Of a stretch of 64,000 bases of DNA, positions 1-64,000 are shown piece by piece (within the stretch, counting starts at the first letter, position 1; every line of letters starts with the position of its first letter). Both the position numbers and the translations under genes were made by a program. The notes beneath the pieces were generated by a model, which was given only the letters and a program-made list of their open reading frames with translations, made no database searches and was not told the DNA's origin. The stretch spans positions 4,310-68,309 of the forward strand of contig CAZHOI010000003.1 in NCBI GenBank assembly GCA_964534365.1. The letters are read 5' to 3'. Source of the DNA: an uncultured Candidatus Saccharibacteria bacterium (lineage in GTDB: Bacteria; Patescibacteriota; Minisyncoccia; Phycocordibacterales; SW-6-46-9).

Positions 1-285
1 AAAAAAACGTTGCGCACACCGTGGCGAAATCATTATAATTGGTTGGGTCAATCGTTGGCACACTCGAATTTACTGCAAAATCGCCACACTAGGCAATCTT
101 ATGAAGATTTGGCAATTTTGTATCGTTTGGAACAACACCTTCACGACTACCCACATACTAATGAAGATAATGGTACTACTAAAAATGGTTACTACATTGA
201 ATCGATTATGCCGACCGGTAACCGCATAGCGCACAAAGCTGGTCAAATTATTAATTCATACTACCGGCCTGATATCCAAATGTAA
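1..285 (+). CDS. 3' end of an ORF that begins upstream of the window; possible serine hydrolase/beta-lactamase-like C-terminus (IAHKAG, a KTG-like motif)
   Basis: Open frame runs to the window edge with no in-window start. Only a weak motif resemblance supports the product call. Confidence 0.3.
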   Translation, partial: KKTLRTPWRNHYNWLGQSLAHSNLLQNRHTRQSYEDLAILYRLEQHLHDYPHTNEDNGTTKNGYYIESIMPTGNRIAHKAGQIINSYYRPDIQM

Positions 286-322
286 TTGCAGAGTTTTTTT
301 ATTTACTTACAATGCAAATTAT

Positions 323-393
323 TACCGGCTCGTCTAATGGTAGGACAACAGGTTCTGGTCCTGTTAATCGGGGTTCGAGTCCCTGGCCGGTAG
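323..393 (+). tRNA. tRNA-Gln (anticodon CTG)
   Basis: Manual cloverleaf: acceptor TACCGGC/GCCGGTA, D-arm GTCTAATGGTAGGAC, anticodon stem ACAGG/CCTGT with loop TTCTGGT, T-arm GGGGTTCGAGTCCCTG. No encoded CCA. Confidence 0.8.
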
Positions 394-591
394 CTACTAG
401 CAATTAAGTCTAGGTACAAAGCACTTGGGCTTTTTTGCTAGTTTTTGGTGTGGGACTCGCACCACAAGAGTATTTCCATTTTGTAAACAAAACTAGGTCA
501 AAGACAGAGGTGTGCTAAGTCAAAACTTTTAGTTTTGAGCCGAGTCGGGGTCGAGAGTTCTTATAAGCGTAGCGAATTAGAAACTCGTGAC

Positions 592-610
592 CGAGTCCCT
601 GGCCGGTAGC
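592..610. repeat. 19-bp direct repeat of the tRNA-Gln(CTG) 3' end (cgagtccctggccggtagc; first copy at 376-394)
   Basis: Exact 19/19 match seen in the sequence, about 215 bp downstream of the tRNA. The 545-612 stretch looks like a degenerate tRNA 3' half (att-like scar). Confidence 0.7.
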
Positions 611-640
611 ATAAATATTACAATACACTTTTCTTCATTA

Positions 641-700
641 TAGGGTGACTGTCACCTATTTCACCTATTTTAGGGTGACTGTCACCTATTTCACCTATTT
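641..700. repeat. Tandem 30-bp unit x2 (tagggtgactgtcacctatttcacctattt), i.e. 4 copies of the (T)CACCTATTT motif headed by the palindrome GTGAC-T-GTCAC
   Basis: Perfect tandem duplication seen directly. The same motif family recurs at 1798-1888. Confidence 0.85.
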
Positions 701-702
701 TT

Positions 703-1096
703 AAAGAACCATTTAAGGATAAACCATATACTAAAGACGATGCCGTAAGCTTTATAAACTGGATTAAAGAAGTATGGGATAAAAACAGTCACTTTGTATT
801 TATTGTTAGAGATAGTAGCAATAGCATTATTGGAGCAATTGATATTAAAGGATCTGACTTAAAAAAAGGAGTAATAGGATACTGGTCCCGATAGAAACGC
901 CAGTGGATTTATGACCAACACCCTTAAAGCTCTTGAAGACTTGGCTAAAGAAGCTGGGTTTAGGATTCTTTCTGCAAAGGTTCTAGTTGATAACAATAAA
1001 TCTAAAGGTGTCTTAGAAAGAGCTGGTTTTAACGAAAGAGAAAAGAGGGAAGGTGAGAGTGACTTGTATGATGAATATTATAAAACAATAAGCTAA
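703..1096 (+). pseudogene. GNAT-family N-acetyltransferase (RimJ/RimL-like), N-terminally truncated and frameshifted
   Basis: One frame (codons 700-894) reads FKEPFKDKPYTKDDAVSFINWIKEVWDKNSHFVFIVRDSSNSIIGAIDIKGSDLKKGVIGYWSR*, with no start codon and abutting the tandem repeat. The GNAT C-terminal half (…RNASGFMTNTLKALEDLAKEAGFRILSAKV…GVLERAGF) continues in a different frame from about 893 to 1096. Confidence 0.6.
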
Positions 1097-1109
1097 AAGC
1101 AAAACTTAG

Positions 1110-1156
1110 TTAAAAGTTCTGACGTCGTTCCACATGTTTAGCACAAATTTTAAGTT
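1110..1156. repeat. Cassette-junction element copy A (consensus AAAGTTCTnACnTnnTnCCAnAnnGcTAGC … ACTTTT)
   Basis: Starts 14 bp after the GNAT stop. Aligns with copies B, C and D. Confidence 0.6.
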
Positions 1157-1169
1157 ACAATTATAGTTA

Positions 1170-1739
1170 ATGAAAGACTTTAATGATTCACAAAAATATA
1201 TTTGGGAGTCAGAAAAATATTGGACTAAGAAAATCATTCCGCATTTAAATGATAAAGTCCTTAAAGTTGGAAACGGATTAGGTTACATGAGTACTTTCTT
1301 AAAAAACGAAGGGGTTGATTTAACCATTCTAGATGTATCAATTGATGAGCAAGCGATTAATAAAGATGAAGTAATTTTATACGATGGACAAACCTTTCCT
1401 TTTAAAAATAACTCTTTTGATTCGGTTATGTGTACTTTTGTTCTACACCATACCCTAGAACCTCAAAAGATACTCAGAGAAATGAAAAGGGTAGCAAAAA
1501 GAGTAATAATTCTTGAAGAAACATATACTAATATATTTTCAAAATTAGATCTAGTTTATAGAGATATCTGGGTAAACTTTACCGCTGGTCAGCTATCGAA
1601 GATTTACTGGAACAGTTATTTTAGTAGGAAGTCTCTCCCTGAGACATTGTCAAAACATAACTTATCTGTAATTACTCACTATAAAGAGAATAAGAGGAGT
1701 TATATGAAAGAACTTTACGTGGCAGAAAATATTAAATAA
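1170..1739 (+). CDS. Class I SAM-dependent methyltransferase (Methyltransf_11-like)
   Basis: VLKVGNGLGYMS matches a glycine-rich SAM motif I; FDSVMCTFVLHH matches the acidic/hydrophobic motif II/post-I. 189 aa. Confidence 0.7.
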   Translation: MKDFNDSQKYIWESEKYWTKKIIPHLNDKVLKVGNGLGYMSTFLKNEGVDLTILDVSIDEQAINKDEVILYDGQTFPFKNNSFDSVMCTFVLHHTLEPQKILREMKRVAKRVIILEETYTNIFSKLDLVYRDIWVNFTAGQLSKIYWNSYFSRKSLPETLSKHNLSVITHYKENKRSYMKELYVAENIK

Positions 1740-1794
1740 AAGTTCTGACTTGGTACCAAACCGCTAGCAAATATTACACCACACTTTTTACAGC
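1737..1794. repeat. Cassette-junction element copy B
   Basis: Begins at the methyltransferase stop codon (taaaagttctgacttggtaccaaaccgctagcaa…cacactttttac). Has an inverted AAAAGT/ACTTTT at its two ends. Confidence 0.65.
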
Positions 1795-1797
1795 TTT

Positions 1798-1888
1798 TGG
1801 GTGACTGTCACCTATTTTCACCTATTTTGTGTCACCTATTTTGTCACCTATTTTCACCTATTTTCACCTATTTTCTGTCACCTATTTT
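1798..1888. repeat. Iteron-like array: 7 copies of CACCTATTTT at 10-14-bp spacing, headed by GGGTGACTGTCACC
   Basis: Seen directly. The head is identical to the 641-700 array. Confidence 0.85.
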
Positions 1889-1940
1889 GAGAGATTTAAG
1901 AAATAGCTTATTTCATTTCTTTTCAGTGAAAGGAGTTGCC

Positions 1941-2195
1941 ATGACTTTTAGAGAACTAGACACTAAAGCACGAAAGTTAGAAAAAGATACTAATAACAAA
2001 GTTAAGTTTTTATCACCCGAAGATTTATCAGAGATAGTAACAGGAGCATTTTTTCTAATAATGGAAGAATGGACGAGAGATTGTAGAGATAGTTTGAGAA
2101 ATAACAACAATAAGTTTAAAAACCGAATAATGTGTGTTAAGACTATAGTAGAAAGACATGCTGCGATGATAGTTGAAGAAAAAGATTTAAATTAA
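1941..2195 (+). CDS. Hypothetical small protein (84 aa)
   Basis: ATG is preceded by gaaaggag (a Shine-Dalgarno-like site). The upstream part of the tracked ORF lies in the repeat array, so the start was moved to 1941. Confidence 0.45.
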   Translation: MTFRELDTKARKLEKDTNNKVKFLSPEDLSEIVTGAFFLIMEEWTRDCRDSLRNNNNKFKNRIMCVKTIVERHAAMIVEEKDLN

Positions 2196-2248
2196 AGTTC
2201 TTACTTCATACCAAACAGCTAGCAATGTTTTAGGCAACCACTTTTGGC
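2193..2248. repeat. Cassette-junction element copy C
   Basis: Begins at the stop of the 84-aa ORF (ttaaagttcttacttcataccaaacagctagcaa…ccacttttgg). Confidence 0.65.
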
Positions 2249-2579
2249 ACTCCACTACGTTAACGCTGGACTCCGTAAGCTCTTCGGAGCTGATCCGATA
2301 TGGCACACCATGCGCTTCTATACTTTGCACTTCCCTGAAAAGGGTGACAACTACAAAGTACTTACGTTCACTGGTCTCGCTCACACTGATCAATACGGTC
2401 ATCTGTTTGGCCTTACCGCGAGCGTTCATCTGGACAAGAACGCGCAAGGCAAATGGCAGGTCGAGAAGGTTGTGATTAATCCGCAAATGCGATCTGAGGT
2501 AGCTAACCCTCTGCCGAAACGAGTGGAATATCTCGTAAATGGACACTGGGACGGCCTTCCTCTGCGCACTGCACTCTAA
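2244..2579 (+). CDS. Hypothetical protein with GC content visibly higher than its neighbours (the neighbours look AT-rich); start uncertain (TTG at 2244 or ATG at 2310)
   Basis: Long ORF with a strong compositional contrast to the neighbouring genes. No recognisable domain. Confidence 0.4.
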   Translation: MALHYVNAGLRKLFGADPIWHTMRFYTLHFPEKGDNYKVLTFTGLAHTDQYGHLFGLTASVHLDKNAQGKWQVEKVVINPQMRSEVANPLPKRVEYLVNGHWDGLPLRTAL

Positions 2580-2634
2580 CCTCATCTTGACCCTAGAAGA
2601 CCTCATCTTCGCGGGCAGGGTGAGGTTTTCTAGT

Positions 2635-2693
2635 TAAATTAAAGTTCTAACATCGTTCCACACTGCTAGCTATCAAACTTTTGTGATCCGCCA
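2635..2693. repeat. Cassette-junction element copy D
   Basis: ttaaattaaagttctaacatcgttccacactgctagctatcaaacttttgtg. Lies between convergent genes and overlaps the 3' end of the C39 peptidase gene. Confidence 0.6.
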
Positions 2694-3056
2694 CTGTGGT
2701 TTTCCCAGCAATCGCCTGCGATAGCCGGCGCTAATATCAATATTTGGGTAATTAATCCAGGGATCCATCCAGCCTCTATCGGTATTTAGCAGGTAGTGCC
2801 CCGAACCGTATTTTTTATTCCTAGCAAAAACAATGTCTCCATTAGCATAATTGTAATTTTGTACTTTAATTGATTTATAGGTTAGTCCAACTTTGGATAG
2901 CGCCTTGATAATGTTGTGATTATAAAAACCTCGTAGATGCTGATACTTGCTCCCGTAATCAAACAATTTTAGTGATTCTTCGTACGTAATATTTAGTACC
3001 GAGGCAACACAAGCTACCGAGCAGCCCATCATTGCTTGTTGTTTTACCAGATTCAT
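2673..3056 (-). CDS. Standalone papain-like cysteine peptidase, C39-like (BtrH-like)
   Basis: Q…C motif QQAMMGCSVACVASVL (Gln about 5 residues before the catalytic Cys) and a His motif GSGHYLLN, in the order typical of C39. Confidence 0.5.
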   Translation of the reverse strand: MNLVKQQAMMGCSVACVASVLNITYEESLKLFDYGSKYQHLRGFYNHNIIKALSKVGLTYKSIKVQNYNYANGDIVFARNKKYGSGHYLLNTDRGWMDPWINYPNIDISAGYRRRLLGKPQWRITKV

Positions 3057-3421
3057 AAACTTAACTATAAGATTTTATATTTTATTAACAATTACTCGCT
3101 TGTAGTTCAAAAACTGATTGTGTCAATTCAATCAATTCTTTGAATATTTTAGTTAGATGAATCTCTATCCTTTTTAAAAACAAATAGGTACAAAGCCCTA
3201 TTTTCTAGTTATACCCACTATCCCCACAAGTTACTTTTTATTAACAAATTTACCATTTTCTAGACAACGATGATTTACTGTGATGGGTTGTGTGGATAGC
3301 AGCTAAATTGGGGAAATTATCTCAACCATCAACTAATTTAGATGTAGACTAAGAATATAGCTGATATTTTCAGTCAAGTACCAAATTATCCAGTTTATTA
3401 AACAGCTCTTAAGATAAATAA

Positions 3422-4756
3422 ATGAAACCAACTCACGTCACAAAACGAGACGGCTCGCTACAGCCTTATAATATTGAAAAAATTACTGCCGTTGCCTTGA
3501 AGGCATTACAGGAAGTCAATGATGAAGTCGGGCATGATCCTGCCACGCTAATCCAACATGCTGAAAAGATTGCCAAACGCACCGAAGAAAAAGTGTTGGT
3601 AATGTGCCGAGCCGCCGCTGCCGCTACCCCCGGCAGCCGCTATGCCAAAATGTGTCAAGACGGCAATCCAGCTGTAGAAGAAATACAGGATTTGGTAGAA
3701 ACCTCCCTCATGGAGCTCGATTTTTTCGAGGCCGCCAAAGCCTTTATAATCTATCGCGACAGCCGCAAGAAATTACGTGAACGATCATTGTTTCGCAAGC
3801 GAACCACCCTCAAGCCTTATGAATACACCGAATTATCTGATTATGTAGATGCGGTTAGACATTCATACTGGGTTCATACTGAATTTTCCTACACTTCAGA
3901 CGTGCACGACTTTAAAACGGGGACTACCTCGGCCGAAGCCAGTGCGATCAAAAATGCCATGTTGGCCATTGCTCAGATCGAAGTAGCGGTAAAAAGTTTT
4001 TGGGGTGATTTGTACAAAAAAATGCCTAAACCAGAAATTGCAGCCGTTGGGATGACTTTTGCTGAATCAGAGGTCCGGCACATGGATGCTTATTCGCATT
4101 TATTAGAAATTTTGGGTCTGAACGCCGAATTCAAAGTGCTGGATCAAGCCCCGGCGATTAAAAAACGGATGAATTATCTGGACAAAGTAGTGCAGCTATC
4201 AAAAACCGAAGACGACGAAACCTATGCCCAATCAATAGCCTTATTCTCGCTATTTATCGAACACGTATCCCTGTTCTCGCAGTTTTTGATTATGATGGCG
4301 TTTAACAAACACAAAAATCAATTTAAAGGTATTTCTAATGCGGTTGAGGCCACGTCAAAGGAAGAGCAAATCCATGGTATGTTTGGCACTGATTTAATCA
4401 ATTTGATCAAACAGGAACATCCGGAATGGTTTGGAGAAGAACATGTCGAAAGAGTTAGGGAAATGTGTCAAGAAGCTTACGAGGCCGAGCTAGAAATTAT
4501 TGACTGGATATTTGAAAAGGGTGAACTGGATTTCTTGCCAAAAGCAGTAGTTGTCGAGTTTGTTAAAAATAGATTTAACCGAGCTCTAGAAGGGATTGGG
4601 CTAACATCCATGTTTACAGTTGATGATGAATTGCTGGCAGAGACAGATTGGTTTGATCAAGAAGTCTTTGCCACCAAACATACCGATTTCTTCTATAAAC
4701 GATCAATCAATTACACTAAACGACAGCAATCAGTCACCACCAATGACTTATTCTAA
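3422..4756 (+). CDS. nrdB: Ribonucleotide reductase class I beta subunit (NrdB/R2) with an N-terminal ATP-cone domain
   Basis: N-terminus VTKRDGSLQPYNIEKI is ATP-cone-like. Ferritin-like di-iron core includes FAESEVRHMDAYSHLLE. Located immediately upstream of nrdA. Confidence 0.85.
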   Translation: MKPTHVTKRDGSLQPYNIEKITAVALKALQEVNDEVGHDPATLIQHAEKIAKRTEEKVLVMCRAAAAATPGSRYAKMCQDGNPAVEEIQDLVETSLMELDFFEAAKAFIIYRDSRKKLRERSLFRKRTTLKPYEYTELSDYVDAVRHSYWVHTEFSYTSDVHDFKTGTTSAEASAIKNAMLAIAQIEVAVKSFWGDLYKKMPKPEIAAVGMTFAESEVRHMDAYSHLLEILGLNAEFKVLDQAPAIKKRMNYLDKVVQLSKTEDDETYAQSIALFSLFIEHVSLFSQFLIMMAFNKHKNQFKGISNAVEATSKEEQIHGMFGTDLINLIKQEHPEWFGEEHVERVREMCQEAYEAELEIIDWIFEKGELDFLPKAVVVEFVKNRFNRALEGIGLTSMFTVDDELLAETDWFDQEVFATKHTDFFYKRSINYTKRQQSVTTNDLF

Positions 4757-4797
4757 AATCAAAAGATTACTAACAACTAATTCCACTTAATATAAAT

Positions 4798-6477
4798 ATG
4801 GGCAACTTTAATTGGCTAAACGAAAATTCACGACAGTTTCTAGAACGAGGCTATTTGCAAGAAGGGCAAACTCCTGAAGACAGGATCAGGTTTATTGCCG
4901 ATAAAGCTGAAGAATACCTTCAGGAAGACGGCTTTGGCGACAAATTTTATGATTACATGTCTCGAGGCTGGATATCCCTGGCATCACCGGTGTGGTCAAA
5001 TTTCGGTCTGGAAAGAGGGTTGCCAATTAGCTGCTTTGGATCATACATTGATGATAATATGGGTTCGATTCTATACACCCATGCTGAAATTGGGATGATG
5101 TCAAAATATGGTGGCGGTACTTCTTTTTATGCTGGGGCTTTGCGACCACGAGGGGCTAAAATTACCAATAACGGCAATTCATCTGGGGCAGTACATTTTA
5201 TACAGTTGTTCGATAAGTTAGTTGAAATAGTCTCGCAAGGGAAAGTGCGACGGGGTAACGTCTCACCATATTTACCAGTCGAGCATGATGACATTAACGA
5301 ATTCCTGGATATTGCTACCGAAGGACATCCAATCCAAGGTTTAACGCATGGCGTTACAGTAACAGACGAATGGTTACAAGAGATGGTGGATGGAGATGAA
5401 GAGAAACGCGCTGTGTGGGCCAAGATAATACAGCGCCGGGGTGAAATTGGGTTTCCCTACATAATGTATGCTGATAATGCCAACAATAACAAACCGCAAG
5501 TATACAAAGACAAAAATAAACAAATATATGCGTCTAATTTGTGCAGCGAAATAATGTTGCCATCTTCGAAAGACGAATCGTTTGTATGCTGCCTGTCATC
5601 AGTTAACGTTCTGCATTACGATGACTGGAAAGACACTGATTTAATCGAGACCATGGTTAAATTCCTGGATGCTGTCATTTCTGATTTTTGTGTCCGCCTA
5701 GAATCACTGCGAGATTCTGATGACGAAGAACAACAAACTGCCTTCGAGTTCATGAAACGAGCCTATAAATTTGCTAAAGAACATCGTGCTGTTGGTCTGG
5801 GCCTTTTGGGGTGGCATTCATTATTGCAATCAAAAATGTTGGCTTTTGATGATGAAAAATCGATGAAATTAAACGCTGAAATCTTCTCGACCATGAAAGA
5901 ACGCGCCGAACAAGCATCAGCCGAGCTAGCCGAAAAACTAGGCGAGCCAGAAATGCTAAAGGGTTACGGTCGGCGTAATACTACGCTCTTGTCTGTTGCC
6001 CCCACCACTTCTAGTGCTTTTATCCTAGGTCAAGTATCACAATCCATCGAGCCGCTGATGTCTAATTGTTATGTCAAGGATCTGGCAAAAATGAAGGTAA
6101 CCGTCAAAAATAAATTTCTCAAAGAGCTGCTGGCTGAAAAAGGTCATGATGATAAGAAGACATGGGATTCAATTCGAGATAATGATGGTTCAGTTCAGCA
6201 TCTGGATTACTTGTCAGACGAAGAAAAGCAAGTATTTCAAACCTTTTCCGAAATTGATCAGTACGCCATTATTGAACAAGCCGCCGTTAGACAAATGTTC
6301 ATCGATCAGGGTCAATCCTTGAATGTAATGATCGGCCCTTCAACGACTGCCAAAGAGATCAATAATCTATATTTAACCGCCTGGCGTAAAGGCATCAAAG
6401 CTCTCTATTATCAGCACAGTATGAATGCCGCTCAAGAATTAACCCGTAAAAAGGTTTGCGAGAGCTGTGAAGCGTAA
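4798..6477 (+). CDS. nrdA: Ribonucleotide reductase class I alpha subunit (NrdA/R1), short form without an N-terminal ATP-cone
   Basis: Active-site motif NLCSEIMLP. C-terminal Cys pair CESCEA. 559 aa. Confidence 0.9.
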   Translation: MGNFNWLNENSRQFLERGYLQEGQTPEDRIRFIADKAEEYLQEDGFGDKFYDYMSRGWISLASPVWSNFGLERGLPISCFGSYIDDNMGSILYTHAEIGMMSKYGGGTSFYAGALRPRGAKITNNGNSSGAVHFIQLFDKLVEIVSQGKVRRGNVSPYLPVEHDDINEFLDIATEGHPIQGLTHGVTVTDEWLQEMVDGDEEKRAVWAKIIQRRGEIGFPYIMYADNANNNKPQVYKDKNKQIYASNLCSEIMLPSSKDESFVCCLSSVNVLHYDDWKDTDLIETMVKFLDAVISDFCVRLESLRDSDDEEQQTAFEFMKRAYKFAKEHRAVGLGLLGWHSLLQSKMLAFDDEKSMKLNAEIFSTMKERAEQASAELAEKLGEPEMLKGYGRRNTTLLSVAPTTSSAFILGQVSQSIEPLMSNCYVKDLAKMKVTVKNKFLKELLAEKGHDDKKTWDSIRDNDGSVQHLDYLSDEEKQVFQTFSEIDQYAIIEQAAVRQMFIDQGQSLNVMIGPSTTAKEINNLYLTAWRKGIKALYYQHSMNAAQELTRKKVCESCEA

Positions 6478-6698
6478 TCAAACAATTAACGGATAACAAA
6501 GACTGATAACAAAGATTTATAATACGATAACAATAAAATTGATATCTTGAATTATTGCTAATTGTTAGGAACTATGTCATGATGTTTGACAGCAATTAAC
6601 TTAGTTCAATGGCGTAGGGGAGATTTGTCTTGATGGATAGGTCAGAACTGGAGCTCAGTGGAGTAGAGAGTTGCTGATCTATCAATCAAATAAACAAA

Positions 6699-6959
6699 AT
6701 GACAGAAGAAAAGAAATTATTTGTTGGCGGCCTACCATGGCGTATGACAAACGAAGAATTAAAAGACATGTTCGCTGAATTCGGCGAAGTAACGGATGCT
6801 TTTATTCCACGCGACCGCGACACTGGTCGATCACGAGGTTTTGGATTCGTTGAATTCGAATCAAAAGAATCAGCTGAATCAGCCATTGAAAAATGGGATG
6901 GTGCTGAATATGATGGTCGCAACCTGAATGTTAACTTTGCCCAGAAAAAAGGCGAATAG
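6699..6959 (+). CDS. RRM-domain RNA-binding protein
   Basis: RNP-2 LFVGGL and RNP-1 RGFGFVEF motifs. 86 aa. Confidence 0.85.
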   Translation: MTEEKKLFVGGLPWRMTNEELKDMFAEFGEVTDAFIPRDRDTGRSRGFGFVEFESKESAESAIEKWDGAEYDGRNLNVNFAQKKGE

Positions 6960-6975
6960 CATCTGGACGATTCAT

Positions 6976-7002
6976 AAAACTGGCCTAATCGGCCAGTTTT
7001 TT
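6976..7002 (+). terminator. Rho-independent terminator
   Basis: aaaactggcc-taatc-ggccagtttttt: a GC stem followed by a T-tract, directly after the RRM gene. Confidence 0.8.
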
Positions 7003-7055
7003 ATTATCACTTAAAAGTCAAAATTAGTTATTAAGTATGCGATAATACAAAGAAT

Positions 7056-7577
7056 ATGAAATTAGCAATTGCAATGGTGGTATTACTGATAGCTGCGGTT
7101 GGTCTAACCACCTTGTTAGGCGAAGATAATACGTCTGAAACAAAAACGCTGGATAATGGACAATTACCAGCAGTTCCGAATCAACCAGAAACAACTCCTG
7201 GAGCTATAGAAAATGAGCGCACCTTATCAAGAATAGGTAATGGCGCTGAGCTGGTATCAGTTTCAAATCCGATAGCAAATCAAACCATTAATTCACCGGC
7301 ATCAATCAAGGGACGAGCGCCAGGATACTGGTTTTTTGAAGCTACCGCGCCAGTTTCAGTTGTTAATTGGGACGGTTTAATTATTGGCGAAGGCTTTGTT
7401 ACCGCAGAAGGTGATTGGATGACGACTGAATTGGTACCATTTGATGGTCAGGTATCATTTGAGTCGTCCGATGATACACCGTCGAACTGGGGCTGGGTGA
7501 TCTTGCGACGGCAAAATGCATCAGGACTGCCAGAAAATGATGCAGCCGTTGAAATCCCCGTATTCTTAAGTAATTAA
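7056..7577 (+). CDS. Exported Gmad2-type immunoglobulin-like domain protein
   Basis: N-terminal hydrophobic signal/TM segment. GYWFFEATAPVSVVNWDG…GDWMT…NASGLPEN resembles PF10648. Confidence 0.5.
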   Translation: MKLAIAMVVLLIAAVGLTTLLGEDNTSETKTLDNGQLPAVPNQPETTPGAIENERTLSRIGNGAELVSVSNPIANQTINSPASIKGRAPGYWFFEATAPVSVVNWDGLIIGEGFVTAEGDWMTTELVPFDGQVSFESSDDTPSNWGWVILRRQNASGLPENDAAVEIPVFLSN

Positions 7578-7582
7578 ATATA

Positions 7583-8119
7583 ATGCAGGATTGGCTATAC
7601 AAATCGGCGGGTGATGTTCCAGAAATTGTATTATCTGTATTTGTTATTACTATAATATTGATAGTCTATACCCGCATATCCGGCCTGCGAAGTTTTTCTA
7701 AAATGTCTAGTTTCGATTTTGCAATTACAGTCGCATTTGGTTCGGTGTTAGCCTCGACTGTAATAGCCAAAGAGCCCAGAATTTTTCAATCTGGTGTTGC
7801 TTTGGGGGCACTGTATTTGCTGCAGTATTTAATTTCGTATATTAAAGCTCGAAATATTAGTTTTGGTAAGTTAATAGATAATGAGCCGATCCTTTTAATG
7901 AATCAAGATGGATTTATTGAAGATAATTTGATAAAAGCGCGAGTCACCAAAGACGAAGTCAGAGACAAATTGCGCCAAGCTAATGTTCTGCAGTTATCAA
8001 ATGTCAAGGCAGTTGTATTTGAGACTACCGGCGATATATCGGTATTGCACAGCAGGGAAGACCAGGTGATTGATCGTAATATTGTAATAAATGTCCGCGA
8101 CAATCATTTAATAAATTAA
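7583..8119 (+). CDS. DUF421/YetF-family membrane protein
   Basis: RISGLRSFSKMSSFDFAITVAFGSV matches the DUF421 signature, with an N-terminal TM helix. Confidence 0.6.
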   Translation: MQDWLYKSAGDVPEIVLSVFVITIILIVYTRISGLRSFSKMSSFDFAITVAFGSVLASTVIAKEPRIFQSGVALGALYLLQYLISYIKARNISFGKLIDNEPILLMNQDGFIEDNLIKARVTKDEVRDKLRQANVLQLSNVKAVVFETTGDISVLHSREDQVIDRNIVINVRDNHLIN

Positions 8120-8177
8120 GTTATTCATTTATGGCGCAAGTCTAAATTTAAATTAATATTACCAATCAGGCTTGATG

Positions 8178-9404
8178 TTAATTTGATAATTCAGACTCAA
8201 TTTCCAATAATCGATCATATTTTGCCTCGCGCTCTGGCTGACCCCAGGCTCCTGCTTTTATACCAAATACAGCAGCACCTACTGCCAGATCGGCAATAAA
8301 ATCATCCATTGTTTCACCACTACGATGACTTACGATAGTTTTAATATTATTTCGATGCGCCAGCTTTATAGTCGCTATAGTTTCGGTGACCGTTCCAATT
8401 TGATTAGGTTTTATAATCAACGCAGACAAGCTTTTTTTATCAATAGCAGTTTGCAGGCGTTTGGAATTCGTTGTAGTCAAATCATCGCCTACAATCATTG
8501 ATCCAGGTAGTTTTTTCCCCAGCAGTGTAAAGGAACTAAAATCAGCTTCATCAAATGGGTCTTCAATGTAGTGCAATTTATACTTATCGAAGAGTTCGGT
8601 ATATAAGTTAACTAAATTAGACACATTCATTACATTGTCAAATACTTGATACCTATTATCGCCCAGATAAAACGAACTTGCAGCTATATCGGCTCCTAAT
8701 ACCACATTGGCTTTGTTGTTGCTAATCTGTTGCAATGAATCATGTAAGAGTTTAAAAGGAGTTGAGATCTGGTCAAAAGGAAACACAAAACCACCTTCAT
8801 CACCTATGGTAAATATAATGTTATTGTCATTTAGATAGTTTCTAATATTATTCTGGACCTGACGACCAATTTGTTGGGATAGTTGTTGGGAATTGCTTTC
8901 TACTACTATTTGATGCTCCTGAAATGGACCAGCGTTATTTGCATGTTTTCCACCGTTGATTAAATTAATAAACAAACGTAAATCGTTTGGTTTGGTCAAA
9001 CTATTATCAGATAATTCGGCAATATATTGATACAGTTTTTTGTCCTGAACCTTTGCTGCCAATCGACAACAAGCACCCGACACCGCAAGTATTGCATTAC
9101 CTCCTAAACGCGATTTGTTATCAGTTCCATCTAGATTGATCATTGTCTCATCAATGTTTGTTTGTTTTACAATATCAACTCCAATCAAGGCATCAGATAT
9201 TTTATGGTTTACCGCCTTGATTGCTGGCGAAACACTACCTGATTCATCACGCAGCTCAACTGCTTCGCTGGCACCAGTGCTGGCACCGCTAGGAACACAA
9301 AAGGCCGCTTGATTGTGATCAGATGATATTGCAGTAACTCTAATAGTAGGTCGGCCGCGAGAATCTTTGATTTCGGTCGCGTGTAATGATTGCAGGGTAG
9401 GCAT
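8178..9404 (-). CDS. eno: Enolase (phosphopyruvate hydratase)
   Basis: SHRSGETMDDFIADLAVG signature. 408 aa. Confidence 0.95.
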   Translation of the reverse strand: MPTLQSLHATEIKDSRGRPTIRVTAISSDHNQAAFCVPSGASTGASEAVELRDESGSVSPAIKAVNHKISDALIGVDIVKQTNIDETMINLDGTDNKSRLGGNAILAVSGACCRLAAKVQDKKLYQYIAELSDNSLTKPNDLRLFINLINGGKHANNAGPFQEHQIVVESNSQQLSQQIGRQVQNNIRNYLNDNNIIFTIGDEGGFVFPFDQISTPFKLLHDSLQQISNNKANVVLGADIAASSFYLGDNRYQVFDNVMNVSNLVNLYTELFDKYKLHYIEDPFDEADFSSFTLLGKKLPGSMIVGDDLTTTNSKRLQTAIDKKSLSALIIKPNQIGTVTETIATIKLAHRNNIKTIVSHRSGETMDDFIADLAVGAAVFGIKAGAWGQPEREAKYDRLLEIESELSN

Positions 9405-9410
9405 AAGAAT

Positions 9411-10679
9411 TTAATTTGTTAGTAAAACTGCTAAATCAGAGACGTTTGATTCTAGATAGCCAGTGTCAATTAAACTATCAGCTGCTTTTAAACCAGGTAA
9501 ACAGTTAAATCCTTTCAAACATTCATTTGGATCAACGCCTTTATTATATATGTCTTGAATAGTTTTATTATCAACGATCGCACCAGCTGCGTCAGAATTA
9601 TCATGACCGTCAGATGCAAAAGCAACGAAAACTTGATTTTTAGCTATCTGAGCTGAAGCCAACAATGCTAAATAAGAATTTCTGCCACCTGATCCTTTTG
9701 TTTTAGAAGGCACATTTAATGACCATTCGCCACCAACTAATATAACTGATTTTTGATTAGCTTCGGCAATCATTTTCTTAGCAACCTCTGCAGCCTGGTC
9801 ATATGTTTGATTTGTCATAATACTGACATGGTAACCCAAATTTTGAGCGTGTTTTTGCATCGCATCAAGAGCGTAGTGATTAGTGACAACCGCAAAATTA
9901 TTCACTTTTTTAAAGTATTTATGATCTTTTGGTGTCTCGCGCAGCTGATAATCACCTAGATTATATTTATTGACTATTTCTTTTGCGTCTGCAATGGTAC
10001 TATCATCATAAAATGTTGGTCCGGATGCTACTGAGTCTAAATTATCACCTGGAACATCCGAAAATATCAAACCAATAACTGTAGCTGGATAGAGTAATTT
10101 TGCTAAACCGCCACCTTTAAGGGCAGAGAGGTGCTTACGAACGGTATTTAGCTCTTTGATATCACCACCAGTTTTTTTGAAATCATGATAAAGTCTTGTA
10201 TTTTGTTCACACTCATCAATATCTGAACATAACAACGAACTGCCGCCGCCGCCAATTATTGCAATAACCAAATCGCGTTCAGTTGCGGCTTTTGATACAT
10301 TCATAATCTTGCCACCAGCCTCATAATTTATCGGTGATGGCACAGGATGGGTTCCTTTATAAGTTGTAATAACTTGACACACACCATCACTAATACCGAC
10401 AACGGCACCGCCTTTAATTTTATTAGTTAGCATGTTTTCAATTACACTGGCTGCTTCACAGGCTACTTTACCAGTACCAACAACATAAATGTGCTCGTAG
10501 TCTGAAAATCTATATATGGCATTACTAATTTTCAGCTCTGTTTCAGTAACACTAATTTCACGGTGTAGAGATTTTTCGGTATTGATAGCCTCCAGGCCAG
10601 CCTGGACTATTTGCAAAGCATGATTATGATTTTGTGTTTTTGCTAGTTCACTAAAGTTTTTAATTAATTGTTTGGTCAT
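9411..10679 (-). CDS. Glycerate 2-kinase, MOFRL family (GckA/TtuD-like)
   Basis: IIGGGGSSLL, VRKHLSALKGGGLA, SDVPGDNLDSVASGPT and GGEWSLNVPSKTKGSGGRNSYLALL…SDGHDNSDAAGAIVD match the DUF4147+MOFRL pattern. Confidence 0.8.
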   Translation of the reverse strand: MTKQLIKNFSELAKTQNHNHALQIVQAGLEAINTEKSLHREISVTETELKISNAIYRFSDYEHIYVVGTGKVACEAASVIENMLTNKIKGGAVVGISDGVCQVITTYKGTHPVPSPINYEAGGKIMNVSKAATERDLVIAIIGGGGSSLLCSDIDECEQNTRLYHDFKKTGGDIKELNTVRKHLSALKGGGLAKLLYPATVIGLIFSDVPGDNLDSVASGPTFYDDSTIADAKEIVNKYNLGDYQLRETPKDHKYFKKVNNFAVVTNHYALDAMQKHAQNLGYHVSIMTNQTYDQAAEVAKKMIAEANQKSVILVGGEWSLNVPSKTKGSGGRNSYLALLASAQIAKNQVFVAFASDGHDNSDAAGAIVDNKTIQDIYNKGVDPNECLKGFNCLPGLKAADSLIDTGYLESNVSDLAVLLTN

Positions 10680-10680
10680 G

Positions 10681-11688
10681 TTATTTTACAAGATTAATAA
10701 TTTCTCCTTTAATGTATGACTCAATATTTTTGACAGTTGTTTGAACAATACGCTCTTTTGCTTCAATGGTATTGAATGCGATATGTGGTGTTAAGATTAC
10801 ATTTTCCATATCTAACAATGCATGTGTCATCGCCAGATCATAAAAAACATTGATATCATTTTGTTTATCCGTTAACAATAATGCTTCGTCGTAGATAAAA
10901 TCTTCGCCCTCGATAACATCCAGTGCCGCGCCTGCTAATGTACCTGATTGCAACACCGCTAATAGTGCCGCAGTATCAATCAATTCACCTCGTGCGGTAT
11001 TAATCAAGTACGCACCGGTTTTGACATTACTCAGATTACTCTTGTTTAGCAGATGGTGCGTAGTGTCATTATGTGGCGCGTGCAAACTGATAATGTCAGA
11101 TTTCTCTAACAACTCATCCAAAGCTGTATATTCGATCTTGTTTGCAGTTGCAAACTGTACGTTGGGATAAGGATCAAAGGCGATAACATGCATCCCAAAG
11201 CCATTTGCAATTTTGCACACATGCTGTCCGATTCTTCCTGTACCGATAATACCAATAGTTTTGCTATATAGATCAAAACCTTCGTAACTCGCCATGTTAG
11301 TTTTGCCGCTGGTGCGCAAGTGATCATAAGCGCGATAACTGCCCCTGGACAGTGCTAATAACAATGCAAATGTATATTCAGCTACTGTCCTGGACCCATA
11401 TTCTGGAACGTTTACTACCGTAACATTATTTTGTTCTGCAGCTTCAGCGTTGATATGATCGTATCCTGTCGATCGTGTGGCAATTAACTTTAAGTTTTGC
11501 AAGTCACGGATTAATTCATTTGATACCGGATTATTAACAAAGACCGATAAAATATTGGTATCCTCGGGAACCAATAGTTTTCCACTCGGGTCTATAGTTG
11601 TACTAGAAAAACTAACTGAATATTTTTCAAAATGTTCCTGCCAACTAGATTGTTCATGTTCTGAAATGCCGCAAATATGTAATTTCAT
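10681..11688 (-). CDS. NAD-dependent D-isomer-specific 2-hydroxyacid dehydrogenase (hydroxypyruvate/glycerate or D-lactate dehydrogenase)
   Basis: GIIGTGRIGQ Rossmann motif, plus LINTARGELID and the catalytic His region. Confidence 0.8.
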   Translation of the reverse strand: MKLHICGISEHEQSSWQEHFEKYSVSFSSTTIDPSGKLLVPEDTNILSVFVNNPVSNELIRDLQNLKLIATRSTGYDHINAEAAEQNNVTVVNVPEYGSRTVAEYTFALLLALSRGSYRAYDHLRTSGKTNMASYEGFDLYSKTIGIIGTGRIGQHVCKIANGFGMHVIAFDPYPNVQFATANKIEYTALDELLEKSDIISLHAPHNDTTHHLLNKSNLSNVKTGAYLINTARGELIDTAALLAVLQSGTLAGAALDVIEGEDFIYDEALLLTDKQNDINVFYDLAMTHALLDMENVILTPHIAFNTIEAKERIVQTTVKNIESYIKGEIINLVK

Positions 11689-11742
11689 ATAATAATTATA
11701 TCGTAGTCATATATTTCTATAAATTTTGCTACCATATAAGTT

Positions 11743-13155
11743 ATGAACAAACTTACAAAGATTGTGGCAACAATTGGGCCCGCTAGTAACTCTGAAGAAA
11801 CAATACGCGAGCTCATTAAAACCGGTGTTAATACATTTCGACTGAATTTTTCACACGGTGATCACGACTGGCACCGCAACCTTAGCAACACCATTCGAAA
11901 AGTTGCCACTGAATTTGATCAAGGTATTTCTATTCTGCAGGATCTCGCGGGACCTAAATTACGAACTGGTAAATTTGATAAAACATTAACTACCTTAACC
12001 GCCGGTGATACCTTGGAATTAACTAGCGAAGATATCATTGGTGACGAATCAAAAGTTGGTGTCAACTATCCTGAACTAATCCAACAAGTCTCGATTGGTC
12101 AAATACTGCGCTTGGACGATGGCAAGCTTAGTCTGGAAGTAGTCGAGAAAAGACCTAGCTCGGTGATTACTAAAATTATCGAAGGCGGGGAAGTCAGATC
12201 AAGGCGGGGAATAAATGTACCTGGTTTGGCTTTGGACATTAATGTATTTACCGATAAAGACCAGTGTGATCTGGAATATTGGCCTACAGATAATCCAGAT
12301 TGGATATCATTATCTTTTGTTCAATCTTCCGATGACATTCTAAATTTAAAAAATCACTTACAAAACAAAGGTTCAAACAGCAACGTTATGGCAAAAATTG
12401 AAACTTCAGCAGCGGTTGAAAATATCGACTCTATTATCGAAGCCAGTGACGGGATTATGGTAGCCCGAGGGGACCTGGCTGCTGAAACCCCAATCGAAGA
12501 AGTTCCTGTTTTGCAAAACCGTATTATCAATCTGGCGAGACAAGCAAACAAGCCTGTTATAGTAGCAACTCAGATGATGGATTCAATGATCCATAACCCA
12601 TTACCTACGAGAGCCGAAGTAACTGATGTCTCAACCGCTATTCTTGACGGTGCCGATGCAATTATGTTGTCAGCTGAAACTGCCACTGGTGATCATCCTG
12701 TTAAAGTGGTAAATATGATGGCAAAAATTGCTGAAGTCACTGAATCTTCAAATTTATTCAAAAATCGTTTGCTTCACAACCTATCATCGCATTCCAAGGC
12801 TGGTTCGGCCGCGGCCAGTATTACCGCTTTTGCTAAAGCTCAAAACGCCAAAGCTATTGTGGTTATAACGCAATCTGGCGCTATGGCACGCGCAGTGTCT
12901 CGATTGCGTCCTGGATTACCTATAATTGCAATCACTATTGATATTACTATTGGTAGACAGCTGGCAATGTATCATGGTGTTTGGTCGCGACACACAACAG
13001 ATTTACCAGATACTGATTCTGAATTACGTAGTTGGTTACCGGATTATTTAGTTAAACACTCTTATCTTAATCGCGGTGATACTATTTTGGCATCATTTGG
13101 TCAACAAATTCACAAATCAGGCAGCACTGACACAATTACTTTAATCACAATCTAG
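11743..13155 (+). CDS. pyk: Pyruvate kinase
   Basis: TKIVATIGPAS…LNFSHGDH N-terminal signature. 470 aa. Confidence 0.92.
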   Translation: MNKLTKIVATIGPASNSEETIRELIKTGVNTFRLNFSHGDHDWHRNLSNTIRKVATEFDQGISILQDLAGPKLRTGKFDKTLTTLTAGDTLELTSEDIIGDESKVGVNYPELIQQVSIGQILRLDDGKLSLEVVEKRPSSVITKIIEGGEVRSRRGINVPGLALDINVFTDKDQCDLEYWPTDNPDWISLSFVQSSDDILNLKNHLQNKGSNSNVMAKIETSAAVENIDSIIEASDGIMVARGDLAAETPIEEVPVLQNRIINLARQANKPVIVATQMMDSMIHNPLPTRAEVTDVSTAILDGADAIMLSAETATGDHPVKVVNMMAKIAEVTESSNLFKNRLLHNLSSHSKAGSAAASITAFAKAQNAKAIVVITQSGAMARAVSRLRPGLPIIAITIDITIGRQLAMYHGVWSRHTTDLPDTDSELRSWLPDYLVKHSYLNRGDTILASFGQQIHKSGSTDTITLITI

Positions 13156-13251
13156 TAGCTAGCTCAGTGGCAAGATTTATAAATTTGCTTATAATGCCAC
13201 TAGCTTATTCGGTTCTGTTATTAATTATCAGTTACCGTTGTAAGTCAACCT

Positions 13252-13274
13252 TATCGGTTCGTCTAATGGTAGGC
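13252..13274 (+). repeat. Partial duplicate of the tRNA-Gln 5' half (acceptor + D-arm, tatcggttcgtctaatggtaggc)
   Basis: 22/23 identity with the first 23 nt of tRNA-Gln(TTG), which lies 165 bp downstream. The match then diverges, and there is no anticodon or T-arm. Confidence 0.6.
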
Positions 13275-13416
13275 TCAATGAAGCATCATATTATGAAATA
13301 ATATGAATTGATGAATTAGTGCAAGCGAGCCAATAAATTTATTTAGGCGAGTCGCAGTCCGCGACAGACTCTAAACTAATAAATAAATCTCTATTATTAT
13401 AGAATTCTAGAAACAG

Positions 13417-13490
13417 TACCGGTTCGTCTAATGGTAGGACACTTGGTTTTGGTCCAAGGAATCGGGGTTCGAGTCCCTGACCGGTAGCCA
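13417..13490 (+). tRNA. tRNA-Gln (anticodon TTG), CCA encoded
   Basis: Acceptor TACCGGT/ACCGGTA, anticodon stem CTTGG/CCAAG with loop TTTTGGT, T-arm GGGGTTCGAGTCCCTG, then GCCA. Confidence 0.8.
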
Positions 13491-13496
13491 CTTTTT

Positions 13497-14045
13497 TATA
13501 GAAACCCACGGGTAAACCCGTGGTCCTTCTCTTTCACAGCAACACTTGTTGCTGTCCTGAATCCTGGTGTCCTTGGTGCTCTACATAGTGCTTGATAATT
13601 TCTTCGTCAGCTCCAATAGTTGAAGAGAAGTATCCTGGTGACCAGACAATGTTTTCTTTCCAATAAACTTTGGCGAGCCAAGTAAACTTTTTACGCAGAC
13701 TCGAGGCTGATTGGCTTTTAAGTTGTGCCACTACAGATGATACTGAGTACTTGGGTGGTATTAGTAATACCATATGTAAGTGATCTTGATCGAAGCCAAT
13801 CGACCCTCGAACAACACCAGGCATCTTCTTTTCGAGTGAGTTAAGGACTTTAGTGAGATAGCTAGCAACACCAGGCTTCAGGATCTTCCTGCGATATTTA
13901 GTTACCCAAACTATGTGGTATTTGTGATAGTAAGTGCTATGAGCGGTACTGTAGTATTTCATTCTGTACCCCAGCATATCGCATACAGATCCTCATTCAT
14001 CCACGGCTAAAGCCGTGGTGTTCTGTCCCCAAGGGGGCGGGATAA
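13497..14045 (-). mobile_element. IS200/IS605-family insertion sequence (tnpA only)
   Basis: A Y1 HUH transposase gene is flanked by near-identical subterminal palindromes, CCACGGGTAAACCCGTGG at 13506-13523 and CCACGGCTAAAGCCGTGG at 14001-14018. The ends are approximate. Confidence 0.6.
13534..13962 (-). CDS. tnpA: IS200-type transposase TnpA (Y1/HUH)
   Basis: YHIVWVTKYRRKIL…HLHMVLLIPPKYSVS…Y is typical of IS200 TnpA. Start taken at the internal MKYYS. Confidence 0.85.
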   Translation of the reverse strand: MKYYSTAHSTYYHKYHIVWVTKYRRKILKPGVASYLTKVLNSLEKKMPGVVRGSIGFDQDHLHMVLLIPPKYSVSSVVAQLKSQSASSLRKKFTWLAKVYWKENIVWSPGYFSSTIGADEEIIKHYVEHQGHQDSGQQQVLL

Positions 14046-14063
14046 AAAAACTTAACCCCCGCA

Positions 14064-14396
14064 CTAGCGAAAGGCTAAGTTAGGGGTTTCGGGTGAAAGA
14101 AGAGCTTTTAAGCGTTGGGTTAGTGTGAACGGCTTTGGTGAGCGAAGACCAGCTTGAGTAATGCGATACCTCTGTTGAGGTAATTCAATATTCTCACCTC
14201 GGTAATGTATTGTTTGTATAATTTCTTCAGACTCTATAAGGTTTTGATCTTCTAGCTGATCAAGCCAAACATAAACAGTACCTGACTTGAGGCATCCGTT
14301 TGAACGCTCTATGATCTCGCGACCAAGTAACCATCTTGGATTAACATCAGCCAAGATATCAAGGGCACACTGACGACTCTTTTTTCCAAAGAACAT
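14064..14396 (-). CDS. PadR-like winged-helix transcriptional regulator
   Basis: GREIIERSNGCLKSGTVYVWLDQLEDQNLIES matches the PadR pattern. GC content is visibly higher than the surroundings. Confidence 0.5.
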   Translation of the reverse strand: MFFGKKSRQCALDILADVNPRWLLGREIIERSNGCLKSGTVYVWLDQLEDQNLIESEEIIQTIHYRGENIELPQQRYRITQAGLRSPKPFTLTQRLKALLSPETPNLAFR

Positions 14397-14675
14397 GGGA
14401 ATGGGGAGGGAGGTGAGGAGAGACCTATAAAAATAATAGTACTATAAATACTTTATTTGTAAACATTTGAATTGATTGAAAAAGTTTTAACTTGGCATCA
14501 GATCAGTAGATATAAAACTTTTAGTACAGTTGAATCGTAGTCATTATTGGATTACTTTTATACGGTTACGGATGAACTATATAATTTAATAGAAATAAAA
14601 AAATCGAGCCATATAAAGCTCGAATTTAGTTACTGCTACTTTATGAATAATAGCTTTTATCAGTTTAAAACTAGA

Positions 14676-15071
14676 TTAAACTACCGGTTCGGTTGTTGCC
14701 TCGACATGTTCGTAATCATGTTTAGGCATCAGAGAATAACCAATATAAGCAAATACCATTGTAAACAATACGTGTAGCCAATTATCAGCAGTATTTAGTC
14801 CCATCAACCCAAATAGGGTACCAGTGGTAAATCCTAGCAAGGTTACCAGGGCATATACTCCAGCAAATGCATAAGCAAAGGTTGCAGCGGCCTTGTCAGA
14901 TTGTTTCGCAAAATAAATAGCCAGAACACCAGACAAAATATGAACAATATTGTGCACAGCGTTAACCATAAACAGTCCTAGTAAAAACCCATCCGGGGTT
15001 AGGGCAGGGATGAATCCTAAAATTCCAATCAGAATAAATACATACCCAAAAATTTCTAATAATTTTTTCAT
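14676..15071 (-). CDS. Small integral membrane protein (4 predicted TM; DUF4383-like?)
   Basis: Hydrophobicity pattern only. Confidence 0.4.
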   Translation of the reverse strand: MKKLLEIFGYVFILIGILGFIPALTPDGFLLGLFMVNAVHNIVHILSGVLAIYFAKQSDKAAATFAYAFAGVYALVTLLGFTTGTLFGLMGLNTADNWLHVLFTMVFAYIGYSLMPKHDYEHVEATTEPVV

Positions 15072-15221
15072 AAGGTTAATTTTAATTGTTATAAAATAAT
15101 TTTACTATACTAATTACAAATTGTACAAACTGTTGATTGCCATGGTTGATGCACACCCGCATTTTTAGCTAACGATCAGTGCGATGAGTCTAATTAGAAA
15201 TTTTTGCACAACTCGTCAAGC

Positions 15222-15425
15222 TTATATAATTCCAAAAGTTAGGTAGGTTATATACAAGGCTAAAACTAGGTATAGTGAAGCCCATCCTTTAGTTAATGGT
15301 AGATATCGCTTTATAAATGATAACTTCTCAATACTGTCATCACCTAGTTTGGTAAATGCAAATAATACCGCTCCTAAACTGTCTAGCACTAGTAATATAG
15401 CAATTATTTCATATATCATATTCAT
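15222..15425 (-). CDS. Small membrane protein (67 aa), hypothetical
   Basis: Two hydrophobic helices. Could be spurious. Confidence 0.25.
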   Translation of the reverse strand: MNMIYEIIAILLVLDSLGAVLFAFTKLGDDSIEKLSFIKRYLPLTKGWASLYLVLALYITYLTFGII

Positions 15426-15581
15426 ATTGTATCATCTTTCAAATTAGTAATTATTACAATAACTATAATTTTGCTAATATTAATAATTAATAATGGTCTA
15501 ATAGTATGAGACAAACAAGTATCGGCATTTATAATAGTCTGTATGCTGATTAATGGTTTTATCTGTTAGAATTTAATAATT

Positions 15582-16310
15582 ATGAATAGATATTTTATTA
15601 CTTCTATACTGGTTGTATTAGGTGCAGCAATCACATTTGGCATAACATTTTTTTATCAAAAACATAAAACAAATACACCTGATGCTGGCACTGCCCAAAA
15701 CAATGACTTGGATGCAAACCAATCTAATATTGATTTTAATACAAACAATACCGAAGAAGTACCACTTTTAACAAATGAAACTAGTGAAGCAGTTTTTGAT
15801 GATCAAGATTATATTAGAAGTTTCGCTGATCTAGGAGGTTCTATTGATTGCAGCTTATTACCATCTTTGATCGAATCAAATTACATATTTAGTCAGCACA
15901 CCAAAGACATTTGCCAAAATAATCGATATCAACCAATTTTTAATTTTCCTGAAGCAACTTCTGAATATCAAAAGTACTTTGATAGTTCGTATGAGATAAT
16001 TTTAGCTGAATTAGATTATGCTCTAAACAAAAAATATCAAGAAGTAATGAACTTTTTAAATAACAATAATGAGGTTGATACTAGAGATTATCAACAAATC
16101 AAAAATGATTTAATTTCATCACAAAGACTTTGGGTTACTTATCATAAAAAAGATTGTGAATTAATTGAGCGAACTAAACCGCCTTATTACAATAGTAAAA
16201 TAAACGTTACTACCTATACGAAACAAAAATGCTTGCAAGATAGTTTCTATTTCCGGACCTTTTATTTAGAAGACTTGTTAAAAAATCTGCAACAGTATGC
16301 AGTAGGTTAG
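15582..16310 (+). CDS. Membrane-anchored hypothetical protein with a DUF1311/LprI-like C-terminal motif
   Basis: N-terminal TM. C-terminal SQRLWVTYHKKDCEL…QKCLQD resembles DUF1311. Confidence 0.4.
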   Translation: MNRYFITSILVVLGAAITFGITFFYQKHKTNTPDAGTAQNNDLDANQSNIDFNTNNTEEVPLLTNETSEAVFDDQDYIRSFADLGGSIDCSLLPSLIESNYIFSQHTKDICQNNRYQPIFNFPEATSEYQKYFDSSYEIILAELDYALNKKYQEVMNFLNNNNEVDTRDYQQIKNDLISSQRLWVTYHKKDCELIERTKPPYYNSKINVTTYTKQKCLQDSFYFRTFYLEDLLKNLQQYAVG

Positions 16311-16398
16311 TCATTTCTTATGATCAACGAACTCATGCTGCTATAGAATTAATATATAAGCTTTATCAAAATCTAAGATAGCTTATAATTAAAAGTTA

Positions 16399-17031
16399 AT
16401 GCAGGACAAGTTCAGGCTCATAAAAACTAACCAAACCTCATTAATAATAAAAGCCGTAGTTTTAGCGACAATTATTGTTGTAATAATTACCATATCAATT
16501 TTTTGGACTAGCAAAATTGACCAACGAAATGATCTGGAGGCCGATTTAGAAACCGAAGCAGAAATAATTAAAGAGAATAATTTGATTATTCCGACCACTG
16601 TGAAAATTGATAAATTGAATTTGGAAGCTACTGTTGGATTACTGGGCCTGGACGAGGATACCGGCGAGCTGCAGGTTCCAGCCGGTTATGACGAAGTTGG
16701 CTGGTATATTTATTCACCAACACCTGGTGAACCAGGTCCTGCCGTTATTTTAGGTCATGTTGATTCATATACCGGTCCCGCCATCTTTTATTCGTTAGGA
16801 CAGCTGGAAAATGGCGATCAAATTGCCGTACAAAATAATATAGGAGAAACCCATATGTTCGAAGTTTACAAACAAACCTATTATGACCAAGACAATTTTG
16901 CGACTGATGAAGTTTATGGCAATACCAGCGGTCCAGAACTGCGTTTAATAACCTGTTCGGGTGAATATGACCGCGAGGCAAAAAGGTATACCGAAAACTT
17001 AGTAATTTATGCCAAAGCAATTTCTGCATAA
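16399..17031 (+). CDS. Sortase (cysteine transpeptidase)
   Basis: N-terminal TM. His motif GHVD. TLXTC motif LRLITCS. Confidence 0.8.
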   Translation: MQDKFRLIKTNQTSLIIKAVVLATIIVVIITISIFWTSKIDQRNDLEADLETEAEIIKENNLIIPTTVKIDKLNLEATVGLLGLDEDTGELQVPAGYDEVGWYIYSPTPGEPGPAVILGHVDSYTGPAIFYSLGQLENGDQIAVQNNIGETHMFEVYKQTYYDQDNFATDEVYGNTSGPELRLITCSGEYDREAKRYTENLVIYAKAISA

Positions 17032-17043
17032 ATTTATATTGGC

Positions 17044-17061
17044 GCCCGGGCACCACACCAA
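17044..17061. repeat. Inverted-repeat partner of the tRNA-Leu(TAA) 3' end (cccgggcaccacaccaacttat)
   Basis: A 22-bp sequence at 17044-17065 is the reverse complement of 17317-17338 (tRNA acceptor 3' + CCA + flank). The pair brackets the GIY-YIG gene. Confidence 0.65.
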
Positions 17062-17062
17062 C

Positions 17063-17317
17063 TTATTCTAACAAGTTACTTATTCGTTTTCGTAGCTGCG
17101 AATAGGCTCGACTTTTTAATTTAAGATTTTGTTCTCGCTTACCCGCATCATCCTCGGCCTTATATGACTCATAGTAGATTAACTCGAGGGGTCTTCGAAG
17201 TTTAGTTGATTTAACTTGTCCAGTAAGGTGTTCATTTAATCGTCGCTTAAGATTATTAGTAGATCCAATATAAGAATTTCCATCCTTAATGCTCTTCAAT
17301 ATGCAAACATAAAACAT
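17063..17317 (-). CDS. GIY-YIG nuclease-domain protein (UPF0213-like)
   Basis: FYVCILKS…SYIGSTNNLKRRLNEHLTG…YYE…REQNLK matches GIY-YIG. Start set at the internal Met, because the longer ORF would overlap the tRNA-Leu gene. Confidence 0.7.
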   Translation of the reverse strand: MFYVCILKSIKDGNSYIGSTNNLKRRLNEHLTGQVKSTKLRRPLELIYYESYKAEDDAGKREQNLKLKSRAYSQLRKRISNLLE

Positions 17318-17326
17318 AAGTTGGTG

Positions 17327-17412
17327 TGGTGCCCGGGGAGGGACTCGAACCCTCACGCCAATATGGCCGGGGATTTTAAGTCCCCTATGTCTACCGATTC
17401 CATCACCCGGGC
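17327..17412 (-). tRNA. tRNA-Leu (anticodon TAA), type II, CCA encoded
   Basis: Reverse complement reads GCCCGGG TG ATGGAATCGGTAGACAT AGGGGA-CTTAAAA-TCCCC, a long variable arm, GAGGGTTCGAGTCCCTC CCCGGGC A CCA. Confidence 0.8.
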
Positions 17413-17498
17413 TTGAATGACAAGTGATGACAGTTTAAAAGAAATAGGATTATTTTGCCAGTTGAAGTAATGCTAGTAACAGACTAAACTATCAACAC

Positions 17499-17570
17499 GG
17501 CGCGGTGGCGAAGTGGTAACGCCGGGGACTGCAAATCCTCTATGCCCGAGTTCGATTCTCGGTCGCGCCT
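17499..17570 (+). tRNA. tRNA-Cys (anticodon GCA)
   Basis: Acceptor GGCGCGG/TCGCGCC, anticodon loop CTGCAAA, T-loop GAGTTCGATTCTC. Confidence 0.75.
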
Positions 17571-17630
17571 CTAGTTAATTGATAACCTTTGACAGGAACT
17601 CATCCCTCGGCATAAGGATGAATATCGCGA

Positions 17631-17954
17631 TTATAAATTTTGGGAAATTTCGTCTAGTCGTTGACGATGACGTTCGCCCACATCCAGTTTGAAAGTGAAA
17701 AAAGGTAGACGTTTGATCGTTAATCGACCTTTAGCAAAACTTCGTAACTCGGCGGCGTGTCGATTCAGGAAATCTTCGGCTTTATGTTGTTCAGTAGCAG
17801 GAATGGTAGTAAAAAAAATAGTACAGGCGCGAATATCAGGCGATACATCAGCACGAGTAACGGTAATTAAGCTTTGTGGATTGGCAATTCCACTAACAAA
17901 TTCTGCTGCGGTTTCGCGGAATAGTTCATTTAATCTGTCCTGTCGTTTTGTCAT
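17631..17954 (-). CDS. rbfA: Ribosome-binding factor A
   Basis: RLNELFRETAAEFVS…ITVTRADVSPDIRACTIFFT signature. Located directly downstream of infB. Confidence 0.8.
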   Translation of the reverse strand: MTKRQDRLNELFRETAAEFVSGIANPQSLITVTRADVSPDIRACTIFFTTIPATEQHKAEDFLNRHAAELRSFAKGRLTIKRLPFFTFKLDVGERHRQRLDEISQNL

Positions 17955-18044
17955 TATGGCAATAACTAATTAATAATTTATACAAGATTTTTGATGTGTT
18001 TGTTATCGAGATTTAGTAATTACCAAAAGGCTAATTATTTTGGT

Positions 18045-19553
18045 TTATTCTTCAACCTCCTGAAAAGCCTCAATTACATCCCCTGGGGCAACTTCTAGTT
18101 TGGCTTCTAGGGAACAACCAAATTCAAAACCTTCTTCAACACGATCGGTTTCAGATCGCGATTGTTGCAAACCGTAAATAGAGCCTTTGCCAATAACCTC
18201 ATCACGACGAATAATATTTACCCGAGCCCCCTTATTTAATTCGCCTTCAACAACCTTCCCGCCAATAATTTGTTTTGATTTGGATCGGTTAAAAGTTTTA
18301 AGGATCTTGGCCTTGCCAATTGTTTTTTCCACGGTTCGTTTAGGTGTTCGCAGCTCCTGTTCATTTTCTAGGTATTCGATCAGTTCATAAATTATTTTAA
18401 ATGAATTGAACTTGACTTGTTGGCGCTCGGCTAGGTCTGCCGCATTATTATCAATCCCAACTCCAAAACCTACTACCAATCCATTTTTTTGCGATCCTGC
18501 GCTGCGAATGTCGCTTTCAGAAATATTACCAGTGCCAGTATCAATTACCTTGAACTCCGTGCGTTCTTGATCCAATTTCGAAATTTCATACTTAATAGCC
18601 TCGATTGCTCCGGCAGAATCTGATTTGACTACTAATGGAATTACATTTTCTGCCAATGACTCATCAAAATATTGAATATCATTATTGGTTTCGTTTTCTG
18701 CCAGGTATTTCAGGGCGGCTTTTTTATTTTCGTGGGCTACAAAACTTTGTCCAACCGAAGGTAATTGATCAAAGCCAATTAATTGAACTGGGCTGGAAAA
18801 GGATGCTTCACGGATTTGTTTACCAGTAAAGTCCTTCATCACCCGAACTGGCGCCAATGACTCTCCCGCAGTAACTCCCTGTGAAGATCGCAGGGTTCCA
18901 TCTTTAATTATCAGGGTCGCAGCAATACCGGCCTGGGGATCAATATTTGATTCCAGCACATAACCTTCTGCCAGCTGATTGCGATCAGCGGTTAATTCTT
19001 CCAAATCAGCCATCAAATGAATGGTGTCCAGTAATTCTTCTACTCCGTCTCCAGTTTTTGCTGAAATTTGATTAATTGGAATTTCGCCTCCATAACCCTC
19101 GACATAAATTTCGTTCTCTATCAGGGAAGTGATTGCTTTATTAGCATCAGCATTAGCCAGATCAATTTTATTTAGCGCCACACAAAAAGGAATTTCAGAC
19201 TGCAGAATTGCTTTGTGAGCCTCTAGGGTTTGTTCATTTACTCCATCATCAGCCGCCACTACCAAAATAGCAATGTCAGCCACATTAGCACCATTTTGTC
19301 TCATTGATTGAAAGGCTTCATGCCCTGGAGTATCAATAAAGGTTATTTTTTTAGTTTCCCCAGCATGGTCACGTTCTAATTCATACGCCGAAATCGCTTG
19401 AGTAATGCCACCGGCCTCACCTTCAGTAGTGTTGGCGCTGCGAATATAATCCAACAACGTTGATTTACCATGATCAATATGGCCCATTACAACTATTACT
19501 GGAGGGCGTTTCTCAATTTGCGGTTTTTTATTCTGGTTCTTTTTTTTAGCCAT
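18045..19553 (-). CDS. infB: Translation initiation factor IF-2 (short form)
   Basis: GHIDHGKSTLLD G1 motif, DTPGHEAF, NKIDL. 502 aa, lacking the long N-terminal domains. Confidence 0.93.
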   Translation of the reverse strand: MAKKKNQNKKPQIEKRPPVIVVMGHIDHGKSTLLDYIRSANTTEGEAGGITQAISAYELERDHAGETKKITFIDTPGHEAFQSMRQNGANVADIAILVVAADDGVNEQTLEAHKAILQSEIPFCVALNKIDLANADANKAITSLIENEIYVEGYGGEIPINQISAKTGDGVEELLDTIHLMADLEELTADRNQLAEGYVLESNIDPQAGIAATLIIKDGTLRSSQGVTAGESLAPVRVMKDFTGKQIREASFSSPVQLIGFDQLPSVGQSFVAHENKKAALKYLAENETNNDIQYFDESLAENVIPLVVKSDSAGAIEAIKYEISKLDQERTEFKVIDTGTGNISESDIRSAGSQKNGLVVGFGVGIDNNAADLAERQQVKFNSFKIIYELIEYLENEQELRTPKRTVEKTIGKAKILKTFNRSKSKQIIGGKVVEGELNKGARVNIIRRDEVIGKGSIYGLQQSRSETDRVEEGFEFGCSLEAKLEVAPGDVIEAFQEVEE

Positions 19554-19747
19554 ATTATTTGTTTGTTAGAAATTTTAGACATTCACAACCCTCTAATAGT
19601 GAGTTTCGCTGGCTTGGTACCACTCATCTAAAATTGGGTAAAATTTAGGTTTTTAATATACTGATGTATATAAATCAGATAGATTTAATGCAGTGTAACA
19701 AAATCTCTTCATTTATGCTTGTATTATAGTTATTGTTATTAATATTA

Positions 19748-20971
19748 ATGAATTTCTTTACCGCCAAAAAACATCATTTTTCAGACGCAATATACCTAGA
19801 TTACATGGCCTCAACCCCAGTAGCCAAACCGGTATTGCAGGCTATTTCTGACTATCATAAGAATAATTTTGGCAATCCACATTCTAATCACAGCTACGGT
19901 GTGAAAGCCCGTAAAGTGTTCGACGAATCGTTAAATAAAATTGGCAAAATACTAGCTGCACCGGCTGGTAGCTTGACGGCTACCTCGGGTGCCACCGAAT
20001 CTAATGCGATTGCTCTGCAAGGGGTAATAGACCGCGCGATCAATTTAGGAATTGATAAGCCTCATGTGATTATTTCGGAAATTGAACATGCTACGGTGGC
20101 TGGAATCAAGAAATTAGCAGAATCAGAAAAAATAGAATTAGATTATATTACAGTCGATAACAGCGGAATTATTGAATATAAAAAATTACTTGATTTGATT
20201 AAACCAAATACTATTTTAGTTTCTGTCATGTTGGTCAATAGCGAGATTGGTACGGTGCAACCTTTGAACGAGTTATCGCGTGAAATTAGAAGATGGCAGA
20301 AAAAGAATTTGTCTTTGAATAATCAACAATCAAATTATCCACTATTACACACCGATGCTTCTCAGGCCTTTTTAACCCAAGAAATAAAACTCAATCAACT
20401 GCATGTTGACTTGCTGACATTAAATGGGCATAAAATATATGCCCCAATTGGAACTGGATTACTGTATATTAGACCGACTATTAAAGGCCTGATTCAGCCG
20501 ATATTTATATCAAATTATGAAACAGAGTTTATTCGACCGGGAACATCGGCGCCAGCTAATGCCTTGGCGCTGGCTACCGCAATGTCTATGGTAGAACATA
20601 AACGCGCTGATTTTGTAGTAAAGGCTCAGAAATTATTTGAATATCTTGCTCAAGAACTGACATTGATAGGAGGTCAGATTAATGGATCAACCGTTCTGTT
20701 TGAAGAACGCTCTCCTCACAACATTAGCGTTAGTTTTGAAAATATAAATCATGAATTCTTACAATTTCAATTAGATGCATGGGGAATTTCAGTAGCCACA
20801 AGAAGCGCTTGCTTGGAAAGTGGCGGGGAAGGATCGCGGGTACTCCAACACCTTGACACAGAATCAGATCAGGCACTGCGTATTAGTTTTGGTTATGAAA
20901 CCGAAAAAAAAGACCTGCAAATATTGGTAACTAGTTTAAAAAAAGCAATTGATATACAACAATCCGTGTAG
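19748..20971 (+). CDS. Cysteine desulfurase / class V aminotransferase (IscS/NifS-like)
   Basis: IYLDYMASTPV N-terminus and the PLP-lysine motif LNGHKIYAPIGTGLLYI. Start chosen at MNFF, with 19733 as the alternative. Confidence 0.8.
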   Translation: MNFFTAKKHHFSDAIYLDYMASTPVAKPVLQAISDYHKNNFGNPHSNHSYGVKARKVFDESLNKIGKILAAPAGSLTATSGATESNAIALQGVIDRAINLGIDKPHVIISEIEHATVAGIKKLAESEKIELDYITVDNSGIIEYKKLLDLIKPNTILVSVMLVNSEIGTVQPLNELSREIRRWQKKNLSLNNQQSNYPLLHTDASQAFLTQEIKLNQLHVDLLTLNGHKIYAPIGTGLLYIRPTIKGLIQPIFISNYETEFIRPGTSAPANALALATAMSMVEHKRADFVVKAQKLFEYLAQELTLIGGQINGSTVLFEERSPHNISVSFENINHEFLQFQLDAWGISVATRSACLESGGEGSRVLQHLDTESDQALRISFGYETEKKDLQILVTSLKKAIDIQQSV

Positions 20972-21066
20972 TTTACAGGCTTTATCCCAAATGGTTTTTA
21001 AAGTATAATATTAACTAGATTATTAAGTTAGTAAACGGACTAATTAATTAAATAACTCAAATATTA

Positions 21067-23823
21067 ATGATGCCTCCATTTCAGAGATTTACCCAGAAAG
21101 CCCGTGACGCTGTCCGGCACGCCCATGAACTGGCGATTCAGCGTGGTGAAAATCATGTTAATACGCTGCATTTGCTGGCGGCGTTATTATTGCAAGACGA
21201 GAGCCTGATTTTCTCGATCCTGGATCATTTAGCAATTGATTCGGACAAACTAACTGATACGGTTGTTGATGCAATTGAGGTCGATACCGACGGGGAAGAC
21301 GCCGAGGCCACCATCGAGCCGATGAGTCAGATCTTCTTGACCCCTGATTTTGCCAAAGTATTAGAATCAGCCCTTGAACTGTCAAATTCATTCCAGGAAG
21401 AAAAAGTATCTACCGAACACCTGTTTCTAGCCATATTTTCAGTGCCATCTCCAGGACGTGAAATCTTGTCACGTTTTAAAGTCGAGGCGAAACAGGTAAC
21501 GCAAGCAATGAATGATTTAAAAAACGACCGAATCAAAGATGTCAAAACCGCGAGTCCTAAAAACAAAACTGTTGAACGTTTTACCCGCAACTTAACCAAA
21601 ATGGCCAAAGATAACAAACTTGACCCCGTTATCGGCCGTGATCAAGAAATTAATCGCGTAATTCAAATTTTGTCGCGGCGTACTAAAAATAACCCAGTGT
21701 TACTAGGGGAACCAGGCGTAGGTAAAACGGCTATTGTTGAAGGTTTGGCCATCAGAATGGCTACTGGCGATGTGCCAGAATCATTAAAAGGTAAGGAATT
21801 AGTGTCACTAGATTTAGGGTCATTAGTCGCCGGAACGAAATACCGGGGCGAATTTGAAGATCGCCTGAAAAAGATTATGAAGGAAATTGAAAAGGCCAAA
21901 GGTCAGTTGGTTCTGTTTATTGATGAAATTCATACCATTGTAGGGGCTGGATCAGCCGAAGGTTCCATGGATGCATCAAATATGCTAAAACCTGCTCTGG
22001 CCAGAGGCGAACTGCGCGCGATTGGCGCCACTACCCTCAAGGAGTATCAAAAATATATTGAAAAAGATTCAGCCCTCACACGACGTTTTCAACCCGTTTA
22101 CGTGAACGAACCCAATAGCGAAGATGCGATTGCGATTTTGCGGGGACTCAAAGAAAAGTACGAGGTATTTCATGGGGTCAAAATATTGGACGAAGCCCTG
22201 TCATCATCGGTTGGACTATCATCACGCTATATTACTGATCGTTTTCTACCAGACAAAGCGATTGATTTAATTGATGAAGCATCGTCCAGTCTGCGAATGA
22301 CCCTGGAGAATAAACCGGCTGATCTAGAAGCCGCGCATCGCAAGATTATGCGCCTAGAGATTGAAAAGCGGGCCCTCGAAAAAGAGGCTAGTGACAATGA
22401 TAAAGCCGCCAAGCGCCTTGACGAGATCGAAACCCAAATTGCTAATTTGCAGGAAAACACCCATGAACTGGAGCTTAAATGGCAAAATGAAAAGGAAACT
22501 TTGGATCAAATTAAATCCCTAAAGGTCGAGGCAGAAGAATTAAAGGTTGAAGCCGATAACGCCGAGAGCGCAGCTGATCTAACTCGAGCTGCCGAAATAC
22601 GTTATGGCGATTTACCCGAAGTTGAGCGCGAGCTTGATACTAAATCCAAAAAATTGAAACGTCTGCAGCGATCCCGTCGCATTCTAAAAGAAGAAGTCGG
22701 TGAAGAAGAGATCGCTGACGTTGTTTCGCGCTGGACCGGAATTCCACTATCGCGCATGTTGGAAGGCGAGGCCAAGCGCCTACAAAAAATTGAGGACGAG
22801 CTAAAAAAACGCGTCAAAGGCCAGGATGAAGCGGTCGAGAAAATATCTGATGCGATCAAACGATCACGGGCCGGGGTGTCTGATCCCGACAAACCAATTG
22901 GTTCATTTATGTTTTTAGGCCCTACCGGGGTTGGAAAAACCGAACTAACTAAAGCCTTAGCTGATTATTTATTTGATGATGAAGAAGCCCTGATTAGGGT
23001 AGATATGTCCGAGTTGATGGACAGGCATTCTACCTCGAAATTAATTGGCGCCCCCGCTGGATACGTTGGTTATGACGAGGGTGGACAATTAACCGAACAG
23101 GTTCGACACCGGCCGTATTCAGTAGTTCTATTTGACGAAATTGAAAAGGCACACCCCGATGTATTTAACATTTTATTACAGGTACTTGACAATGGGCGCC
23201 TAACCGATACCAAAGGTAGGGTGGTAAACTTTAAAAACACCGTAATTGTGATGACGTCAAACGTGGGTGCTGAACACATTGATCAGATGGAATCATTGGG
23301 ATTTGGTACCTCGCAAAAAGATGATTACGAAGGGGTCAAGGATAAAGTTATGGACGCCCTAAAGCGTCAGTTCCGTCCCGAATTCATTAACCGAGTAGAT
23401 GAAATAATTCTGTTTGATGTTTTGAAACCGAAAACGGTACGCAAAATTGTTGATGTGCAACTAACCCGTGTAATTAACCGAATGAATAATAAAGAAATTA
23501 AAATTAAATTTAGTGATGAGGTGCGCGATTACCTGGCTGAAAAGGGCTATGACCCACGATTCGGCGCCAGGCCATTAAAACGGGTAATCCAGCGCAAAAT
23601 CCTCTCGCCGGTTGCAAATGAAATTATTGCGGGTAAGGTAGTAGAAGGTGGCGAAATTGAAGTCGAGCTAAAATCCAGTTCCGACAAAGACTCTAATGGA
23701 ACGCCAGGTGATGAACCGGTAGTAAAAATAGTTAAAAAAGGTCGAGGTAAAACCAAAGCCGGTCGGGCCCGTAAAGAACAGAAAGCACAAAAAGAATTGA
23801 GCAAAGAAAAAGTAGCGGCCTAG
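21067..23823 (+). CDS. clpB: ATP-dependent chaperone ClpB, with a Lys-rich C-terminal tail
   Basis: Clp N-domain, two AAA+ modules ([16 protein letters not shown]) and a long coiled-coil middle domain. 918 aa. Confidence 0.93.
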
Positions 23824-23889
23824 CGGTCAAAACTGGCATCAGTCATAAAAATATTCTAAACTCTAATTTACAAAGAATTTCTTTGTAAC

Positions 23890-23973
23890 GCGTCGATGGC
23901 AGAGCGGTCAAATGCACGAGACTGTAAATCTCGCGACTTTAAGTCTACGCAAGTTCGAATCTTGCTCGGCGCA
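23890..23973 (+). tRNA. tRNA-Tyr (anticodon GTA), type II
   Basis: Acceptor GCGTCGA/TCGGCGC, D GCA-GAGCGGTCAAA-TGC, anticodon stem CGAGA/TCTCG with loop CTGTAAA, variable hairpin GACTTTAAGTC, T-arm GCAAGTTCGAATCTTGC. Confidence 0.8.
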
Positions 23974-23982
23974 CTAGCGCAG

Positions 23983-24015
23983 AAACCCGATAGGTTTAAT
24001 CTATCGGGTTTTGTG
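23983..24015 (+). terminator. Perfect 11-bp-stem hairpin (aaacccgatag-gtttaat-ctatcgggttt) followed by TGTG/T-rich; candidate terminator after tRNA-Tyr
   Basis: Seen directly. The T-tract is short. Confidence 0.5.
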
Positions 24016-24064
24016 CTTTAGCACCAAGGTTCGAAGCAAGGTACTGGGAGTGATAGCGAGCAGC

Positions 24065-24082
24065 AAATCTTGCTCGGCACAC
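24065..24082. repeat. Near-duplicate of the tRNA-Tyr 3' end (aatcttgctcggc-acac; original 23958-23974)
   Basis: 17/18 match with a single-base deletion. Preceded at 24028-24041 by a degenerate T-arm-like ggttcgaagcaagg. Confidence 0.6.
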
Positions 24083-24445
24083 TTTTTTGCAATCAGTAAT
24101 CCCGAGTTGCGGGACTACATCGCTATGGCATAGAAATTAAAATTTCTATTAGCAACATTAGTATCTGAAATTTGAAGCAAGATGCTGGGGAATGTGAGAA
24201 GTGTTTTCGCTAGGGTATAGGTTTTTTAAAAATTATTAGCTGATTTCGCCATAAGGCTGAATTAGAGTGATACGAGTGATTAATTAGGAGTCAGCAAATT
24301 TCTTAATAAATTATTTACAAAACCTTTCACAAAACTGTTTTTTGTTGTATAAAGTAGCTAGACCATCCCTCTGGCTCTCGTCAACCCTGACTAGAGCTTT
24401 AACCAGAGAGCGCTGGATTGCTGCTCTCGTACCCCCAATACTTAC

Positions 24446-25240
24446 ATGGCGTGGCTTGACTCCATCCTCAAAATTGGTTCTTCAGAAGAAAAAAAGTACA
24501 TAGCTGATCAAGCTCAGCCAGAAAAGGATACCGATTCTGATGAATTAAGTGAAGATCTACCTACAACAAGCAAGGACAATAAACGCTTAACCGTCAAAAA
24601 AACTCAAGTTGCCCAGATGCAACAAAAACAAAAAGAAAGACTTGAAAAGGAAGCTCGAGCAATAAATCCTGCCAAGCTAGACGATGATTATCGCCCGCAA
24701 GCAAGAGCTACTCCTAGAACAAAGGAGGACATCCTTGCTTCTCAGCGGGGTAGTAATTCCTCTCCGGTTCCGAAAGGTTCAAGTTCTGACGAAAATCAGT
24801 TAAAAGCTTTTGAGTTAACTGAGGATCAAGCGGCATTAAGAGCTGCAAAGATATTCTGGTTTATTTTCCAAGAAATATCTAGGGTGCCACTGGCAGCAGG
24901 CCGAAGCTATTCTGAACAGCTGCGTAACACCCTTCTTTTAACTCACCTTAAAGAGCTGGGAGGCTTAGAGCTAAAAAGCCAGGTGGTCAACGCTATTGCG
25001 GATGTTAGTCCTGATAGTAATGAAGAAGGGTTTGTAAATTCTGTCAGTAGATCACTGGCTGCTATCGAGCTCAGAGAGCTAAGGCAGCTAGTACTTCTAC
25101 TCGATCACGACCTCGCATATAGACAAAAAAGCTTTGTCAAATACCGTGAGGAAGTGGAAAGTGCTGAAACAAGACAAATTCTGGGTACTTCAACCTTGCC
25201 GCCCAAGTTGGCTGGCATGAGGCTACTAGCTGGCGGCTGA
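24446..25240 (+). CDS. Hypothetical protein in the higher-GC island (264 aa)
   Basis: Long ORF with coding-like periodicity and visibly higher GC. No recognisable domain. Confidence 0.45.
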   Translation: MAWLDSILKIGSSEEKKYIADQAQPEKDTDSDELSEDLPTTSKDNKRLTVKKTQVAQMQQKQKERLEKEARAINPAKLDDDYRPQARATPRTKEDILASQRGSNSSPVPKGSSSDENQLKAFELTEDQAALRAAKIFWFIFQEISRVPLAAGRSYSEQLRNTLLLTHLKELGGLELKSQVVNAIADVSPDSNEEGFVNSVSRSLAAIELRELRQLVLLLDHDLAYRQKSFVKYREEVESAETRQILGTSTLPPKLAGMRLLAGG

Positions 25241-25493
25241 TATGGCACTACACCTTACGGCCCGTATGCAGGTAAAGCTGACGGGCTGATCATAAAGGTA
25301 GAGCATAGTTCTTTATACCGATCGCAGACATCATCTCGGTGGTGCCTGTTTTTTATATAAAACCACAATATAAAGATTAATAAAGTCCTTGAATAATAAC
25401 CTTATTTATTGTTTAATATGCGGTAATTGACCCTGGAACGTGGCCTTGCGCCCGCTCGGGCACGTTCTCTCACACACAACCATATACATACCC

Positions 25494-26861
25494 ATGAAAA
25501 AGCACATGCTTGCCATGTTGGCGCTGCTGTGCTTCAGCACGCCAGCCCAAGCCTCGGCGGACTACGCCCAGATGCAGCTCCCCGAGGGAGCAACTGACGG
25601 AGCCTTCGGGCTCTACCGCGATGCTGGGCTCCTCGAGCTCTGGCACGCTGATTCAGTCAAAGCTTACAGCACCGAGGTTTCCGACTGGACGAATGAGCCA
25701 GCCGGAACCAACATTGTGGTGCGCCGCGAAGTCCGCGACCACTACAGCAATGTATCTACCCGTGCTACGCCGCCCCGGCGTACTGGTGGCTCTACATCTT
25801 CGACTACTGTTGTCCAGGGCTTTACTCAGGCTCAGGTTAACGCGCTTGTAGCCCAAGCGGTTGCCCAAGCCAGGAACGAGACAATAGACAGCATGCAGGC
25901 TGTCTTCGACGCGAGGGAAATCTCAGCCGATAACTCAGAAGAGGCTGCCGATCCTACAGGTGAGGGCGATAACTTTATTGTCCACCACTTGGACAATCTG
26001 TGGAATAACTACCGTTGGCTGGTCCTTACTGGTTTAATAGTGTTGCTGGTAGCGATACTACTGCTAGTAGGATCTATGCGAGGCTGGGACCGTCCAGTTC
26101 GCCAGAAAATCCAGCAGTGGAAAGAAAAACGGGACTTAGAAAAAGAAGCGAAGAAAAACGGCGATGATGCCGTTGCTGAAATCCGAGAGGAACTTGGTGA
26201 AGAACCTCCGCTGTGGAGAAGAAGCCTGGAGAAGCTGCGAGCCTTGTTTAATGGGAGCGAAGATGACTCACAGGAAGAGGTCGATGATGACCTTCCATCT
26301 GATGAGGCACTCTTAGCTGCTCAAATCGAAGAGGGCATAGCTCCTGGTTTGCCCTCAACTCCTCCGCTGCCGCCTTTAGCGCCTGCTGATCTATCTGAAG
26401 AAGAAATATCGGCCCGAAAAGAGGCCGCGGCCAGCGCTCAAGAGAAAAGGGCAAAAGAGCGATCCAGTAAGGGATCCTCAAGTGTAACCCAGGTAAAACC
26501 TCAACTTCAGGAGGGGGTCAAAGAGGATACCCCCTTGAAAGCAGGCCTCAAGAAAAAGTATGACTTCGTTGAACAAGATAAAGTTGTGCTAGAGCTTCCC
26601 GCTTTTGAACAAGAGGTAATCGTTACCTTAGAGGGATTCAGAAGTACTAAAGCATGGCTTATAATCAGTGGGGGCAGGAACACCTACGCCTATTTGGTGA
26701 AGGGTAAAGTTCAATTACTGCCCGTTCAAGAGCTGGATGTTATCCGAGAGGGTAACGTCGCTGATAGAAGACTAAACGATTGGGGGCTAACAAGGATGTC
26801 CCCTAATACAGCCGACAAAAGCGATGAAATCCCTGGATTCCTTCGCAAGATGATGGACTAA
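25494..26861 (+). CDS. Hypothetical secreted/membrane protein: signal peptide, one internal TM, Pro-rich cytoplasmic linker, unknown C-terminal domain
   Basis: MKKHMLAMLALLCFSTPAQA signal-like N-terminus. Internal TM LVLTGLIVLLVAILLLVGS. PPLPPLAP stretch. High GC. Confidence 0.45.
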   Translation: MKKHMLAMLALLCFSTPAQASADYAQMQLPEGATDGAFGLYRDAGLLELWHADSVKAYSTEVSDWTNEPAGTNIVVRREVRDHYSNVSTRATPPRRTGGSTSSTTVVQGFTQAQVNALVAQAVAQARNETIDSMQAVFDAREISADNSEEAADPTGEGDNFIVHHLDNLWNNYRWLVLTGLIVLLVAILLLVGSMRGWDRPVRQKIQQWKEKRDLEKEAKKNGDDAVAEIREELGEEPPLWRRSLEKLRALFNGSEDDSQEEVDDDLPSDEALLAAQIEEGIAPGLPSTPPLPPLAPADLSEEEISARKEAAASAQEKRAKERSSKGSSSVTQVKPQLQEGVKEDTPLKAGLKKKYDFVEQDKVVLELPAFEQEVIVTLEGFRSTKAWLIISGGRNTYAYLVKGKVQLLPVQELDVIREGNVADRRLNDWGLTRMSPNTADKSDEIPGFLRKMMD

Positions 26862-26886
26862 ACCAGGTAAACGGTTGTGTGGATAA

Positions 26887-26934
26887 GGTCGGTCTGTCGA
26901 GTGTGATATCACTCCCAGATCGACCGTTTTTTTA
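26887..26934 (+). terminator. Rho-independent terminator (ggtcggtctg…cagatcgacc + TTTTTTT)
   Basis: 10-bp stem with one mismatch, followed by a 7-T tract directly after the island ORF. Confidence 0.65.
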
Positions 26935-26975
26935 TTTCTATGGATAACTAATGATCAAGTCTTTATAATACTTGG

Positions 26976-27611
26976 ATGCAGACAGACTATTTAAAAGCGC
27001 TAAATTGGCGTTATGCCGTCAAGGAATTTGATGGTGATTATAAACTGCCAGCCGACAAACTAAATCGGATTTTAGAAGCTGCTAGATTGGCACCCAGTTC
27101 GTATGGACTAGAACCATGGCAGATAATTCACGTTCAAAATCCAGAACTACGGCAACAAATCCAGAAATCCGGGTATGGTCAGGAAAAGATCACCAATGCC
27201 TCGGAATTATTAGTTATTGCTGCTAAAACAGATGGCAAAGCTGCTAGCAGTGATTTAATAGATCGAATATCTAAAATTCGTAATATTGACAAGACGAAAT
27301 TAGAAGACTTCAAAAAAACAATAGATTCTAGTGTAGAATCACGTCGAAATGTTGGCAATGAAGTTGGTTGGCTGCAATCACAAACTTATATTCTATTAGG
27401 TTTCATTTTATTTGCAGCAGCTTTAGAGGGAGTCGACGCCTGTCCAATGGAGGGGTTTATACCGGAAAAAGTAACTAAAATACTACAACTCGAGCAAGAA
27501 GGCTTGGTTGCCACTACTATGGTTGCCCTGGGCAGACGATCAAGTTCAGATGAATACGCTGATAAAATCAAAGTACGCCAAGACTTAGCTGAACTAGTTC
27601 AAAATAAATAA
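26976..27611 (+). CDS. NAD(P)H nitroreductase family protein
   Basis: N-terminal ALNWRYAVKEF…RLAPSSYGLEPWQ matches the nitroreductase pattern. Confidence 0.8.
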   Translation: MQTDYLKALNWRYAVKEFDGDYKLPADKLNRILEAARLAPSSYGLEPWQIIHVQNPELRQQIQKSGYGQEKITNASELLVIAAKTDGKAASSDLIDRISKIRNIDKTKLEDFKKTIDSSVESRRNVGNEVGWLQSQTYILLGFILFAAALEGVDACPMEGFIPEKVTKILQLEQEGLVATTMVALGRRSSSDEYADKIKVRQDLAELVQNK

Positions 27612-27652
27612 CTATTGTTATTATCAGTAATTTATTCTAAAATCTAGCAACT

Positions 27653-27949
27653 ATGGCTCAAAAAACAATGACAATTATCCAGAATAAACAAACTGGCTAC
27701 ACTTACTATACAACTCGCGCCAAAAAAGGCGAGAAGGCGGATGAAAAGTTAAAATTACGCAAGTACGATCCTATATTGCGGGCCCACGCCTGGTTTGAGG
27801 AGGTAAAGGGATCAAAGCCCAAGAAAAAGACCCGTTCGACTAGCGCTCAGGGTAAAAAGGGGAAGGTTGATAATTCAAATAATTCTGCCAAGAAAACTAA
27901 AGACGACAAAAACGATAAGAAAAACTTAGATAAGAGTTCAGAAAAGTAA
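27653..27949 (+). CDS. rpmG: 50S ribosomal protein L33 with a ~45-aa Lys-rich C-terminal extension
   Basis: TGYTYYTTRAKKGEKADEKLKLRKYDPILRAHAWFEEVK aligns with E. coli L33 [37 protein letters not shown]. Confidence 0.65.
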   Translation: MAQKTMTIIQNKQTGYTYYTTRAKKGEKADEKLKLRKYDPILRAHAWFEEVKGSKPKKKTRSTSAQGKKGKVDNSNNSAKKTKDDKNDKKNLDKSSEK

Positions 27950-27986
27950 TCAGGATCTTGGATTAATTATATAGGGTTATTTTAGA

Positions 27987-28013
27987 AGTCCGACTTCCAA
28001 TGGAAGTCGGACT
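27987..28013 (+). terminator. 12-bp perfect hairpin (agtccgacttcc/ggaagtcggact) after rpmG; no T-tract
   Basis: Seen directly. Function uncertain. Confidence 0.35.
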
Positions 28014-28030
28014 ACTTTACAATGCAATAA

Positions 28031-28930
28031 ATGAAAATATGGGATGCAATTATAATTGGCGATGGTCCGGCTGGACTATCTGCGGGAATCTATTTATCTC
28101 GAGCTAATCACAGCAATTTAATTATTGGTTGTGGTACTGGCCGGTGGCATTATGGGCAATTAAATCAAAATTACCTAGGATTTCCAGATGGAATAGAAGT
28201 AGATGAATTACACAAACTGGGGCTAGATCAAGCAAAAAACTATGGTTCAGAATTTTTATCAGCCAAGGTAACCAGATTGGAATTTCATGACAAAAATTGG
28301 CTAGTTAGAACCAGTACCGAAAAAGCCTTTAAATCAAAAGCGATTATTTATGCCACCGGCGTAACTGATAGATGGCCTAAAAATCTCAACACAGAAAAGT
28401 TTGTCGGAACATTTGTGTTCTGGTGTATTACATGTGATGGATACCGTGCTAAAAGCAAACCGATCGTAATCGTTGCCGATTGCAATACTAATGTTGAAAC
28501 CATCCTGCAATTCCAAGATTTTACCAGTGACATTACTGTAATTAGAAACGCCGATGCCCAATTTTTGTCTGATAATCAGCAAGTTATATTTAGCAGTAAT
28601 AAAATTAAAGTAATCAATAGTAATTTCACCGAAATCCAGGAGACAGATCACAGTTACCGAATATGTATTGGGGGAGAATATTATGATTTTGCCATGATGT
28701 TTTCATTACTGGGATCAACCCCAAATACCGCCTTGTTACAAGAATTAAACTTAATTGACCTTGACGATGAGGGTTTTATAAAAATTGACGACAAGAACAG
28801 AACCAATCATGAATCGTTTTTTGCAGCAGGAGATGTGACCGCTAAACACTCACACCAAATTGCCACTGCCGTTCACGAAGGCGCTCAGGCCGCTCAGGCC
28901 GCTACATACTTCCTCTACAAGAATTACTAA
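28031..28930 (+). CDS. Thioredoxin reductase-like FAD/NAD(P)-dependent disulfide oxidoreductase
   Basis: N-terminal FAD motif IIGDGPAGLSAG. Redox CxxC motif WCITCDG at the position of the TrxB CAxCDG. Confidence 0.75.
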   Translation: MKIWDAIIIGDGPAGLSAGIYLSRANHSNLIIGCGTGRWHYGQLNQNYLGFPDGIEVDELHKLGLDQAKNYGSEFLSAKVTRLEFHDKNWLVRTSTEKAFKSKAIIYATGVTDRWPKNLNTEKFVGTFVFWCITCDGYRAKSKPIVIVADCNTNVETILQFQDFTSDITVIRNADAQFLSDNQQVIFSSNKIKVINSNFTEIQETDHSYRICIGGEYYDFAMMFSLLGSTPNTALLQELNLIDLDDEGFIKIDDKNRTNHESFFAAGDVTAKHSHQIATAVHEGAQAAQAATYFLYKNY

Positions 28931-29055
28931 ATTTATAGTAAGCTATCTGTTATCTGGCATAAATTTGCAGGCAAATCAATTTGCAAATTCATGTTTGATA
29001 ATTTGTGCTAGATAATGTGCAAATAGATTTTACTAAAAAATCTATTTCATGAAGA

Positions 29056-29075
29056 GGTAATTTTCTAAAATTACC
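29056..29075 (+). promoter_or_regulatory. 9-bp palindrome ggtaatttt/aaaattacc immediately upstream of tRNA-Trp
   Basis: Seen directly. Function unknown. Confidence 0.3.
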
Positions 29076-29086
29076 GACTGTAGAGA

Positions 29087-29157
29087 GGGCGATTAGTTAA
29101 ATGGTATAATGAAGGTCTCCAAAACCTTAGTTGGGGGTTCGATTCCCTCATCGCCCG
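29087..29157 (+). tRNA. tRNA-Trp (anticodon CCA)
   Basis: Acceptor GGGCGAT/ATCGCCC, anticodon stem AAGGT/ACCTT with loop CTCCAAA, T-loop GGTTCGATTCC. Confidence 0.75.
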
Positions 29158-29282
29158 CTGGAGTTATAAACTAAGAAAAAGTTATGTCATTTCTAGAAGA
29201 TATGGATAGAGAAAGAAAAAAAGCTGGTTTAATAGAAACCATAAAAGACTTGTGAAAAGAAGGCAAAACTCTCGATGATGAG

Positions 29283-29504
29283 GTGGCAAGGTTAGATACT
29301 GCTGATGAAGAAATCGTTTTAACATACCGAGATAAGTTAAAGTTAGTTAAACAACTTGAAATTGAACAAAAGAAAAGAAACATATCTGCTGCATTAGACG
29401 TAGTGACTAAAGACTTGTTTTCAGAAGTTGGATTAGATAAAGATCCCCATTCTCAAGTAGGAAAAAAATTTAGAGAGCTTTTACTTCAGTGGTTAGACGA
29501 ATAA
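29283..29504 (+). CDS. Hypothetical small helical protein. A same-frame upstream ORF at 29184-29255 is separated from it by a single TGA.
   Basis: ORF with a GTG start. See the finding on the in-frame TGA. Confidence 0.3.
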   Translation: MARLDTADEEIVLTYRDKLKLVKQLEIEQKKRNISAALDVVTKDLFSEVGLDKDPHSQVGKKFRELLLQWLDE

Positions 29505-30370
29505 TTATTAAGCAATTTGACCTTTGATGGAAACCACTTAATCTCTTCATTACGCTTAAACCAAGTTAGTTGCCTTTTTGCATATCTTAGCTCGGCTTGG
29601 ATAATATTTTTTCTTAGGTCCTCAACTGAAGTTTTAGTTTCTAGGTGTTCAACCACGGACCGATAGGTTAGGCCAATAGATCGCAGCCAATCAGGCGACA
29701 CTCCACCAGAAATAAGGTTTTTCACTTCGTCAACTAATCCATTTTCTATTCTAGATTTGGTTCTATAAACAATTCTTTTCTTAAGATCACTTTTACCCGG
29801 ATTTAGTCCCAGCCAAGCAAACTTAATTTCTGTACCACGTTTTATTTTATGTTGTTTAGGAATCTGGCCGTGGGTTAACCATAGTCCTAGGCGATTACGG
29901 ACCCTGGCTGGATTTTGATTGTCAAATGACTGCCAGACTTGGGCAGGCAATACCTCTACTGCTTGTTTATTTAGACATCGGATGTCTAAATTTTTTAAGT
30001 TTTTCTTTACTTCTAAGTCAACCTTGGCATACTTTGTGTTATTAACTAAGGTATCAATATAGAATCCAGTTCCGCCGGTAATAATAGGGACTTTATTTTG
30101 GGAAATTATCTTCTCTATAGCTTTATTTCCCAATTGCCGAAAATCCTCGACACTAAAATCATCGCCTGGATTAGCCACATCAATCAGATGATGTGGAATA
30201 CCTTGCATCTCTGCGTCGGAAATTTTACCAGATCCAATATCCAGACCACGATAGACTTGTACAGAATCCGCCGATATTATCTCGCCATTAATCCGCTTTG
30301 CCAGCTCTATCGCAGCACCAGTTTTGCCTGACGCAGTTGGACCAACAATTACATGTACTGTCTTAACCAT
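29486..30370 (-). CDS. miaA: tRNA dimethylallyltransferase
   Basis: VIVGPTASGKTGAAIELA P-loop. DSVQVYRGLDIGSGK. Confidence 0.9.
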   Translation of the reverse strand: MVKTVHVIVGPTASGKTGAAIELAKRINGEIISADSVQVYRGLDIGSGKISDAEMQGIPHHLIDVANPGDDFSVEDFRQLGNKAIEKIISQNKVPIITGGTGFYIDTLVNNTKYAKVDLEVKKNLKNLDIRCLNKQAVEVLPAQVWQSFDNQNPARVRNRLGLWLTHGQIPKQHKIKRGTEIKFAWLGLNPGKSDLKKRIVYRTKSRIENGLVDEVKNLISGGVSPDWLRSIGLTYRSVVEHLETKTSVEDLRKNIIQAELRYAKRQLTWFKRNEEIKWFPSKVKLLNNYSSNH

Positions 30371-31698
30371 TAATCAATAACCTCTATATTGGCGCCTATG
30401 GCATTCAAACGGTTAAAAATATTTTCATAACCCCGATTAATTGGGGCAACCGAATGCAGCTCGGATACACCATCAGCTGCTAACATGGCCACCAATATAA
30501 TCATTGATGGTCGCAATGCAGGTGGGCAAATCACCTTGGCGCCGCGTAATGGGGTAGGGCCTTCAATGAATACACGGTGGGGATCTGCTAAATTGACGTT
30601 CGCACCCAGCCGATTTAGTTCAGTGAAATAAATTGCACGATTTTCCCACATCCAATCATGAATTAGGGTCAGCCCATCTGCCTGAGTAGCAATAGGAACA
30701 AAAAATGGCAAATTATCAGAATTGATGCCGGGATATGGGACCGCATGAATCTTGTCATGTATGGCCTGGAGCTTTGATGGTGCGACCGTAATGTCGACTA
30801 AACTGGTTCGCCCGTTATCGGCTTTGTATTCAGGCTGCATATCGAATTCTAGTCCCATTGCCGCGAGTACAATCAGTTCGCGACGCAAAAACTCAATCGG
30901 GCAGTGAGTTATAGTTAAATTAGATTCTGTGACTGCTGCTGCCGCAATTAACATCATTGATTCGATAGGATCTTCGGCCAAACTATAATCAACATCAACA
31001 TTAATATTGGGTTGCCCGGTGATAATTAATTTAGAAGTGCCGATACCTTCAATGTTTACCCCTAATTTTTCCAAGAAAAAACATAATTCCTGCACCATGT
31101 AATTAGCCTGAGCAAAGTTAATAATTGTAGTTCCTGGTAAGGTTGCAGCCGCCAGTAGCACACTTTCGGTAGCAGTGTCCGAGCTTTCATATAGAGTAGT
31201 TTCGCCCGAGGTGCGACCGGTCGCATCAATTTCGTAATGGTCTTCGGTAGTAGTAATTTCAATACCTAAATCTTGCAAGCTGTGACGATGCGCGGTAATT
31301 GTTCGCTGACCCATTTTGCAACCCCCGGCGTGCGGCCAATTGAACTGATCATATTGAGCCGATAAAGCCCCTAAAAACAAAATTGTAGATCGACCGCCTC
31401 GCAATAAAGATTGACGATCAACAGAAGCAATATTTAGTTTGTCCGGTGTTTTTATTTCCAGCGTCTTGTTGTCTAGCCAATTCAGCTCCACACCCAGAGA
31501 CTGGGCGGCGTCTAACAGGCGGTGTACGTCCGAAATGCGACTCACATTATGTAGGGTAGTTTTGCCGTGATTCAACAACGCTGCCGATATAATGGCCACG
31601 GTCGAGTTTTTAGTTGAATTAGTCTTTATCTGTCCTGACAGCTGACTATTGCCAGTTATGCGGATATTATTTACTTGGTTGCTAGTATTGACGCTCAT
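30370..31698 (-). CDS. murA: UDP-N-acetylglucosamine 1-carboxyvinyltransferase
   Basis: EPT-fold, 442 aa. Preferred over AroA because it sits next to murB and the genome has a peptidoglycan-only context. Confidence 0.75.
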   Translation of the reverse strand: MSVNTSNQVNNIRITGNSQLSGQIKTNSTKNSTVAIISAALLNHGKTTLHNVSRISDVHRLLDAAQSLGVELNWLDNKTLEIKTPDKLNIASVDRQSLLRGGRSTILFLGALSAQYDQFNWPHAGGCKMGQRTITAHRHSLQDLGIEITTTEDHYEIDATGRTSGETTLYESSDTATESVLLAAATLPGTTIINFAQANYMVQELCFFLEKLGVNIEGIGTSKLIITGQPNINVDVDYSLAEDPIESMMLIAAAAVTESNLTITHCPIEFLRRELIVLAAMGLEFDMQPEYKADNGRTSLVDITVAPSKLQAIHDKIHAVPYPGINSDNLPFFVPIATQADGLTLIHDWMWENRAIYFTELNRLGANVNLADPHRVFIEGPTPLRGAKVICPPALRPSMIILVAMLAADGVSELHSVAPINRGYENIFNRLNAIGANIEVID

Positions 31699-31798
31699 AT
31701 AACCTTATTACTATAACTTAACAAAATAATATGACCTAACTTTTATCCGCTCCTAGATATTTGGTCAGCAAAATTAAAATGAGTTAATATATAGCAGA

Positions 31799-32833
31799 AT
31801 GAACAATATTGATTTAAAGGAAAATGTTGCCATGTCAGAGTTTTCTGGAATTAAGGTTGGTGGCAAGGCAGCCTACATTAGTCAAATAAAATCGGTTCAA
31901 GATTTGATCAAGGCAAATAATATTGCGAAAGAAAAGGGTGTGAGGTTAATACCGATTGGGGCAGGAACTAATACTTTTTTTGGATCAGGCAAATTAAATA
32001 TATTAGGACTTGAAAATAAACTATTGGGTAAGGAAGTTACTGACGAAACAGATGATTCTGTCGAGGTTGCCGTTCAATCTGGCGAGGATTGGGATGATAT
32101 TGTCAGTTGGACGGTGGATAATGGTTGGGCTGGGATTGAAGCGCTATCGGCCATTCCTGGAACAGTTGGAGCAGCGCCAGTGCAAAATATTGGCGCCTAC
32201 GGACAGGAAGTCTCTCAAACAATTACTTCAGTCGAGGCGCTAGATCTTGAGTCAAACGTTTTAAAATCTTTTAATAATTCAGAATTAAACTTTTCATATC
32301 GAAATTCAATCTTCAAAACCAACCCAGGTCAATATTTTATTGTAAAAGTTAACCTCAGGCTGAGCAGAAACTACCAGCCTGAAATTCCAAACTATGAATC
32401 AGCAAAACAATATTTTACCGACTTAGGAATAATAAAACCAACTCTACAGCAAATCCGAGATAACATAACTAATTTACGCTGGTCCAAGTTACCGAGGCCA
32501 GAGGTTTTGCCGAATTGTGGATCGTGGTTTAAAAATCCCATCATTAATTATAAAATTTTTGAAAAAATAAAAGTAAAATATCTAGAAGTTAAAAGTTGGG
32601 AAGTAGGGGAAGATGAGGTTAAGTTATCAGCTGGTTGGTTGGTAGATCAGACTGTAGGAAAAGATTACGAAGATAAGTATTTTGCCACCTATGGTAAAAA
32701 TGCCCTGATCATCGTTAATCATTCTCTGTCTACCAGTACTAAAAAGTTACTAAAATTTGAACAGGAAATTGTTGATAAGGTTAATAGTAAATTTGGAGTA
32801 AAGCTAGAGCGCGAACCAATTTTGATAGAATAA
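31799..32833 (+). CDS. murB: UDP-N-acetylenolpyruvoylglucosamine reductase
   Basis: FAD-binding PCMH pattern IKVGGKAAY…IPIGAGTN. Divergent from murA. Confidence 0.85.
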   Translation: MNNIDLKENVAMSEFSGIKVGGKAAYISQIKSVQDLIKANNIAKEKGVRLIPIGAGTNTFFGSGKLNILGLENKLLGKEVTDETDDSVEVAVQSGEDWDDIVSWTVDNGWAGIEALSAIPGTVGAAPVQNIGAYGQEVSQTITSVEALDLESNVLKSFNNSELNFSYRNSIFKTNPGQYFIVKVNLRLSRNYQPEIPNYESAKQYFTDLGIIKPTLQQIRDNITNLRWSKLPRPEVLPNCGSWFKNPIINYKIFEKIKVKYLEVKSWEVGEDEVKLSAGWLVDQTVGKDYEDKYFATYGKNALIIVNHSLSTSTKKLLKFEQEIVDKVNSKFGVKLEREPILIE

Positions 32834-32847
32834 AGTACGAAATTTTG

Positions 32848-33648
32848 TTAACTCATTTTTTGAAGAATATAATAAATTTGAGTTTTTGCCGTATTATCTT
32901 GTGAAGTTAATGATCCTCGCATATCTTTTACGTCTTTAATTGAGAGGTTCTTCATGAAAACTTTCTTAATAATTGATAACTTTGATAGTTTGATCAAGTT
33001 TTCAACTTCTTTTTCACTAAAGAAATGTAAGTACTGTTTCTGTTTTAGCTTTTTCTCACCATCATGTCTGTGGTAAAAATAATCTCCAAAGTCAGCCCCT
33101 TCAGTTACACATCCGAAAGGTTTCAATATTTTGTGCTTAAACCAAGTTTTTACCCAATGAATTATATAAGTAGGACCATAGTTTCTTAGTGGGACTAATA
33201 AAATTACCTTACCCCCAACTTTTAACACTCGATTAATTTCATGTAAGGTTTTTAAACGATCTTTGTTTCCCGGAATAGAGCCAAGTCCATTATTAGATAA
33301 AAGTGCGCCGTCAAAATCATTGTCTGCAAAATTTAAACTAGTGGCGTCTCCGACCCGATAACAAATACTCGCATTTTCACTATTAGCAGCCAATTTGGCT
33401 AGTTCGATCATTTCGGGTGTAAGGTCGACTCCTACAACCTCATAACCTAATTTGTATAATGGAAGTGCCGTTCGTCCACTACCGCAAGCCAAATCTAGAA
33501 TCTTACTCCTACGTTTAAAATACTTATCTATTAACACTTTTTCACTTTCGTATAGCAAGCCTTTTGAATGTTTTCTGTATCGGTCAACAACCACCGCTGT
33601 TCCATATTCTTTAATACTAGATTCTGCCAACTTTTTAACATTGGTCAT
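32848..33648 (-). CDS. Class I SAM-dependent methyltransferase
   Basis: ILDLACGSGRTALPL motif I and VVGVDLTPEMI. Start set at MTNVKK so that it does not overlap the tRNA-Leu gene. Confidence 0.7.
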   Translation of the reverse strand: MTNVKKLAESSIKEYGTAVVVDRYRKHSKGLLYESEKVLIDKYFKRRSKILDLACGSGRTALPLYKLGYEVVGVDLTPEMIELAKLAANSENASICYRVGDATSLNFADNDFDGALLSNNGLGSIPGNKDRLKTLHEINRVLKVGGKVILLVPLRNYGPTYIIHWVKTWFKHKILKPFGCVTEGADFGDYFYHRHDGEKKLKQKQYLHFFSEKEVENLIKLSKLSIIKKVFMKNLSIKDVKDMRGSLTSQDNTAKTQIYYILQKMS

Positions 33649-33656
33649 GAATTTTG

Positions 33657-33738
33657 TGCCGGGGGAGGGAATCGAACCCTCACTTCCGAAGAAATACGAT
33701 TTTGAGTCGTACGCGTCTACCAATTCCGCCACCCCGGC
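33657..33738 (-). tRNA. tRNA-Leu (anticodon CAA), type II
   Basis: Reverse complement reads GCCGGGG TG GCGGAATTGGTAGACGC, anticodon stem TACGA/TCGTA with loop CTCAAAA, long variable arm, GAGGGTTCGATTCCCTC CCCCGGC A. Confidence 0.75.
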
Positions 33739-33821
33739 ATTTACTGTCCACAAACTATAAAGGTTTTTATCACATAATTCCAGATTTGTAGACTAGTAGG
33801 CATGTTAGAATAATATTAGAT

Positions 33822-35027
33822 ATGAGCAAGACGAATTTTCAAGAAAACGCAATATTTTGGGTCGAGGTTGATAAAATTACTCCTAATCCATACCAACCCC
33901 GCAAAGAATTTACCGAGGCTGGTCTGCGAGACCTGGCCGAATCAATTCGAATGTATGGCGTGCTACAGCCCCTAACCGTAACCCGTAAAGAGGTTCAGAA
34001 TGATGGCGGAATGTCAGTTGAATACGAGCTAATTGCTGGCGAGCGACGACTGCGAGCGTCTAAATTGGCTGGCGTAGTGCAAGTTCCAGTTATCATTCGA
34101 TCTGGCCCTGAAGATGACCGAATTAAACTTGAACTAGCAATAATTGAGAATTTGCAACGCGAGGATCTAAACCCAATTGATCGAGCACTGGCTTTCAAAC
34201 AATTAAACGATCAATTTGAATTCACCCATGCCCAAATTGCAAAAAAGGTTGGCAAGTCGCGTGAATACGTATCCAATTCGATCCGATTATTACAGTTGCC
34301 TGACGAAATTCAGCAAGCAATTACCAATGGTAAAATTTCAGAAGGACATGCCCGACCATTGGGAATGCTGCGCGACAAACCAGAAGAACAATCGAACGTA
34401 TTTCGAGAAGTAATGTTGAAGAAAATGACTGTTCGCGAGACCGAAAAGATTGCGCGATCTATTGCCAAAGACAAAGTCCGAAAGACAACTAAATCACTTG
34501 AACCCGAAATGCAGAAAATGCAGAAGCAGCTCTCGGAAACCCTCGGCACCAGGGTCATGATTGAACCAAAACAAGTTGGTGGCAAATTAGTAATTGATTA
34601 TTTTTCGAAACAGGATGTCGAGCACCTGCTGGATATTGTTAATGCATCCTTGCTAAATACTAAACCGGGCGCGACCGCAGCATTGGATCGACACGAACAG
34701 AAATTAAATAATGAAAATAAAACCGAACACAAAATGGCTAAACCGCCAGAGAACTTACCTAATGATTCCGAGCCAGAGCAGAAACCAATCCAAAAACCAG
34801 GGCAGACAATAACAAGCAACGATACTTCAGCTGATAACAATAAAGATACTTCAGCTGACCCGTTCGCTTATTTACTGGAGGATAGATCAGCAAGCTCGGA
34901 CGATTATTCCGATTCAAACAATCCACCAAAGACATCACCCTATCAGTCTACTAATGAATTACTGCAAGCGGATTCGAACGATGTCGATTCTGATGATGAT
35001 TACGGATTGTCTAGTTTTTCCGTTTGA
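33822..35027 (+). CDS. parB: ParB/Spo0J-family partition protein with an acidic/Ser-rich C-terminal tail
   Basis: ParB box LIAGERRLRASKLAG, plus the HTH region. No parA is adjacent. Confidence 0.85.
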   Translation: MSKTNFQENAIFWVEVDKITPNPYQPRKEFTEAGLRDLAESIRMYGVLQPLTVTRKEVQNDGGMSVEYELIAGERRLRASKLAGVVQVPVIIRSGPEDDRIKLELAIIENLQREDLNPIDRALAFKQLNDQFEFTHAQIAKKVGKSREYVSNSIRLLQLPDEIQQAITNGKISEGHARPLGMLRDKPEEQSNVFREVMLKKMTVRETEKIARSIAKDKVRKTTKSLEPEMQKMQKQLSETLGTRVMIEPKQVGGKLVIDYFSKQDVEHLLDIVNASLLNTKPGATAALDRHEQKLNNENKTEHKMAKPPENLPNDSEPEQKPIQKPGQTITSNDTSADNNKDTSADPFAYLLEDRSASSDDYSDSNNPPKTSPYQSTNELLQADSNDVDSDDDYGLSSFSV

Positions 35028-36511
35028 TCTTCTTTCTGTAAACTATTTCTGATGCGTCTTTTAGCAAATGAAGTAGCAGTCATTGATAACCATTTCTGGC
35101 TTGGCTTTGATTTTTTGCTGGTTATAATCTCGACAATATCACCATTTCTAAGTTCAGTTCCAAGATTAGATAACTTTCCATTGATTTTAGCCCCGGAAAT
35201 ATGATCGCCAATATTGGTATGGATATAGTATGCAAAATCAATCGGCGTAGCCCCGCTAGGTAAATCAATAACATCGCCATTTGGCGTAAATGCAAATATT
35301 CGACTGGTAAAAAAATCATCACGCAACTCGCTCATAAATTGCTGGTTTGATTGTAAATTTTCAGACTTTTGCGATTCGGCAATTTCTTGAATCCAATCAG
35401 GAGTAGTCGTATTTTTATTTTTTCCAGAAACTCGAAGTAGCAGATTAATCAGGTCACTGGACCAACTGGAATCTTCGTTACTTTTTTTATAAACGTAATG
35501 AGAAGCGATTCCAAATTCAGCTTCGCTATGCATGTTAGCAGTTCGTATCTGGACTTCTGCCAGGTTTCCAGCGCCAGTAAATATAGTGGTATGAACCGAC
35601 TGATAACCGTTCGGTTTTGGAAATGCGATGTAGTCTTTGATCCGACCAGGTAAAGGTCGCCAGATTGAATGAACGATTCCCAGAACCTGATAACATTCGG
35701 TCGGTTTCGCTACAATCACACGTAAAGCTGAGATATCATAAACCCTCTCTATATCCATGTCTTTGCGCTCTAATTTTTGGTACAGACTCCACAGATGTTT
35801 GCGACGATAATCCATTGATATGAATTTAATATCATTCTTCTTTAGCTCGGACGTTAATTTAGATTCAATTTTTTTCAATGACCCTTCGCTTTTAGCATAA
35901 TAGTCTTTGGCTATTTCCATGGTGTTTTGGTAATCAGCAGGATGCAAATATTTGAAAGACAGATCCTCCAGTTCGCCCTTCACTTGACCCATATTAAGTC
36001 GATGGGCCACCGGTGCATAAACCTCCATAGTTTCTTTAGCTATCCGCTGTTGCTTGTCAACCGGCACATACTCCAAAGTGCGCATGTTATGTAGGCGATC
36101 AGCCAACTTTATTATTAACACCCGGACGTCTTCTGATGTTGCGACAAACAATTTGCGCAAAGATTCGATATGACGATCTGATCCCCTGAATCGCACATTT
36201 CCTAATTTAGTGACTCCATTAACTAGGAATAAGACTTCGCTGCCAAATTCTAGCTTGACGTCCAATTCAGTTATATCAGTATCTTCGATAACATCATGTA
36301 GCAACCCAGCCGATACTGTATTAGCATCCATGCCTAAATTATCTAAAATTAGCGCGGTCGCCAGGACATGATTAAAGTACGGCTCGCCGGAATAACGCTG
36401 CTGACTTTCATGTGCATGCTGGGCGAACTCATAAGCTTTTTTGACCAATTTTTTATCATCATCTGAAAAATCAGGACGAGAAATCAGATCTTGTAATTCC
36501 GCATGAGACAT
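35000..36511 (-). CDS. rel: Bifunctional (p)ppGpp synthetase/hydrolase Rel/SpoT (HD + synthetase + TGS; short)
   Basis: HD motif LLHDVIEDT, RelA/SpoT synthetase region and a C-terminal TGS domain (GDVIDLPSGATPIDFAY). 503 aa. Confidence 0.85.
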   Translation of the reverse strand: MSHAELQDLISRPDFSDDDKKLVKKAYEFAQHAHESQQRYSGEPYFNHVLATALILDNLGMDANTVSAGLLHDVIEDTDITELDVKLEFGSEVLFLVNGVTKLGNVRFRGSDRHIESLRKLFVATSEDVRVLIIKLADRLHNMRTLEYVPVDKQQRIAKETMEVYAPVAHRLNMGQVKGELEDLSFKYLHPADYQNTMEIAKDYYAKSEGSLKKIESKLTSELKKNDIKFISMDYRRKHLWSLYQKLERKDMDIERVYDISALRVIVAKPTECYQVLGIVHSIWRPLPGRIKDYIAFPKPNGYQSVHTTIFTGAGNLAEVQIRTANMHSEAEFGIASHYVYKKSNEDSSWSSDLINLLLRVSGKNKNTTTPDWIQEIAESQKSENLQSNQQFMSELRDDFFTSRIFAFTPNGDVIDLPSGATPIDFAYYIHTNIGDHISGAKINGKLSNLGTELRNGDIVEIITSKKSKPSQKWLSMTATSFAKRRIRNSLQKEDQTEKLDNP

Positions 36512-36670
36512 GTAATCAGTATACTTTATTGTCTAGTTAGTATTAAGCAACCTAGGGAGATGGCAAAGCATTTGAGTATGTCGTAAATCTGATTGACTTT
36601 ATAGACCCCAATTTAAAGATTGGTTGGTGAAGTAAAAATTATACTGAATCAGGTTTAACTAGTTTTATTT

Positions 36671-38962
36671 TTATGTTTTGGACTTCTTTTTACCTTTTTT
36701 ATTTCCCCAACGAGTTTTCTTTGGTTCAGACAAAATCTCTAGCGCCCGCTCGAAAGTAATATCATAGGGATCCTCATCTTTCAAAGATCTAAAATCAGCT
36801 TTAAGTTTAGTGTTATGAGCAATATACGGGCCAAATCGACCAATATTGGCAATAATATTGTTACCAGTTTCAGGATGTTCACCTAGTTCCCGTGGCAAAA
36901 TAAGTAAGTGCAGTGCCTGTTTTAAATCAAATTTATCAAGATCTGTTTCTGCCGGAATGGAAGCTCGCCTGGGTCGTTTATTCTTTGTCGTTTTACCATT
37001 TTCTAGCTCGTACTCTTCATCTTTTTCACCAACCTGAACGTAATACCCATATGGTCCATCCTTCAACAGTACGTCCATACCAGTATTTGGATCTGACCCT
37101 AAAACCGTATCATCAGGTACCTCTTCACCAGATTCTGTTCTGGCGCCCTTACATTCTGGGAAATTGGCACAGGACATAAATATCCCGTTGCGACCCAGCT
37201 TCATTACCATTTCATTTTGACATTCCGGACAAGGGAATTCAGCTGGGGCAGGACCCAAATCAGTTAATTTATCAATGTCTTTTTTGTCATCGATTGATTT
37301 AGTAAAGGGGTTATAAAAATCCTTTAATACTTCAGGATAGGTGCGCTTGCCTTCAGCGATTTCGTCAAGCCTATTTTCCAGATCAGCAGTAAAATCATCA
37401 GATATATAATTGTCAAAGTTTTTCTCAAGAAATTCAGACACTACCATACCAGTTGGGGTAGGTTGCAAAGAACGGCCATCTTTATTGACATAGCTGCGAT
37501 CAATCAGAGTTTTGATGATCGAAGCATAAGTTGATGGCCGGCCTATACCACGCTTTTCCAATTCTTTTATCAATCCAGCGTCACTATATCGACGGGGCGG
37601 TTGAGTTTGTTTAGCTTCTGAATCAAGCTGCAGCAATTTCAGCTCTTCATTAGTTGCTACATTAGGCAGCTCGACATCATCGCGCCTAGCTCCGGGATCG
37701 GACAACATCCAACCCGGATAAGTCAGCTGTGATCCATTTACGGCAAAGCTAGGATAATTATCATCGAATGAAACAATAATTTTAGTACGTAATTGTTCGG
37801 CGGGTTTCATCAACGCCGCCAGCGATCGAGCGCGGATCAAATTATAAAGTTTTTTCTGATCAGCATCAGCGCCAGCTACAGCCACTGATGGATTAGTTGG
37901 TCGAATCGCCTCATGAGCTTCCTGGGTATTTTTACTTTTTGACTTAAATGACCGGGCTTGAAAATGCTCTGGACCAAATTCTGATTTTACGGTAGAAGAT
38001 AATTTTGCAGTAGCTTCTTTTGATAGTGAAATTGAATCAGTTCGCATGTAAGTAATGAAGCCTTTTTCATATAATTTTTGAGCAGCCCTCATCGTTCGGG
38101 CTGGGGTAAAACCTAAACGCGAGCTGGCGGTTTGCTGCAAAGTGGAAGTTTTGAAAGGCGAATAAGGATTACGTTTATGAGGGGTTTCTGTAATATCTTG
38201 TACAATCCAGCTGGATTTTTTTCCTTTACTTACAATTTCATTGGCACGTTCAGCAGTTTTAGGCTCTTCGCTACAACTAAGCTCGAATTCTAAGGCCGGT
38301 TTACCACCTTTTACATTGGCAATTAATACCCAAAAATCTTCTGGTATAAACGCTTTAATTTCACGCTCGCGCTCGGCCAAAATGCGCAGGGCGGGGGACT
38401 GGACCCGACCCGCTGACAGTCCATAGCGTACTTTCTTCCAGATTAAACCAGACAAATCATAGCCAAATAGTCGATCCAGAACCCGGCGAGCTTCTTGAGC
38501 CCGGACTAATTCATCGTCAATATCACGGGGATTGGCGACCGCGGTTGTGACGGCGTCTTTGGTAACTTCATTAAAGGCTACCCGTTTAAACTTATTAGCA
38601 CTTACTTTCGATCGCCCATTATTAACCAACAAATCATACAGATGCCATGAAATTGCCTCACCCTCACGATCGGGGTCGGTTGCTAACAGTATTTCATCTG
38701 AATTCTTGGCCAGTTTTCGCAGTTCATCCACAACCTCTTTCTTCTTGGGGGACACTTCATACGTGGGGGCAAAATCATTATCAATATCCACCGCATTTTT
38801 ATTTGATTTTGGCAGATCACGTACGTGGCCAACTGACGCCTTTACGGTGTAGTCAGGCCCCAAATATTTTTCAATCGTTTTAGCCTTGGATGGCGACTCT
38901 ACTATTACTAAAGTTTTTGTCATTTCAGTCAGAGTATACGTATATAAGGTATAAAATTGCAA
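36671..38962 (-). CDS. topA: DNA topoisomerase I
   Basis: Toprim LVIVESPSKAKTI, and C-terminal Zn-ribbon cysteines (CPECQ…C…C). The alternative start at 38923 (MTKTLVIV) is more typical. Confidence 0.93.
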   Translation of the reverse strand: MQFYTLYTYTLTEMTKTLVIVESPSKAKTIEKYLGPDYTVKASVGHVRDLPKSNKNAVDIDNDFAPTYEVSPKKKEVVDELRKLAKNSDEILLATDPDREGEAISWHLYDLLVNNGRSKVSANKFKRVAFNEVTKDAVTTAVANPRDIDDELVRAQEARRVLDRLFGYDLSGLIWKKVRYGLSAGRVQSPALRILAEREREIKAFIPEDFWVLIANVKGGKPALEFELSCSEEPKTAERANEIVSKGKKSSWIVQDITETPHKRNPYSPFKTSTLQQTASSRLGFTPARTMRAAQKLYEKGFITYMRTDSISLSKEATAKLSSTVKSEFGPEHFQARSFKSKSKNTQEAHEAIRPTNPSVAVAGADADQKKLYNLIRARSLAALMKPAEQLRTKIIVSFDDNYPSFAVNGSQLTYPGWMLSDPGARRDDVELPNVATNEELKLLQLDSEAKQTQPPRRYSDAGLIKELEKRGIGRPSTYASIIKTLIDRSYVNKDGRSLQPTPTGMVVSEFLEKNFDNYISDDFTADLENRLDEIAEGKRTYPEVLKDFYNPFTKSIDDKKDIDKLTDLGPAPAEFPCPECQNEMVMKLGRNGIFMSCANFPECKGARTESGEEVPDDTVLGSDPNTGMDVLLKDGPYGYYVQVGEKDEEYELENGKTTKNKRPRRASIPAETDLDKFDLKQALHLLILPRELGEHPETGNNIIANIGRFGPYIAHNTKLKADFRSLKDEDPYDITFERALEILSEPKKTRWGNKKGKKKSKT

Positions 38963-39453
38963 AATACTTGTTTAGAAGCTAAATAAGTAATTATTTTAAG
39001 AGTAGATACGTTTTTTTGCGACAATTGGTCTATTCAGACAAATTTAGTTAATGCAAGATAAAAGTAAACCATTTTCTTTTAGCTTTAAAAAAATGTAGTT
39101 AAATAAGAAGAAATAGTGGTGAGCGTTTAAATATTAGACCTAAATTTTAATATTTCAATTAATTTAATAAATAGATTAGTATAATAGATTGTTTATACAC
39201 GATTAGGATATGCTGTTATCAAAAAGCAACTAGACAGACACGAACGCTGAATTCAACATACTACTGGAAAAAACCGTGGTAAATTTGAAATTCTAAAGTA
39301 TTCCAAACTAATTAAAGCTTCTAAGAAACTGTGTTATAAATAATACTAACCTTGATCTAGACTAAAATATAATTTCAACTCACATGCTAATGAGGTACCA
39401 AGCAGGCTCAATTCATATTTTATTTAAGATCGACATTTATGACTAACATGAGA

Positions 39454-40314
39454 TTATTTTAAATACACTTTACCTAACTTTTCTTGGGTTAGGTTTTTTA
39501 GTTCTAGCATCGTAATGACTGAAAGGGCGCGGGTCGTGTCCAGTTTGGATAATTTGATGATTTCGTCTTTGGTTCTGGGTTCTGATTTTATTAACCGGTA
39601 AATTAGTTGTTCGTCAGTCGACAGGGAAGTAAGGTCAATACTTTTTGCAACGCCAGTTTGGATACCCAGGGCCTCTAAAATATCGTCGGCGGTTTGTATT
39701 AATTTAGCGCCGTCATTTATTAGCGAATGAGGACCGGCCGAGTTCGCAGAGAAAATTGACCCCGGTACCGCCAGGACATCACGGTTATAATCCAATGCCA
39801 AACGGGCAGTAATTAGCGTCCCAGATTTCTGCGTCGCTTCAATAACCAAAACGGCATCTGATAACCCAGCCATCAGCCAATTACGACGTGGAAAAGTCCA
39901 CTGTGCTGACTTTTGTTTTGGATCATACTCTGACACTAAACCACCACCTTGTTTTAAAATTTCCGTCGCCAAGCTTTTATTAGTAGCGGGGTAAAGCACT
40001 GATTGATCCAAACCAGAGCCAGGAAATGCTACCGTATGCAAATCATACTTCAACGCTAGACGATGAGCGGTAGCATCAATTCCCAGTGCTAGACCAGAAA
40101 TAATTGATATTGAATGTCCCGATAAGCCGGAAAACAGTTGTTCGATTGTAGCCTGTCCATAGTCAGTTGGTTTGCGCGATCCTACCACACACAAACGCTT
40201 GAGATGATCGGGCCAGGGATCGCCTTTGACATGCAAGCCCTGTTTTGGTTTATCAGGAATTTGTTGCAGATTTTCGGGTAAGTCTGTGGTAGCAATAAAG
40301 CGCATGTTTTGCAT
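39454..40314 (-). CDS. dprA: DNA-processing protein DprA (Smf)
   Basis: VVGSRKPTDYG…SGLALGIDATAH Rossmann-like DprA core. Confidence 0.85.
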   Translation of the reverse strand: MQNMRFIATTDLPENLQQIPDKPKQGLHVKGDPWPDHLKRLCVVGSRKPTDYGQATIEQLFSGLSGHSISIISGLALGIDATAHRLALKYDLHTVAFPGSGLDQSVLYPATNKSLATEILKQGGGLVSEYDPKQKSAQWTFPRRNWLMAGLSDAVLVIEATQKSGTLITARLALDYNRDVLAVPGSIFSANSAGPHSLINDGAKLIQTADDILEALGIQTGVAKSIDLTSLSTDEQLIYRLIKSEPRTKDEIIKLSKLDTTRALSVITMLELKNLTQEKLGKVYLK

Positions 40315-40474
40315 GCTAAAAGTGTAGCATTGTGATAGATCATGCTTCTATTAAAGGCTGTCGAGTTCGCAATTATCAAAGCTGATTACTTTTTAAAACA
40401 AGGATTATTTTCTATTTCGATTTAATCATAGACTTGTTATAGTTAAAGGCAACACACTGGCTAAATAATTTGAC

Positions 40475-41749
40475 ATGTTAGATATTGATTTTGTACGCAA
40501 CAATAAAGAATTAGTCCAATCAGCTCTGGATAGACGGGGCGATGATTTCAATTTGGCAGAATTAATCAAGGTAGATGAATTACGTCGCGAATTAATTACC
40601 AAAGTCGAGTCTAAACGAGCCGAACAAAACTCTACTACTGATTTAATTCCTAGAGAAGAAGATTTAGAGCGCAAGAAAATGCTGATCGAAGAAATGAAAG
40701 AACTAAAAGTACAAATAAAATCATTGGAAGATAAATTAGAGCCAGCCCAGGAACTGTGGCAAACACTATTGATGCGATTGTCCAATATCCCAGACCCTTC
40801 AGTACCGATGGGGAAATCCGAAGATGATAATGTGGTAATTAAACAATGGGGTGAAAAACCGCACTTTGATTTTGAACCTAAAGACCACATTCAGCTAATG
40901 GAAGATTTGGAAATGATTGATCTAGAGCGAGGAACCAAAATTCATGGCTTTCGAGGTTATGTTTTAAAAGGAGCCGGAGCCAAGCTTACTTGGGCGCTGT
41001 GGCGATTTGCTCAAGATTTTTTCTTGGAAAAAAATTTTAACCCCTTTATACCACCTTCAATAGTTAGAAAAAAATGGCTCTATGGAACTGGACATTTGCC
41101 AGGAGATGGAGACGATGTTTTCTGGACCCAAGACGGAGATGCATTATCGGCAACAGCTGAGATTCCAATGATGGCGTATTATGCGGACGAAATACTTGAT
41201 GAAGAACAATTACCATTCAAGGCTCTAGCTTATTCTCCCTGTTATCGTCGCGAAGCCGGATCTCACTCAAAGGATACTAAAGGACTAATCAGGGTTCATG
41301 AATTTCAAAAAATAGAACAATTAATCTTATGCAAGGCCGATCACGAAGAATCGGTAAGATGGCATGAAGAAATTACTAGAAATCATGAAGAATTTATTGA
41401 AAGGTTAGAGATTCCCTATCAAAGAATTGAGATTTGCAGTGGCGATTTAAAATCAGCCCATGTTAGATCTTGGGATGTAGAGCTATGGATACCTTCCCAA
41501 GAAAATTATCGTGAGATTGCTTCGTCATCTTACTACCATGACTATCAAACCAGAAGATTTAAGACACGTTACCGTAATTCAAACGGCGAAGTTAAATATG
41601 CTCACTCATTGAATTGTACTGCCATACCAACTCCCCGAGCCCTGGTTGCTATCGTAGAAAACTGCCAACAGCCAGATGGTTCAATCATGTTACCACCGGC
41701 CCTCCATAAATATTTTGGCGCCCCAAATATCACCAAAGACAATGCCTAG
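40475..41749 (+). CDS. serS: Seryl-tRNA synthetase
   Basis: N-terminal coiled coil and class II motifs. 424 aa. Confidence 0.93.
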   Translation: MLDIDFVRNNKELVQSALDRRGDDFNLAELIKVDELRRELITKVESKRAEQNSTTDLIPREEDLERKKMLIEEMKELKVQIKSLEDKLEPAQELWQTLLMRLSNIPDPSVPMGKSEDDNVVIKQWGEKPHFDFEPKDHIQLMEDLEMIDLERGTKIHGFRGYVLKGAGAKLTWALWRFAQDFFLEKNFNPFIPPSIVRKKWLYGTGHLPGDGDDVFWTQDGDALSATAEIPMMAYYADEILDEEQLPFKALAYSPCYRREAGSHSKDTKGLIRVHEFQKIEQLILCKADHEESVRWHEEITRNHEEFIERLEIPYQRIEICSGDLKSAHVRSWDVELWIPSQENYREIASSSYYHDYQTRRFKTRYRNSNGEVKYAHSLNCTAIPTPRALVAIVENCQQPDGSIMLPPALHKYFGAPNITKDNA

Positions 41750-42743
41750 GTCAGGACCACCGCCTAATCGATCGAAAAGACAATCTAGCAATCGATCCAA
41801 ATCTAGTGGCCCTATTAAAAGATCAGGGCGATCAAAATCCAAACCAAATCCAAGTCGCAAATTTGTCAGCACTAGAAATCAGATTCGATCTCGTCGTAAA
41901 CAACGACATCTCTTCAGAACAGCTCTAGCGGCGATAATCGCAATCATAATCGCATTCCTGGGATTCATATTGTTTTCTGAAAAATTTAATATTAACAGCT
42001 TGTCTGTAACCGGCCCGGATGAATCATTTTCAGCTGAAATCAGTGATTATTTGAAAAATTTGTTGAACCAGAAAACATATTTTGTGTCGAATAAAAATCA
42101 ATTTCTGTGGACCAAATCTAGGTTAGAAAACCAGCTAAACGCACAATTCCCATCTATTAGCGAAATAGACTTTGCGATTACCGATGGGGAAATGATGATA
42201 GATTATAACCGCCATGAACCAGCGGGAATTTGGTGTCAATTAAAACAAATGGATGAAATAATGCTAACCTCGAACACTTGCACAGCGATAAGCCTATATG
42301 GAGATAGTTTTGAAATTAGTAATATTGAAAAATTTTTATCTAATAAGCAGCTACCTGTTATAACTGATGCCAAACCAAAACCTGCAAGTGGACAAAAGGT
42401 TATTAGTAGTGATTTGTTATCAGATTTGGTCAGTCTTGTTTCTGGACTAGATAATCGCGGTTATCAAACAGAATTCACATTCTTGCAGACCGATCAAATT
42501 ACCCTACATACTACATCGAACCAGGAGCTAGAAATTAAAAAGATTATTATGCCCCTACAACAGCAAAGAATTAATATTAATAACATTGCTGATCTATATT
42601 TAGTGCTGGACCAAAACGAATTGGCCGGGATTGCCAGTCGGGAAAACATTGCCAGCTTTACCTACCTTGATTTTACTTCACCTAACAAGTTATTTTACAA
42701 ATTCGTGACTAATGAAGAAATACCGGATGAAGAAGATGCTTGA
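41743..42743 (+). CDS. Membrane-anchored hypothetical protein, possibly FtsQ/DivIB-like (basic N-terminus, single TM, POTRA-like region)
   Basis: The architecture fits, but the sequence is weakly diagnostic. Start overlaps the serS stop. Confidence 0.35.
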
Positions 42744-43800
42744 TAATAATTTTTGGCTGAGCTTGGATTCTGGGTTTAGTGCATTAGCGCCTATGGCTGA
42801 TGTGACTGATTGTGCTTTTCGAAAAATGTTTTTGCTTCATGGCAGACCTGATGTTTTTTGGACTGAATTTGTGTCGGCTGATGGACTGTTTCTGGCACCA
42901 GAGCAGGGTAGGCAATTTTGGCTACCAGAAGATTTGCGCCACACTGCAGTAGAACATGGTATTGCCAGTGACAATCCACTATTAAAGGATTTAATCTTCG
43001 ATAAAGGCCAATCACCAATTGTCACCCAATTTTTTTCGCGTGATCCTGAGCGAATGAAAAGATCAGCTAAACTAGCAGTGGCGCTAGGTTTTGACGGAAT
43101 TGATATAAACATGGGTTGTCCAGCCCGGGTTATTGTAAAGCAAGGAGCAGGATGCGCCATGATCCAACAACCTGCCGAGGCACGCCAAGTGATCGAGGCA
43201 GCAATTGCTGGGGCAGCTGGCCAAATTCCAGTGTCAGTTAAAACTCGTACCGGATTTAATTCTGATAACGAGAGCTATGATTGGTTTAGGTTATTGCTAG
43301 ACACGGGAATAAAAGCCCTAACTTTACATGCCCGAACTCGTAAAGATATGTCAAAGGTTCCAGCGCGATGGGAGAACGTTCGGGACCTAGTCGAGTTGCG
43401 TAATAAATATAATCCAGAAGTCAAGATTATCGGCAACGGTGATGTTTCTGACTTGTCTCAATGCAAAATTCGCGCCCAAGAATCTGGAGCCGATGGTGTC
43501 ATGATCGGCCGTGGTATTTTTGGCAACCCCTGGATATTTAATGCAGCGGTTGATAAAAAGACGTTGACTGACAAGGCAATTATTGAATCTCTACTGCAGC
43601 ATTCTGATTGGTTCAATAAATATTTGGGGGACACTAAATCATTTGCCCTAATGCGCAAACATTATAAATCATACTTGCGGGACACTAATTTAACTAAAAC
43701 TCAAAAGCAACAATTTTTAACTATCAATTTCTATTCTGAGTTGGTTGAGTTAGTTAGTAATATAAAATATGATCCCAAAGAAAATGTGCTTAGTTTATAA
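42712..43800 (+). CDS. dus: tRNA-dihydrouridine synthase
   Basis: LAPMADVTDCAFR signature and a TIM-barrel FMN-binding pattern. Confidence 0.85.
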   Translation: MKKYRMKKMLDNNFWLSLDSGFSALAPMADVTDCAFRKMFLLHGRPDVFWTEFVSADGLFLAPEQGRQFWLPEDLRHTAVEHGIASDNPLLKDLIFDKGQSPIVTQFFSRDPERMKRSAKLAVALGFDGIDINMGCPARVIVKQGAGCAMIQQPAEARQVIEAAIAGAAGQIPVSVKTRTGFNSDNESYDWFRLLLDTGIKALTLHARTRKDMSKVPARWENVRDLVELRNKYNPEVKIIGNGDVSDLSQCKIRAQESGADGVMIGRGIFGNPWIFNAAVDKKTLTDKAIIESLLQHSDWFNKYLGDTKSFALMRKHYKSYLRDTNLTKTQKQQFLTINFYSELVELVSNIKYDPKENVLSL

Positions 43801-43809
43801 TCAGTATTA

Positions 43810-44748
43810 ATGTCTACTAAATCGCTCTACCAAAAGTACCGACCATCCAAATTTAACGAGGTTATTGGTCAGGATAGAATTGTCTCCACTTTAACCAATC
43901 AGCTTGAAAACCAAACGGTTAATCATGCCTATTTATTTAGCGGGTCCAGGGGGCTTGGGAAAACTTCAATTGCCCGAATTCTTGCAGGTGAGTTGCAAAT
44001 CAATAATGAAGATTTATACGAGATTGATGCTGCTAGCAATCGTGGCATTGATGATATTCGTGAAATCCGTGATGGTGTCAAAGCGCTACCGTTTAGCTCG
44101 CCCTATAAGATGTATTTGATTGATGAAGTGCATATGCTAACCAAAGAAGCATTTAATGCCCTATTGAAAACCCTGGAAGAGCCGCCTAATTACGTAGTGT
44201 TTGTTCTGGCCACTACCGAAGCGCACAAGGTTCCCGACACTATCAAGTCTCGTACCCAATTATTTAACTTTACCTCGCCAACAATTACCGATATCTCAGA
44301 ATTGATTAGCCGAGTAGCTCAGGCAGAGTCCAGCAAGGTGGATCAAACCATTGTCACCGAAATCGCTAAACGAGCCAACGGGTCATATCGTGATGCGCTA
44401 GGACAGCTGCAAACCTATTTGGCTAATCCGGCAGATTTCATGGAAACCAAAAGCGATGCGGATATGCGCCTGCAAACATTAGAAGCCTTGGGATCCGGTT
44501 CAGGTATGACCAAATCGGATATCATCAATATGGTTCAGTCGATTGAAAACCCCAGTCAGTGGTATCAAAATCTCTTAACAGATATCAGTGACACTTTATT
44601 TCAACAGCTAGATAATAGTCAGCAGCCAAGCCAGTTGACAATTCAGCACTTAAAAAAAATCCTTGAATTTAGAAATCAGTTTAGTGGCGATAATCCAGAC
44701 GTTGCCCGGTCCAGTTTATTGGTGCTCTTGGTCGAGATGTTTGCTTGA
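43810..44748 (+). CDS. dnaX: DNA polymerase III gamma/tau subunit (short form)
   Basis: YRPSKFNEVIGQ…GSRGLGKTS and the sensor motifs. 312 aa. Confidence 0.8.
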   Translation: MSTKSLYQKYRPSKFNEVIGQDRIVSTLTNQLENQTVNHAYLFSGSRGLGKTSIARILAGELQINNEDLYEIDAASNRGIDDIREIRDGVKALPFSSPYKMYLIDEVHMLTKEAFNALLKTLEEPPNYVVFVLATTEAHKVPDTIKSRTQLFNFTSPTITDISELISRVAQAESSKVDQTIVTEIAKRANGSYRDALGQLQTYLANPADFMETKSDADMRLQTLEALGSGSGMTKSDIINMVQSIENPSQWYQNLLTDISDTLFQQLDNSQQPSQLTIQHLKKILEFRNQFSGDNPDVARSSLLVLLVEMFA

Positions 44749-44770
44749 AAAGCTGATACAATATCGCCAT

Positions 44771-45559
44771 ATGACCAAAACAAACGCCACTGATACTGAC
44801 AACCTTCCAAGTGCGACAGCTAATAATCAGCGATCAATTAATAAACCTGATGATTCAATTTATTTAACCCCCGCCGCTGTGTTGATTGGATCGATAATAG
44901 TAGCTATTGCCATATTGATTGGGCCGGGGACACCAGGTGCAACTGACAGTGCAAATTTGGCAGCCAATGATGATGAAGTTGCTGAAGTTGAATCAGGCGA
45001 CAATCGTCTAGCAATCGCACTGCAAGCCGCTGAAGTCAATCCAGCGGAAATAGAACAATGTATCAATGACAATGAATATGCCAGTGAAATAGCAGCTGAC
45101 ATTCAGAATGCAACCGAGACCGGCGGGCGAGGAACACCCTGGACTATTGTGGTTGACCGCCAAACTGGTGAACGCTACCCAATAGGCGGCGCGCTTCCAG
45201 CCGAGGCAGTAAACGAACTGTTGGATAATAATTTTGATGGTCTGCCTGAAACTGCTTTTGAGAATATCAATCTAAAGGCAGTTACCGCCGTATCAGCTGA
45301 TGATTATTATCGCGGCCCCGGTGATGCAAGATACGTATTTATAGAATATTCGGACTTTAATTGCGGTTATTGCGCGCGGTTTCATTCAACCATGAAGAAT
45401 TTGTTAGACACCCGCTCTGATGTAGGTTGGGTTTATCGACAATTTGCTATTTTGAATAATTCTGAATCAGTAGCTAATGTTGCAGAATGTGTCGGCGAAG
45501 GTGGCGAAAATGAAGACGCTTTTTGGCAGTTTGCTGACGCTTACTTTAACCAAAGTTAA
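44771..45559 (+). CDS. Membrane-anchored DsbA-like thiol:disulfide oxidoreductase (thioredoxin fold, CGYC)
   Basis: TM helix. CxxC motif FNCGYCARFH near the C-terminus. A cis-Pro-like GTPWTIVVD motif lies upstream of it. Start moved to 44771 to avoid overlap with dnaX. Confidence 0.5.
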   Translation: MTKTNATDTDNLPSATANNQRSINKPDDSIYLTPAAVLIGSIIVAIAILIGPGTPGATDSANLAANDDEVAEVESGDNRLAIALQAAEVNPAEIEQCINDNEYASEIAADIQNATETGGRGTPWTIVVDRQTGERYPIGGALPAEAVNELLDNNFDGLPETAFENINLKAVTAVSADDYYRGPGDARYVFIEYSDFNCGYCARFHSTMKNLLDTRSDVGWVYRQFAILNNSESVANVAECVGEGGENEDAFWQFADAYFNQS

Positions 45560-45577
45560 TGGTATAATCTAATTATT

Positions 45578-46135
45578 ATGGAAATCCTTATTATTATCAT
45601 AATTGTTTTGATATTGGCTCTGATTGCAGTAGCCTTTATCTATAACCGATTTATTAAATTACAAGTTCGATCCGATGAAGCCTGGGCCGATATTGATGTT
45701 CAATTAAAACGCCGTTATGACTTGATTCCCAATTTAATTAATACGGTTAAAGGCTATGCCCAACATGAATCCTCGACCTTCCAGCAGGTGACCGAGGCCA
45801 GAAACATGGCGATTAATGCTAGTAGTGTAGCCGAACAACAACAAGCCGAAAACATGCTAACCGGCGCTTTAAAATCGTTGTTTGCAGTTTCCGAAGCGTA
45901 TCCGGACCTCAAGGCGAATGAAAATTTCCTAGAATTACAACGAGAGCTATCAGATACCGAGAACAAAATACAGGCTGCCCGACGTTTTTACAATACCGTG
46001 GTCCGCGATTTGAATACTATGGTCAAAAGCTTTCCATCAAACCTGGTGGCTTCACTATTTTCATTTCAAACCCGCGAATACTTTGAATTGGACGAGGATT
46101 CAGTCGAACGAGAAAACGTTCAGGTACAGTTTTAA
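45578..46135 (+). CDS. lemA: LemA-family protein
   Basis: N-terminal TM followed by NRFIKLQVRSDEAWADIDVQLKRRYDLIPNL, a LemA signature. Confidence 0.85.
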   Translation: MEILIIIIIVLILALIAVAFIYNRFIKLQVRSDEAWADIDVQLKRRYDLIPNLINTVKGYAQHESSTFQQVTEARNMAINASSVAEQQQAENMLTGALKSLFAVSEAYPDLKANENFLELQRELSDTENKIQAARRFYNTVVRDLNTMVKSFPSNLVASLFSFQTREYFELDEDSVERENVQVQF

Positions 46136-46167
46136 GTTATTAAATGTCTTTATATTGTTAGTCAGAA

Positions 46168-46563
46168 ATGTCATCGCAACAAATTAAACACATATTTATA
46201 GTCCAAGACGATCAGTCAATGGCAACGGTACTGCGCAAAAAATTAGAAAAAAAGGGCCACCGAATTTCACTCTTTGATAATGGTTACGATGTATTAGAGG
46301 CGATAAAACACACTAAACCTGATTTGATTTTGTTGGAGGTCAAGCTACCGGTTATAAATGGTCTGAATGTCCTGGCGGAGCTTAAAAATCAACCTGATAC
46401 CAATTCTATTCCCGTTATCATGATCAGCAACCTTGATCAAACTTCTCCCAAAGACTTAAGATCTGCCGATTCAAATCCAACTGAACTATATCTAGTAAAA
46501 AGCTCCTGGACATTATCAGCCCTGCAAAACAAAGTAGAAAAAACCCTGTCCGATCTAAAATAG
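46168..46563 (+). CDS. Single-domain response-regulator receiver (REC) protein with Glu at the phospho-acceptor position
   Basis: DD acidic pocket (IVQDDQS). The canonical DLILLD is replaced here by DLILLEVKLP. Conserved downstream Ser/Thr and Lys positions are present. Confidence 0.65.
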   Translation: MSSQQIKHIFIVQDDQSMATVLRKKLEKKGHRISLFDNGYDVLEAIKHTKPDLILLEVKLPVINGLNVLAELKNQPDTNSIPVIMISNLDQTSPKDLRSADSNPTELYLVKSSWTLSALQNKVEKTLSDLK

Positions 46564-46599
46564 CAGAATCAATTACTTAATCTTGTTATAATAAAATTA

Positions 46600-46869
46600 A
46601 TGTTAAGGTTAAAAACGAAAAAAACGCATGACCAAGCAGCATCTGATTTATTGCCAGTCGGTAATGATGTTTATAATTATCACGTCGAGCAAGTTTTTCT
46701 GGGTCATCACACTATTTTTACCTTATTAGGTCTGGCAATTGGGGCTGATTTAGTCGGTAGGACAATATATGAATTTATCGTTCAGTACGCCAATCCTGTT
46801 GTTGTAGTTGGTATTGGATTAATTTTATTTATTTTGTCAGGTTTACTCATCGGATCTTTTAACGATTAA
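46600..46869 (+). CDS. Small hydrophobic protein (89 aa), hypothetical
   Basis: ORF ends 1 bp before the htpX start. Composition only. Confidence 0.3.
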   Translation: MLRLKTKKTHDQAASDLLPVGNDVYNYHVEQVFLGHHTIFTLLGLAIGADLVGRTIYEFIVQYANPVVVVGIGLILFILSGLLIGSFND

Positions 46870-46870
46870 T

Positions 46871-47752
46871 ATGGCTGCTAATTTATACAACCAACAAGAT
46901 AAGAATGTTTTTAAAACTTGGCTTTTAATGTTGGCCTTTATTATTTTGGTGTCAGGATTGGGTTGGGCCATGTCATATGTTTTCGAATCTATAATTGTAT
47001 TTTACCTCGCCATCGGATTTAGCCTCGCTATGAATATCTATGCTTATTGGAATTCGGATAAGGTAGCCATCAGACAGGCCAGGGCTCAAACAGCTACAGA
47101 AAACCAGTATCCTGATCTGCACAATTTGGTCGAGAATCTGGCGATTACGGCTGGATTGCCTAAACCAAAACTCTATATTATTCCCGATTCGTCTCCTAAT
47201 GCATTTGCTACTGGGCGTAATCCTGAAAATTCGGCTATTGCGGTAACTCAGGGTCTGCTAGATAATTTAGATCGAACTGAAATCGAAGGAGTAATTGCTC
47301 ATGAAATGGCTCATATCGGCAATCGAGACATTCTAGTCATGACTATTGCAGTAGTTTTGGCCGGATTTATTGCCCTGGCAGCTGATTGGTTACTGCGCGG
47401 TTTTGCCTTTGGATCTAGCGATAATCGGGGAGGGGGAGTACAAATATTAATTGCGATTGGAATTTCTCTATTTGCATCATTATTTGCCACGTTGTTGCAA
47501 CTGGCAATATCACGACGTCGTGAGTATTTGGCTGATGCCACCGGGGCATTACTAACTCGCTATCCCGAAGGACTAGCTAGCGCTTTAGAGAAAATTGCCT
47601 CTAGTCCACGCCCACTAAAAACCGCCTCGAAAGCAACAGCACATTTATATATCTCGCAACCATTTGGGGCTGCCAAGCGCCTGTCTGGACTATTCGCTAC
47701 CCACCCCCCGATGGAACGACGTATCGCCGCCTTACGAGGTTTAGAGGTCTAA
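46871..47752 (+). CDS. htpX: Zinc metalloprotease HtpX (M48)
   Basis: HEMAHI zinc motif and 4 TM segments, with lemA upstream. Confidence 0.9.
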   Translation: MAANLYNQQDKNVFKTWLLMLAFIILVSGLGWAMSYVFESIIVFYLAIGFSLAMNIYAYWNSDKVAIRQARAQTATENQYPDLHNLVENLAITAGLPKPKLYIIPDSSPNAFATGRNPENSAIAVTQGLLDNLDRTEIEGVIAHEMAHIGNRDILVMTIAVVLAGFIALAADWLLRGFAFGSSDNRGGGVQILIAIGISLFASLFATLLQLAISRRREYLADATGALLTRYPEGLASALEKIASSPRPLKTASKATAHLYISQPFGAAKRLSGLFATHPPMERRIAALRGLEV

Positions 47753-47755
47753 AAG

Positions 47756-48421
47756 ATGACACAAATAATATTCGAATACGACTTAGAAAAAGATGTTGAG
47801 AATTTTCTTAAAGCAATTAAATCTAAAAACAATAAGAAATTGTCCACCCTAGCATCAGAATACGTAAAAATTAATGGTGAGAATTATGATCAGGAACTAG
47901 TCAAAAGTTTTTTATCTTCTTACCATATAAATAATTTTATTGATCCAGAGCTTGTACAGAAAAAAATAGAACGAAACTGGCGATCTAAAGAAAAATCCTT
48001 TTTCGATAAAGTTGAAGCAATGTTCTCAGCAAAATATCATAAATCCAATATTCAAAGTTATTTAACAACTGAAAGTCGTTGTACTTACAATATTTCTGAA
48101 AATTACTTTTTTACCACTATACAATATCCAGAAAAAGCACACTGGTTGATCATGCATGAGGTTTTACATTTTTATACGTGGTATAAGTATAAAAATTCTA
48201 TTTATAACAATGGTGTGGACGATCGGGGCTATAATATAATCAAAGAATCACTGACGGAAATCCTTAATCTTGAGTTTAAGAATCTAATGGGCAATGAAGT
48301 TGACAGAGGTTACCCCCAACATCAAGAAATGAGAGCTTTGATAAAAGATAGCTGGCAAAATAATAAAGATTTAGATTTGGTGATAAATGACGCAATTAAT
48401 AATGTACTTTGCGAGTATTAA
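47756..48421 (+). CDS. Hypothetical protein carrying an HExxH motif (IMHEVLHF)
   Basis: Motif only. Start is 4 bp after the htpX stop. Confidence 0.35.
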   Translation: MTQIIFEYDLEKDVENFLKAIKSKNNKKLSTLASEYVKINGENYDQELVKSFLSSYHINNFIDPELVQKKIERNWRSKEKSFFDKVEAMFSAKYHKSNIQSYLTTESRCTYNISENYFFTTIQYPEKAHWLIMHEVLHFYTWYKYKNSIYNNGVDDRGYNIIKESLTEILNLEFKNLMGNEVDRGYPQHQEMRALIKDSWQNNKDLDLVINDAINNVLCEY

Positions 48422-48563
48422 ATTTTAAAGTTGTGTTTTATGTCACTTGAAAATAAGCTTAACATAGCGGGCCATCTGGACTAAGTGTCCGCACTTTTTA
48501 ATATCACAAGATTTTTAGACAACTTTTTATTTATCAAAATCAAAGCATGTGGGTCATCAAATT

Positions 48564-49073
48564 TTAAATTAAATCTAAAATTTTATCCGCAACTTCTTTA
48601 GGTGTAACATTTGTATTTATAGATATTGTATTTTGAATCTTTTTAAATAAGTTGTTTTGGGAATTAAAGATGAAATCTTGTTCCTCTTTCTTTTTAGCAA
48701 AATGATTATTCGTTCTCTGGTTGAGTCTTTCAATAATTTTATCTTTTTCTAATTCTAGAATAATAACTTTATCAAAAATTTTACTAAATTCGGTCATATT
48801 TTCTACAAAACCTGAAACAAAAACATGTTTATTTTCTCTTACATAAGACAAAAAAGAGGATAATTGCCCTATGTCACAATACCAGCCATGCTCAGTAAGC
48901 CAGTCAGAATCACGGCCATCTGGCCCATACTCCACTTTTTCTTTTGTTTTGTGATTTTTCCAAACACATATTCCGGTAGCATCGACGTCTATAACAAGAT
49001 ATCCGTATTTCTGTAGTTCAGCTAATGTTGTTGTTTTTCCAACCCCACTCATTCCTGTAATTAGTACTTTCAT
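48564..49073 (-). CDS. P-loop NTPase / small-molecule or nucleotide kinase-like (AAA_33-like)
   Basis: Walker A ITGMSGVGKTTT at the N-terminus. 169 aa. Confidence 0.55.
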   Translation of the reverse strand: MKVLITGMSGVGKTTTLAELQKYGYLVIDVDATGICVWKNHKTKEKVEYGPDGRDSDWLTEHGWYCDIGQLSSFLSYVRENKHVFVSGFVENMTEFSKIFDKVIILELEKDKIIERLNQRTNNHFAKKKEEQDFIFNSQNNLFKKIQNTISINTNVTPKEVADKILDLI

Positions 49074-49139
49074 ATCTCTATTTTAACTTAATACAAACAG
49101 GAAAATAGGTCATGCCAATACTTTTTGGTCGATGCGGTC

Positions 49140-49157
49140 ACGACAGGATTCGAACCT
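49140..49157. repeat. Duplicate of the tRNA-Ser T-arm (gacaggattcgaacctgc) within a non-foldable tRNA-like remnant at 49127-49195
   Basis: An 18-bp identical T-arm with a different, unpairable acceptor. Confidence 0.55.
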
Positions 49158-49195
49158 GCGCTGTATTGCTCTACACTCGCTTTCTCCCTCACAAA

Positions 49196-49283
49196 GCGGA
49201 GAGGACAGGATTCGAACCTGCGGTCGGTTTAACCCGACACTACCTTTCCAAGGTAGCGCATTCAACCACTCTGCCACCTCTCC
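49196..49283 (-). tRNA. tRNA-Ser (anticodon GGA), type II
   Basis: Reverse complement reads GGAGAGG TG GCAGAGTGGTTGAATGC, anticodon stem CTACC/GGTAG with loop TTGGAAA, variable arm TGTCGGGTTAAACCGACC, GCAGGTTCGAATCCTGT CCTCTCC G. Confidence 0.75.
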
Positions 49284-49350
49284 GCTTTAATAGGGACTGC
49301 AACTTTCATCTAATTACCAAATAATAGTTCTTGGGAAAATTGGTTGCAAG

Positions 49351-49382
49351 CGAGCACCTAAAACCGCTCAGCCACCTCTCCA
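49351..49382. repeat. tRNA-Ser-like 5' fragment (acceptor + D-arm only), minus strand
   Basis: Reverse complement GGAGAGGTGGCTGAGCGGTTTTAGGTGCTCGC matches the first ~20 nt of tRNA-Ser and then lacks the anticodon and T arms. Confidence 0.5.
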
Positions 49383-49535
49383 GATAATTTATAGAATACC
49401 GTAAATTAGATACTGGCACGAGTGTTAAAATCAATTGCATTATCAAATTCATCTAAGAAAGCGTTTATAATCATAAGGTATAATATCCCTATGCCGAAGT
49501 TCAAGTAAGCACTATAAATTTAAAATTTTAAATTA

Positions 49536-49991
49536 ATGAATACAATTGATACTAAACGCGGGTTTACTCTAATTGAAATACTATTAGTAGTGGCTATTAT
49601 TGCTATTTTGGCTGGAATTGTAATTTTGGCCATTGATCCGAATCAACAAGCTACTAATCCCAATAACGCCAGGCAACAAGCCGATGTTCAAACCATTCTA
49701 GATGCCGTATATTTATATGCAGTGGATAATGAAGGCGACATTCCTGATGATCCTGGGGAAATTACGACTAACAGAACTGAAATTTGTACTACCAACAGCT
49801 GCGATGGACTAGTTGATTTAAGTGATCTAATTACTGATGGACAATATTTAGCCTCGATCCCGGTTGATCCTGAATATAACGCTGGGGCTGGGGGTAATAA
49901 CCCTAATAGTGCCGGATATAATATCGTTAAAACACTCGATAATCGGGTTACCGTAGCGTCTTGGGATGGAAATGTAATTGCTACCCGATAA
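49536..49991 (+). CDS. Type IV pilin / pseudopilin (prepilin-type N-terminal cleavage/methylation domain)
   Basis: KRGFTLIEILLVVAIIAILAGIV, a class III signal peptide. Confidence 0.8.
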   Translation: MNTIDTKRGFTLIEILLVVAIIAILAGIVILAIDPNQQATNPNNARQQADVQTILDAVYLYAVDNEGDIPDDPGEITTNRTEICTTNSCDGLVDLSDLITDGQYLASIPVDPEYNAGAGGNNPNSAGYNIVKTLDNRVTVASWDGNVIATR

Positions 49992-50072
49992 TGATTTCTC
50001 GATTCAAACTACTTGATAAGTGGTTTTTTTATTGCTTATTTTTGTAATATAGTACAGACTATTGCGTCATAT

Positions 50073-50561
50073 ATGATAGAGCTAGAAAAAAGTTTCAATA
50101 AACTATACGAAGAAAATGCCGATGCCATATTTCGCCTATGTTTATTTAAAACTTCAAATCGCGAAGTAGCTCTAGATCTTTCACAAGACATATTTACTAA
50201 AATGTGGTCATATTTGGCTTCGGGCAAGACAGTCGACAATCAGCGAGCCTTTTTGTTTACTGTCGCGCGCAATCGTATCAAAGACCATTATAAAAAACGT
50301 AAAACTATCACGTTTAGTAAGGCAGGATTGGATAATGTGGCCGAATACCTCTCGGCCGATACGCAGACATCTGATCATTCAGAAATTATTGAATTACTGG
50401 AGACTTTGCAAACGCTACCTGATCATCACGCTGAACTATTGCAGCTCCGATATGTCGAGGGCCTAACTATCGAAGAATTGGCTGAAATATACAATATTCG
50501 AGCTAATACTTTGTCAGTTAAAATCCACCGCATCTTACACAGCCTTCGCAAAAATCTTTAA
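50073..50561 (+). CDS. ECF-type sigma-70 family RNA polymerase sigma factor
   Basis: Region 2 (DLSQDIFTKMW) and region 4 HTH (LTIEELAEIYNIRANTLSVKIHR). Start at the internal MIELEK, with 50013 as the alternative. Confidence 0.8.
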   Translation: MIELEKSFNKLYEENADAIFRLCLFKTSNREVALDLSQDIFTKMWSYLASGKTVDNQRAFLFTVARNRIKDHYKKRKTITFSKAGLDNVAEYLSADTQTSDHSEIIELLETLQTLPDHHAELLQLRYVEGLTIEELAEIYNIRANTLSVKIHRILHSLRKNL

Positions 50562-50562
50562 T

Positions 50563-51636
50563 ATGAAACTACCACAAGATTTCAAAACTTTAAGTAATAT
50601 TAATCTCTCGTCAGACGAGCGAGCGCTTTTGTGGATGCGAATAGAAACCGCTAATCAGAATTTGGATATAAAGAACAGCAATAAACCTCGATTTATCTGG
50701 CTGCGGTATGCCAGCGCGTCTTTGGCAGCTATGGCCACCGGTTTAGTATTATTAATTGGATCGGCTAATGCGTTACCTGGACAACAACTATACTCACTGA
50801 AAACTGGAGTAAATGAACCACTGCAGCGCCTAACCACCTTTGGTTCTGACAATAAAATAGAATTGGAGAAACGACTATTAATAAAAAGGGTAGAGGAAGC
50901 TAAACAGCTTAAAAATCGAGGGCTGTTAGATATCAAAGTTGCTGAAAATATTGAAAACCAGATCAGAGATCAGGCCGGTAAAGCTGTCGCAGGAAAAGAA
51001 GCTGAAAAAAATGAGCTGGATACTAAACCAATAGCAGACAACCCTGATACCCTTGACGATGAAAATGATCAGTCAGAAGAAAAGGCCGCCGCCGAGATTT
51101 CTATTGCCGAAATCAAGGGCACAGCCAGCGGAAGTATCAAGGCAGTTAAATTATTAGCTGGCGAATCAGTTGAGCAGGCTCTTGAATTAGACGATCAGTT
51201 ATCCGGCACTACTGAATTAAATAATGTGACCGATAATAATCAGGAACTATCCAGTGAAATTATAGACTCTGACCTGCTTCAGTCCAGCGAACCACAAAAA
51301 GTCTTAGATGTCGATGAACCGCGATCTCCTGAAAGTAAAGTAGCCAAAACCAAAATTCAGGCCCAGGCCAAAATTGCCACCACCAAAGCAGAGGAGTCAA
51401 ATAAAAAATTAGAAACCTCTAATACCAAGGGTCTTGACGACGGTATTAAAGACAACAAAGCTGTGAACCAAACTAATCGTAATAAGATAATTGAAGTTAA
51501 TAAACAAATTGTTGAATCTGCCAAGCAAGTAGTTGATCAAGACATAGAAATGGTTGGGGAAGAGGAGTTATTAGAAGCTGTAGAATCTGCCTCGGCGGCG
51601 ACAGTTGTGTCGGAAGCCATAAGCTCAGACGAATAG
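50563..51636 (+). CDS. Putative membrane-spanning anti-sigma factor (single TM, acidic coiled C-terminal region)
   Basis: Start is 2 bp after the sigma-factor stop. N-terminal cytoplasmic segment, one TM, then a long extracytoplasmic region. Confidence 0.45.
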   Translation: MKLPQDFKTLSNINLSSDERALLWMRIETANQNLDIKNSNKPRFIWLRYASASLAAMATGLVLLIGSANALPGQQLYSLKTGVNEPLQRLTTFGSDNKIELEKRLLIKRVEEAKQLKNRGLLDIKVAENIENQIRDQAGKAVAGKEAEKNELDTKPIADNPDTLDDENDQSEEKAAAEISIAEIKGTASGSIKAVKLLAGESVEQALELDDQLSGTTELNNVTDNNQELSSEIIDSDLLQSSEPQKVLDVDEPRSPESKVAKTKIQAQAKIATTKAEESNKKLETSNTKGLDDGIKDNKAVNQTNRNKIIEVNKQIVESAKQVVDQDIEMVGEEELLEAVESASAATVVSEAISSDE

Positions 51637-51696
51637 TTATTAACATTACAAATTTAGACAAGTGTACGTTCGTTCGTTTTTTGGTATGATTAGGGA

Positions 51697-52299
51697 ATGT
51701 TAAAAGAAGACCGAATAAATGCATATCAAGACAAGATCATTATCTTTTACAAACAACGTCGACGTATGCCCAGTTATTCTGAAATACAAAAATTAACTCA
51801 CTACCGATCTAAAAGTGGGGTAGTGCGGCTGATCGACAAATTGGAACAGCGACGCTTTTTAAAAAGGGATCGAGGGGGAAAACTGGTGCCAGGATTTAGC
51901 TTTTTTTCAATTCCATTTCCCGGCACCGTCCAAGCTGGATTTCCGTCGCCAGCTGATCAGGGTTACGAAGACCAAGAAAGGATTGATTTGTACTCGTATT
52001 TGGTTAAAAAACCGGCTGACACTTTTATTCACCAAGTAACCGGAGACTCGATGATTAATGTCGGCATATATGACGGTGATTTGGTAATATCGGAACGAAC
52101 CAGCGATTTGCCAATTGGGAAAATTGTAATTGCCGAAGTAAACGGATCGTGCACTATTAAACGGCTACAACAAAATCAATCGGGCCAGATTTATTTGCAA
52201 CCGGAAAATGATGATCATAAAAAAATTTATGCCGATGATGGTCAAGAAATCACCGTACTAGCAATCGTGCGATCAGTAATGCGGCAATTTGATAAGTAA
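51697..52299 (+). CDS. lexA: LexA-family repressor (wHTH + S24 peptidase)
   Basis: N-terminal wHTH (SYSEIQKLTHYRSKSGVVRLIDKLE). Ala-Gly cleavage site VQAGFPSP. Catalytic Ser in GDSM and downstream Lys (TIKRL). Confidence 0.85.
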   Translation: MLKEDRINAYQDKIIIFYKQRRRMPSYSEIQKLTHYRSKSGVVRLIDKLEQRRFLKRDRGGKLVPGFSFFSIPFPGTVQAGFPSPADQGYEDQERIDLYSYLVKKPADTFIHQVTGDSMINVGIYDGDLVISERTSDLPIGKIVIAEVNGSCTIKRLQQNQSGQIYLQPENDDHKKIYADDGQEITVLAIVRSVMRQFDK

Positions 52300-52531
52300 T
52301 TTTATGAAAAACGTTACCAATCAGATAAAAAGCTTGGTTAGAATCTATGATGACGATTATGTTTTGAAAACACCAGACAATAATTCTGTCGTAATTGCTA
52401 GCCGAACTACTAAAACAAAGTTGCCAATTTTTACTAATGATCATATAGGCTTTGTATATTACCTATCACCACCCAAGAATTCTGATTATCCCTGGGGCTA
52501 TGTCAGACTTAGTATCCGCCAAATTAATTAA
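52289..52531 (+). CDS. Small hypothetical ORF (80 aa) positioned where umuD sits in a umuDC operon
   Basis: Stop TAA at 52529-52531, with the next ATG at 52533. No recognisable domain. Confidence 0.35.
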   Translation: MISNFMKNVTNQIKSLVRIYDDDYVLKTPDNNSVVIASRTTKTKLPIFTNDHIGFVYYLSPPKNSDYPWGYVRLSIRQIN

Positions 52532-52532
52532 C

Positions 52533-53813
52533 ATGATTGCTTTGATTGATGCCAACAATTTTTTTGTCTCGTGCGAACGAGCCGTCAACCCAACCCTGCA
52601 GCACCAACCGATGGTGGTACTATCTAACAATGATGGCTGTGTCATCTCTAGGTCAAATGAAGTTAAAGAATTAGGGATACCGATGGGGGCGCCTTATTTT
52701 AAGTATCGAGACAACTTTGAACGCAATAACGTAATCGCTCATTCAGTAAATTTTAGCCTTTATGATCACTTTTCCCGCAAAATAGTCCGGGTGTTGCAGC
52801 AGAACTGCCCACGGGTGCAAGTATATTCTATTGATGAGTCGTTTGTAGTAGTGCCAAAAAACCTATCGAATAAAGCCCTGATAAATTGGGCCGACAAATT
52901 GCGGAAACAAATTTTTAAAGTTACCTGTATACCTGCTTCAATTGGAGTTGCCAATACCAAAACCTTGGCTAAACTTGCTGGTTACACTGCAAAAAAACAG
53001 ACCACAACAGGGCAGGGGGCAGGTATCGCCCTTATTAGTGAAGACAATTTGGATCAAGCGCTAAGTGACACTTTTATCGGTTCGATTTGGGGAATTGGTA
53101 CTAAATTAGCGCACCGAATGCGGCGAGAAGGTATTAAAACTGCTCGTGACTTAGTTAATAGAGATGATGCCTGGATTAGAAGCATGTTTGGAATTGTTGG
53201 GCTGAGGATGAAAGCGGAGTTGATGGGGTCAACTGCCAGCCTAGTAGAAATAGACCAGACTGATCGTCAAGGAATTTCGTCAACCCGATCTTTTGGTCGT
53301 GATGTATGTTCATATCAAGAATTGCTGGCATCACTAATTAAACATGTTGAGGTTGCCAGCCGAAAACTGCGCCGGCAAAATTCAACAGCCGGCAAAATAT
53401 CAATATTCATTCGCACCGGAAAGCACAAAACTGGTCCACAATATTATGGCAAGACAGAGCTATTGTTATTAGTCCCAACTGATAACACCCTTAATTTTAA
53501 CAAGGTGGTGAGACAACTACTGGAATCAGTATACCGACCAGGATTTATATATTATCGCTCGGGGGTATTGCTATCAAATATTGAGCCCAAGGAGAATCAT
53601 CATCCACAATCTAGTTGGTATAAAACCGAGCAGCATCGATACCAGTCCGATACAATGGCTACTATTGACAAACTAAATAATATATATGGTAATAACCATA
53701 TTAGATCAGCTTGTATTCCGAAACAGCCCAGCTGGCAATCCAAATCAAATTTTAAATCATTTCAACAATCATTAAAGGATACAACTAAATTACCAACCTT
53801 ACATATTGTTTAA
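52533..53813 (+). CDS. Y-family DNA polymerase (UmuC/DinB-like translesion polymerase)
   Basis: N-terminus IALIDANNFFVSCE with catalytic acidic residues, then SIDESF and a little-finger region. Confidence 0.85.
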   Translation: MIALIDANNFFVSCERAVNPTLQHQPMVVLSNNDGCVISRSNEVKELGIPMGAPYFKYRDNFERNNVIAHSVNFSLYDHFSRKIVRVLQQNCPRVQVYSIDESFVVVPKNLSNKALINWADKLRKQIFKVTCIPASIGVANTKTLAKLAGYTAKKQTTTGQGAGIALISEDNLDQALSDTFIGSIWGIGTKLAHRMRREGIKTARDLVNRDDAWIRSMFGIVGLRMKAELMGSTASLVEIDQTDRQGISSTRSFGRDVCSYQELLASLIKHVEVASRKLRRQNSTAGKISIFIRTGKHKTGPQYYGKTELLLLVPTDNTLNFNKVVRQLLESVYRPGFIYYRSGVLLSNIEPKENHHPQSSWYKTEQHRYQSDTMATIDKLNNIYGNNHIRSACIPKQPSWQSKSNFKSFQQSLKDTTKLPTLHIV

Positions 53814-54066
53814 ATTAATAATCCCAAATTGGTAGGGGGTAGTAGTCGAGCTAATTATGAATATGTAAAAACTAATATTAACTACGTCGCACAATATATC
53901 TTTTGCGACGTTATGATGAGGTATAAATTTATTAATTAGATTTATATACAACTATTAGGCTCGCCGCGCTATTTACTAATTATAATGCGGTGACATAAAA
54001 TCATTTACTAGTCACTAATTAATAATCTTAATTCACTCTTGTTTATATTCTATAAGTTATGTAAAT

Positions 54067-54095
54067 AAAAACGCTCTACCTTAGAGAGCGTTTTT
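54067..54095. terminator. Bidirectional rho-independent terminator (aaaaacgctct-accttag-agagcgttttt)
   Basis: 11-bp stem with an A-tract upstream and a T-tract downstream. Lies between the convergent umuC-like gene and the small basic ORF. Confidence 0.75.
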
Positions 54096-54189
54096 ATCGT
54101 TTCTTCTTTTTATGACGATCAGCACGTCGACGCTTCTTACGTCGCCTTCGCTTTACTGAACGTTGTTTATTCTTTCGTTTTGTTCCCAT
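54094..54189 (-). CDS. 31-aa Arg/Lys-rich peptide (MGTKRKNKQRSVKRRRRKKRRRADRHKKKKR), candidate bS22-like small ribosomal protein
   Basis: Found by hand translation; it is not in the ORF track. Resembles actinobacterial bS22 ([33 protein letters not shown]). Confidence 0.4.
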   Translation of the reverse strand: MGTKRKNKQRSVKRRRRKKRRRADRHKKKKR

Positions 54190-54234
54190 AAAGTTTTAAT
54201 ACTTTAACATTTAATCGTTTGCTGTGCACGCAAA

Positions 54235-54426
54235 TTAACTAATAATATTAGTTAATTCATACCACATTAATCTAGCAATTATCTTTATTCGATCATAAAT
54301 CGACTCGATATAGTCTGAATTAATCAAATCTAATCCATAAACTGATAGTAAAAATATTACCACCGATACCAATACCGCTTGCTTTATTAATCCACTTTGA
54401 CAATTTAAAGTTTTATGGTACTGCAT
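54235..54426 (-). CDS. Small hypothetical protein (63 aa)
   Basis: ORF only. Possibly spurious. Confidence 0.2.
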   Translation of the reverse strand: MQYHKTLNCQSGLIKQAVLVSVVIFLLSVYGLDLINSDYIESIYDRIKIIARLMWYELTNIIS

Positions 54427-54432
54427 ATGATA

Positions 54433-55707
54433 TTAAGGCAGATATTCGATTGGATTTAAATATGCTGACAAGTCGGCTAGCGGCAGGGTAATATTAGTGC
54501 CAGGACAGGACCGGCTAGGCAACCCCCCCACCCTAACCCCCTCACTGGCGTACACACTAAAATGCAAGTGTGACCCAGTTGAATATCCAGTATTACCACC
54601 ATATCCAATTACTTCCCCCCGTCCCACAGATTGACCTGGACTGACTGCAGATTGAGATAAATGAGCGTACAAACTAGACAAACCATTGTCATGCTCGATC
54701 AGAATCCATCTACCATACGAAGCATATGGACATTCGGCATCAGTATTGCCCACTCCTTTAACTACCCCCTGTCGGGCTGATAAAACTGGTGTGCCTACTT
54801 CGAGGTCAAGATCGATACCGTTATGCCCGCTACCGTTGTACGCTCCTGATTGCGCAAAAGCAGTGTTACCAAAATATTGGGTAATAACTATATTAGCCAG
54901 CGGCCATGACAGCGTTGATCCCGCCGGCTGAGGGATTGCCGCTGGATTAAGAGCTATATTTAATTGCGCCTCATAAGCTGATAAATCAGCTTCGAAAGCT
55001 TGGCGTAGTTGACGTTTTTCTTCTAAGAGAGCTTGATAGCTGGACTCTTCACTTCTAGTAATACCTAACAATCGTTCCTGTTCGGCTCGGGCAATATCTA
55101 CTGATTTTTTATCAATTAGAACTTGTTGTTGCAGGGCCAGGATTTCGGCTTTTTCATCTTCTTGGCGCGTTTTGTTTTGCTCTAGTGTATTACGGGTAGC
55201 GCGGATTTCCTCCATTGAATCATCAATAGCCGCACCTAATTGACGAGCGCGATCAGTTTGTTCCATAAACTGTGACAGCGAATCATATTTTAAAAAACCC
55301 TCCACTAAGGTATCACTATCTGCTATTTGCAATGATTGCAAACTATTCTTGAGCGCTCCTTTTTTATTAGCAATTTCAGTTTCAAGAGCACTTATTTCTG
55401 CGCTAATCGATTCTATAATAGCTTCCAAATCCGCAATACTGGATTCAGAGGCACCAATTTTATTTTCTAAAACCGCTTGTTGATTTGCAATCTCATCAAC
55501 GACTTCTTGCAAGGTTTGACGTTCCTCTGTTTTTTCTTGCACTTGAACTTGCAGCTGCTCGATCTCTTCATCGACCTCAGTGATGGCTTGTTCACGCCCT
55601 CGTATCGCATCTCTTAGATTATCCAGTTGATCGGCCTGCGCTGCAGCGCTAAGTTGAATTAATAGGGCCAAAATAAGTATTAGTGACTGTAGTGTTTTTT
55701 TATTCAT
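54433..55707 (-). CDS. M23-family murein endopeptidase with an N-terminal coiled coil (EnvC-like)
   Basis: Signal peptide, long coiled coil, and a C-terminal LytM domain (HNGIDL…GNTGYSTGSHLHF). Confidence 0.8.
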   Translation of the reverse strand: MNKKTLQSLILILALLIQLSAAAQADQLDNLRDAIRGREQAITEVDEEIEQLQVQVQEKTEERQTLQEVVDEIANQQAVLENKIGASESSIADLEAIIESISAEISALETEIANKKGALKNSLQSLQIADSDTLVEGFLKYDSLSQFMEQTDRARQLGAAIDDSMEEIRATRNTLEQNKTRQEDEKAEILALQQQVLIDKKSVDIARAEQERLLGITRSEESSYQALLEEKRQLRQAFEADLSAYEAQLNIALNPAAIPQPAGSTLSWPLANIVITQYFGNTAFAQSGAYNGSGHNGIDLDLEVGTPVLSARQGVVKGVGNTDAECPYASYGRWILIEHDNGLSSLYAHLSQSAVSPGQSVGRGEVIGYGGNTGYSTGSHLHFSVYASEGVRVGGLPSRSCPGTNITLPLADLSAYLNPIEYLP

Positions 55708-55709
55708 AG

Positions 55710-57074
55710 CTAATCTATTTTTTGAATTATCTCCACTGCATGAATGAGGCGATTAATAGATTCTTCTTTGCCCAAAATTACCAGCAGACTAATTGGATCA
55801 GGCGATCGCTCGACTCCAGATAAAGCGTACCGTAATGGCCACAATACATCACCTTTACCATTATTCTCGGCATATGGCCAAATCGCTTCTTTTAAATATT
55901 CATATTGCCAATTATCAGCTGGCGAGAATGATTGCAAAGTCTCAAGCTCCCATTTTAAATGATTGGTAGTAGCAGCGACGTCACTTTTTCGCCATACCAG
56001 ATCTTGGGCAAAATAACCAGGTTTATCAAAGAAATATTCCAGTTCCCCAGCTTCAGCCATTGCGATTATTTCCGAATAAACTGAAACTCTTTCTCGTAGT
56101 TCGGGCACTAACCTAGCCAGACGTTCGTCACTATATTGAGGCAAAGATTTGATTTCATTTGGCAAATATTCCTGAATACCAGTAAAAAACACGGCGTCCG
56201 ACAATTTTAATAGATGTTGTTTATTAACCCATTTAAGTTTTTCCTTGGAAAATATCGCGCCCGATTTTTGCACTGACTCCAAATCAAATTCCGCCATAAG
56301 CTCTTCTGGGGTAAAAATCTCTCTCTCTTGACCATCTCCGGGATGCCAACCCAGCAACATTAAATAATTAAACACCGCATTTGGCAGATAGCCTTCTTGG
56401 ATAAGTTCCTGCAAGGTAGTTGATCCGTGACGTTTAGATAGTTTGGCTTTATCAGGACCTAATACCATTGGAAGATGCGCATAAATTGGTGTTGCAGCAG
56501 CGATAGGCTCTTGAATCAGGATTTGTCTAGGTGTGTTAGATATGTGATCATCGCCTCTTATGACGTGTGTTACCCCCATTTCATAATCATCAATTACAAC
56601 AGCAAAATGATAAATTGGTTCGTCCAAGGATTTAGCGATTACAAAATCCCCCAAATCACTAGTATCGACAACTACTTCGCCCCTGATCAGATCATTAAAC
56701 TTAACTATTTTGCCTGGATTTTTTAACCTGATAACTTCATCACGCTGACTTGCCTCGGTAGGCTGTTCTTGCGATACGTAGGCACTGCCGTCTTTGATCA
56801 GACGCTCGAGATATGATCGATATACGTGCGAGCGCTCGCTTTGTCTTTGAGGTGATTGAAAGTCTTTTATTCCTAGCCACGATAGGCCTTCAATAACATA
56901 TTTTTCATAATCTTTTTTAGATCGAGCTTGATCGGTATCTTCAAATCGGACTACCATTTCGCCATTATTTTGTTTGGCAAAAATGTAATTAAATAACATT
57001 GTTCGTATATTGCCCAAATGCACTGGTCCCGTAGGACTTGGTGGAAAACGCGTAATTACATTATTACTATTCAT
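55710..57074 (-). CDS. gltX: Glutamyl-tRNA synthetase
   Basis: HIGH motif PTGPVHLGN and KMSKS-like KLSKR. Confidence 0.92.
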   Translation of the reverse strand: MNSNNVITRFPPSPTGPVHLGNIRTMLFNYIFAKQNNGEMVVRFEDTDQARSKKDYEKYVIEGLSWLGIKDFQSPQRQSERSHVYRSYLERLIKDGSAYVSQEQPTEASQRDEVIRLKNPGKIVKFNDLIRGEVVVDTSDLGDFVIAKSLDEPIYHFAVVIDDYEMGVTHVIRGDDHISNTPRQILIQEPIAAATPIYAHLPMVLGPDKAKLSKRHGSTTLQELIQEGYLPNAVFNYLMLLGWHPGDGQEREIFTPEELMAEFDLESVQKSGAIFSKEKLKWVNKQHLLKLSDAVFFTGIQEYLPNEIKSLPQYSDERLARLVPELRERVSVYSEIIAMAEAGELEYFFDKPGYFAQDLVWRKSDVAATTNHLKWELETLQSFSPADNWQYEYLKEAIWPYAENNGKGDVLWPLRYALSGVERSPDPISLLVILGKEESINRLIHAVEIIQKID

Positions 57075-57075
57075 A

Positions 57076-58209
57076 TTAATTGTTTACAGAACTAAGCTGC
57101 AGTATTTCATTGGCTATTTTACCAGCTGCATCCGTGGGTGAGAACTTTATCGCCTTGGATTTCATTGCTTGATATTTTTGCTTGTCGTCCAAAAGCTTGG
57201 TTACCATGTTTGTTAGCACTGCTGGGGCTAGATTAGACTCTTCTACAACAATACCGGCTCCTGCATCCTGATATGCATACGCATTCAAGCGCTGATGATC
57301 ATTAACCGAATTATTAATTGGAATTACAATTGCCGGAACTTGACCTACGGCTGCTATTTCAAACAACCCCCCTGCCCCAGCCCGCGTTATGACTATATCA
57401 GCAGCCCCCAAAGCCCTTGCCATAGCTAGTTGATTCATTTTGCCAAACAAATGATATTTAGTTCGCTGATCATCATTCAGCAAGGTTTCGGTTGCTAATT
57501 TCATCTGATTAAAGTGTGTTTCCCCCACCTGGTGGATAACGTGAAAATCTTGCAACAGAACATTCAAGCCGCCTAAAACCACCTGGTTAATAGCGTTGGA
57601 TCCCTGCGATCCGCCTAAAATTAAAATCACTCCTGATTCGTCAGGAATACGCAAAAATTCACGACCACCAATTTTAGAGCCTTCAATTAACCCCTGCCGA
57701 ATCGGATTACCAACTACCGCCACATGATCATTTTCAATAAATTCAGCTGCCTCTGGCCAGGCTAGCGCGACCCGTTTTGCCCATTTAGACGTAATCAAGC
57801 TAACTCGTCCGGGTCTGATATCAGAATCGTGAATTAAAAGCGGTATTTTCAAGATCTTGCCAGCTATGGCAACTGGTAGTGCCGCATAACCGCCTTTGGA
57901 AAATATTACATCAGGATAGTAATAAAGCAGCTTGACCATGGCTTGAATAAAACCAAAAAGAAGTTTAAAAGGATCGACCAAGTTTTTAAAGGATAAATAA
58001 TTCCGCCATTTACCAGAAAATATCCGAGAGAATCGTGCATCAATCTGCGCGAGGGATTGTTCATCATATTTATCAGGACCAAAATAAATTAAATCAACTA
58101 TGTCGCTCTGCTGATTTAATTCTTCACCGACTGCTATCAAGGGATAGAAATGCCCTCCAGTACCGTGACCCACCAGCCCGATCTTGATTTTTTCTTTATC
58201 ATTCACCAT
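57076..58209 (-). CDS. murG: UDP-GlcNAc:lipid I N-acetylglucosaminyltransferase
   Basis: GHGTGGHFYP N-terminal motif and GT28 C-terminal domain. Confidence 0.9.
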   Translation of the reverse strand: MVNDKEKIKIGLVGHGTGGHFYPLIAVGEELNQQSDIVDLIYFGPDKYDEQSLAQIDARFSRIFSGKWRNYLSFKNLVDPFKLLFGFIQAMVKLLYYYPDVIFSKGGYAALPVAIAGKILKIPLLIHDSDIRPGRVSLITSKWAKRVALAWPEAAEFIENDHVAVVGNPIRQGLIEGSKIGGREFLRIPDESGVILILGGSQGSNAINQVVLGGLNVLLQDFHVIHQVGETHFNQMKLATETLLNDDQRTKYHLFGKMNQLAMARALGAADIVITRAGAGGLFEIAAVGQVPAIVIPINNSVNDHQRLNAYAYQDAGAGIVVEESNLAPAVLTNMVTKLLDDKQKYQAMKSKAIKFSPTDAAGKIANEILQLSSVNN

Positions 58210-58226
58210 TTCAATTATAACCGATG

Positions 58227-59369
58227 CTAAGCGATTCGCTTTGATTTGGGTAATTTGGTAGAGGCGTTTAAAACTAAACCAACTGCTACTAAAGAAAACA
58301 TCAACGCACTACCGCCATGCGATACAAAAATTAAAGGCATTCCCGATAACGGAAACAGTCCAACCATAGCGCCCATATTGAGGACGGATTGAATAATTAT
58401 CATCGAAACCAGCCCGACCACCAGCAGTCTTTCAAATCCAGACCGTAGGTAGAGCGCTATACGTAAACCGGTTAGCGCAATTACCGCATAAAGAATTACC
58501 AGCAGTAATGAACCCAAAAAGCCAAATTCTTCCGCGTATACCGCAAAAATTGAGTCACTGATTGGTTCGGGAAGATAATTGAATTTCTGAATTGATTGCC
58601 CTGGACCGCGGCCGAATAATTTACCAGAACCTACCGCAATTAGCGATTGTTGAGTTTGATATCCCGCACCCAGCGGGTCGCTAGTAGGATTTATAAAAGT
58701 AGTCAAACGATCTTTAATATATGGGCGAGTAAAAGCCAAGGCCGATAATAATATGATTCCAGCCAACATCATGACGAGGATATGCTGCCAACGTCCCCCG
58801 GCTACTAAATATATACTTCCCACCGCTGCAATTATGATTACTGCACTACCTGTATCCGGCTGCAATAGCAAAACAAGACACGAACTGGCTAGAATTCCGA
58901 TCAACCCCCCTACCCCCAAACGCCAACTACGGACCTGATACTTCAAAAAGCTAAACCACGAAGCCGCTACTAAAACCGTACTGATTTTTAATAATTCAGC
59001 GGGTTGAAGTGTCAAAACCCCCAGATCTAACCATCTGGTAGCGCCCCCATAACTAAAGCCAAGGCCCGGTATAAATACTGCTAAAGTTAATGCAAGTGAT
59101 AAAATGAACAGTGGTACAGCCATTTCCTTTAGTTTAAGAGTAGGAATTCGATAGGCTATATAAGCAAATAACGAGCCGCCAATCAGTCCAAAAACCGCCT
59201 GGTTAATTATTAATTTAGCCAAGGAACCAGTTTCCCTAGCCTGCAATCCTAATCCAGCTGATAAAAATATTAAAAAACCAATTATGGTAACAATTGACAC
59301 TGATATAAAGAAAGGCTTGTCAAATTGAGATTTCTGCCAATAATTTAATATGCTATTTTTCTTTGTCAT
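58227..59369 (-). CDS. ftsW: SEDS-family peptidoglycan glycosyltransferase FtsW/RodA
   Basis: About 10 TM segments and the SEDS pattern, located between mraY and murG. Confidence 0.85.
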   Translation of the reverse strand: MTKKNSILNYWQKSQFDKPFFISVSIVTIIGFLIFLSAGLGLQARETGSLAKLIINQAVFGLIGGSLFAYIAYRIPTLKLKEMAVPLFILSLALTLAVFIPGLGFSYGGATRWLDLGVLTLQPAELLKISTVLVAASWFSFLKYQVRSWRLGVGGLIGILASSCLVLLLQPDTGSAVIIIAAVGSIYLVAGGRWQHILVMMLAGIILLSALAFTRPYIKDRLTTFINPTSDPLGAGYQTQQSLIAVGSGKLFGRGPGQSIQKFNYLPEPISDSIFAVYAEEFGFLGSLLLVILYAVIALTGLRIALYLRSGFERLLVVGLVSMIIIQSVLNMGAMVGLFPLSGMPLIFVSHGGSALMFSLVAVGLVLNASTKLPKSKRIA

Positions 59370-59373
59370 TTTG

Positions 59374-60441
59374 TTAACCTATTAGAGCTAGAACTAATCC
59401 CGCCAAAGCGCATATAACTGAAACTATCCAATACTTCATGGTAATTTGATAACTTGGAACACCCAAAGCTTCAAAGTGGTGATGAATTGGAGTTATTAAC
59501 CATAATTTTTTGCCAAAGAGTTTACGCCACGATAGTTGAAGTATGTTAGATAATGGCGTGATGACAAGAGGCATTGCGATTATAGGCAGCAAAAGTACCT
59601 GGTCGGTCAAAAACGCAATGGTAGTCAAACACATGGTCAAAGCCATTGTGCCCGTTTCAGTCATATAATAACGAGCTGGTGGCAAGTTAAACCACAAGAA
59701 AGCCAAGATCGAGCCCGTTATCACAAAGCACAAGGTAGCAATATTTAATTGATCCTGAACTAAGGCTATCGCCCCGTAGCTGGCAAATATTGAGGCAAAA
59801 ACCCCACCTGATAGACCGTCAATTCCATCAATAATGCCCCCAGAATAGACCGCAAGCATCGTAATTATAAAAAATGGTATCAATAATATACCTAAATTCA
59901 GATCACCTAAAAAAGGTACAAAAACATCACTAACATCCAGCCGAGTGTAAAACCAATAACCAGATAATCCACCAAATATGCCGACTAAAGCTAGACGACT
60001 TTTTAATGATAAGCCTCCGACCACTGACTTTTCTGATCCAACCACTTCCAAATAGTCATCTATTAGCCCAATTGTCGCTCCAAATAACAAAGCAAACAAC
60101 GGTATCCAAGTCTGACTGCGGGAAATGAAATCCAGTCGCGACAACAATTCATTGGAAGGTAAAATTTGTGACAATACCCATAAAATTAGTGCCACTACTA
60201 TCGTGCTTGACCAAATTACCACCCCACCCATCCGCGGAGCTGACAATTCTTTTTCATGATGTAATTTTTTAAATATTTCAGCCGGTCGCCCATCAACCGT
60301 TAGTGATTTAGAGTCTTTTTTCCACATTTTATTATCAACCAAAACCTTCAACCAAGCTGGTGCGAACAAAAGTCCAGCAGTAAAAGAAAAAATTGTGGGC
60401 AAAAATACTTTTACAATTGTAACACTAGTAATCGATAACAT
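59374..60441 (-). CDS. mraY: Phospho-N-acetylmuramoyl-pentapeptide transferase
   Basis: PRMGGVVIW and a multi-TM body. Confidence 0.92.
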   Translation of the reverse strand: MLSITSVTIVKVFLPTIFSFTAGLLFAPAWLKVLVDNKMWKKDSKSLTVDGRPAEIFKKLHHEKELSAPRMGGVVIWSSTIVVALILWVLSQILPSNELLSRLDFISRSQTWIPLFALLFGATIGLIDDYLEVVGSEKSVVGGLSLKSRLALVGIFGGLSGYWFYTRLDVSDVFVPFLGDLNLGILLIPFFIITMLAVYSGGIIDGIDGLSGGVFASIFASYGAIALVQDQLNIATLCFVITGSILAFLWFNLPPARYYMTETGTMALTMCLTTIAFLTDQVLLLPIIAMPLVITPLSNILQLSWRKLFGKKLWLITPIHHHFEALGVPSYQITMKYWIVSVICALAGLVLALIG

Positions 60442-60442
60442 A

Positions 60443-61366
60443 TTAAATATTAGTTAAGTTCTCTACGTAATTATATAACTTTTGGACGTCATTAAATCTT
60501 TGTTCATAGGTTGAACCTAGAACCACTATATAAATTGGTCTGGCTGGTCCAACGCTGGCACTAATAGCCAGATTGCCTCCGGAAACAAAGGTAAATCCTG
60601 TTTTGGCACTGCCTATGTGAGGTAGTGAATTGGCAAGTTTATTAGTAGAGTTTGCCTGGTGAGTAGTAAGGTTGGTGGTGAAACTATTTGAAGCATCTCC
60701 TGATGACCGAGCCAAATCAGAATAATTTTCCTCAAAATAAATAAGTAGTTTTACAATATCTAAACTACTGGCGTAATTACTGGCCACCCTCCCATCAATT
60801 GTATCTAATCCGGTTGCATTATCCCATCTAGCATCACTAGACATACCAATTTCGTCAGCGGTTTGTGCCATTAAATCACTGAAAGGCTGCCAGACTGAAT
60901 TGGTAGTAGTTCGAGCAATGGCGCTGGCTGCATCGTTAGAGGAATTTAAAAGCATAAATTTTATCAACTGATCTAGCTGCCATACCTCCCCTATTATTAA
61001 ACCGGCATTGCCTTCGGTGTCCAAATCAGCAGCAACAATTCTAACTGATGAATTTTTATCAAGATGTTGCAAACTGGTAATAGCGGTTAATACCTTTGAA
61101 ACTGAGGCTACAGGATAAGCGACCGTGGCATCTTTGGCGTACAAAACCTGATTAGTTAATTGGTCAAATACCAGGGCGTGTTTAGCATTAATTACTGGTG
61201 GTTGTGCTTGTTGATGTACCTTTGTTTGATTAATAGTATTTTTATTCAACACCACCTCTTCTTGTTTGGCAAGAGTAGTAATAATTAGAAGTAAAATAGC
61301 CAGAATCAACGCAAAAAATAGCCAGTAATTTTTATTAATAGCTAATGACTGATATTTTTTAATCAT
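60443..61366 (-). CDS. D-alanyl-D-alanine carboxypeptidase (S11-like serine peptidase)
   Basis: N-terminal TM. SxxK motif ASVSK. An SGN-like motif LNSSND. Confidence 0.7.
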   Translation of the reverse strand: MIKKYQSLAINKNYWLFFALILAILLLIITTLAKQEEVVLNKNTINQTKVHQQAQPPVINAKHALVFDQLTNQVLYAKDATVAYPVASVSKVLTAITSLQHLDKNSSVRIVAADLDTEGNAGLIIGEVWQLDQLIKFMLLNSSNDAASAIARTTTNSVWQPFSDLMAQTADEIGMSSDARWDNATGLDTIDGRVASNYASSLDIVKLLIYFEENYSDLARSSGDASNSFTTNLTTHQANSTNKLANSLPHIGSAKTGFTFVSGGNLAISASVGPARPIYIVVLGSTYEQRFNDVQKLYNYVENLTNI

Positions 61367-61880
61367 CAGACTGTTCTACCAAATCACTTAGTTTCATTTT
61401 AATGACATCCTTGTCTGCTAAAGAGTCGTCTCCTAAAATTCCTAATTGTTTTTTAGCCTCGGCACTCAGCCATAACTTATCATCAATTCTATCTATATAA
61501 CCACGGCGAATTAATTTCTTTATTGTTCTGGCAGATTTAACGCCTCTGATTTTATCCACCTGGACATCACTTAAGCCCTCTAGATAAGCAACTACCGATA
61601 ATGTCTCCATTACTGCGGGTGTAAAAGTAGACTCTTGTTTGGCAGTGTCTAGTTTTTGAATTAATTCCTCGTCTTCGATGTGAGCAACAAGCTGAACCTC
61701 TTGCTGGGATAACACTATCCTTAAACCACGATTTTCATACTCGTTAATTAACTCCTCAATAGTAGATTTGATCTTCTCTGGATTCTTGGTAGTTAAGCTA
61801 GCTATTTTTTTTATCGTAATTGGTTCGTTATAGAAAAAAAGTAAAGCTTCAATTTGATATTTAAGTTTGTTAGATGCCAT
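61359..61880 (-). CDS. scpB: Segregation and condensation protein B
   Basis: Tandem winged-helix pattern (IEALLFFYNEPITIKKIASLT). Confidence 0.85.
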   Translation of the reverse strand: MASNKLKYQIEALLFFYNEPITIKKIASLTTKNPEKIKSTIEELINEYENRGLRIVLSQQEVQLVAHIEDEELIQKLDTAKQESTFTPAVMETLSVVAYLEGLSDVQVDKIRGVKSARTIKKLIRRGYIDRIDDKLWLSAEAKKQLGILGDDSLADKDVIKMKLSDLVEQSDD

Positions 61881-62628
61881 ATCTTGGAGTAGTTATTGTT
61901 CCATATTGTAACATCTTGTCGCCGTTATCATCATCGCGTAATGAAATGACATTTTGTTTTAGCAACTCTAGTAGCGCAATAAAATGAACTACTTTATCTT
62001 GTGAAGGCATATCGGCAGGTATGATGCTATCCAGATCAGCTTCACCCAAAGTAAGTAATCGTCTCTCGATTGTATCAATAGTAGTTTTCAAGTTAGCTAA
62101 TTTTTTAACTGCCACTTTGGCAAATGTTTCTTCTCGGGGATCGTCCTCACACAATTGTATTGCCAGGTTTTTTAATGCTTTAGTATTTACATTTGTGGCT
62201 GGAACAAAACCAGATGGAACTGATGTCGGTTTTTCAATAGCACTCAGTAGAAAGTCATTATCAATACTGATTGATTCGACCACCTGCGACAAGACCTCCA
62301 CCCGTTGCAAATCTGCCTCGAATCTAGCAATCGTTTCCTCGTCATCAGTTCCCAATACCTCTTTAGGTAAAAGGGCTTTGGTTTTAATTAATAATAATAC
62401 TGACATCACTCGTACAAAATCTGATAATTCCGCCATATCTTCTTCGCGAGAATCTAGGTAGGTTGAAAAATCATCAACAATTTGAACCAAATTGACATCC
62501 GATACGTGCAATTTACGTTTTCGTAACAGGAAAATAACAGTCTCTAGAGGGCCTTGATATTTTTCCTGTTGAACTTTAAAGCTATCCTTGGTCATTCTCT
62601 TTTTTGCTAATTTCAAGACCCAGTTCAT
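61870..62628 (-). CDS. scpA: Segregation and condensation protein A (kleisin)
   Basis: Overlaps scpB. ScpA-like helical protein. Confidence 0.75.
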   Translation of the reverse strand: MNWVLKLAKKRMTKDSFKVQQEKYQGPLETVIFLLRKRKLHVSDVNLVQIVDDFSTYLDSREEDMAELSDFVRVMSVLLLIKTKALLPKEVLGTDDEETIARFEADLQRVEVLSQVVESISIDNDFLLSAIEKPTSVPSGFVPATNVNTKALKNLAIQLCEDDPREETFAKVAVKKLANLKTTIDTIERRLLTLGEADLDSIIPADMPSQDKVVHFIALLELLKQNVISLRDDDNGDKMLQYGTITTPRYGI

Positions 62629-63961
62629 TTAATTGAGATTGATTGATTGAGGCTGGCGATTCCATCATCGGGTCTCTTCCCTCTCCTGTTTTAGGAAAAG
62701 CAATCACTTCACGAATATTTGGTTCGCTCATCAGCAATGAAACTAATCGATCAAGCCCCCAGGCTATTCCACCGTGAGGAGGCGTTCCTTGTTCAAAAGC
62801 TGCTAACATATGCCTAAAGTCTTTATTAATTGTATCTTCATCAAGTCCAATTATTTCTAGAACTGCCTTTAGCTCCACAACGTTATGAGCACGAATTGAA
62901 CCGCCGCCGATCTCGTAACCATTTAAAACAATGTCATATTGAGTCGTCTTTATATCAGCTATGTTTTTTTTACTTAGTAAATCTTCTTTATGCTCTGAAA
63001 CGGGGCTAGAAAAAGGATTATGGGTAAAAGTCCATTCGGCACCATCAACGACCACGTCATCTGTGCTTGCAGTTTTCTCGAAAAATGGAAAGTCAATAAT
63101 CCAACAAAAAGCTAGTTCATCTGGATCGTCAGTATTTTGACGTAGATCAGGACGATCACTACCATATTTTTCCATAGCTTCCTTATATGACAATCTAGGA
63201 AAAGGCGTTTCTTTAATTTTTTTGTTGGGATACAAGCTTTTCACTAGTTTGATTAATAGTGCTTCGTTTAAAGCCATGACGTCTTCACGATCAACAAAAC
63301 TCATTTCCATATCAAGTTGAGTAAATTCGGGTTGACGATCCTTGCGTGAATCCTCGTCACGCAAACACTTAGCTATTTGGTAATAACGCTCGATCCCGCC
63401 AGCCATTAGCAGCTGTTTATATTGTTGAGGTGACTGAGGTAACGCATAGAAATCGCCTGGATATTGCCTAGAAGGCACAACAAAATCGCGAGCTCCTTCT
63501 GGAGTGGATTTTGTCAATAATGGTGTCTCGACTTCTACAAAATCTTTTTCATTTAAAAACGCGCGAATATAATTAGCGATTCTTGATCTCTCCCTTAAGT
63601 TTCTTTGCAGCCGAGGTCTGCGCATGTCCAAATAACGATATTTCAAACGATGTTCTTCACCAATTTCATACCCATCGGTTGTCACATCAAAAGGTGGGGT
63701 TTTAGATTGGTTTAAAACTTTAATTTCTAGAACTTCAATTTCTAGATCACCATTTAGCTGATCGTCATTAACCATCCGTTCTGGTCGTTGATTAACCTTG
63801 CCTTTTATTTCTACCACCCATTCAGGCCGCAAGTCATTACCAACCTTTAAAGCTTGTTCATGATTAGGCAATACCACGCATTGGACATAGCCACCGCGAT
63901 CCCTTAAATCAAAAAATATTAGTTTGCCATGATCTCGACGATTATCCACCCATCCTTTCAA
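62582..63961 (-). CDS. aspS: Class IIb aminoacyl-tRNA synthetase, archaeal-type aspartyl-tRNA synthetase (possibly non-discriminating); AsnRS not excluded
   Basis: N-terminal OB anticodon-binding fold. Motif 3 region GTPPHGGIAWGLDRLVSLL…IREVIAFPK. 459 aa with no GAD insertion. Confidence 0.8.
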   Translation of the reverse strand: MKGWVDNRRDHGKLIFFDLRDRGGYVQCVVLPNHEQALKVGNDLRPEWVVEIKGKVNQRPERMVNDDQLNGDLEIEVLEIKVLNQSKTPPFDVTTDGYEIGEEHRLKYRYLDMRRPRLQRNLRERSRIANYIRAFLNEKDFVEVETPLLTKSTPEGARDFVVPSRQYPGDFYALPQSPQQYKQLLMAGGIERYYQIAKCLRDEDSRKDRQPEFTQLDMEMSFVDREDVMALNEALLIKLVKSLYPNKKIKETPFPRLSYKEAMEKYGSDRPDLRQNTDDPDELAFCWIIDFPFFEKTASTDDVVVDGAEWTFTHNPFSSPVSEHKEDLLSKKNIADIKTTQYDIVLNGYEIGGGSIRAHNVVELKAVLEIIGLDEDTINKDFRHMLAAFEQGTPPHGGIAWGLDRLVSLLMSEPNIREVIAFPKTGEGRDPMMESPASINQSQLNELGLEISKKENDQG

Positions 63962-64000
63962 TGTAATTTCTTTATCCAGCTGATCGTGTAATTGCGAAGT

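Follow-up and report, generated by a model that had tools for sequence, protein, structure and literature searches.

Replacement-type flexible genomic islands and hypervariable surface-protein slots at conserved positions have been described for marine bacteria. Integrative islands targeted to tRNA genes are reportedly integrase-mediated and carry att direct repeats that equal the tRNA 3′ end. A tRNA 3′ end is also copied in the tyrT operon of E. coli, where each unit of the 178-bp repeats (rtT RNA; Rfam RF00391) reproduces the last ∼19 nt of the tRNA. Among membrane proteins, ZipA and TonB are bitopic, with a transmembrane (TM) span followed by a charged region, a proline-rich linker, and a small globular domain.

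The locus described here lies in a 64-kb stretch of DNA (the window) that belongs to the chromosome of an uncultured member of the Paceibacteria (Patescibacteria/CPR). Like the flexible islands, its slot is fixed between core genes, ClpB/tRNA-Tyr on one side and L33/tRNA-Trp on the other; the slots of relatives are non-homologous, with many exported or membrane proteins, and mobility genes are absent. Unlike these islands, the present slot is very small, with two genes in 2.8 kb, and where they carry glycosyltransferase or O-antigen-type cassettes it holds complete orphans; flexible islands are, moreover, defined by population-level polymorphism, while the likeness here comes from between-genome comparison. 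With tRNA-targeted islands the locus shares tRNA adjacency, a direct 3′-end copy, one gene of foreign composition, and absence from relatives, but it has no integrase, and its repeat does not bracket the genes, persists in relatives, and belongs to a structured RNA element. As with rtT RNA, tRNA-Tyr is followed by non-coding repeats with a copy of the tRNA 3′ end, and tandem arrays are found in both; the Paceibacteria elements, however, trail many tRNA species, have a 5′ arm that can pair with the T-stem/T-loop copy, and share a conserved core in the form of a three-way junction. The RtT (RF00391) model gives no match at E ≤ 1 in the window (23700–27100 and 300–700) or at E ≤ 10 in locus L153 (12700–13600). 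The resemblance to ZipA and TonB is one of architecture only, in that the TM span of ORF455, the larger of the two proteins, precedes a charged helix, an acidic/proline-rich linker, and an alpha/beta domain of ∼70 aa. There is no sequence similarity (no Pfam ZipA_C or TonB_C match at E ≤ 1), ORF455 additionally has an ectodomain of 145 aa behind a cleavable signal peptide, and its topology is opposite to that of TonB, in that its linker and C-terminal domain lie on the cytoplasmic side.

Table 1. Features of the locus and of the corresponding slots in two relatives (window positions in nucleotides; protein regions in residues, aa)
Feature	Position	Strand	Remarks
Canonical tRNA-trailing element	493..610	+	behind tRNA-Gln(CTG) 323-394; outside the variable slot, for comparison
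ClpB	21067-23823		conserved neighbor of tRNA-Tyr
tRNA-Tyr(GTA)	23890..23974	+	ARAGORN; Rfam tRNA 58.8 bits; CCA not encoded
Terminator-like hairpin of tRNA-Tyr	23983..24018	+	AAACCCGATAGGTT / AATCTATCGGGTTT, then U-run
Short degenerate tRNA-trailing element	24019..24082	+	begins 45 nt past tRNA-Tyr
Possible second-copy remnant, marginal	24170..24188	+	TTTGAAGCAAGATGCTGGG vs TTCGAAGCAAGGTACTGGG at 24030-24048
ORF264	24446..25240	+	264 aa; orphan cytoplasmic protein, native-like composition
Structured region after ORF264	25244..25354	+	ends GGUGCCUG+U6, terminator-like; fold -37 kcal/mol, z -2.6
Weak promoter-like TTGAAT-18-TAATAT	~25389-25420		upstream of ORF455; by eye, below scan threshold
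ORF455	25494..26861	+	455 aa; orphan type-I membrane protein
ORF455 signal peptide	aa 1-20		MKKHMLAMLALLCFSTPAQA|SA, site AQA|S
ORF455 ectodomain	aa 21-165 (25554-25988)		~145 aa; GC 58%
ORF455 TM helix	~aa 171-199		sole hydrophobic span; R/K-rich sequence after
ORF455 charged helices	aa 195-252
ORF455 acidic/Pro-rich disordered linker	aa 255-384		includes PPLPPLAP
ORF455 C-terminal domain	aa 385-455		small, alpha/beta
Intrinsic terminator of ORF455	26887..26932	+	15-bp interrupted stem, then U7; -26.4 kcal/mol, z -2.5
Nitroreductase	26976-27611	+	Pfam; right flank, outside the acquired segment
Ribosomal protein L33	27653-27949	+	Pfam; right flank, outside the acquired segment
L167 slot			EamA + 125 aa + 360 aa + nitroreductase + L33
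L172 slot			single 351-aa protein, then L33

A variable slot downstream of tRNA-Tyr

The ancestral synteny of Paceibacteria is ClpB, tRNA-Tyr, a variable slot, L33, and tRNA-Trp. A reading of this DNA from its letters alone (the sequence-only reading) had taken the tRNA-adjacent position as a sign of insertion, but the order ClpB to tRNA-Tyr is present in at least 40 of 80 Paceibacteria genomes, making the adjacency ancestral. tRNA-Tyr and tRNA-Trp are 0.2–3.8 kb apart in relatives and 5.1 kb apart here, and slot contents are unrelated between relatives, with secreted proteins frequent among them. The four nearest relatives found have ClpB identities of 83–87%. The screen of related genomes that had been proposed bears out presence/absence variation: L167, L168, and L172 retain ClpB, tRNA-Tyr, and L33 (L167 also the nitroreductase) and lack ORF264 and ORF455, which are likewise missing from all four nearest relatives and from 160 more distant syntenic loci. 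Neither protein is similar to any slot protein of the relatives. The nitroreductase–L33 pair is kept in L167 (49% and 77% amino acid identity, respectively), and the right flank (26976..27949) has a GC content of 0.39. The slot proteins of 360 aa in L167 and 351 aa in L172 share 62% identity and have no counterpart in the window. On this comparative evidence, the stretch between tRNA-Tyr and nitroreductase–L33 appears to be a plastic slot whose content differs even among close relatives; gene replacement is suggested because the nearest relatives hold other genes there, including the shared 351/360-aa membrane protein. Orphan genes that fill a gene-swapping slot next to tRNA-Tyr are ordinary for Paceibacteria genomes.

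The locus is carried by seven independently assembled samples (JGI 3300040787/88/98/99, SRR7428105, SRR7428122, and an NCBI assembly recorded as protein-cluster source) that are 100% identical in all overlaps. Both borders are crossed by L001, L002, and L004, and the left border by two further contigs; the spans are 20000–31000 in JGI 3300040788, 22852–31000 in Logan SRR7428105, and 24160–27108 in JGI 3300040798. Two short contigs stop at 25538 and 25600, and L175 begins at 26034, all within the GC-rich part. A fourth, unmapped fragment, P0125 (322 aa), is also listed.

Composition and architecture of the two orphan proteins

Between 23975 and 26975, no ORF other than ORF264 and ORF455 reaches 100 aa. 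Both are taken as real coding sequences because chance ORFs of 473 and 264 codons at these GC contents are expected, by a rough estimate, ∼1e-4 and 0.03 times per window, and because their GC1>GC2 pattern matches that of the other window genes. The two proteins are true orphans: among 5.8 billion proteins only self-matches are found, and an exhaustive phmmer (HMMER) search over 1.84 billion representatives recovers ORF455's own fragment alone. Consistent with the claim that they are domain-less, neither has a match in Pfam, NCBIfam, PHROG, PADLOC, or PDB (best PHROG E-value 0.09; zero PADLOC matches); at E ≤ 1 a Pfam scan lists only DUF7231 (E 0.015), OSTbeta, and SCIMP, none of them near the cut-off. 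The absence of both genes from the four nearest relatives found and from the 160 more distant loci marks them as lineage-specific. A tblastn search against 50,697 phage records yields nothing for either protein, as does an IMG/VR scan with ORF264, and phage or anti-phage defence functions find no support from PHROG, PADLOC, or phage genomes. The JGI name YlxR/DUF448 for P0002, a 261-aa fragment of ORF455, is unsupported, with no DUF448 in Pfam (E ≤ 1) or NCBIfam.

The elevated GC content that had been read as one island from 24100 to 26900 is confined to part of that range. In 400-nt windows, GC is 0.385–0.445 across 24000 to 25400, the same as in the upstream ClpB gene (0.445), and climbs to 0.50–0.58 only between ∼25200 and 26600. 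The GC-rich island amounts to a single gene, ORF455. This gene has the highest GC content of the 55 window ORFs (0.523, z +3.0) and a GC3 of 0.532 (z +2.8) against a window GC3 of 0.345±0.066, while its dinucleotide signature (delta*) falls at the 89th percentile of same-size windows. Its GC3 declines from 0.80 in the signal peptide through 0.61 in the ectodomain to 0.42–0.51 in the C-terminal half; over the first 90 codons it is 0.87, 0.63, and 0.67 versus 0.30–0.57 further on. ORF264 is ordinary in GC (0.442, z +1.0) and GC3 (0.358, z +0.2), with codon-position values (0.57/0.40/0.36) typical of window genes. The codon composition of ORF455 is therefore foreign-looking and that of ORF264 native-like, and a single compositionally coherent island is accordingly not supported.

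The smaller protein, 264 aa as described and free of recognizable motifs, is charged and disordered with one long helix over residues ∼1–110, and a helical bundle is predicted for residues 113–245. The larger, described as 456 aa, is found at nearly that size, one residue shorter; its alternative starts are GTG 25440 and ATG 25506. The signal peptide, single TM span, proline-rich linker, and strong terminator attributed to it are all present. In the AlphaFold prediction, pLDDT reaches 81–92 only in the TM and juxtamembrane helices and stays below 50 in the linker. A type-I membrane or surface topology is the only part of the proposed, speculative effector or host-interaction role that the predicted features support; most likely, ORF455 serves as a surface protein particular to this strain. 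Nothing indicates that the two genes are one module: a terminator-like structure comes after each of them, and a weak promoter-like stretch precedes ORF455.

Structured RNAs trailing tRNA genes

The apparent duplicate of the tRNA-Tyr 3′ end is real, with a 17-nt copy at 24066–24082 identical to 23958–23974 at 16 of 17 positions. With up to two mismatches the motif has only these two matches in the window (0.01 expected), 108 nt apart, and no third copy near 26862–26975 or elsewhere. It does not behave as an island scar, being kept in L171 and L170 (ClpB identity 85% and 86%), which have the whole segment 24019–24082 in common with the window; the hairpin of tRNA-Tyr is kept in both through compensatory changes, and 23975–24095 folds with a z-score of -5.1. 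Homology between the window and L171 stops exactly at 24082. In the element, the 5′ arm CAAGGTT (24026–24032) pairs with AATCTTG in the 3′ arm to form 7 bp, including one G-U. The possible remnant of a second copy has a local alignment score of 23, compared with a mean of 14.7 (sd 2.1, max 24) for shuffles.

Copies of tRNA 3′ ends follow 7–19% of the Tyr, Trp, Leu, Lys, and Cys tRNA genes in Paceibacteria. A covariance model for a tRNA-trailing three-way-junction RNA, built in the present analysis and termed R1, yields 72 hits, 68 of which lie 22–237 nt downstream of a tRNA. The family, strongly supported by covariation, comprises members of ∼100–140 nt, sometimes in tandem, that occur behind about one in ten tRNA genes in the sampled loci; the preceding tRNAs are Tyr, Trp, Leu, Lys, Cys, Ala, and Gln. 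A member is expected to sit within ∼250 nt downstream of a tRNA gene, on its strand, to repeat the final 15–23 nt of that tRNA in a 3′ arm, and to have a 5′ arm that base-pairs with the T-loop/T-stem portion of the repeat. T-loop, T-stem, and the 3′ strand of the acceptor are thereby represented in the closing helix and 3′ tail of the element. The window contains a canonical copy that was not part of the seed (R1 58.4 bits, E 3e-13), in which the 3′ arm at 592–610 is an exact 19-nt copy of 376–394 and the 5′ arm is GTGGGACTCG at 450–459. Rfam contains no family for this copy (300–700, E ≤ 1), and the wider family has no counterpart in Rfam 15 or the literature searched.

At tRNA-Tyr, the downstream position and both arms agree with the family, and the core and covariance score do not. 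The element is a 64-nt remnant that lacks the P2/P3 core (..CGGAG..CGAGCCGGGGUCG..CUCGUGACC..), and R1 finds no match at 23975–24100 with filters off at E ≤ 10; its assignment to the family is anatomical because the model misses 24019–24082. From this anatomy, the tRNA-Tyr copy appears to be the 3′ arm of an element of this kind that has decayed and is older than both genes. The odds are about even that it represents the decayed end of a member of an unlisted structured RNA family whose 3′ part mimics the preceding tRNA. Such elements could be processed tRNA-mimicking RNAs or, alternatively, non-autonomous recombination or insertion modules, and might cause the gene-replacement hotspot downstream of tRNA genes, including the tRNA-Tyr slot.

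Competing histories and biological meaning

The best explanation, with a probability of roughly 0.6, is a plastic slot of the Paceibacteria chromosome in which two orphans replaced an earlier occupant, with ORF455 as an imported surface protein. The earlier occupant would be the membrane-anchored exported protein of 351/360 aa still common to two relatives, and the orphans would have taken over in the present lineage. The most likely source of ORF455 is a donor of higher GC (∼55–60%), since the third codon positions of this gene are not yet adapted, while ORF264 may be either an older arrival or derived from a donor of similar GC. A chimeric assembly, in which a higher-GC fragment of another organism was joined into a Paceibacteria contig, would account for the GC jump at ∼25.4 kb and the short contigs that terminate in the GC-rich stretch. 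Yet different samples and pipelines agree base for base over both transitions, and the change in GC sits inside one continuous 455-codon ORF rather than at a junction; the locus is not a chimera because seven samples are identical wherever they overlap, and this reading is effectively refuted. The proposed horizontal acquisition holds in so far as both genes are lineage-specific orphans and ORF455 is foreign in composition; ORF264 is native-like, and an integrase and flanking att sites are lacking. A classical island, integrated in the 3′ end of tRNA-Tyr with an att scar left and the integrase later lost, is quite improbable despite the direct copy of the tRNA end, the foreign composition of ORF455, the absence of both genes from relatives, and the end of L171 homology at the end of the copy, which makes the copy the start of variable DNA. 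Both repeats lie to the left of ORF264, and no att repeats flank the genes. The copy and the intervening hairpin are conserved in L171 and L170 and hence predate the split of these lineages; similar copies within structured RNA elements recur behind many tRNA genes, and no integrase, transposase, phage, or defence gene is detected (Pfam, PHROG, NCBIfam, PADLOC). An integrase that targets tRNA genes was probably not responsible for the insertion. On the left edge, the copy of the tRNA 3′ end is probably the 3′ arm of an element that predates the genes.

Two further histories concern the genes themselves. Native, vertically inherited genes that evolve too fast to be recognized, with the GC excess of ORF455 arising from its amino acid composition, would fit CPR genomes, which are rich in lineage-specific hypothetical membrane proteins, as well as the native GC3 of ORF264 and the unexceptional dinucleotide signature of ORF455. 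The closest sampled relative is just 87% identical in ClpB, so weakly constrained proteins could be unrecognizable. This history is nevertheless unlikely: amino acid content cannot explain a GC3 of 0.53 (0.61–0.80 in the N-terminal third), 2.8 sd over window genes, and relatives have different genes at the slot position. A complete loss of similarity in both ORFs is not expected because the L167/L172 slot protein (62%, at comparable divergence) and the adjoining nitroreductase (49%) are still recognizable. It is also doubtful that ORF455 is a mosaic, a surface protein with a variable ectodomain whose 5′ third (∼25430–26000) recently recombined onto an older anchor and cytoplasmic part. The fall in GC3 along the gene, the contig ends at 25538 and 25600 with the L175 start at 26034, and the unmapped P0125 would agree with it, but no alternative allele is seen in the overlapping contigs, contig breaks may come from low coverage of GC-rich DNA, and GC3 in the C-terminal half is still over the window mean.

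ORF455 is predicted to be a Sec-exported, single-pass type-I protein with a domain of ∼145 residues outside the cell. Its cytoplasmic side would consist of a positively charged juxtamembrane helix, then a long flexible linker rich in acidic residues and proline, and finally a small folded domain at the C terminus. As a putative surface protein it may connect an external partner, be it the host cell, a phage, or a component of the envelope, with a partner in the cytoplasm, for which ORF264 is one possibility. The locus is a caution against taking a GC bump beside a CPR tRNA gene on its own as proof of an integrated island: the tRNA adjacency is ancestral, only one gene is foreign in composition, and both are unclassifiable orphans of the type that fills CPR genomes. 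If expressed, ORF455 would be a candidate for a surface protein particular to one strain of an episymbiotic bacterium, and it could bear on host or phage specificity. The tRNA-trailing RNA family is the more valuable by-product; it points to an unrecognized link of tRNA genes with either RNA processing or genome plasticity in Patescibacteria.

The locus and its two orphan genes

The window carries a gene set typical of a reduced bacterium, including RbfA, IF-2, ClpB, sortase, MurB, ParB, RelA/SpoT, and topoisomerase I. Because the top ClpB matches are without exception Paceibacteria/Parcubacteria MAGs, the window is assigned to the chromosome of an uncultured Patescibacteria (CPR) bacterium. 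ClpB identity is at most 64-65% among GTDB species representatives and JGI metagenome contigs; four closer relatives (83-87%), one of them from the marine metagenome ERR594339, were found only by a search of a large protein collection.

Two genes, ORF264 and ORF455, occupy the slot between tRNA-Tyr(GTA) and the nitroreductase-L33 pair. The last 17 nt of the tRNA recur downstream with one mismatch, and these are the only two matches to that sequence in the window, versus 0.01 expected. The sequence-only reading had described a GC-rich island encoding two large domain-less proteins and ending at a strong terminator. The tRNA, its 3′-end copy, and the terminator are confirmed, the last as a predicted fold with an interrupted 15-bp stem and a U7 tract behind it; a folded structure ending in a U-run also lies 3′ of ORF264. 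The proteins are likewise present, with the second measuring 455 aa rather than 456 aa. In a profile of 400-nt windows, the proposed GC elevation across 24100-26900 holds for about 25200-26600 (0.50-0.58), while 24000-25400 (0.385-0.445) is no higher than ClpB; a coherent 2.8-kb GC island is not supported.

Composition separates the two genes. The 55 ORFs of the window have a mean GC of 0.398±0.042 and a mean GC3 of 0.345±0.066, against which ORF455 (GC 0.523, z +3.0; GC3 0.532, z +2.8) is atypical at synonymous sites and ORF264 (GC 0.442, z +1.0; GC3 0.358, z +0.2) is not. Along ORF455, GC3 drops from 0.80 (signal peptide) through 0.61 (ectodomain) to 0.42-0.51 thereafter. Its dinucleotide signature ranks at the 89th percentile among windows of its size, which is not extreme. 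A 139-aa ORF without a Pfam domain exceeds all others of the window in GC3 (0.586, z +3.7); it could be a further orphan of foreign composition, or else spurious.

Independently assembled contigs from other samples agree with the window at 100% identity in every overlap, and NCBI is also among the recorded sources of the ClpB, ORF264, and ORF455 protein clusters. The locus is real: a chimeric join is excluded because three independent contigs cross both borders. Three further contigs (L003, L005, and L175) all break within the GC-rich 5′ portion of ORF455, and a protein fragment, P0125 (322 aa), is listed as a fourth piece. Hidden strain or population heterogeneity could be behind these breaks; since no alternative allele is seen at them, with L175 matching the window from its first base on, poor coverage of GC-rich DNA would explain them most simply. 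An inverted repeat flanks ORF455, with 15-nt arms (13/15 complementary, 9 perfect) 7 nt 5′ of the start and 6 nt 3′ of the stop. It was rejected as a pair of cassette ends, as flanking repeats of equally high score occur in 3 of 54 window genes. Other near-border repeats (D3 and I8) are AT-rich and were judged to be chance.

Coordinates of the features discussed (window, or fetched loci designated by L-numbers)
Sequence	Position	Strand	Feature
Window	323-394		tRNA-Gln
Window	493-610	+	canonical element behind tRNA-Gln; R1 58.4 bits, outside seed
Window	~631-700	+	two tandem ~32-nt palindromic units
Window	2187-2606	-	139-aa ORF
Window	23890-23974		tRNA-Tyr(GTA)
Window	24066-24082		tRNA-Tyr 3′-end copy
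Window	24170-24188		possible second remnant
Window	24446-25240		ORF264
Window	25473-25487 / 26867-26881		inverted repeat arms
Window	25494-26861		ORF455
Window	26887-26932		terminator
Window	27653-27949	+	L33
Window	49134-49195	-	tRNA-Ser T-arm copy
Window	49196-49283		tRNA-Ser(GGA)
Window	20000-31000		match of JGI 3300040788 (L001)
Window	22852-31000		match of Logan SRR7428105 (L002/L006)
Window	24160-27108		match of JGI 3300040798 (L004)
Window	to 25600		end of Logan SRR7428122 (L003)
Window	to 25538		end of JGI 3300040787 (L005)
Window	from 26034		start of JGI 3300040799 (L175)
L167	15051-16133		360-aa slot protein
L172	5300-6355		351-aa slot protein
L025	1709-1825		example element
L091	15140-15260		example element
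L153	18781-18892		example element
L153	14731-14831	+	23S rRNA match
L092	5052-5127		tRNA-Lys followed by an element
L092	15574-15646		tRNA-Trp followed by an element

Both proteins are orphans. Neither has a meaningful match in Pfam, NCBIfam, PHROGs, PADLOC, or PDB sequences, and among 5.8 billion proteins a word-index search recovered nothing but the two proteins themselves. An exhaustive phmmer search of 1.84 billion cluster representatives with ORF455 found only its own fragment. No tblastn match to either protein was obtained in phage genomes or in 2.4 Mb of related loci, no paralogue occurs within the window, and a scan of IMG/VR with ORF264 found no match. The JGI name 'YlxR (DUF448)' attached to an ORF455 fragment is not reproduced by Pfam or NCBIfam. 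Both genes show GC1>GC2, as do other window genes, and are too long for chance ORFs at their GC.

Membrane topology signals are present in ORF455. A signal peptide with a positive n-region, a hydrophobic core, and an AQA|S cleavage motif is followed by an ectodomain of ~145 aa and a single strongly hydrophobic span (~171-199). Acidic residues precede this span and an R/K-rich stretch trails it, which implies a predicted N-out/C-in topology. The predicted structure consists of confident helices up to ~residue 252, a Glu/Asp/Pro/Ser-rich segment of ~130 aa with pLDDT below 50, and a C-terminal domain of ~70 aa with a beta-hairpin plus helices (pLDDT 53-70). ORF264 lacks any hydrophobic span; charged, mostly disordered sequence makes up its first 110 residues, and residues 113-245 form a predicted helical bundle (pLDDT 67-86).

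A variable slot behind tRNA-Tyr

Among 80 Paceibacteria genomes, at least 40 have tRNA-Tyr no more than a few hundred bases downstream of ClpB, with tRNA-Trp usually further on; L33 lies directly 3′ of ClpB in a few genomes. The interval from tRNA-Tyr to tRNA-Trp spans 0.2 to 3.8 kb across other genomes and 5.1 kb in the window. Its contents are unrelated between genomes: alanine racemase in some and various signal-peptide proteins in others, while elsewhere it is empty.

Gene order in the nearest relatives defines a frame around this slot. The window reads ClpB-tRNA-Tyr-[ORF264, ORF455]-nitroreductase-L33-TrxR-tRNA-Trp-MiaA-EPSP synthase. The relative with 87% ClpB identity (L167/L168) reads RbfA-IF2-aminotransferase-ClpB-[Exo_endo_phos]-tRNA-Tyr-[EamA, 125 aa, 360 aa]-nitroreductase-L33-...-tRNA-Trp-...-MiaA-EPSP synthase, and that with 83% (L172) reads ClpB-tRNA-Tyr-[351 aa]-L33. 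By this comparison, the nitroreductase (49% identical to its L167 counterpart) belongs to the conserved frame and lies outside the island. The slot proteins of 360 and 351 aa, both with an N-terminal anchor and without a Pfam domain, are 62% identical across 260 aa. They have no counterpart in the window and appear to represent the ancestral occupant, which it lacks, and neither ORF264 nor ORF455 resembles the slot proteins of relatives. The L33 protein of the window has 98 aa versus 79 aa in L167, with a Lys/Ser/Asp-rich C-terminal extension of ~45 residues; the Pfam L33 match covers only residues 18-52.

The locus is best read as a plastic slot whose genes have been replaced, in which ORF455 would have been imported from a donor of higher GC, and ORF264 would be older or derive from a donor of similar GC. 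A horizontal origin is likely for ORF455. The sequence-only reading had proposed a horizontally acquired novel module and taken its position beside a tRNA as a sign of acquisition. The feature was correctly spotted and over-interpreted as a tRNA-integrated island: the ClpB-tRNA-Tyr order is already ancestral in Paceibacteria, given its prevalence there, and no integrase, transposase, second att copy, other mobility genes, or bracketing repeats were found beside the two genes. Neither an integrase-made island nor a specific effector function is supported. A surface-exposed function is plausible for ORF455 because of its predicted topology and the exported proteins in the slots of other genomes, and the adjacency of the two genes hints weakly at a partnership. 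The locus is ordinary for a CPR genome, namely a small variable slot holding unclassifiable orphan genes, one of them probably a recent import.

An RNA family trailing tRNA genes

The 3′-end copy behind tRNA-Tyr has a history of its own. Alignment reveals a 108-nt segment common to the window and two relatives, L171 (ClpB 85%) and L170 (86%), in which a terminator hairpin, kept via compensatory changes, precedes the copy. Homology between the window and L171 extends to the final base of the copy (24082) and no further. Because the segment is shared with both relatives, the copy is judged to be older than ORF264 and ORF455.

Such copies are widespread. All fetched loci were scanned for a tRNA's own 3′ end (15 nt, at most 2 mismatches) up to 400 nt downstream of the gene. 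At least one copy follows 15/99 tRNA-Tyr, 13/67 tRNA-Trp, 13/171 tRNA-Leu, 9/66 tRNA-Lys, and 5/72 tRNA-Cys genes, and none lies inside another tRNA gene. The tRNA is often followed by a terminator-like hairpin (32/52 cases), and then by an element of about 100-140 nt. Its 5′ arm is the complement of the T-loop/T-stem portion of the 3′ arm. In some members, this 5′ arm comes after a stretch complementary to the acceptor 3′ strand and a small hairpin. The core comprises two hairpin domains with the shared motifs GGAUUCGAAAGGCGGAGC, CGAGCCGGGGUCGAG, and CUCGUGACCGA. The 3′ arm copies the last 15-23 nt of the tRNA, and the closing helix and 3′ tail reproduce its T-loop, T-stem, and acceptor 3′ strand.

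Nine canonical members yield a three-way junction with compensatory changes in 17/25 pairs (MAFFT/RNAalifold), and their alignment was used to build the covariance model R1. R1 has 72 matches at E <= 1e-3 in 2.46 Mb. A tRNA on the same strand precedes 68 of them at a distance of 22-237 nt (Tyr 16, Cys 12, Lys 10, Trp 9, Leu 16, Ala 4, and Gln 1). In 38 model-aligned matches, 91% of cells pair versus 65% in shuffles and 35-44% with partners slid, and compensatory changes occur in 25/25 pairs; this alignment is model-fitted, so the counts favor structure, and MAFFT/RNAalifold independently gives a concordant result. The predominance of G-U at two positions assigns the functional strand to that of the tRNA. 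Members are spread over loci L007-L172. The window holds a canonical one, whose 3′ arm repeats the final 19 nt of tRNA-Gln exactly. The copy behind tRNA-Tyr retains only the arms and is unmatched by R1, and is therefore called a degenerate remnant of the element.

Tandem copies follow tRNA-Cys (L117, L062), tRNA-Leu (L034), and tRNA-Trp (L017), and exact tandem duplicates of the whole element are seen behind these three tRNAs. Sharing a locus or a tRNA species does not make element cores more similar, and this speaks against recent transposition as a general process. The two elements of L092 have cores that are near-identical by eye, with arms that fit their own tRNA; this likeness and the tandem duplicates hint at local spread or unequal crossing-over.

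Several oddities lie near tRNA genes. Just 3′ of tRNA-Ser(GGA), a second full copy of its T-arm (GCAGGTTCGAATCCTGT) is followed by CGTGACCGC, which replaces the acceptor strand, and preceded by GAGGGAGAAAGCGAG-like motifs, as in other element subtypes; R1 matches it weakly (11.8 bits). Just past the tRNA-Gln element, tandem units with the palindrome GGTGACTGTCACC (…TAGGGTGACTGTCACCTATTTCACCTATTT…) look operator-like. In L153, a 100-nt match to bacterial 23S rRNA 2121-2220 (51.9 bits) sits just 5′ of tRNA-Trp and outside any rRNA operon, and may be an L1-stalk mimic that serves as a ribosomal-protein leader.

The closest known analogue is presumably the E. coli tyrT 178-bp repeat/rtT RNA, although the element matches it in neither sequence nor structure model. 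Two exact-pattern matches in IMG/VR lie inside coding DNA and are attributed to chance. The group I introns at tRNA position 35/36 described by Nakagawa et al. 2025 (bioRxiv 10.1101/2025.07.03.662931) are different. None of the tested members matches a family in Rfam 15, and no description of the element was found in the literature searched. A tRNA-trailing RNA family of this kind, to which the tRNA-Tyr 3′-end copy belongs, is the main by-product of following that copy and the most interesting result of the analysis.

Follow-up and report, generated by a model that had tools for sequence, protein, structure and literature searches.

In the 64,000-nt stretch of DNA analysed here (hereafter, the window), a repressor gene, a small open reading frame (ORF) and a polymerase gene follow one another on the forward strand. 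These genes and the elements assigned to them are the following:

51662..51677, no strand assigned: putative operator, GTGTACGTTCGTTCGT, a two-mismatch copy of the clade palindrome GTGAAC-N4-GTTCAC
51682..51690, forward strand: extended -10 element TGgTATGAT, read off the sequence
51697..52299, forward strand: gene for an HTH + S24 autoprotease/repressor of 200 aa (Pfam Peptidase_S24, 3.9e-27)
52304..52531, forward strand: small ORF, 75 aa from the ATG at 52304 (80 aa from the alternative TTG at 52289)
52533..53813, forward strand: gene for a UmuC-type Y-family DNA polymerase of 426 aa (Pfam IMS, 4.1e-34; IMS_C, 1.4e-17)
54065..54097, forward strand: putative operon terminator, a 13-bp stem (4 G-C pairs) between convergent genes, found by consensus scan only and of low confidence; the number of such sites does not exceed the shuffled expectation

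The stop codon of the small ORF (52529-52531) was located, as originally predicted, 1 nt ahead of the polymerase ATG at 52533. The order S24 gene, small ORF and umuC was found in 8/8 distinct relatives with a recovered locus (L004/L005/L006, L007/L008, L009, L170, L171, L172, L173-175 and L176-178), in addition to the window organism. The window organism is an uncultured bacterium with a small genome; its lineage occurs in marine (Tara) and other metagenomes and probably belongs to the Patescibacteria. Contigs of relatives are 0.57-0.81 Mb long. Junctions in the relatives and the window lay between an overlap of 17 nt and a gap of 12 nt: the S24 gene and the small ORF are separated by 4 nt in the window and overlap by 17 nt in L004, and the small ORF and umuC share an ATGA start/stop overlap in four lineages. 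A conserved cassette of three closely coupled genes, as originally proposed, was thus supported.

One question is whether the small ORF is a gene at all; it might be spacer DNA that encodes nothing, or else the polymerase gene might begin in it. No obvious Shine-Dalgarno sequence precedes it, and gene callers place the polymerase start 33 nt further upstream, at ATG 52500 (437 aa) within the small ORF. However, ATG 52500 is not conserved and MIALIDANNFF opens 7/7 close homologues; therefore the small ORF is no part of the polymerase gene, whose start at ATG 52533 was corroborated. Moreover, an intact same-strand ORF of 75-81 codons fills the gap between the S24 gene and umuC in 8/8 relatives at 15-35% identity. 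The chance of this is roughly 1-2% per ORF in any frame and about 1e-14 for eight independent cases, assuming about 6.6% stop codons per random codon (our own estimate for AT-rich DNA). Shared family motifs, AlphaFold pLDDT values of 81-84 and the invariant polymerase start MIALID also argue against a spurious ORF, a reading that is scarcely credible and was rejected on the conservation across relatives. The small ORF thus stood as a gene, whereas the predicted length of 80 aa did not: since the homologues align from the Met at ATG 52304, this codon, and not TTG 52289, is the likely start (75 aa).

Comparison of the upstream regions of the relatives, which had been suggested as a way of defining the LexA box of this lineage, yielded the 16-bp palindrome GTGAAC-N4-GTTCAC. 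By its sequence it contains the Cheo-type motif GAAC-N4-GTTC, i.e. a LexA box of the Gram-positive type. Each of L004, L005, L007, L008, L009, L171, L176 and L177 carries the perfect palindrome once, 20-36 nt ahead of the S24 start. It was present in all 8 relatives' loci with an upstream region and nowhere else in the 181 loci (0/170 other fetched loci), and it is the best-conserved block in the intergenic alignment. The degenerate copy of the window was identical across three independent assemblies of this organism. The claim that a canonical SOS box is lacking was thus wrong. What had been read as tandem CGTTCG half-sites is the two-mismatch copy of the palindrome at 51662-51677. Elsewhere in the window no exact GAAC-N4-GTTC was found, and one-mismatch matches occurred at the chance rate. 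At its -35 position and in its spacer, the putative operon promoter overlaps with the operator. In silico, the repressor gene has a palindromic operator in its own promoter, as expected for LexA autoregulation.

The -10 element of the window ends 6 nt before the ATG; the relatives carry TGTATACT, TATAGT or TATTAT equally close to the ATG, 6-7 nt ahead of it. The space between this element and the S24 start is too short for any Shine-Dalgarno sequence. This position of the -10 element implies that the operon mRNA is apparently leaderless or nearly so. Judged from sequence and conservation, the three genes are a real operon with predicted self-regulation and a predicted response to DNA damage, and GTGAAC-N4-GTTCAC provides a clean, testable predicted operator with which the lineage's SOS regulon can be defined. 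No recA was found among the ten window ORFs scanned with Pfam; neither these ORFs nor the local HMM tables contained a second S24 gene of the window.

The product of the first gene had been described as LexA (HTH + S24, with an Ala-Gly cleavage site). By motif, the cleavage site is Ala80-Gly81 (codons 51934-51939), and the catalytic pair consists of Ser118, in GDSM (52048-52050), and Lys155 (52159-52161). A80-G81, S118 and K155 were invariant in 6 clade members, and the identity of the S24 protein across the clade was 60-73%. The features of a LexA autoprotease (PF00717 at 3.9e-27, Ala-Gly site and Ser/Lys dyad) were therefore found, and this part of the description stood. The protein also carries, in the cleavage region (AGFPSPAD), the UmuD'-like arm GFPSPADQ..RIDL. 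Its N-domain (about residues 1-70) is probably a winged HTH of the LexA type. This domain gave no direct match to PF01726 in Pfam, only MarR_2 at E=0.012-0.047; a clade HMM of the N-domain matched 12 LexA-like proteins (E=1e-6 to 5e-3), and the five of these that were scanned all matched PF01726, three of them above its cut-off.

Full assignment to either family was not supported by the NCBIfam models. The protein scored 92.9 bits on LexA TIGR00498, below the equivalog cut-off of 110.95, and 104.8-106.6 bits on UmuD NF007621, below the cut-off of 110. For comparison, LexA and UmuD of the CPR Nomurabacteria locus L181 scored 143.7 and 152.9 bits, respectively. The C-domain reached 106.6 bits on the UmuD model versus 86.7 on LexA. 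In a neighbour-joining tree of S24 C-domains, 56 bootstrap replicates placed it on the LexA side versus 44 on the UmuD side, and because of this split we call the 200-aa protein neither LexA nor UmuD; one source annotates it as 'repressor LexA'. A plain LexA does not fit the higher score on the UmuD model and the retained UmuD' arm; in profile and motif terms the protein is a LexA/UmuD hybrid that joins a UmuD-like cleavage region to an N-domain probably of the LexA type. Since the S24 domain scores better on the UmuD model and the arm motif is kept, UmuD function may not be missing from the operon.

The third gene encodes a Y-family polymerase with both IMS (PF00817, 4.1e-34) and IMS_C (PF11799, 1.4e-17) and with the catalytic residues D6, D101 and E102, which are invariant in the clade. 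Its best NCBIfam model was UmuC NF002955 (8.1e-84, 282 bits), well ahead of all DinB models, though the cut-off of 431 was not reached. The Pfam match to DUF4113 is lost across the clade; in the window this model scored 21.9 bits versus a cut-off of 24. The C-terminal region is conserved within the clade but divergent, and combines a clamp motif with a RecA-NT-like motif and the tail W..KS..KSF.QS....LP.L. Compared with 102 baseline UmuC proteins, the clade tail has a homologous layout and different conserved residues. Two elements are degenerate in the window itself, the clamp motif of UmuC and the operator with its two mismatches. In Pol V the UmuC tail is the region that binds UmuD' (PMC6511836, PMC12926913). 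The divergent tail goes together with the presence of the small ORF.

The small-protein family comprised ten sequence variants of 75-81 aa, and in every recovered locus the gene lies between the S24 gene and umuC. Pairwise identity was 15-35%, as compared with 50-57% for UmuC and 60-73% for the S24 protein. The small protein thus evolves far faster than its neighbours, which is unusual for an obligate subunit. A dN/dS of about 0.5 was obtained for one close pair, with 7 substitutions only. The family shares the motifs DD[FY]LF, IVSRS, GF and WGY, and Trp64-Gly65, located 12 residues from the C-terminus, is invariant. Two members were modelled with AlphaFold (pLDDT 84 and 81), and a confident core of five β-strands was obtained in both; the N-terminal segment is short and poorly conserved, and formed a helix in one of the two models.

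No match to any Pfam family, including YolD PF08863, DinI and PF00717, was obtained at E<=10 in 8 members, a null result in which the HMMER filters may drop very weak matches; NCBIfam gave no match either. GDSM and a conserved Lys are absent from the family alignment, and the small protein has no recognisable S24 domain, catalytic Ser/Lys pair or cleavage site. The original prediction that it is not a recognisable S24 protein was thus borne out, and the suggestion that it might resemble YolD was not. An exhaustive HMMER search of 1.84 billion representatives returned the small protein itself and one true relative only; three other matches were discarded as repeat-driven eukaryotic artefacts. 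A profile search recovered nine family members only, and a word-index search likewise the narrow family only. Contig-database scans gave no clade member among the matches listed (best 38-42% identity), and their loci were used as a baseline of 160 UmuC loci.

Membership in an already described family of small subunits (standalone ImuB-C, YolD/YqjX or DinI/ImpC) would be in line with the layout LexA, small β-rich protein and Y-family polymerase, which resembles lexA-imuB-C-polY of Geobacter (PMC6511836). PMC3765255 describes ImuB-C as a β-rich domain in which a C-terminal Trp is conserved. Nevertheless, hhalign against 16 ImuB C-terminal tails gave P=0.31 (the profile was built from the ImuB tails of PMC6511836 Table S4) and the HMM scores were negative. 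The ImuB-C motifs GPW..ERWW and W.vEg.YD are missing from the small protein, the Pfam search of 8 members gave no match whatever at E<=10, YolD and DinI included, and the polymerase is of the UmuC type, not GeoPolY or YqjW. Assignment to ImuB-C was rejected on the P value against the tails tested and on the absent motifs, and a described family as a whole is very unlikely.

The location of the gene points to UmuD. In the 160 baseline loci a short umuD most often adjoins umuC, and the order lexA-umuD-umuC was found in 10 of them and in L181. The small ORF lies in the same slot, which confirms its predicted UmuD position. In the nearest outgroup (L179) a 104-aa ORF lies between umuD and umuC; it is low-complexity-looking and unrelated to the small ORF, and was discarded. 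When the small-protein HMM was run against a database of 14,441 ORFs, the best match outside the family was a truncated UmuD' of 95 aa in L012 (E=0.0045), which is without GDSM and abuts umuC. S24/UmuD ORFs made up 23 of the 40 best sub-threshold matches as against 152/13,132 ORFs of the database (hypergeometric p about 4e-35; p for this kind of enrichment ranged from about 1e-22 to 4e-35), and they align with the small protein in a consistent register at the C-terminal WG strand. In phmmer searches from L012, the small-ORF member P0124 came directly behind the S24 block (rank 132-150, E=0.1-0.23). An hhalign comparison with the C-terminal half of UmuD gave P=0.0057, a score reached by 2/300 column shuffles; the hhalign probability was only 4.6-6.5%, and a single strand at the C-terminus accounts for most of the signal. 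The reverse HMM search, from UmuD to the small protein, gave E=11-29 only. Foldseek searches of PDB and BFVD yielded no significant match: UmuD'/LexA were absent among the 50 matches shown, the best being a Raf1 β-domain (E=0.07) and phage 186 CI (TM 0.56, E=3.7).

No single sequence comparison of the small protein with UmuD is strongly significant. It is conceivable that the protein is a lineage-specific polymerase accessory without UmuD ancestry, either newly arisen or recruited from some unknown family, with a WG similarity that is convergent or due to chance. The single true relative among 1.84 billion representatives, the nine members of the profile search, the lack of Pfam, NCBIfam and significant fold matches and an hhalign probability of at most 6.5% agree with such an origin. 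We regard it as unlikely, on account of the enrichment of UmuD/S24 among sub-threshold matches in a consistent register, the reciprocal link with the truncated UmuD' of L012 and the position of the gene in the ancestral umuD slot. The small protein may instead be a stripped-down remnant of UmuD, descended from umuD. The original description of an 'unrelated' small protein is correct in part: it agrees with the absence of Pfam and NCBIfam matches, but the protein weakly and reproducibly resembles the C-terminal β-core and dimerisation strand (WG motif) that UmuD has.

The explanation that we prefer, with moderate confidence, is that of a self-contained, damage-inducible Pol V-like operon with a degenerate, non-catalytic mini-UmuD. 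A dimer of the S24 protein would bind the palindromic GAAC-N4-GTTC-type operator over the -35 position and the spacer, and would thereby repress all three genes. Upon DNA damage, RecA filaments would stimulate self-cleavage at Ala80-Gly81 through Ser118/Lys155, leading to derepression; the three cistrons would then be translated in a coupled fashion and the 75-aa protein would assist the UmuC-type polymerase. The small protein would be a remnant of the UmuD' β-core that kept the WG strand, while the cleavage site, the N-terminal arm and the Ser/Lys dyad disappeared. Placed in the ancestral umuD slot, it would most likely bind the clade-specific C-terminal tail of UmuC. The anatomy, synteny and conservation of the cassette, its motifs and its operator were observed; we infer that DNA is bound, that cleavage takes place, that transcription is leaderless, that a complex forms and that the small protein stems from UmuD.

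In a variant that we put forward tentatively, UmuD would be split between two proteins: the S24 protein would be both the LexA-type repressor, when intact, and, once cleaved under stimulation by RecA, a UmuD'-like subunit that forms a heterodimer with the mini-UmuD. The G81-K200 fragment would insert its conserved GFPSPAD arm into UmuC; the armless small protein would attach to the divergent tail of UmuC and dimerise with G81-K200 via the WG strand, and this heterodimer would take the place of the UmuD'2 homodimer of Pol V. If this were true, one cleavage event would trigger both derepression and activation of the polymerase.

Alternatively, the small protein might act on the repressor, as a co-repressor similar to DdrR or gp7 that binds the S24 protein, perhaps via the WG strand, and tunes its DNA binding or cleavage. 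Precedents are DdrR, the partner of the HTH-UmuD repressor UmuDAb, and gp7 of a phage, which acts with LexA (PMC11332147, PMC7273328). The small gene is coupled to the S24 gene too (4-nt gap in the window, 17-nt overlap in L004), rapid evolution suits a regulatory binder, and the WG strand is a dimer interface in UmuDAb. On the other hand, the stop of the small ORF overlaps the umuC start (ATGA) in four lineages and the gene occupies the umuD slot; the form of the UmuC tail varies together with the occurrence of the small ORF; and ddrR is divergent from umuDAb instead of lying between a repressor gene and umuC. We consider a co-repressor improbable.

Mutagenesis in response to DNA damage is driven by mutasomes of the Pol V type, whose small subunits (UmuD', YolD/YqjX, ImuB-C, SRAP-like) are at present being catalogued from complete genomes of cultured taxa (PMC6511836; PMC12926913). 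The cassette represents an architecture absent from those catalogues, namely a predicted LexA/UmuD hybrid repressor with a 75-aa, possibly UmuD-derived protein in the umuD slot. Here the usual polymerase helper UmuD has most likely been replaced by a tiny, fast-evolving protein without catalytic residues. If the mini-UmuD is indeed a remnant of the UmuD' core, it shows the minimal part of UmuD' that is needed at the polymerase, and it would show how a regulator and an accessory subunit can exchange or share an S24 domain, in parallel to UmuDAb of Acinetobacter.

Several kinds of small polymerase subunit are known (PMC12926913). The operon lexA-imuB-C-polY of Geobacter and the YolD/YqjX-YqjW systems also bring together LexA, a small β-rich accessory and an active Y-family polymerase in one damage-inducible unit (PMC6511836). 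However, neither the ImuB-C tails tested (P=0.31) nor the Pfam model of YolD resembled the small protein, and the polymerase of the window is UmuC-type, with a UmuC-like though divergent tail.

UmuDAb of Acinetobacter represses error-prone polymerase genes, self-cleaves and has a genus-specific protein as partner (PMC11332147, PMC4807011, PMC7273328). The likeness to UmuDAb and DdrR is drawn from literature descriptions. In UmuDAb the C-terminal 12 residues, with W192-G193, are required for dimerisation (PMC11332147). The invariant Trp-Gly of the small protein occupies the same position, 12 residues from the C-terminus; the WG strand is thus found here on the small protein and not on the repressor. 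The two repressors also differ in that the N-domain is here probably of the LexA type, by transitive homology to PF01726 proteins, and in the operator, a compact Cheo-type palindrome as against an atypical and large box for UmuDAb. Unlike the divergent ddrR, the small gene runs in the same direction as its neighbours, the repressor gene and umuC, and lies between them.

The truncated UmuD' of L012 (3113-3400, Bacteroidota MAG) is likewise a short protein (95 aa) without the catalytic Ser that abuts umuC, and its shortened C-terminal core ends in VWGVVTYIIHKV. It differs in being a recognisable UmuD (phmmer 1e-22 to 1e-24 to other UmuD proteins) that keeps the arm FPSPAADY..LDLN, whereas the window family has a short, poorly conserved N-terminal segment in place of the arm.

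Finally, the cassette resembles Pol V umuDC and lexA-umuD-umuC in the catalytic acidic residues of UmuC, its clamp motif, RecA-NT-like motif and C-terminal tail, in an S24 domain with the Ala-Gly site, the Ser/Lys dyad and the GFPSPA arm, and in SOS-box control, which is predicted here. As in umuDC, a small gene abuts umuC and is putatively translation-coupled to it, and the gene order is that of lexA-umuD-umuC in L181 and 10 other loci. In contrast to umuDC, the middle gene encodes 75-81 aa instead of about 140 aa, and its product is without Pfam S24, cleavage site, Ser/Lys dyad and N-terminal arm; the UmuC tail/DUF4113 is divergent, UmuC and the S24 protein score below the NCBIfam cut-offs, and the sole arm-bearing S24 domain is fused to an HTH repressor.

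The cassette consists of three genes, arranged as follows:

51697-52299, + strand: HTH+S24 gene, 200 aa (Pfam Peptidase_S24, 3.9e-27)
52304-52531, + strand: small ORF, 75 aa from ATG 52304, stop codon 52529-52531 (no Pfam match)
52533-53813, + strand: UmuC-type polymerase gene, 426 aa (Pfam IMS 4.1e-34, IMS_C 1.4e-17)

The top NCBIfam model for the polymerase was the UmuC subfamily (8.1e-84), with every DinB model far behind; the score of 282 bits lies below the cut-off of this subfamily (431 bits). Since all seven closest homologues (50-57% identity) open with MIALIDANNFFVSCE, the polymerase start was placed at 52533; residues D6, D101 and E102 are kept in 7/7 of them. The ATG at 52500 used in public and automatic gene calls (437 aa, with a 32-nt overlap with the small ORF) was rejected, as it is unconserved among the homologues. 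Absorption of the small ORF by a polymerase starting further upstream, contemplated in the original prediction, is thus refuted by the homologue alignment.

Relatives were recovered from the contigs that carry the nearest polymerases or homologues of the small ORF; this yielded eight distinct relatives (with the window organism, the clade). The order S24 gene, small ORF, umuC was present in 8/8, with S24 proteins of 199-205 aa where complete and ORFs of 77-81 aa. The genes follow one another closely (S24 gene and ORF are 4 nt apart or overlap by 17 nt; ORF and umuC overlap in ATGA or are separated by 0-12 nt), and conservation of the three-gene unit was confirmed by this check. A spurious ORF was discarded, because the frame is intact in eight distinct relatives, with shared motifs, and the chance of eight intact ORFs this long in saturated AT-rich spacers is ~1e-14 by our own estimate. 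Judged from this comparison, the small ORF is a real gene. The 80-aa ORF originally proposed is therefore genuine and conserved, its length being more likely 75 aa from ATG 52304, which is the public-database form and the position where the Met of the homologues aligns.

Identity among ten sequence variants of the small ORF is only 15-35%. They share the motifs DD[FY]LF, [AI]IVSRS and GF, and a Trp-Gly pair located 12 residues from the C-terminus is invariant. In one close pair, the small ORF had a dN/dS of ~0.5, based on only 7 substitutions, vs 0.18 for the S24 gene and 0.075 for umuC, indicating from sequence divergence that the small ORF evolves faster than its neighbours. AlphaFold models of two members (pLDDT 84 and 81) contain five β-strands each; an N-terminal helix is predicted in one, and in the other the N-terminus is of low confidence and strands 4 and 5 are separated by a short helix. 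Apart from the query, an exhaustive HMMER search of 1.84 billion representatives returned a single true relative, three further matches being repeat artefacts, and profile search of 5.8 billion proteins gave nine family members.

The placement of the small ORF in the UmuD position holds, since the slot adjoining umuC contains a short UmuD (4-45 residues before the S24 core, gap ≤30 nt) in most of the 160 unrelated UmuC loci among the matches listed, which served as baseline. At least 10 of these loci and the CPR Nomurabacteria locus L181 have the order lexA-umuD-umuC. In such operons (ten baseline loci plus L181) an S24-type UmuD occupies the middle, whereas in the clade this place is taken by a non-S24 small ORF, an arrangement found in the clade only vs the 160 baseline loci listed and L181. 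In L179, the nearest outgroup polymerase locus (polymerase 41% identity), a 104-aa ORF is called between umuD and umuC (3595-3909). It was rejected as a relative of the family, its sequence looking low-complexity and membrane-like and being unrelated, and it is probably spurious.

The small protein gave zero matches to Pfam (including YolD, DinI and S24) and NCBIfam, which leaves the suggested YolD-like analogue unsupported. ImuB-C identity was also dismissed (hhalign P=0.31 vs 16 ImuB tails; PMC6511836 Table S4). The best outside match of the family HMM among 14,441 ORFs (E=0.0045) was a 95-aa UmuD' of a Bacteroidota MAG (L012, JAWXCF010000123.1, 3113-3400), which starts at a conserved FPSPAADY arm, lacks the GDSM serine motif and the internal hairpin, has a C-terminal core shortened as in the small-ORF family, and ends at the umuC ATG, its stop codon overlapping by one base. 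By its sequence it looks like a naturally truncated, 'pre-cleaved', catalytically dead UmuD. S24/UmuD ORFs made up 23 of the 40 next sub-threshold matches but only 1.2% of all ORFs searched (p about 4e-35), sharing one register on the C-terminal vWGvv..vI strand. With hhalign, the family aligned to the UmuD C-half with P=0.0057, a score reached by only 2/300 column shuffles, and a probability of only 4.6-6.5%; phmmer with the L012 protein placed a small-ORF member right after the S24 block (E=0.1-0.23), and the reverse HMM search gave E=11-29. Foldseek with the models found no significant match in PDB or BFVD, the top ones being the Raf1 β-domain (E=0.07), phage 186 CI (TM 0.56) and a 195-aa phage HTH_XRE protein (TM 0.65). 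The similarity to UmuD is thus weak but reproducible, and UmuD ancestry is the leading hypothesis, not an established one. The original description of an unrelated protein agrees with the Pfam and NCBIfam results and may be wrong in view of this similarity.

The 200-aa protein, initially read as LexA (HTH + S24, AG cleavage site), does contain the cleavage site A80-G81, S118 and K155. Its C-domain is UmuD-like near the cleavage site (VQAGFPSPADQ..RIDL..L..P..TF), and the WG seen in UmuD-type proteins is missing from its C-terminus (ITVLAIVRSVMRQFDK).

Scores of S24 proteins against the UmuD and LexA models
Window S24 protein, C-domain only: UmuD 106.6 bits, LexA 86.7 bits
L181 UmuD (genuine CPR): UmuD 152.9 bits, LexA 97.4 bits
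L181 LexA (genuine CPR): UmuD 51.6 bits, LexA 143.7 bits

These scores (106.6 vs 86.7 bits) place the window protein on the UmuD side, below both cut-offs. The S24 C-domain HMM ranks UmuD above the LexA-like gene in 13/13 loci having both in the 160-locus table, and in a NJ tree of C-domains the clade forms its own deep branch (bootstraps 56 for the LexA side vs 44 for the UmuD side). The N-domain gave no direct LexA_DNA_bind match in Pfam; the clade N-domain HMM matched 12 LexA-like proteins, encoded in loci of the lexA-umuD-umuC or a related kind; 5/5 of those scanned matched PF01726 (3 above cut-off). From these comparisons, the protein is best described as a repressor of LexA type whose cleavage/arm region is UmuD-like, an architecture similar to that of UmuDAb from Acinetobacter (PMC11332147, PMC4807011). 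Long UmuD-type proteins with AGFPSPA, a WGVV C-terminus and N-terminal extensions >70 residues were seen at or near umuC in six loci among the matches listed (L051 4333-4980; L072 4280-4984; L106 830-1471; L118 1364-2041; L142 3376-3984; L156 3031-3843). The locus table lists five of the six, placed 13-154 nt ahead of umuC and unaccompanied by a separate UmuD; in L051 and L072, the two scanned with Pfam, no DNA-binding domain was detected. They also resemble UmuDAb, yet occur outside Acinetobacter.

The regulatory elements preceding the S24 gene are:

51662-51677: predicted operator, GTGTACGTTCGTTCGT, with GTGTAC..GTTCGT where the clade palindrome has GTGAAC..GTTCAC (two mismatches)
51682-51690, + strand: extended -10, TGgTATGAT, read from sequence

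Where tandem CGTTCG had been read, the relatives carry a perfect 16-bp palindrome, GTGAAC-N4-GTTCAC, within which lies GAAC-N4-GTTC, the LexA box of Cheo (Gram-positive) type. The palindrome is the best-conserved block of the clade intergenic alignment, and occurs exactly once per locus in 8/8 clade loci covering the region and in 0/170 other fetched loci. Comparison of the regions upstream of the S24 orthologues thereby defined a predicted LexA box for the lineage, and the reported lack of a canonical SOS box proved wrong, the window containing a two-mismatch copy. This variant is considered real because it is identical in three independent assemblies of the organism (L001 5359-5374, L002 2408-2423, L003 924-939), and may cause weaker repression of the cassette than in the relatives. 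No exact GAAC-N4-GTTC box was found in the 64-kb window. The left half-site lies where a -35 element is expected, 17 nt from the extended -10, which in every lineage ends 6-7 nt before the S24 ATG (window 51682-51699; L004 2248-2265; L007 3124-3142; L009 3125-3141). This leaves no room for a Shine-Dalgarno sequence and makes a leaderless mRNA probable, from which the S24 gene would likely be translated.

The wider context is conserved in the clade, with M23 peptidase, gltX and murG downstream. Directly upstream, in every relative with a contig reaching there, lie genes for a type IV pilin-like protein, for an ECF sigma factor and for a product of ~350 aa that matches DUF5667 weakly and may be an anti-sigma factor:

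49536-51636: pilin-like / ECF sigma / ~350-aa block (relatives: L004 121-2200; L007 1002-3077; L009 985-3064; L176 3261-5340)

The clade UmuC C-terminal region retains its layout (clamp motif, RecA-NT-like motif and W...tail...LP.L) with different conserved residues, and has lost the DUF4113 match present in all outgroups; this divergence and loss are consistent with an altered partner. The β-clamp-binding-like motif is sQLxL in the clade, with Gln invariant; in the window UmuC (residues ~353-364, 53590-53625) it is degenerate (PQSSWY), the remaining C-terminal region being conserved.

Pol V is currently modelled with one UmuD' bound by the C-terminal tail of UmuC and the N-terminal arm of the second UmuD' inserted between palm and little finger (PMC12926913, PMC6511836). 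The WG strand of UmuDAb is a dimerisation element (PMC11332147). The best-supported reading, to which we give an even chance, is that the cassette would be an SOS-controlled Pol V-like operon with a degenerate mini-UmuD as small subunit. A bolder version, in which UmuD'2 would be replaced by the mini-UmuD acting jointly with the cleavage fragment of the repressor, seems rather doubtful. The main rival, according to which the small protein would be a DdrR/gp7-like modulator of the repressor, is unlikely. In E. coli-type Pol V the arm is borne by UmuD'2, whereas in the clade the arm motif survives on the repressor C-domain only and the WG strand on the small protein only.
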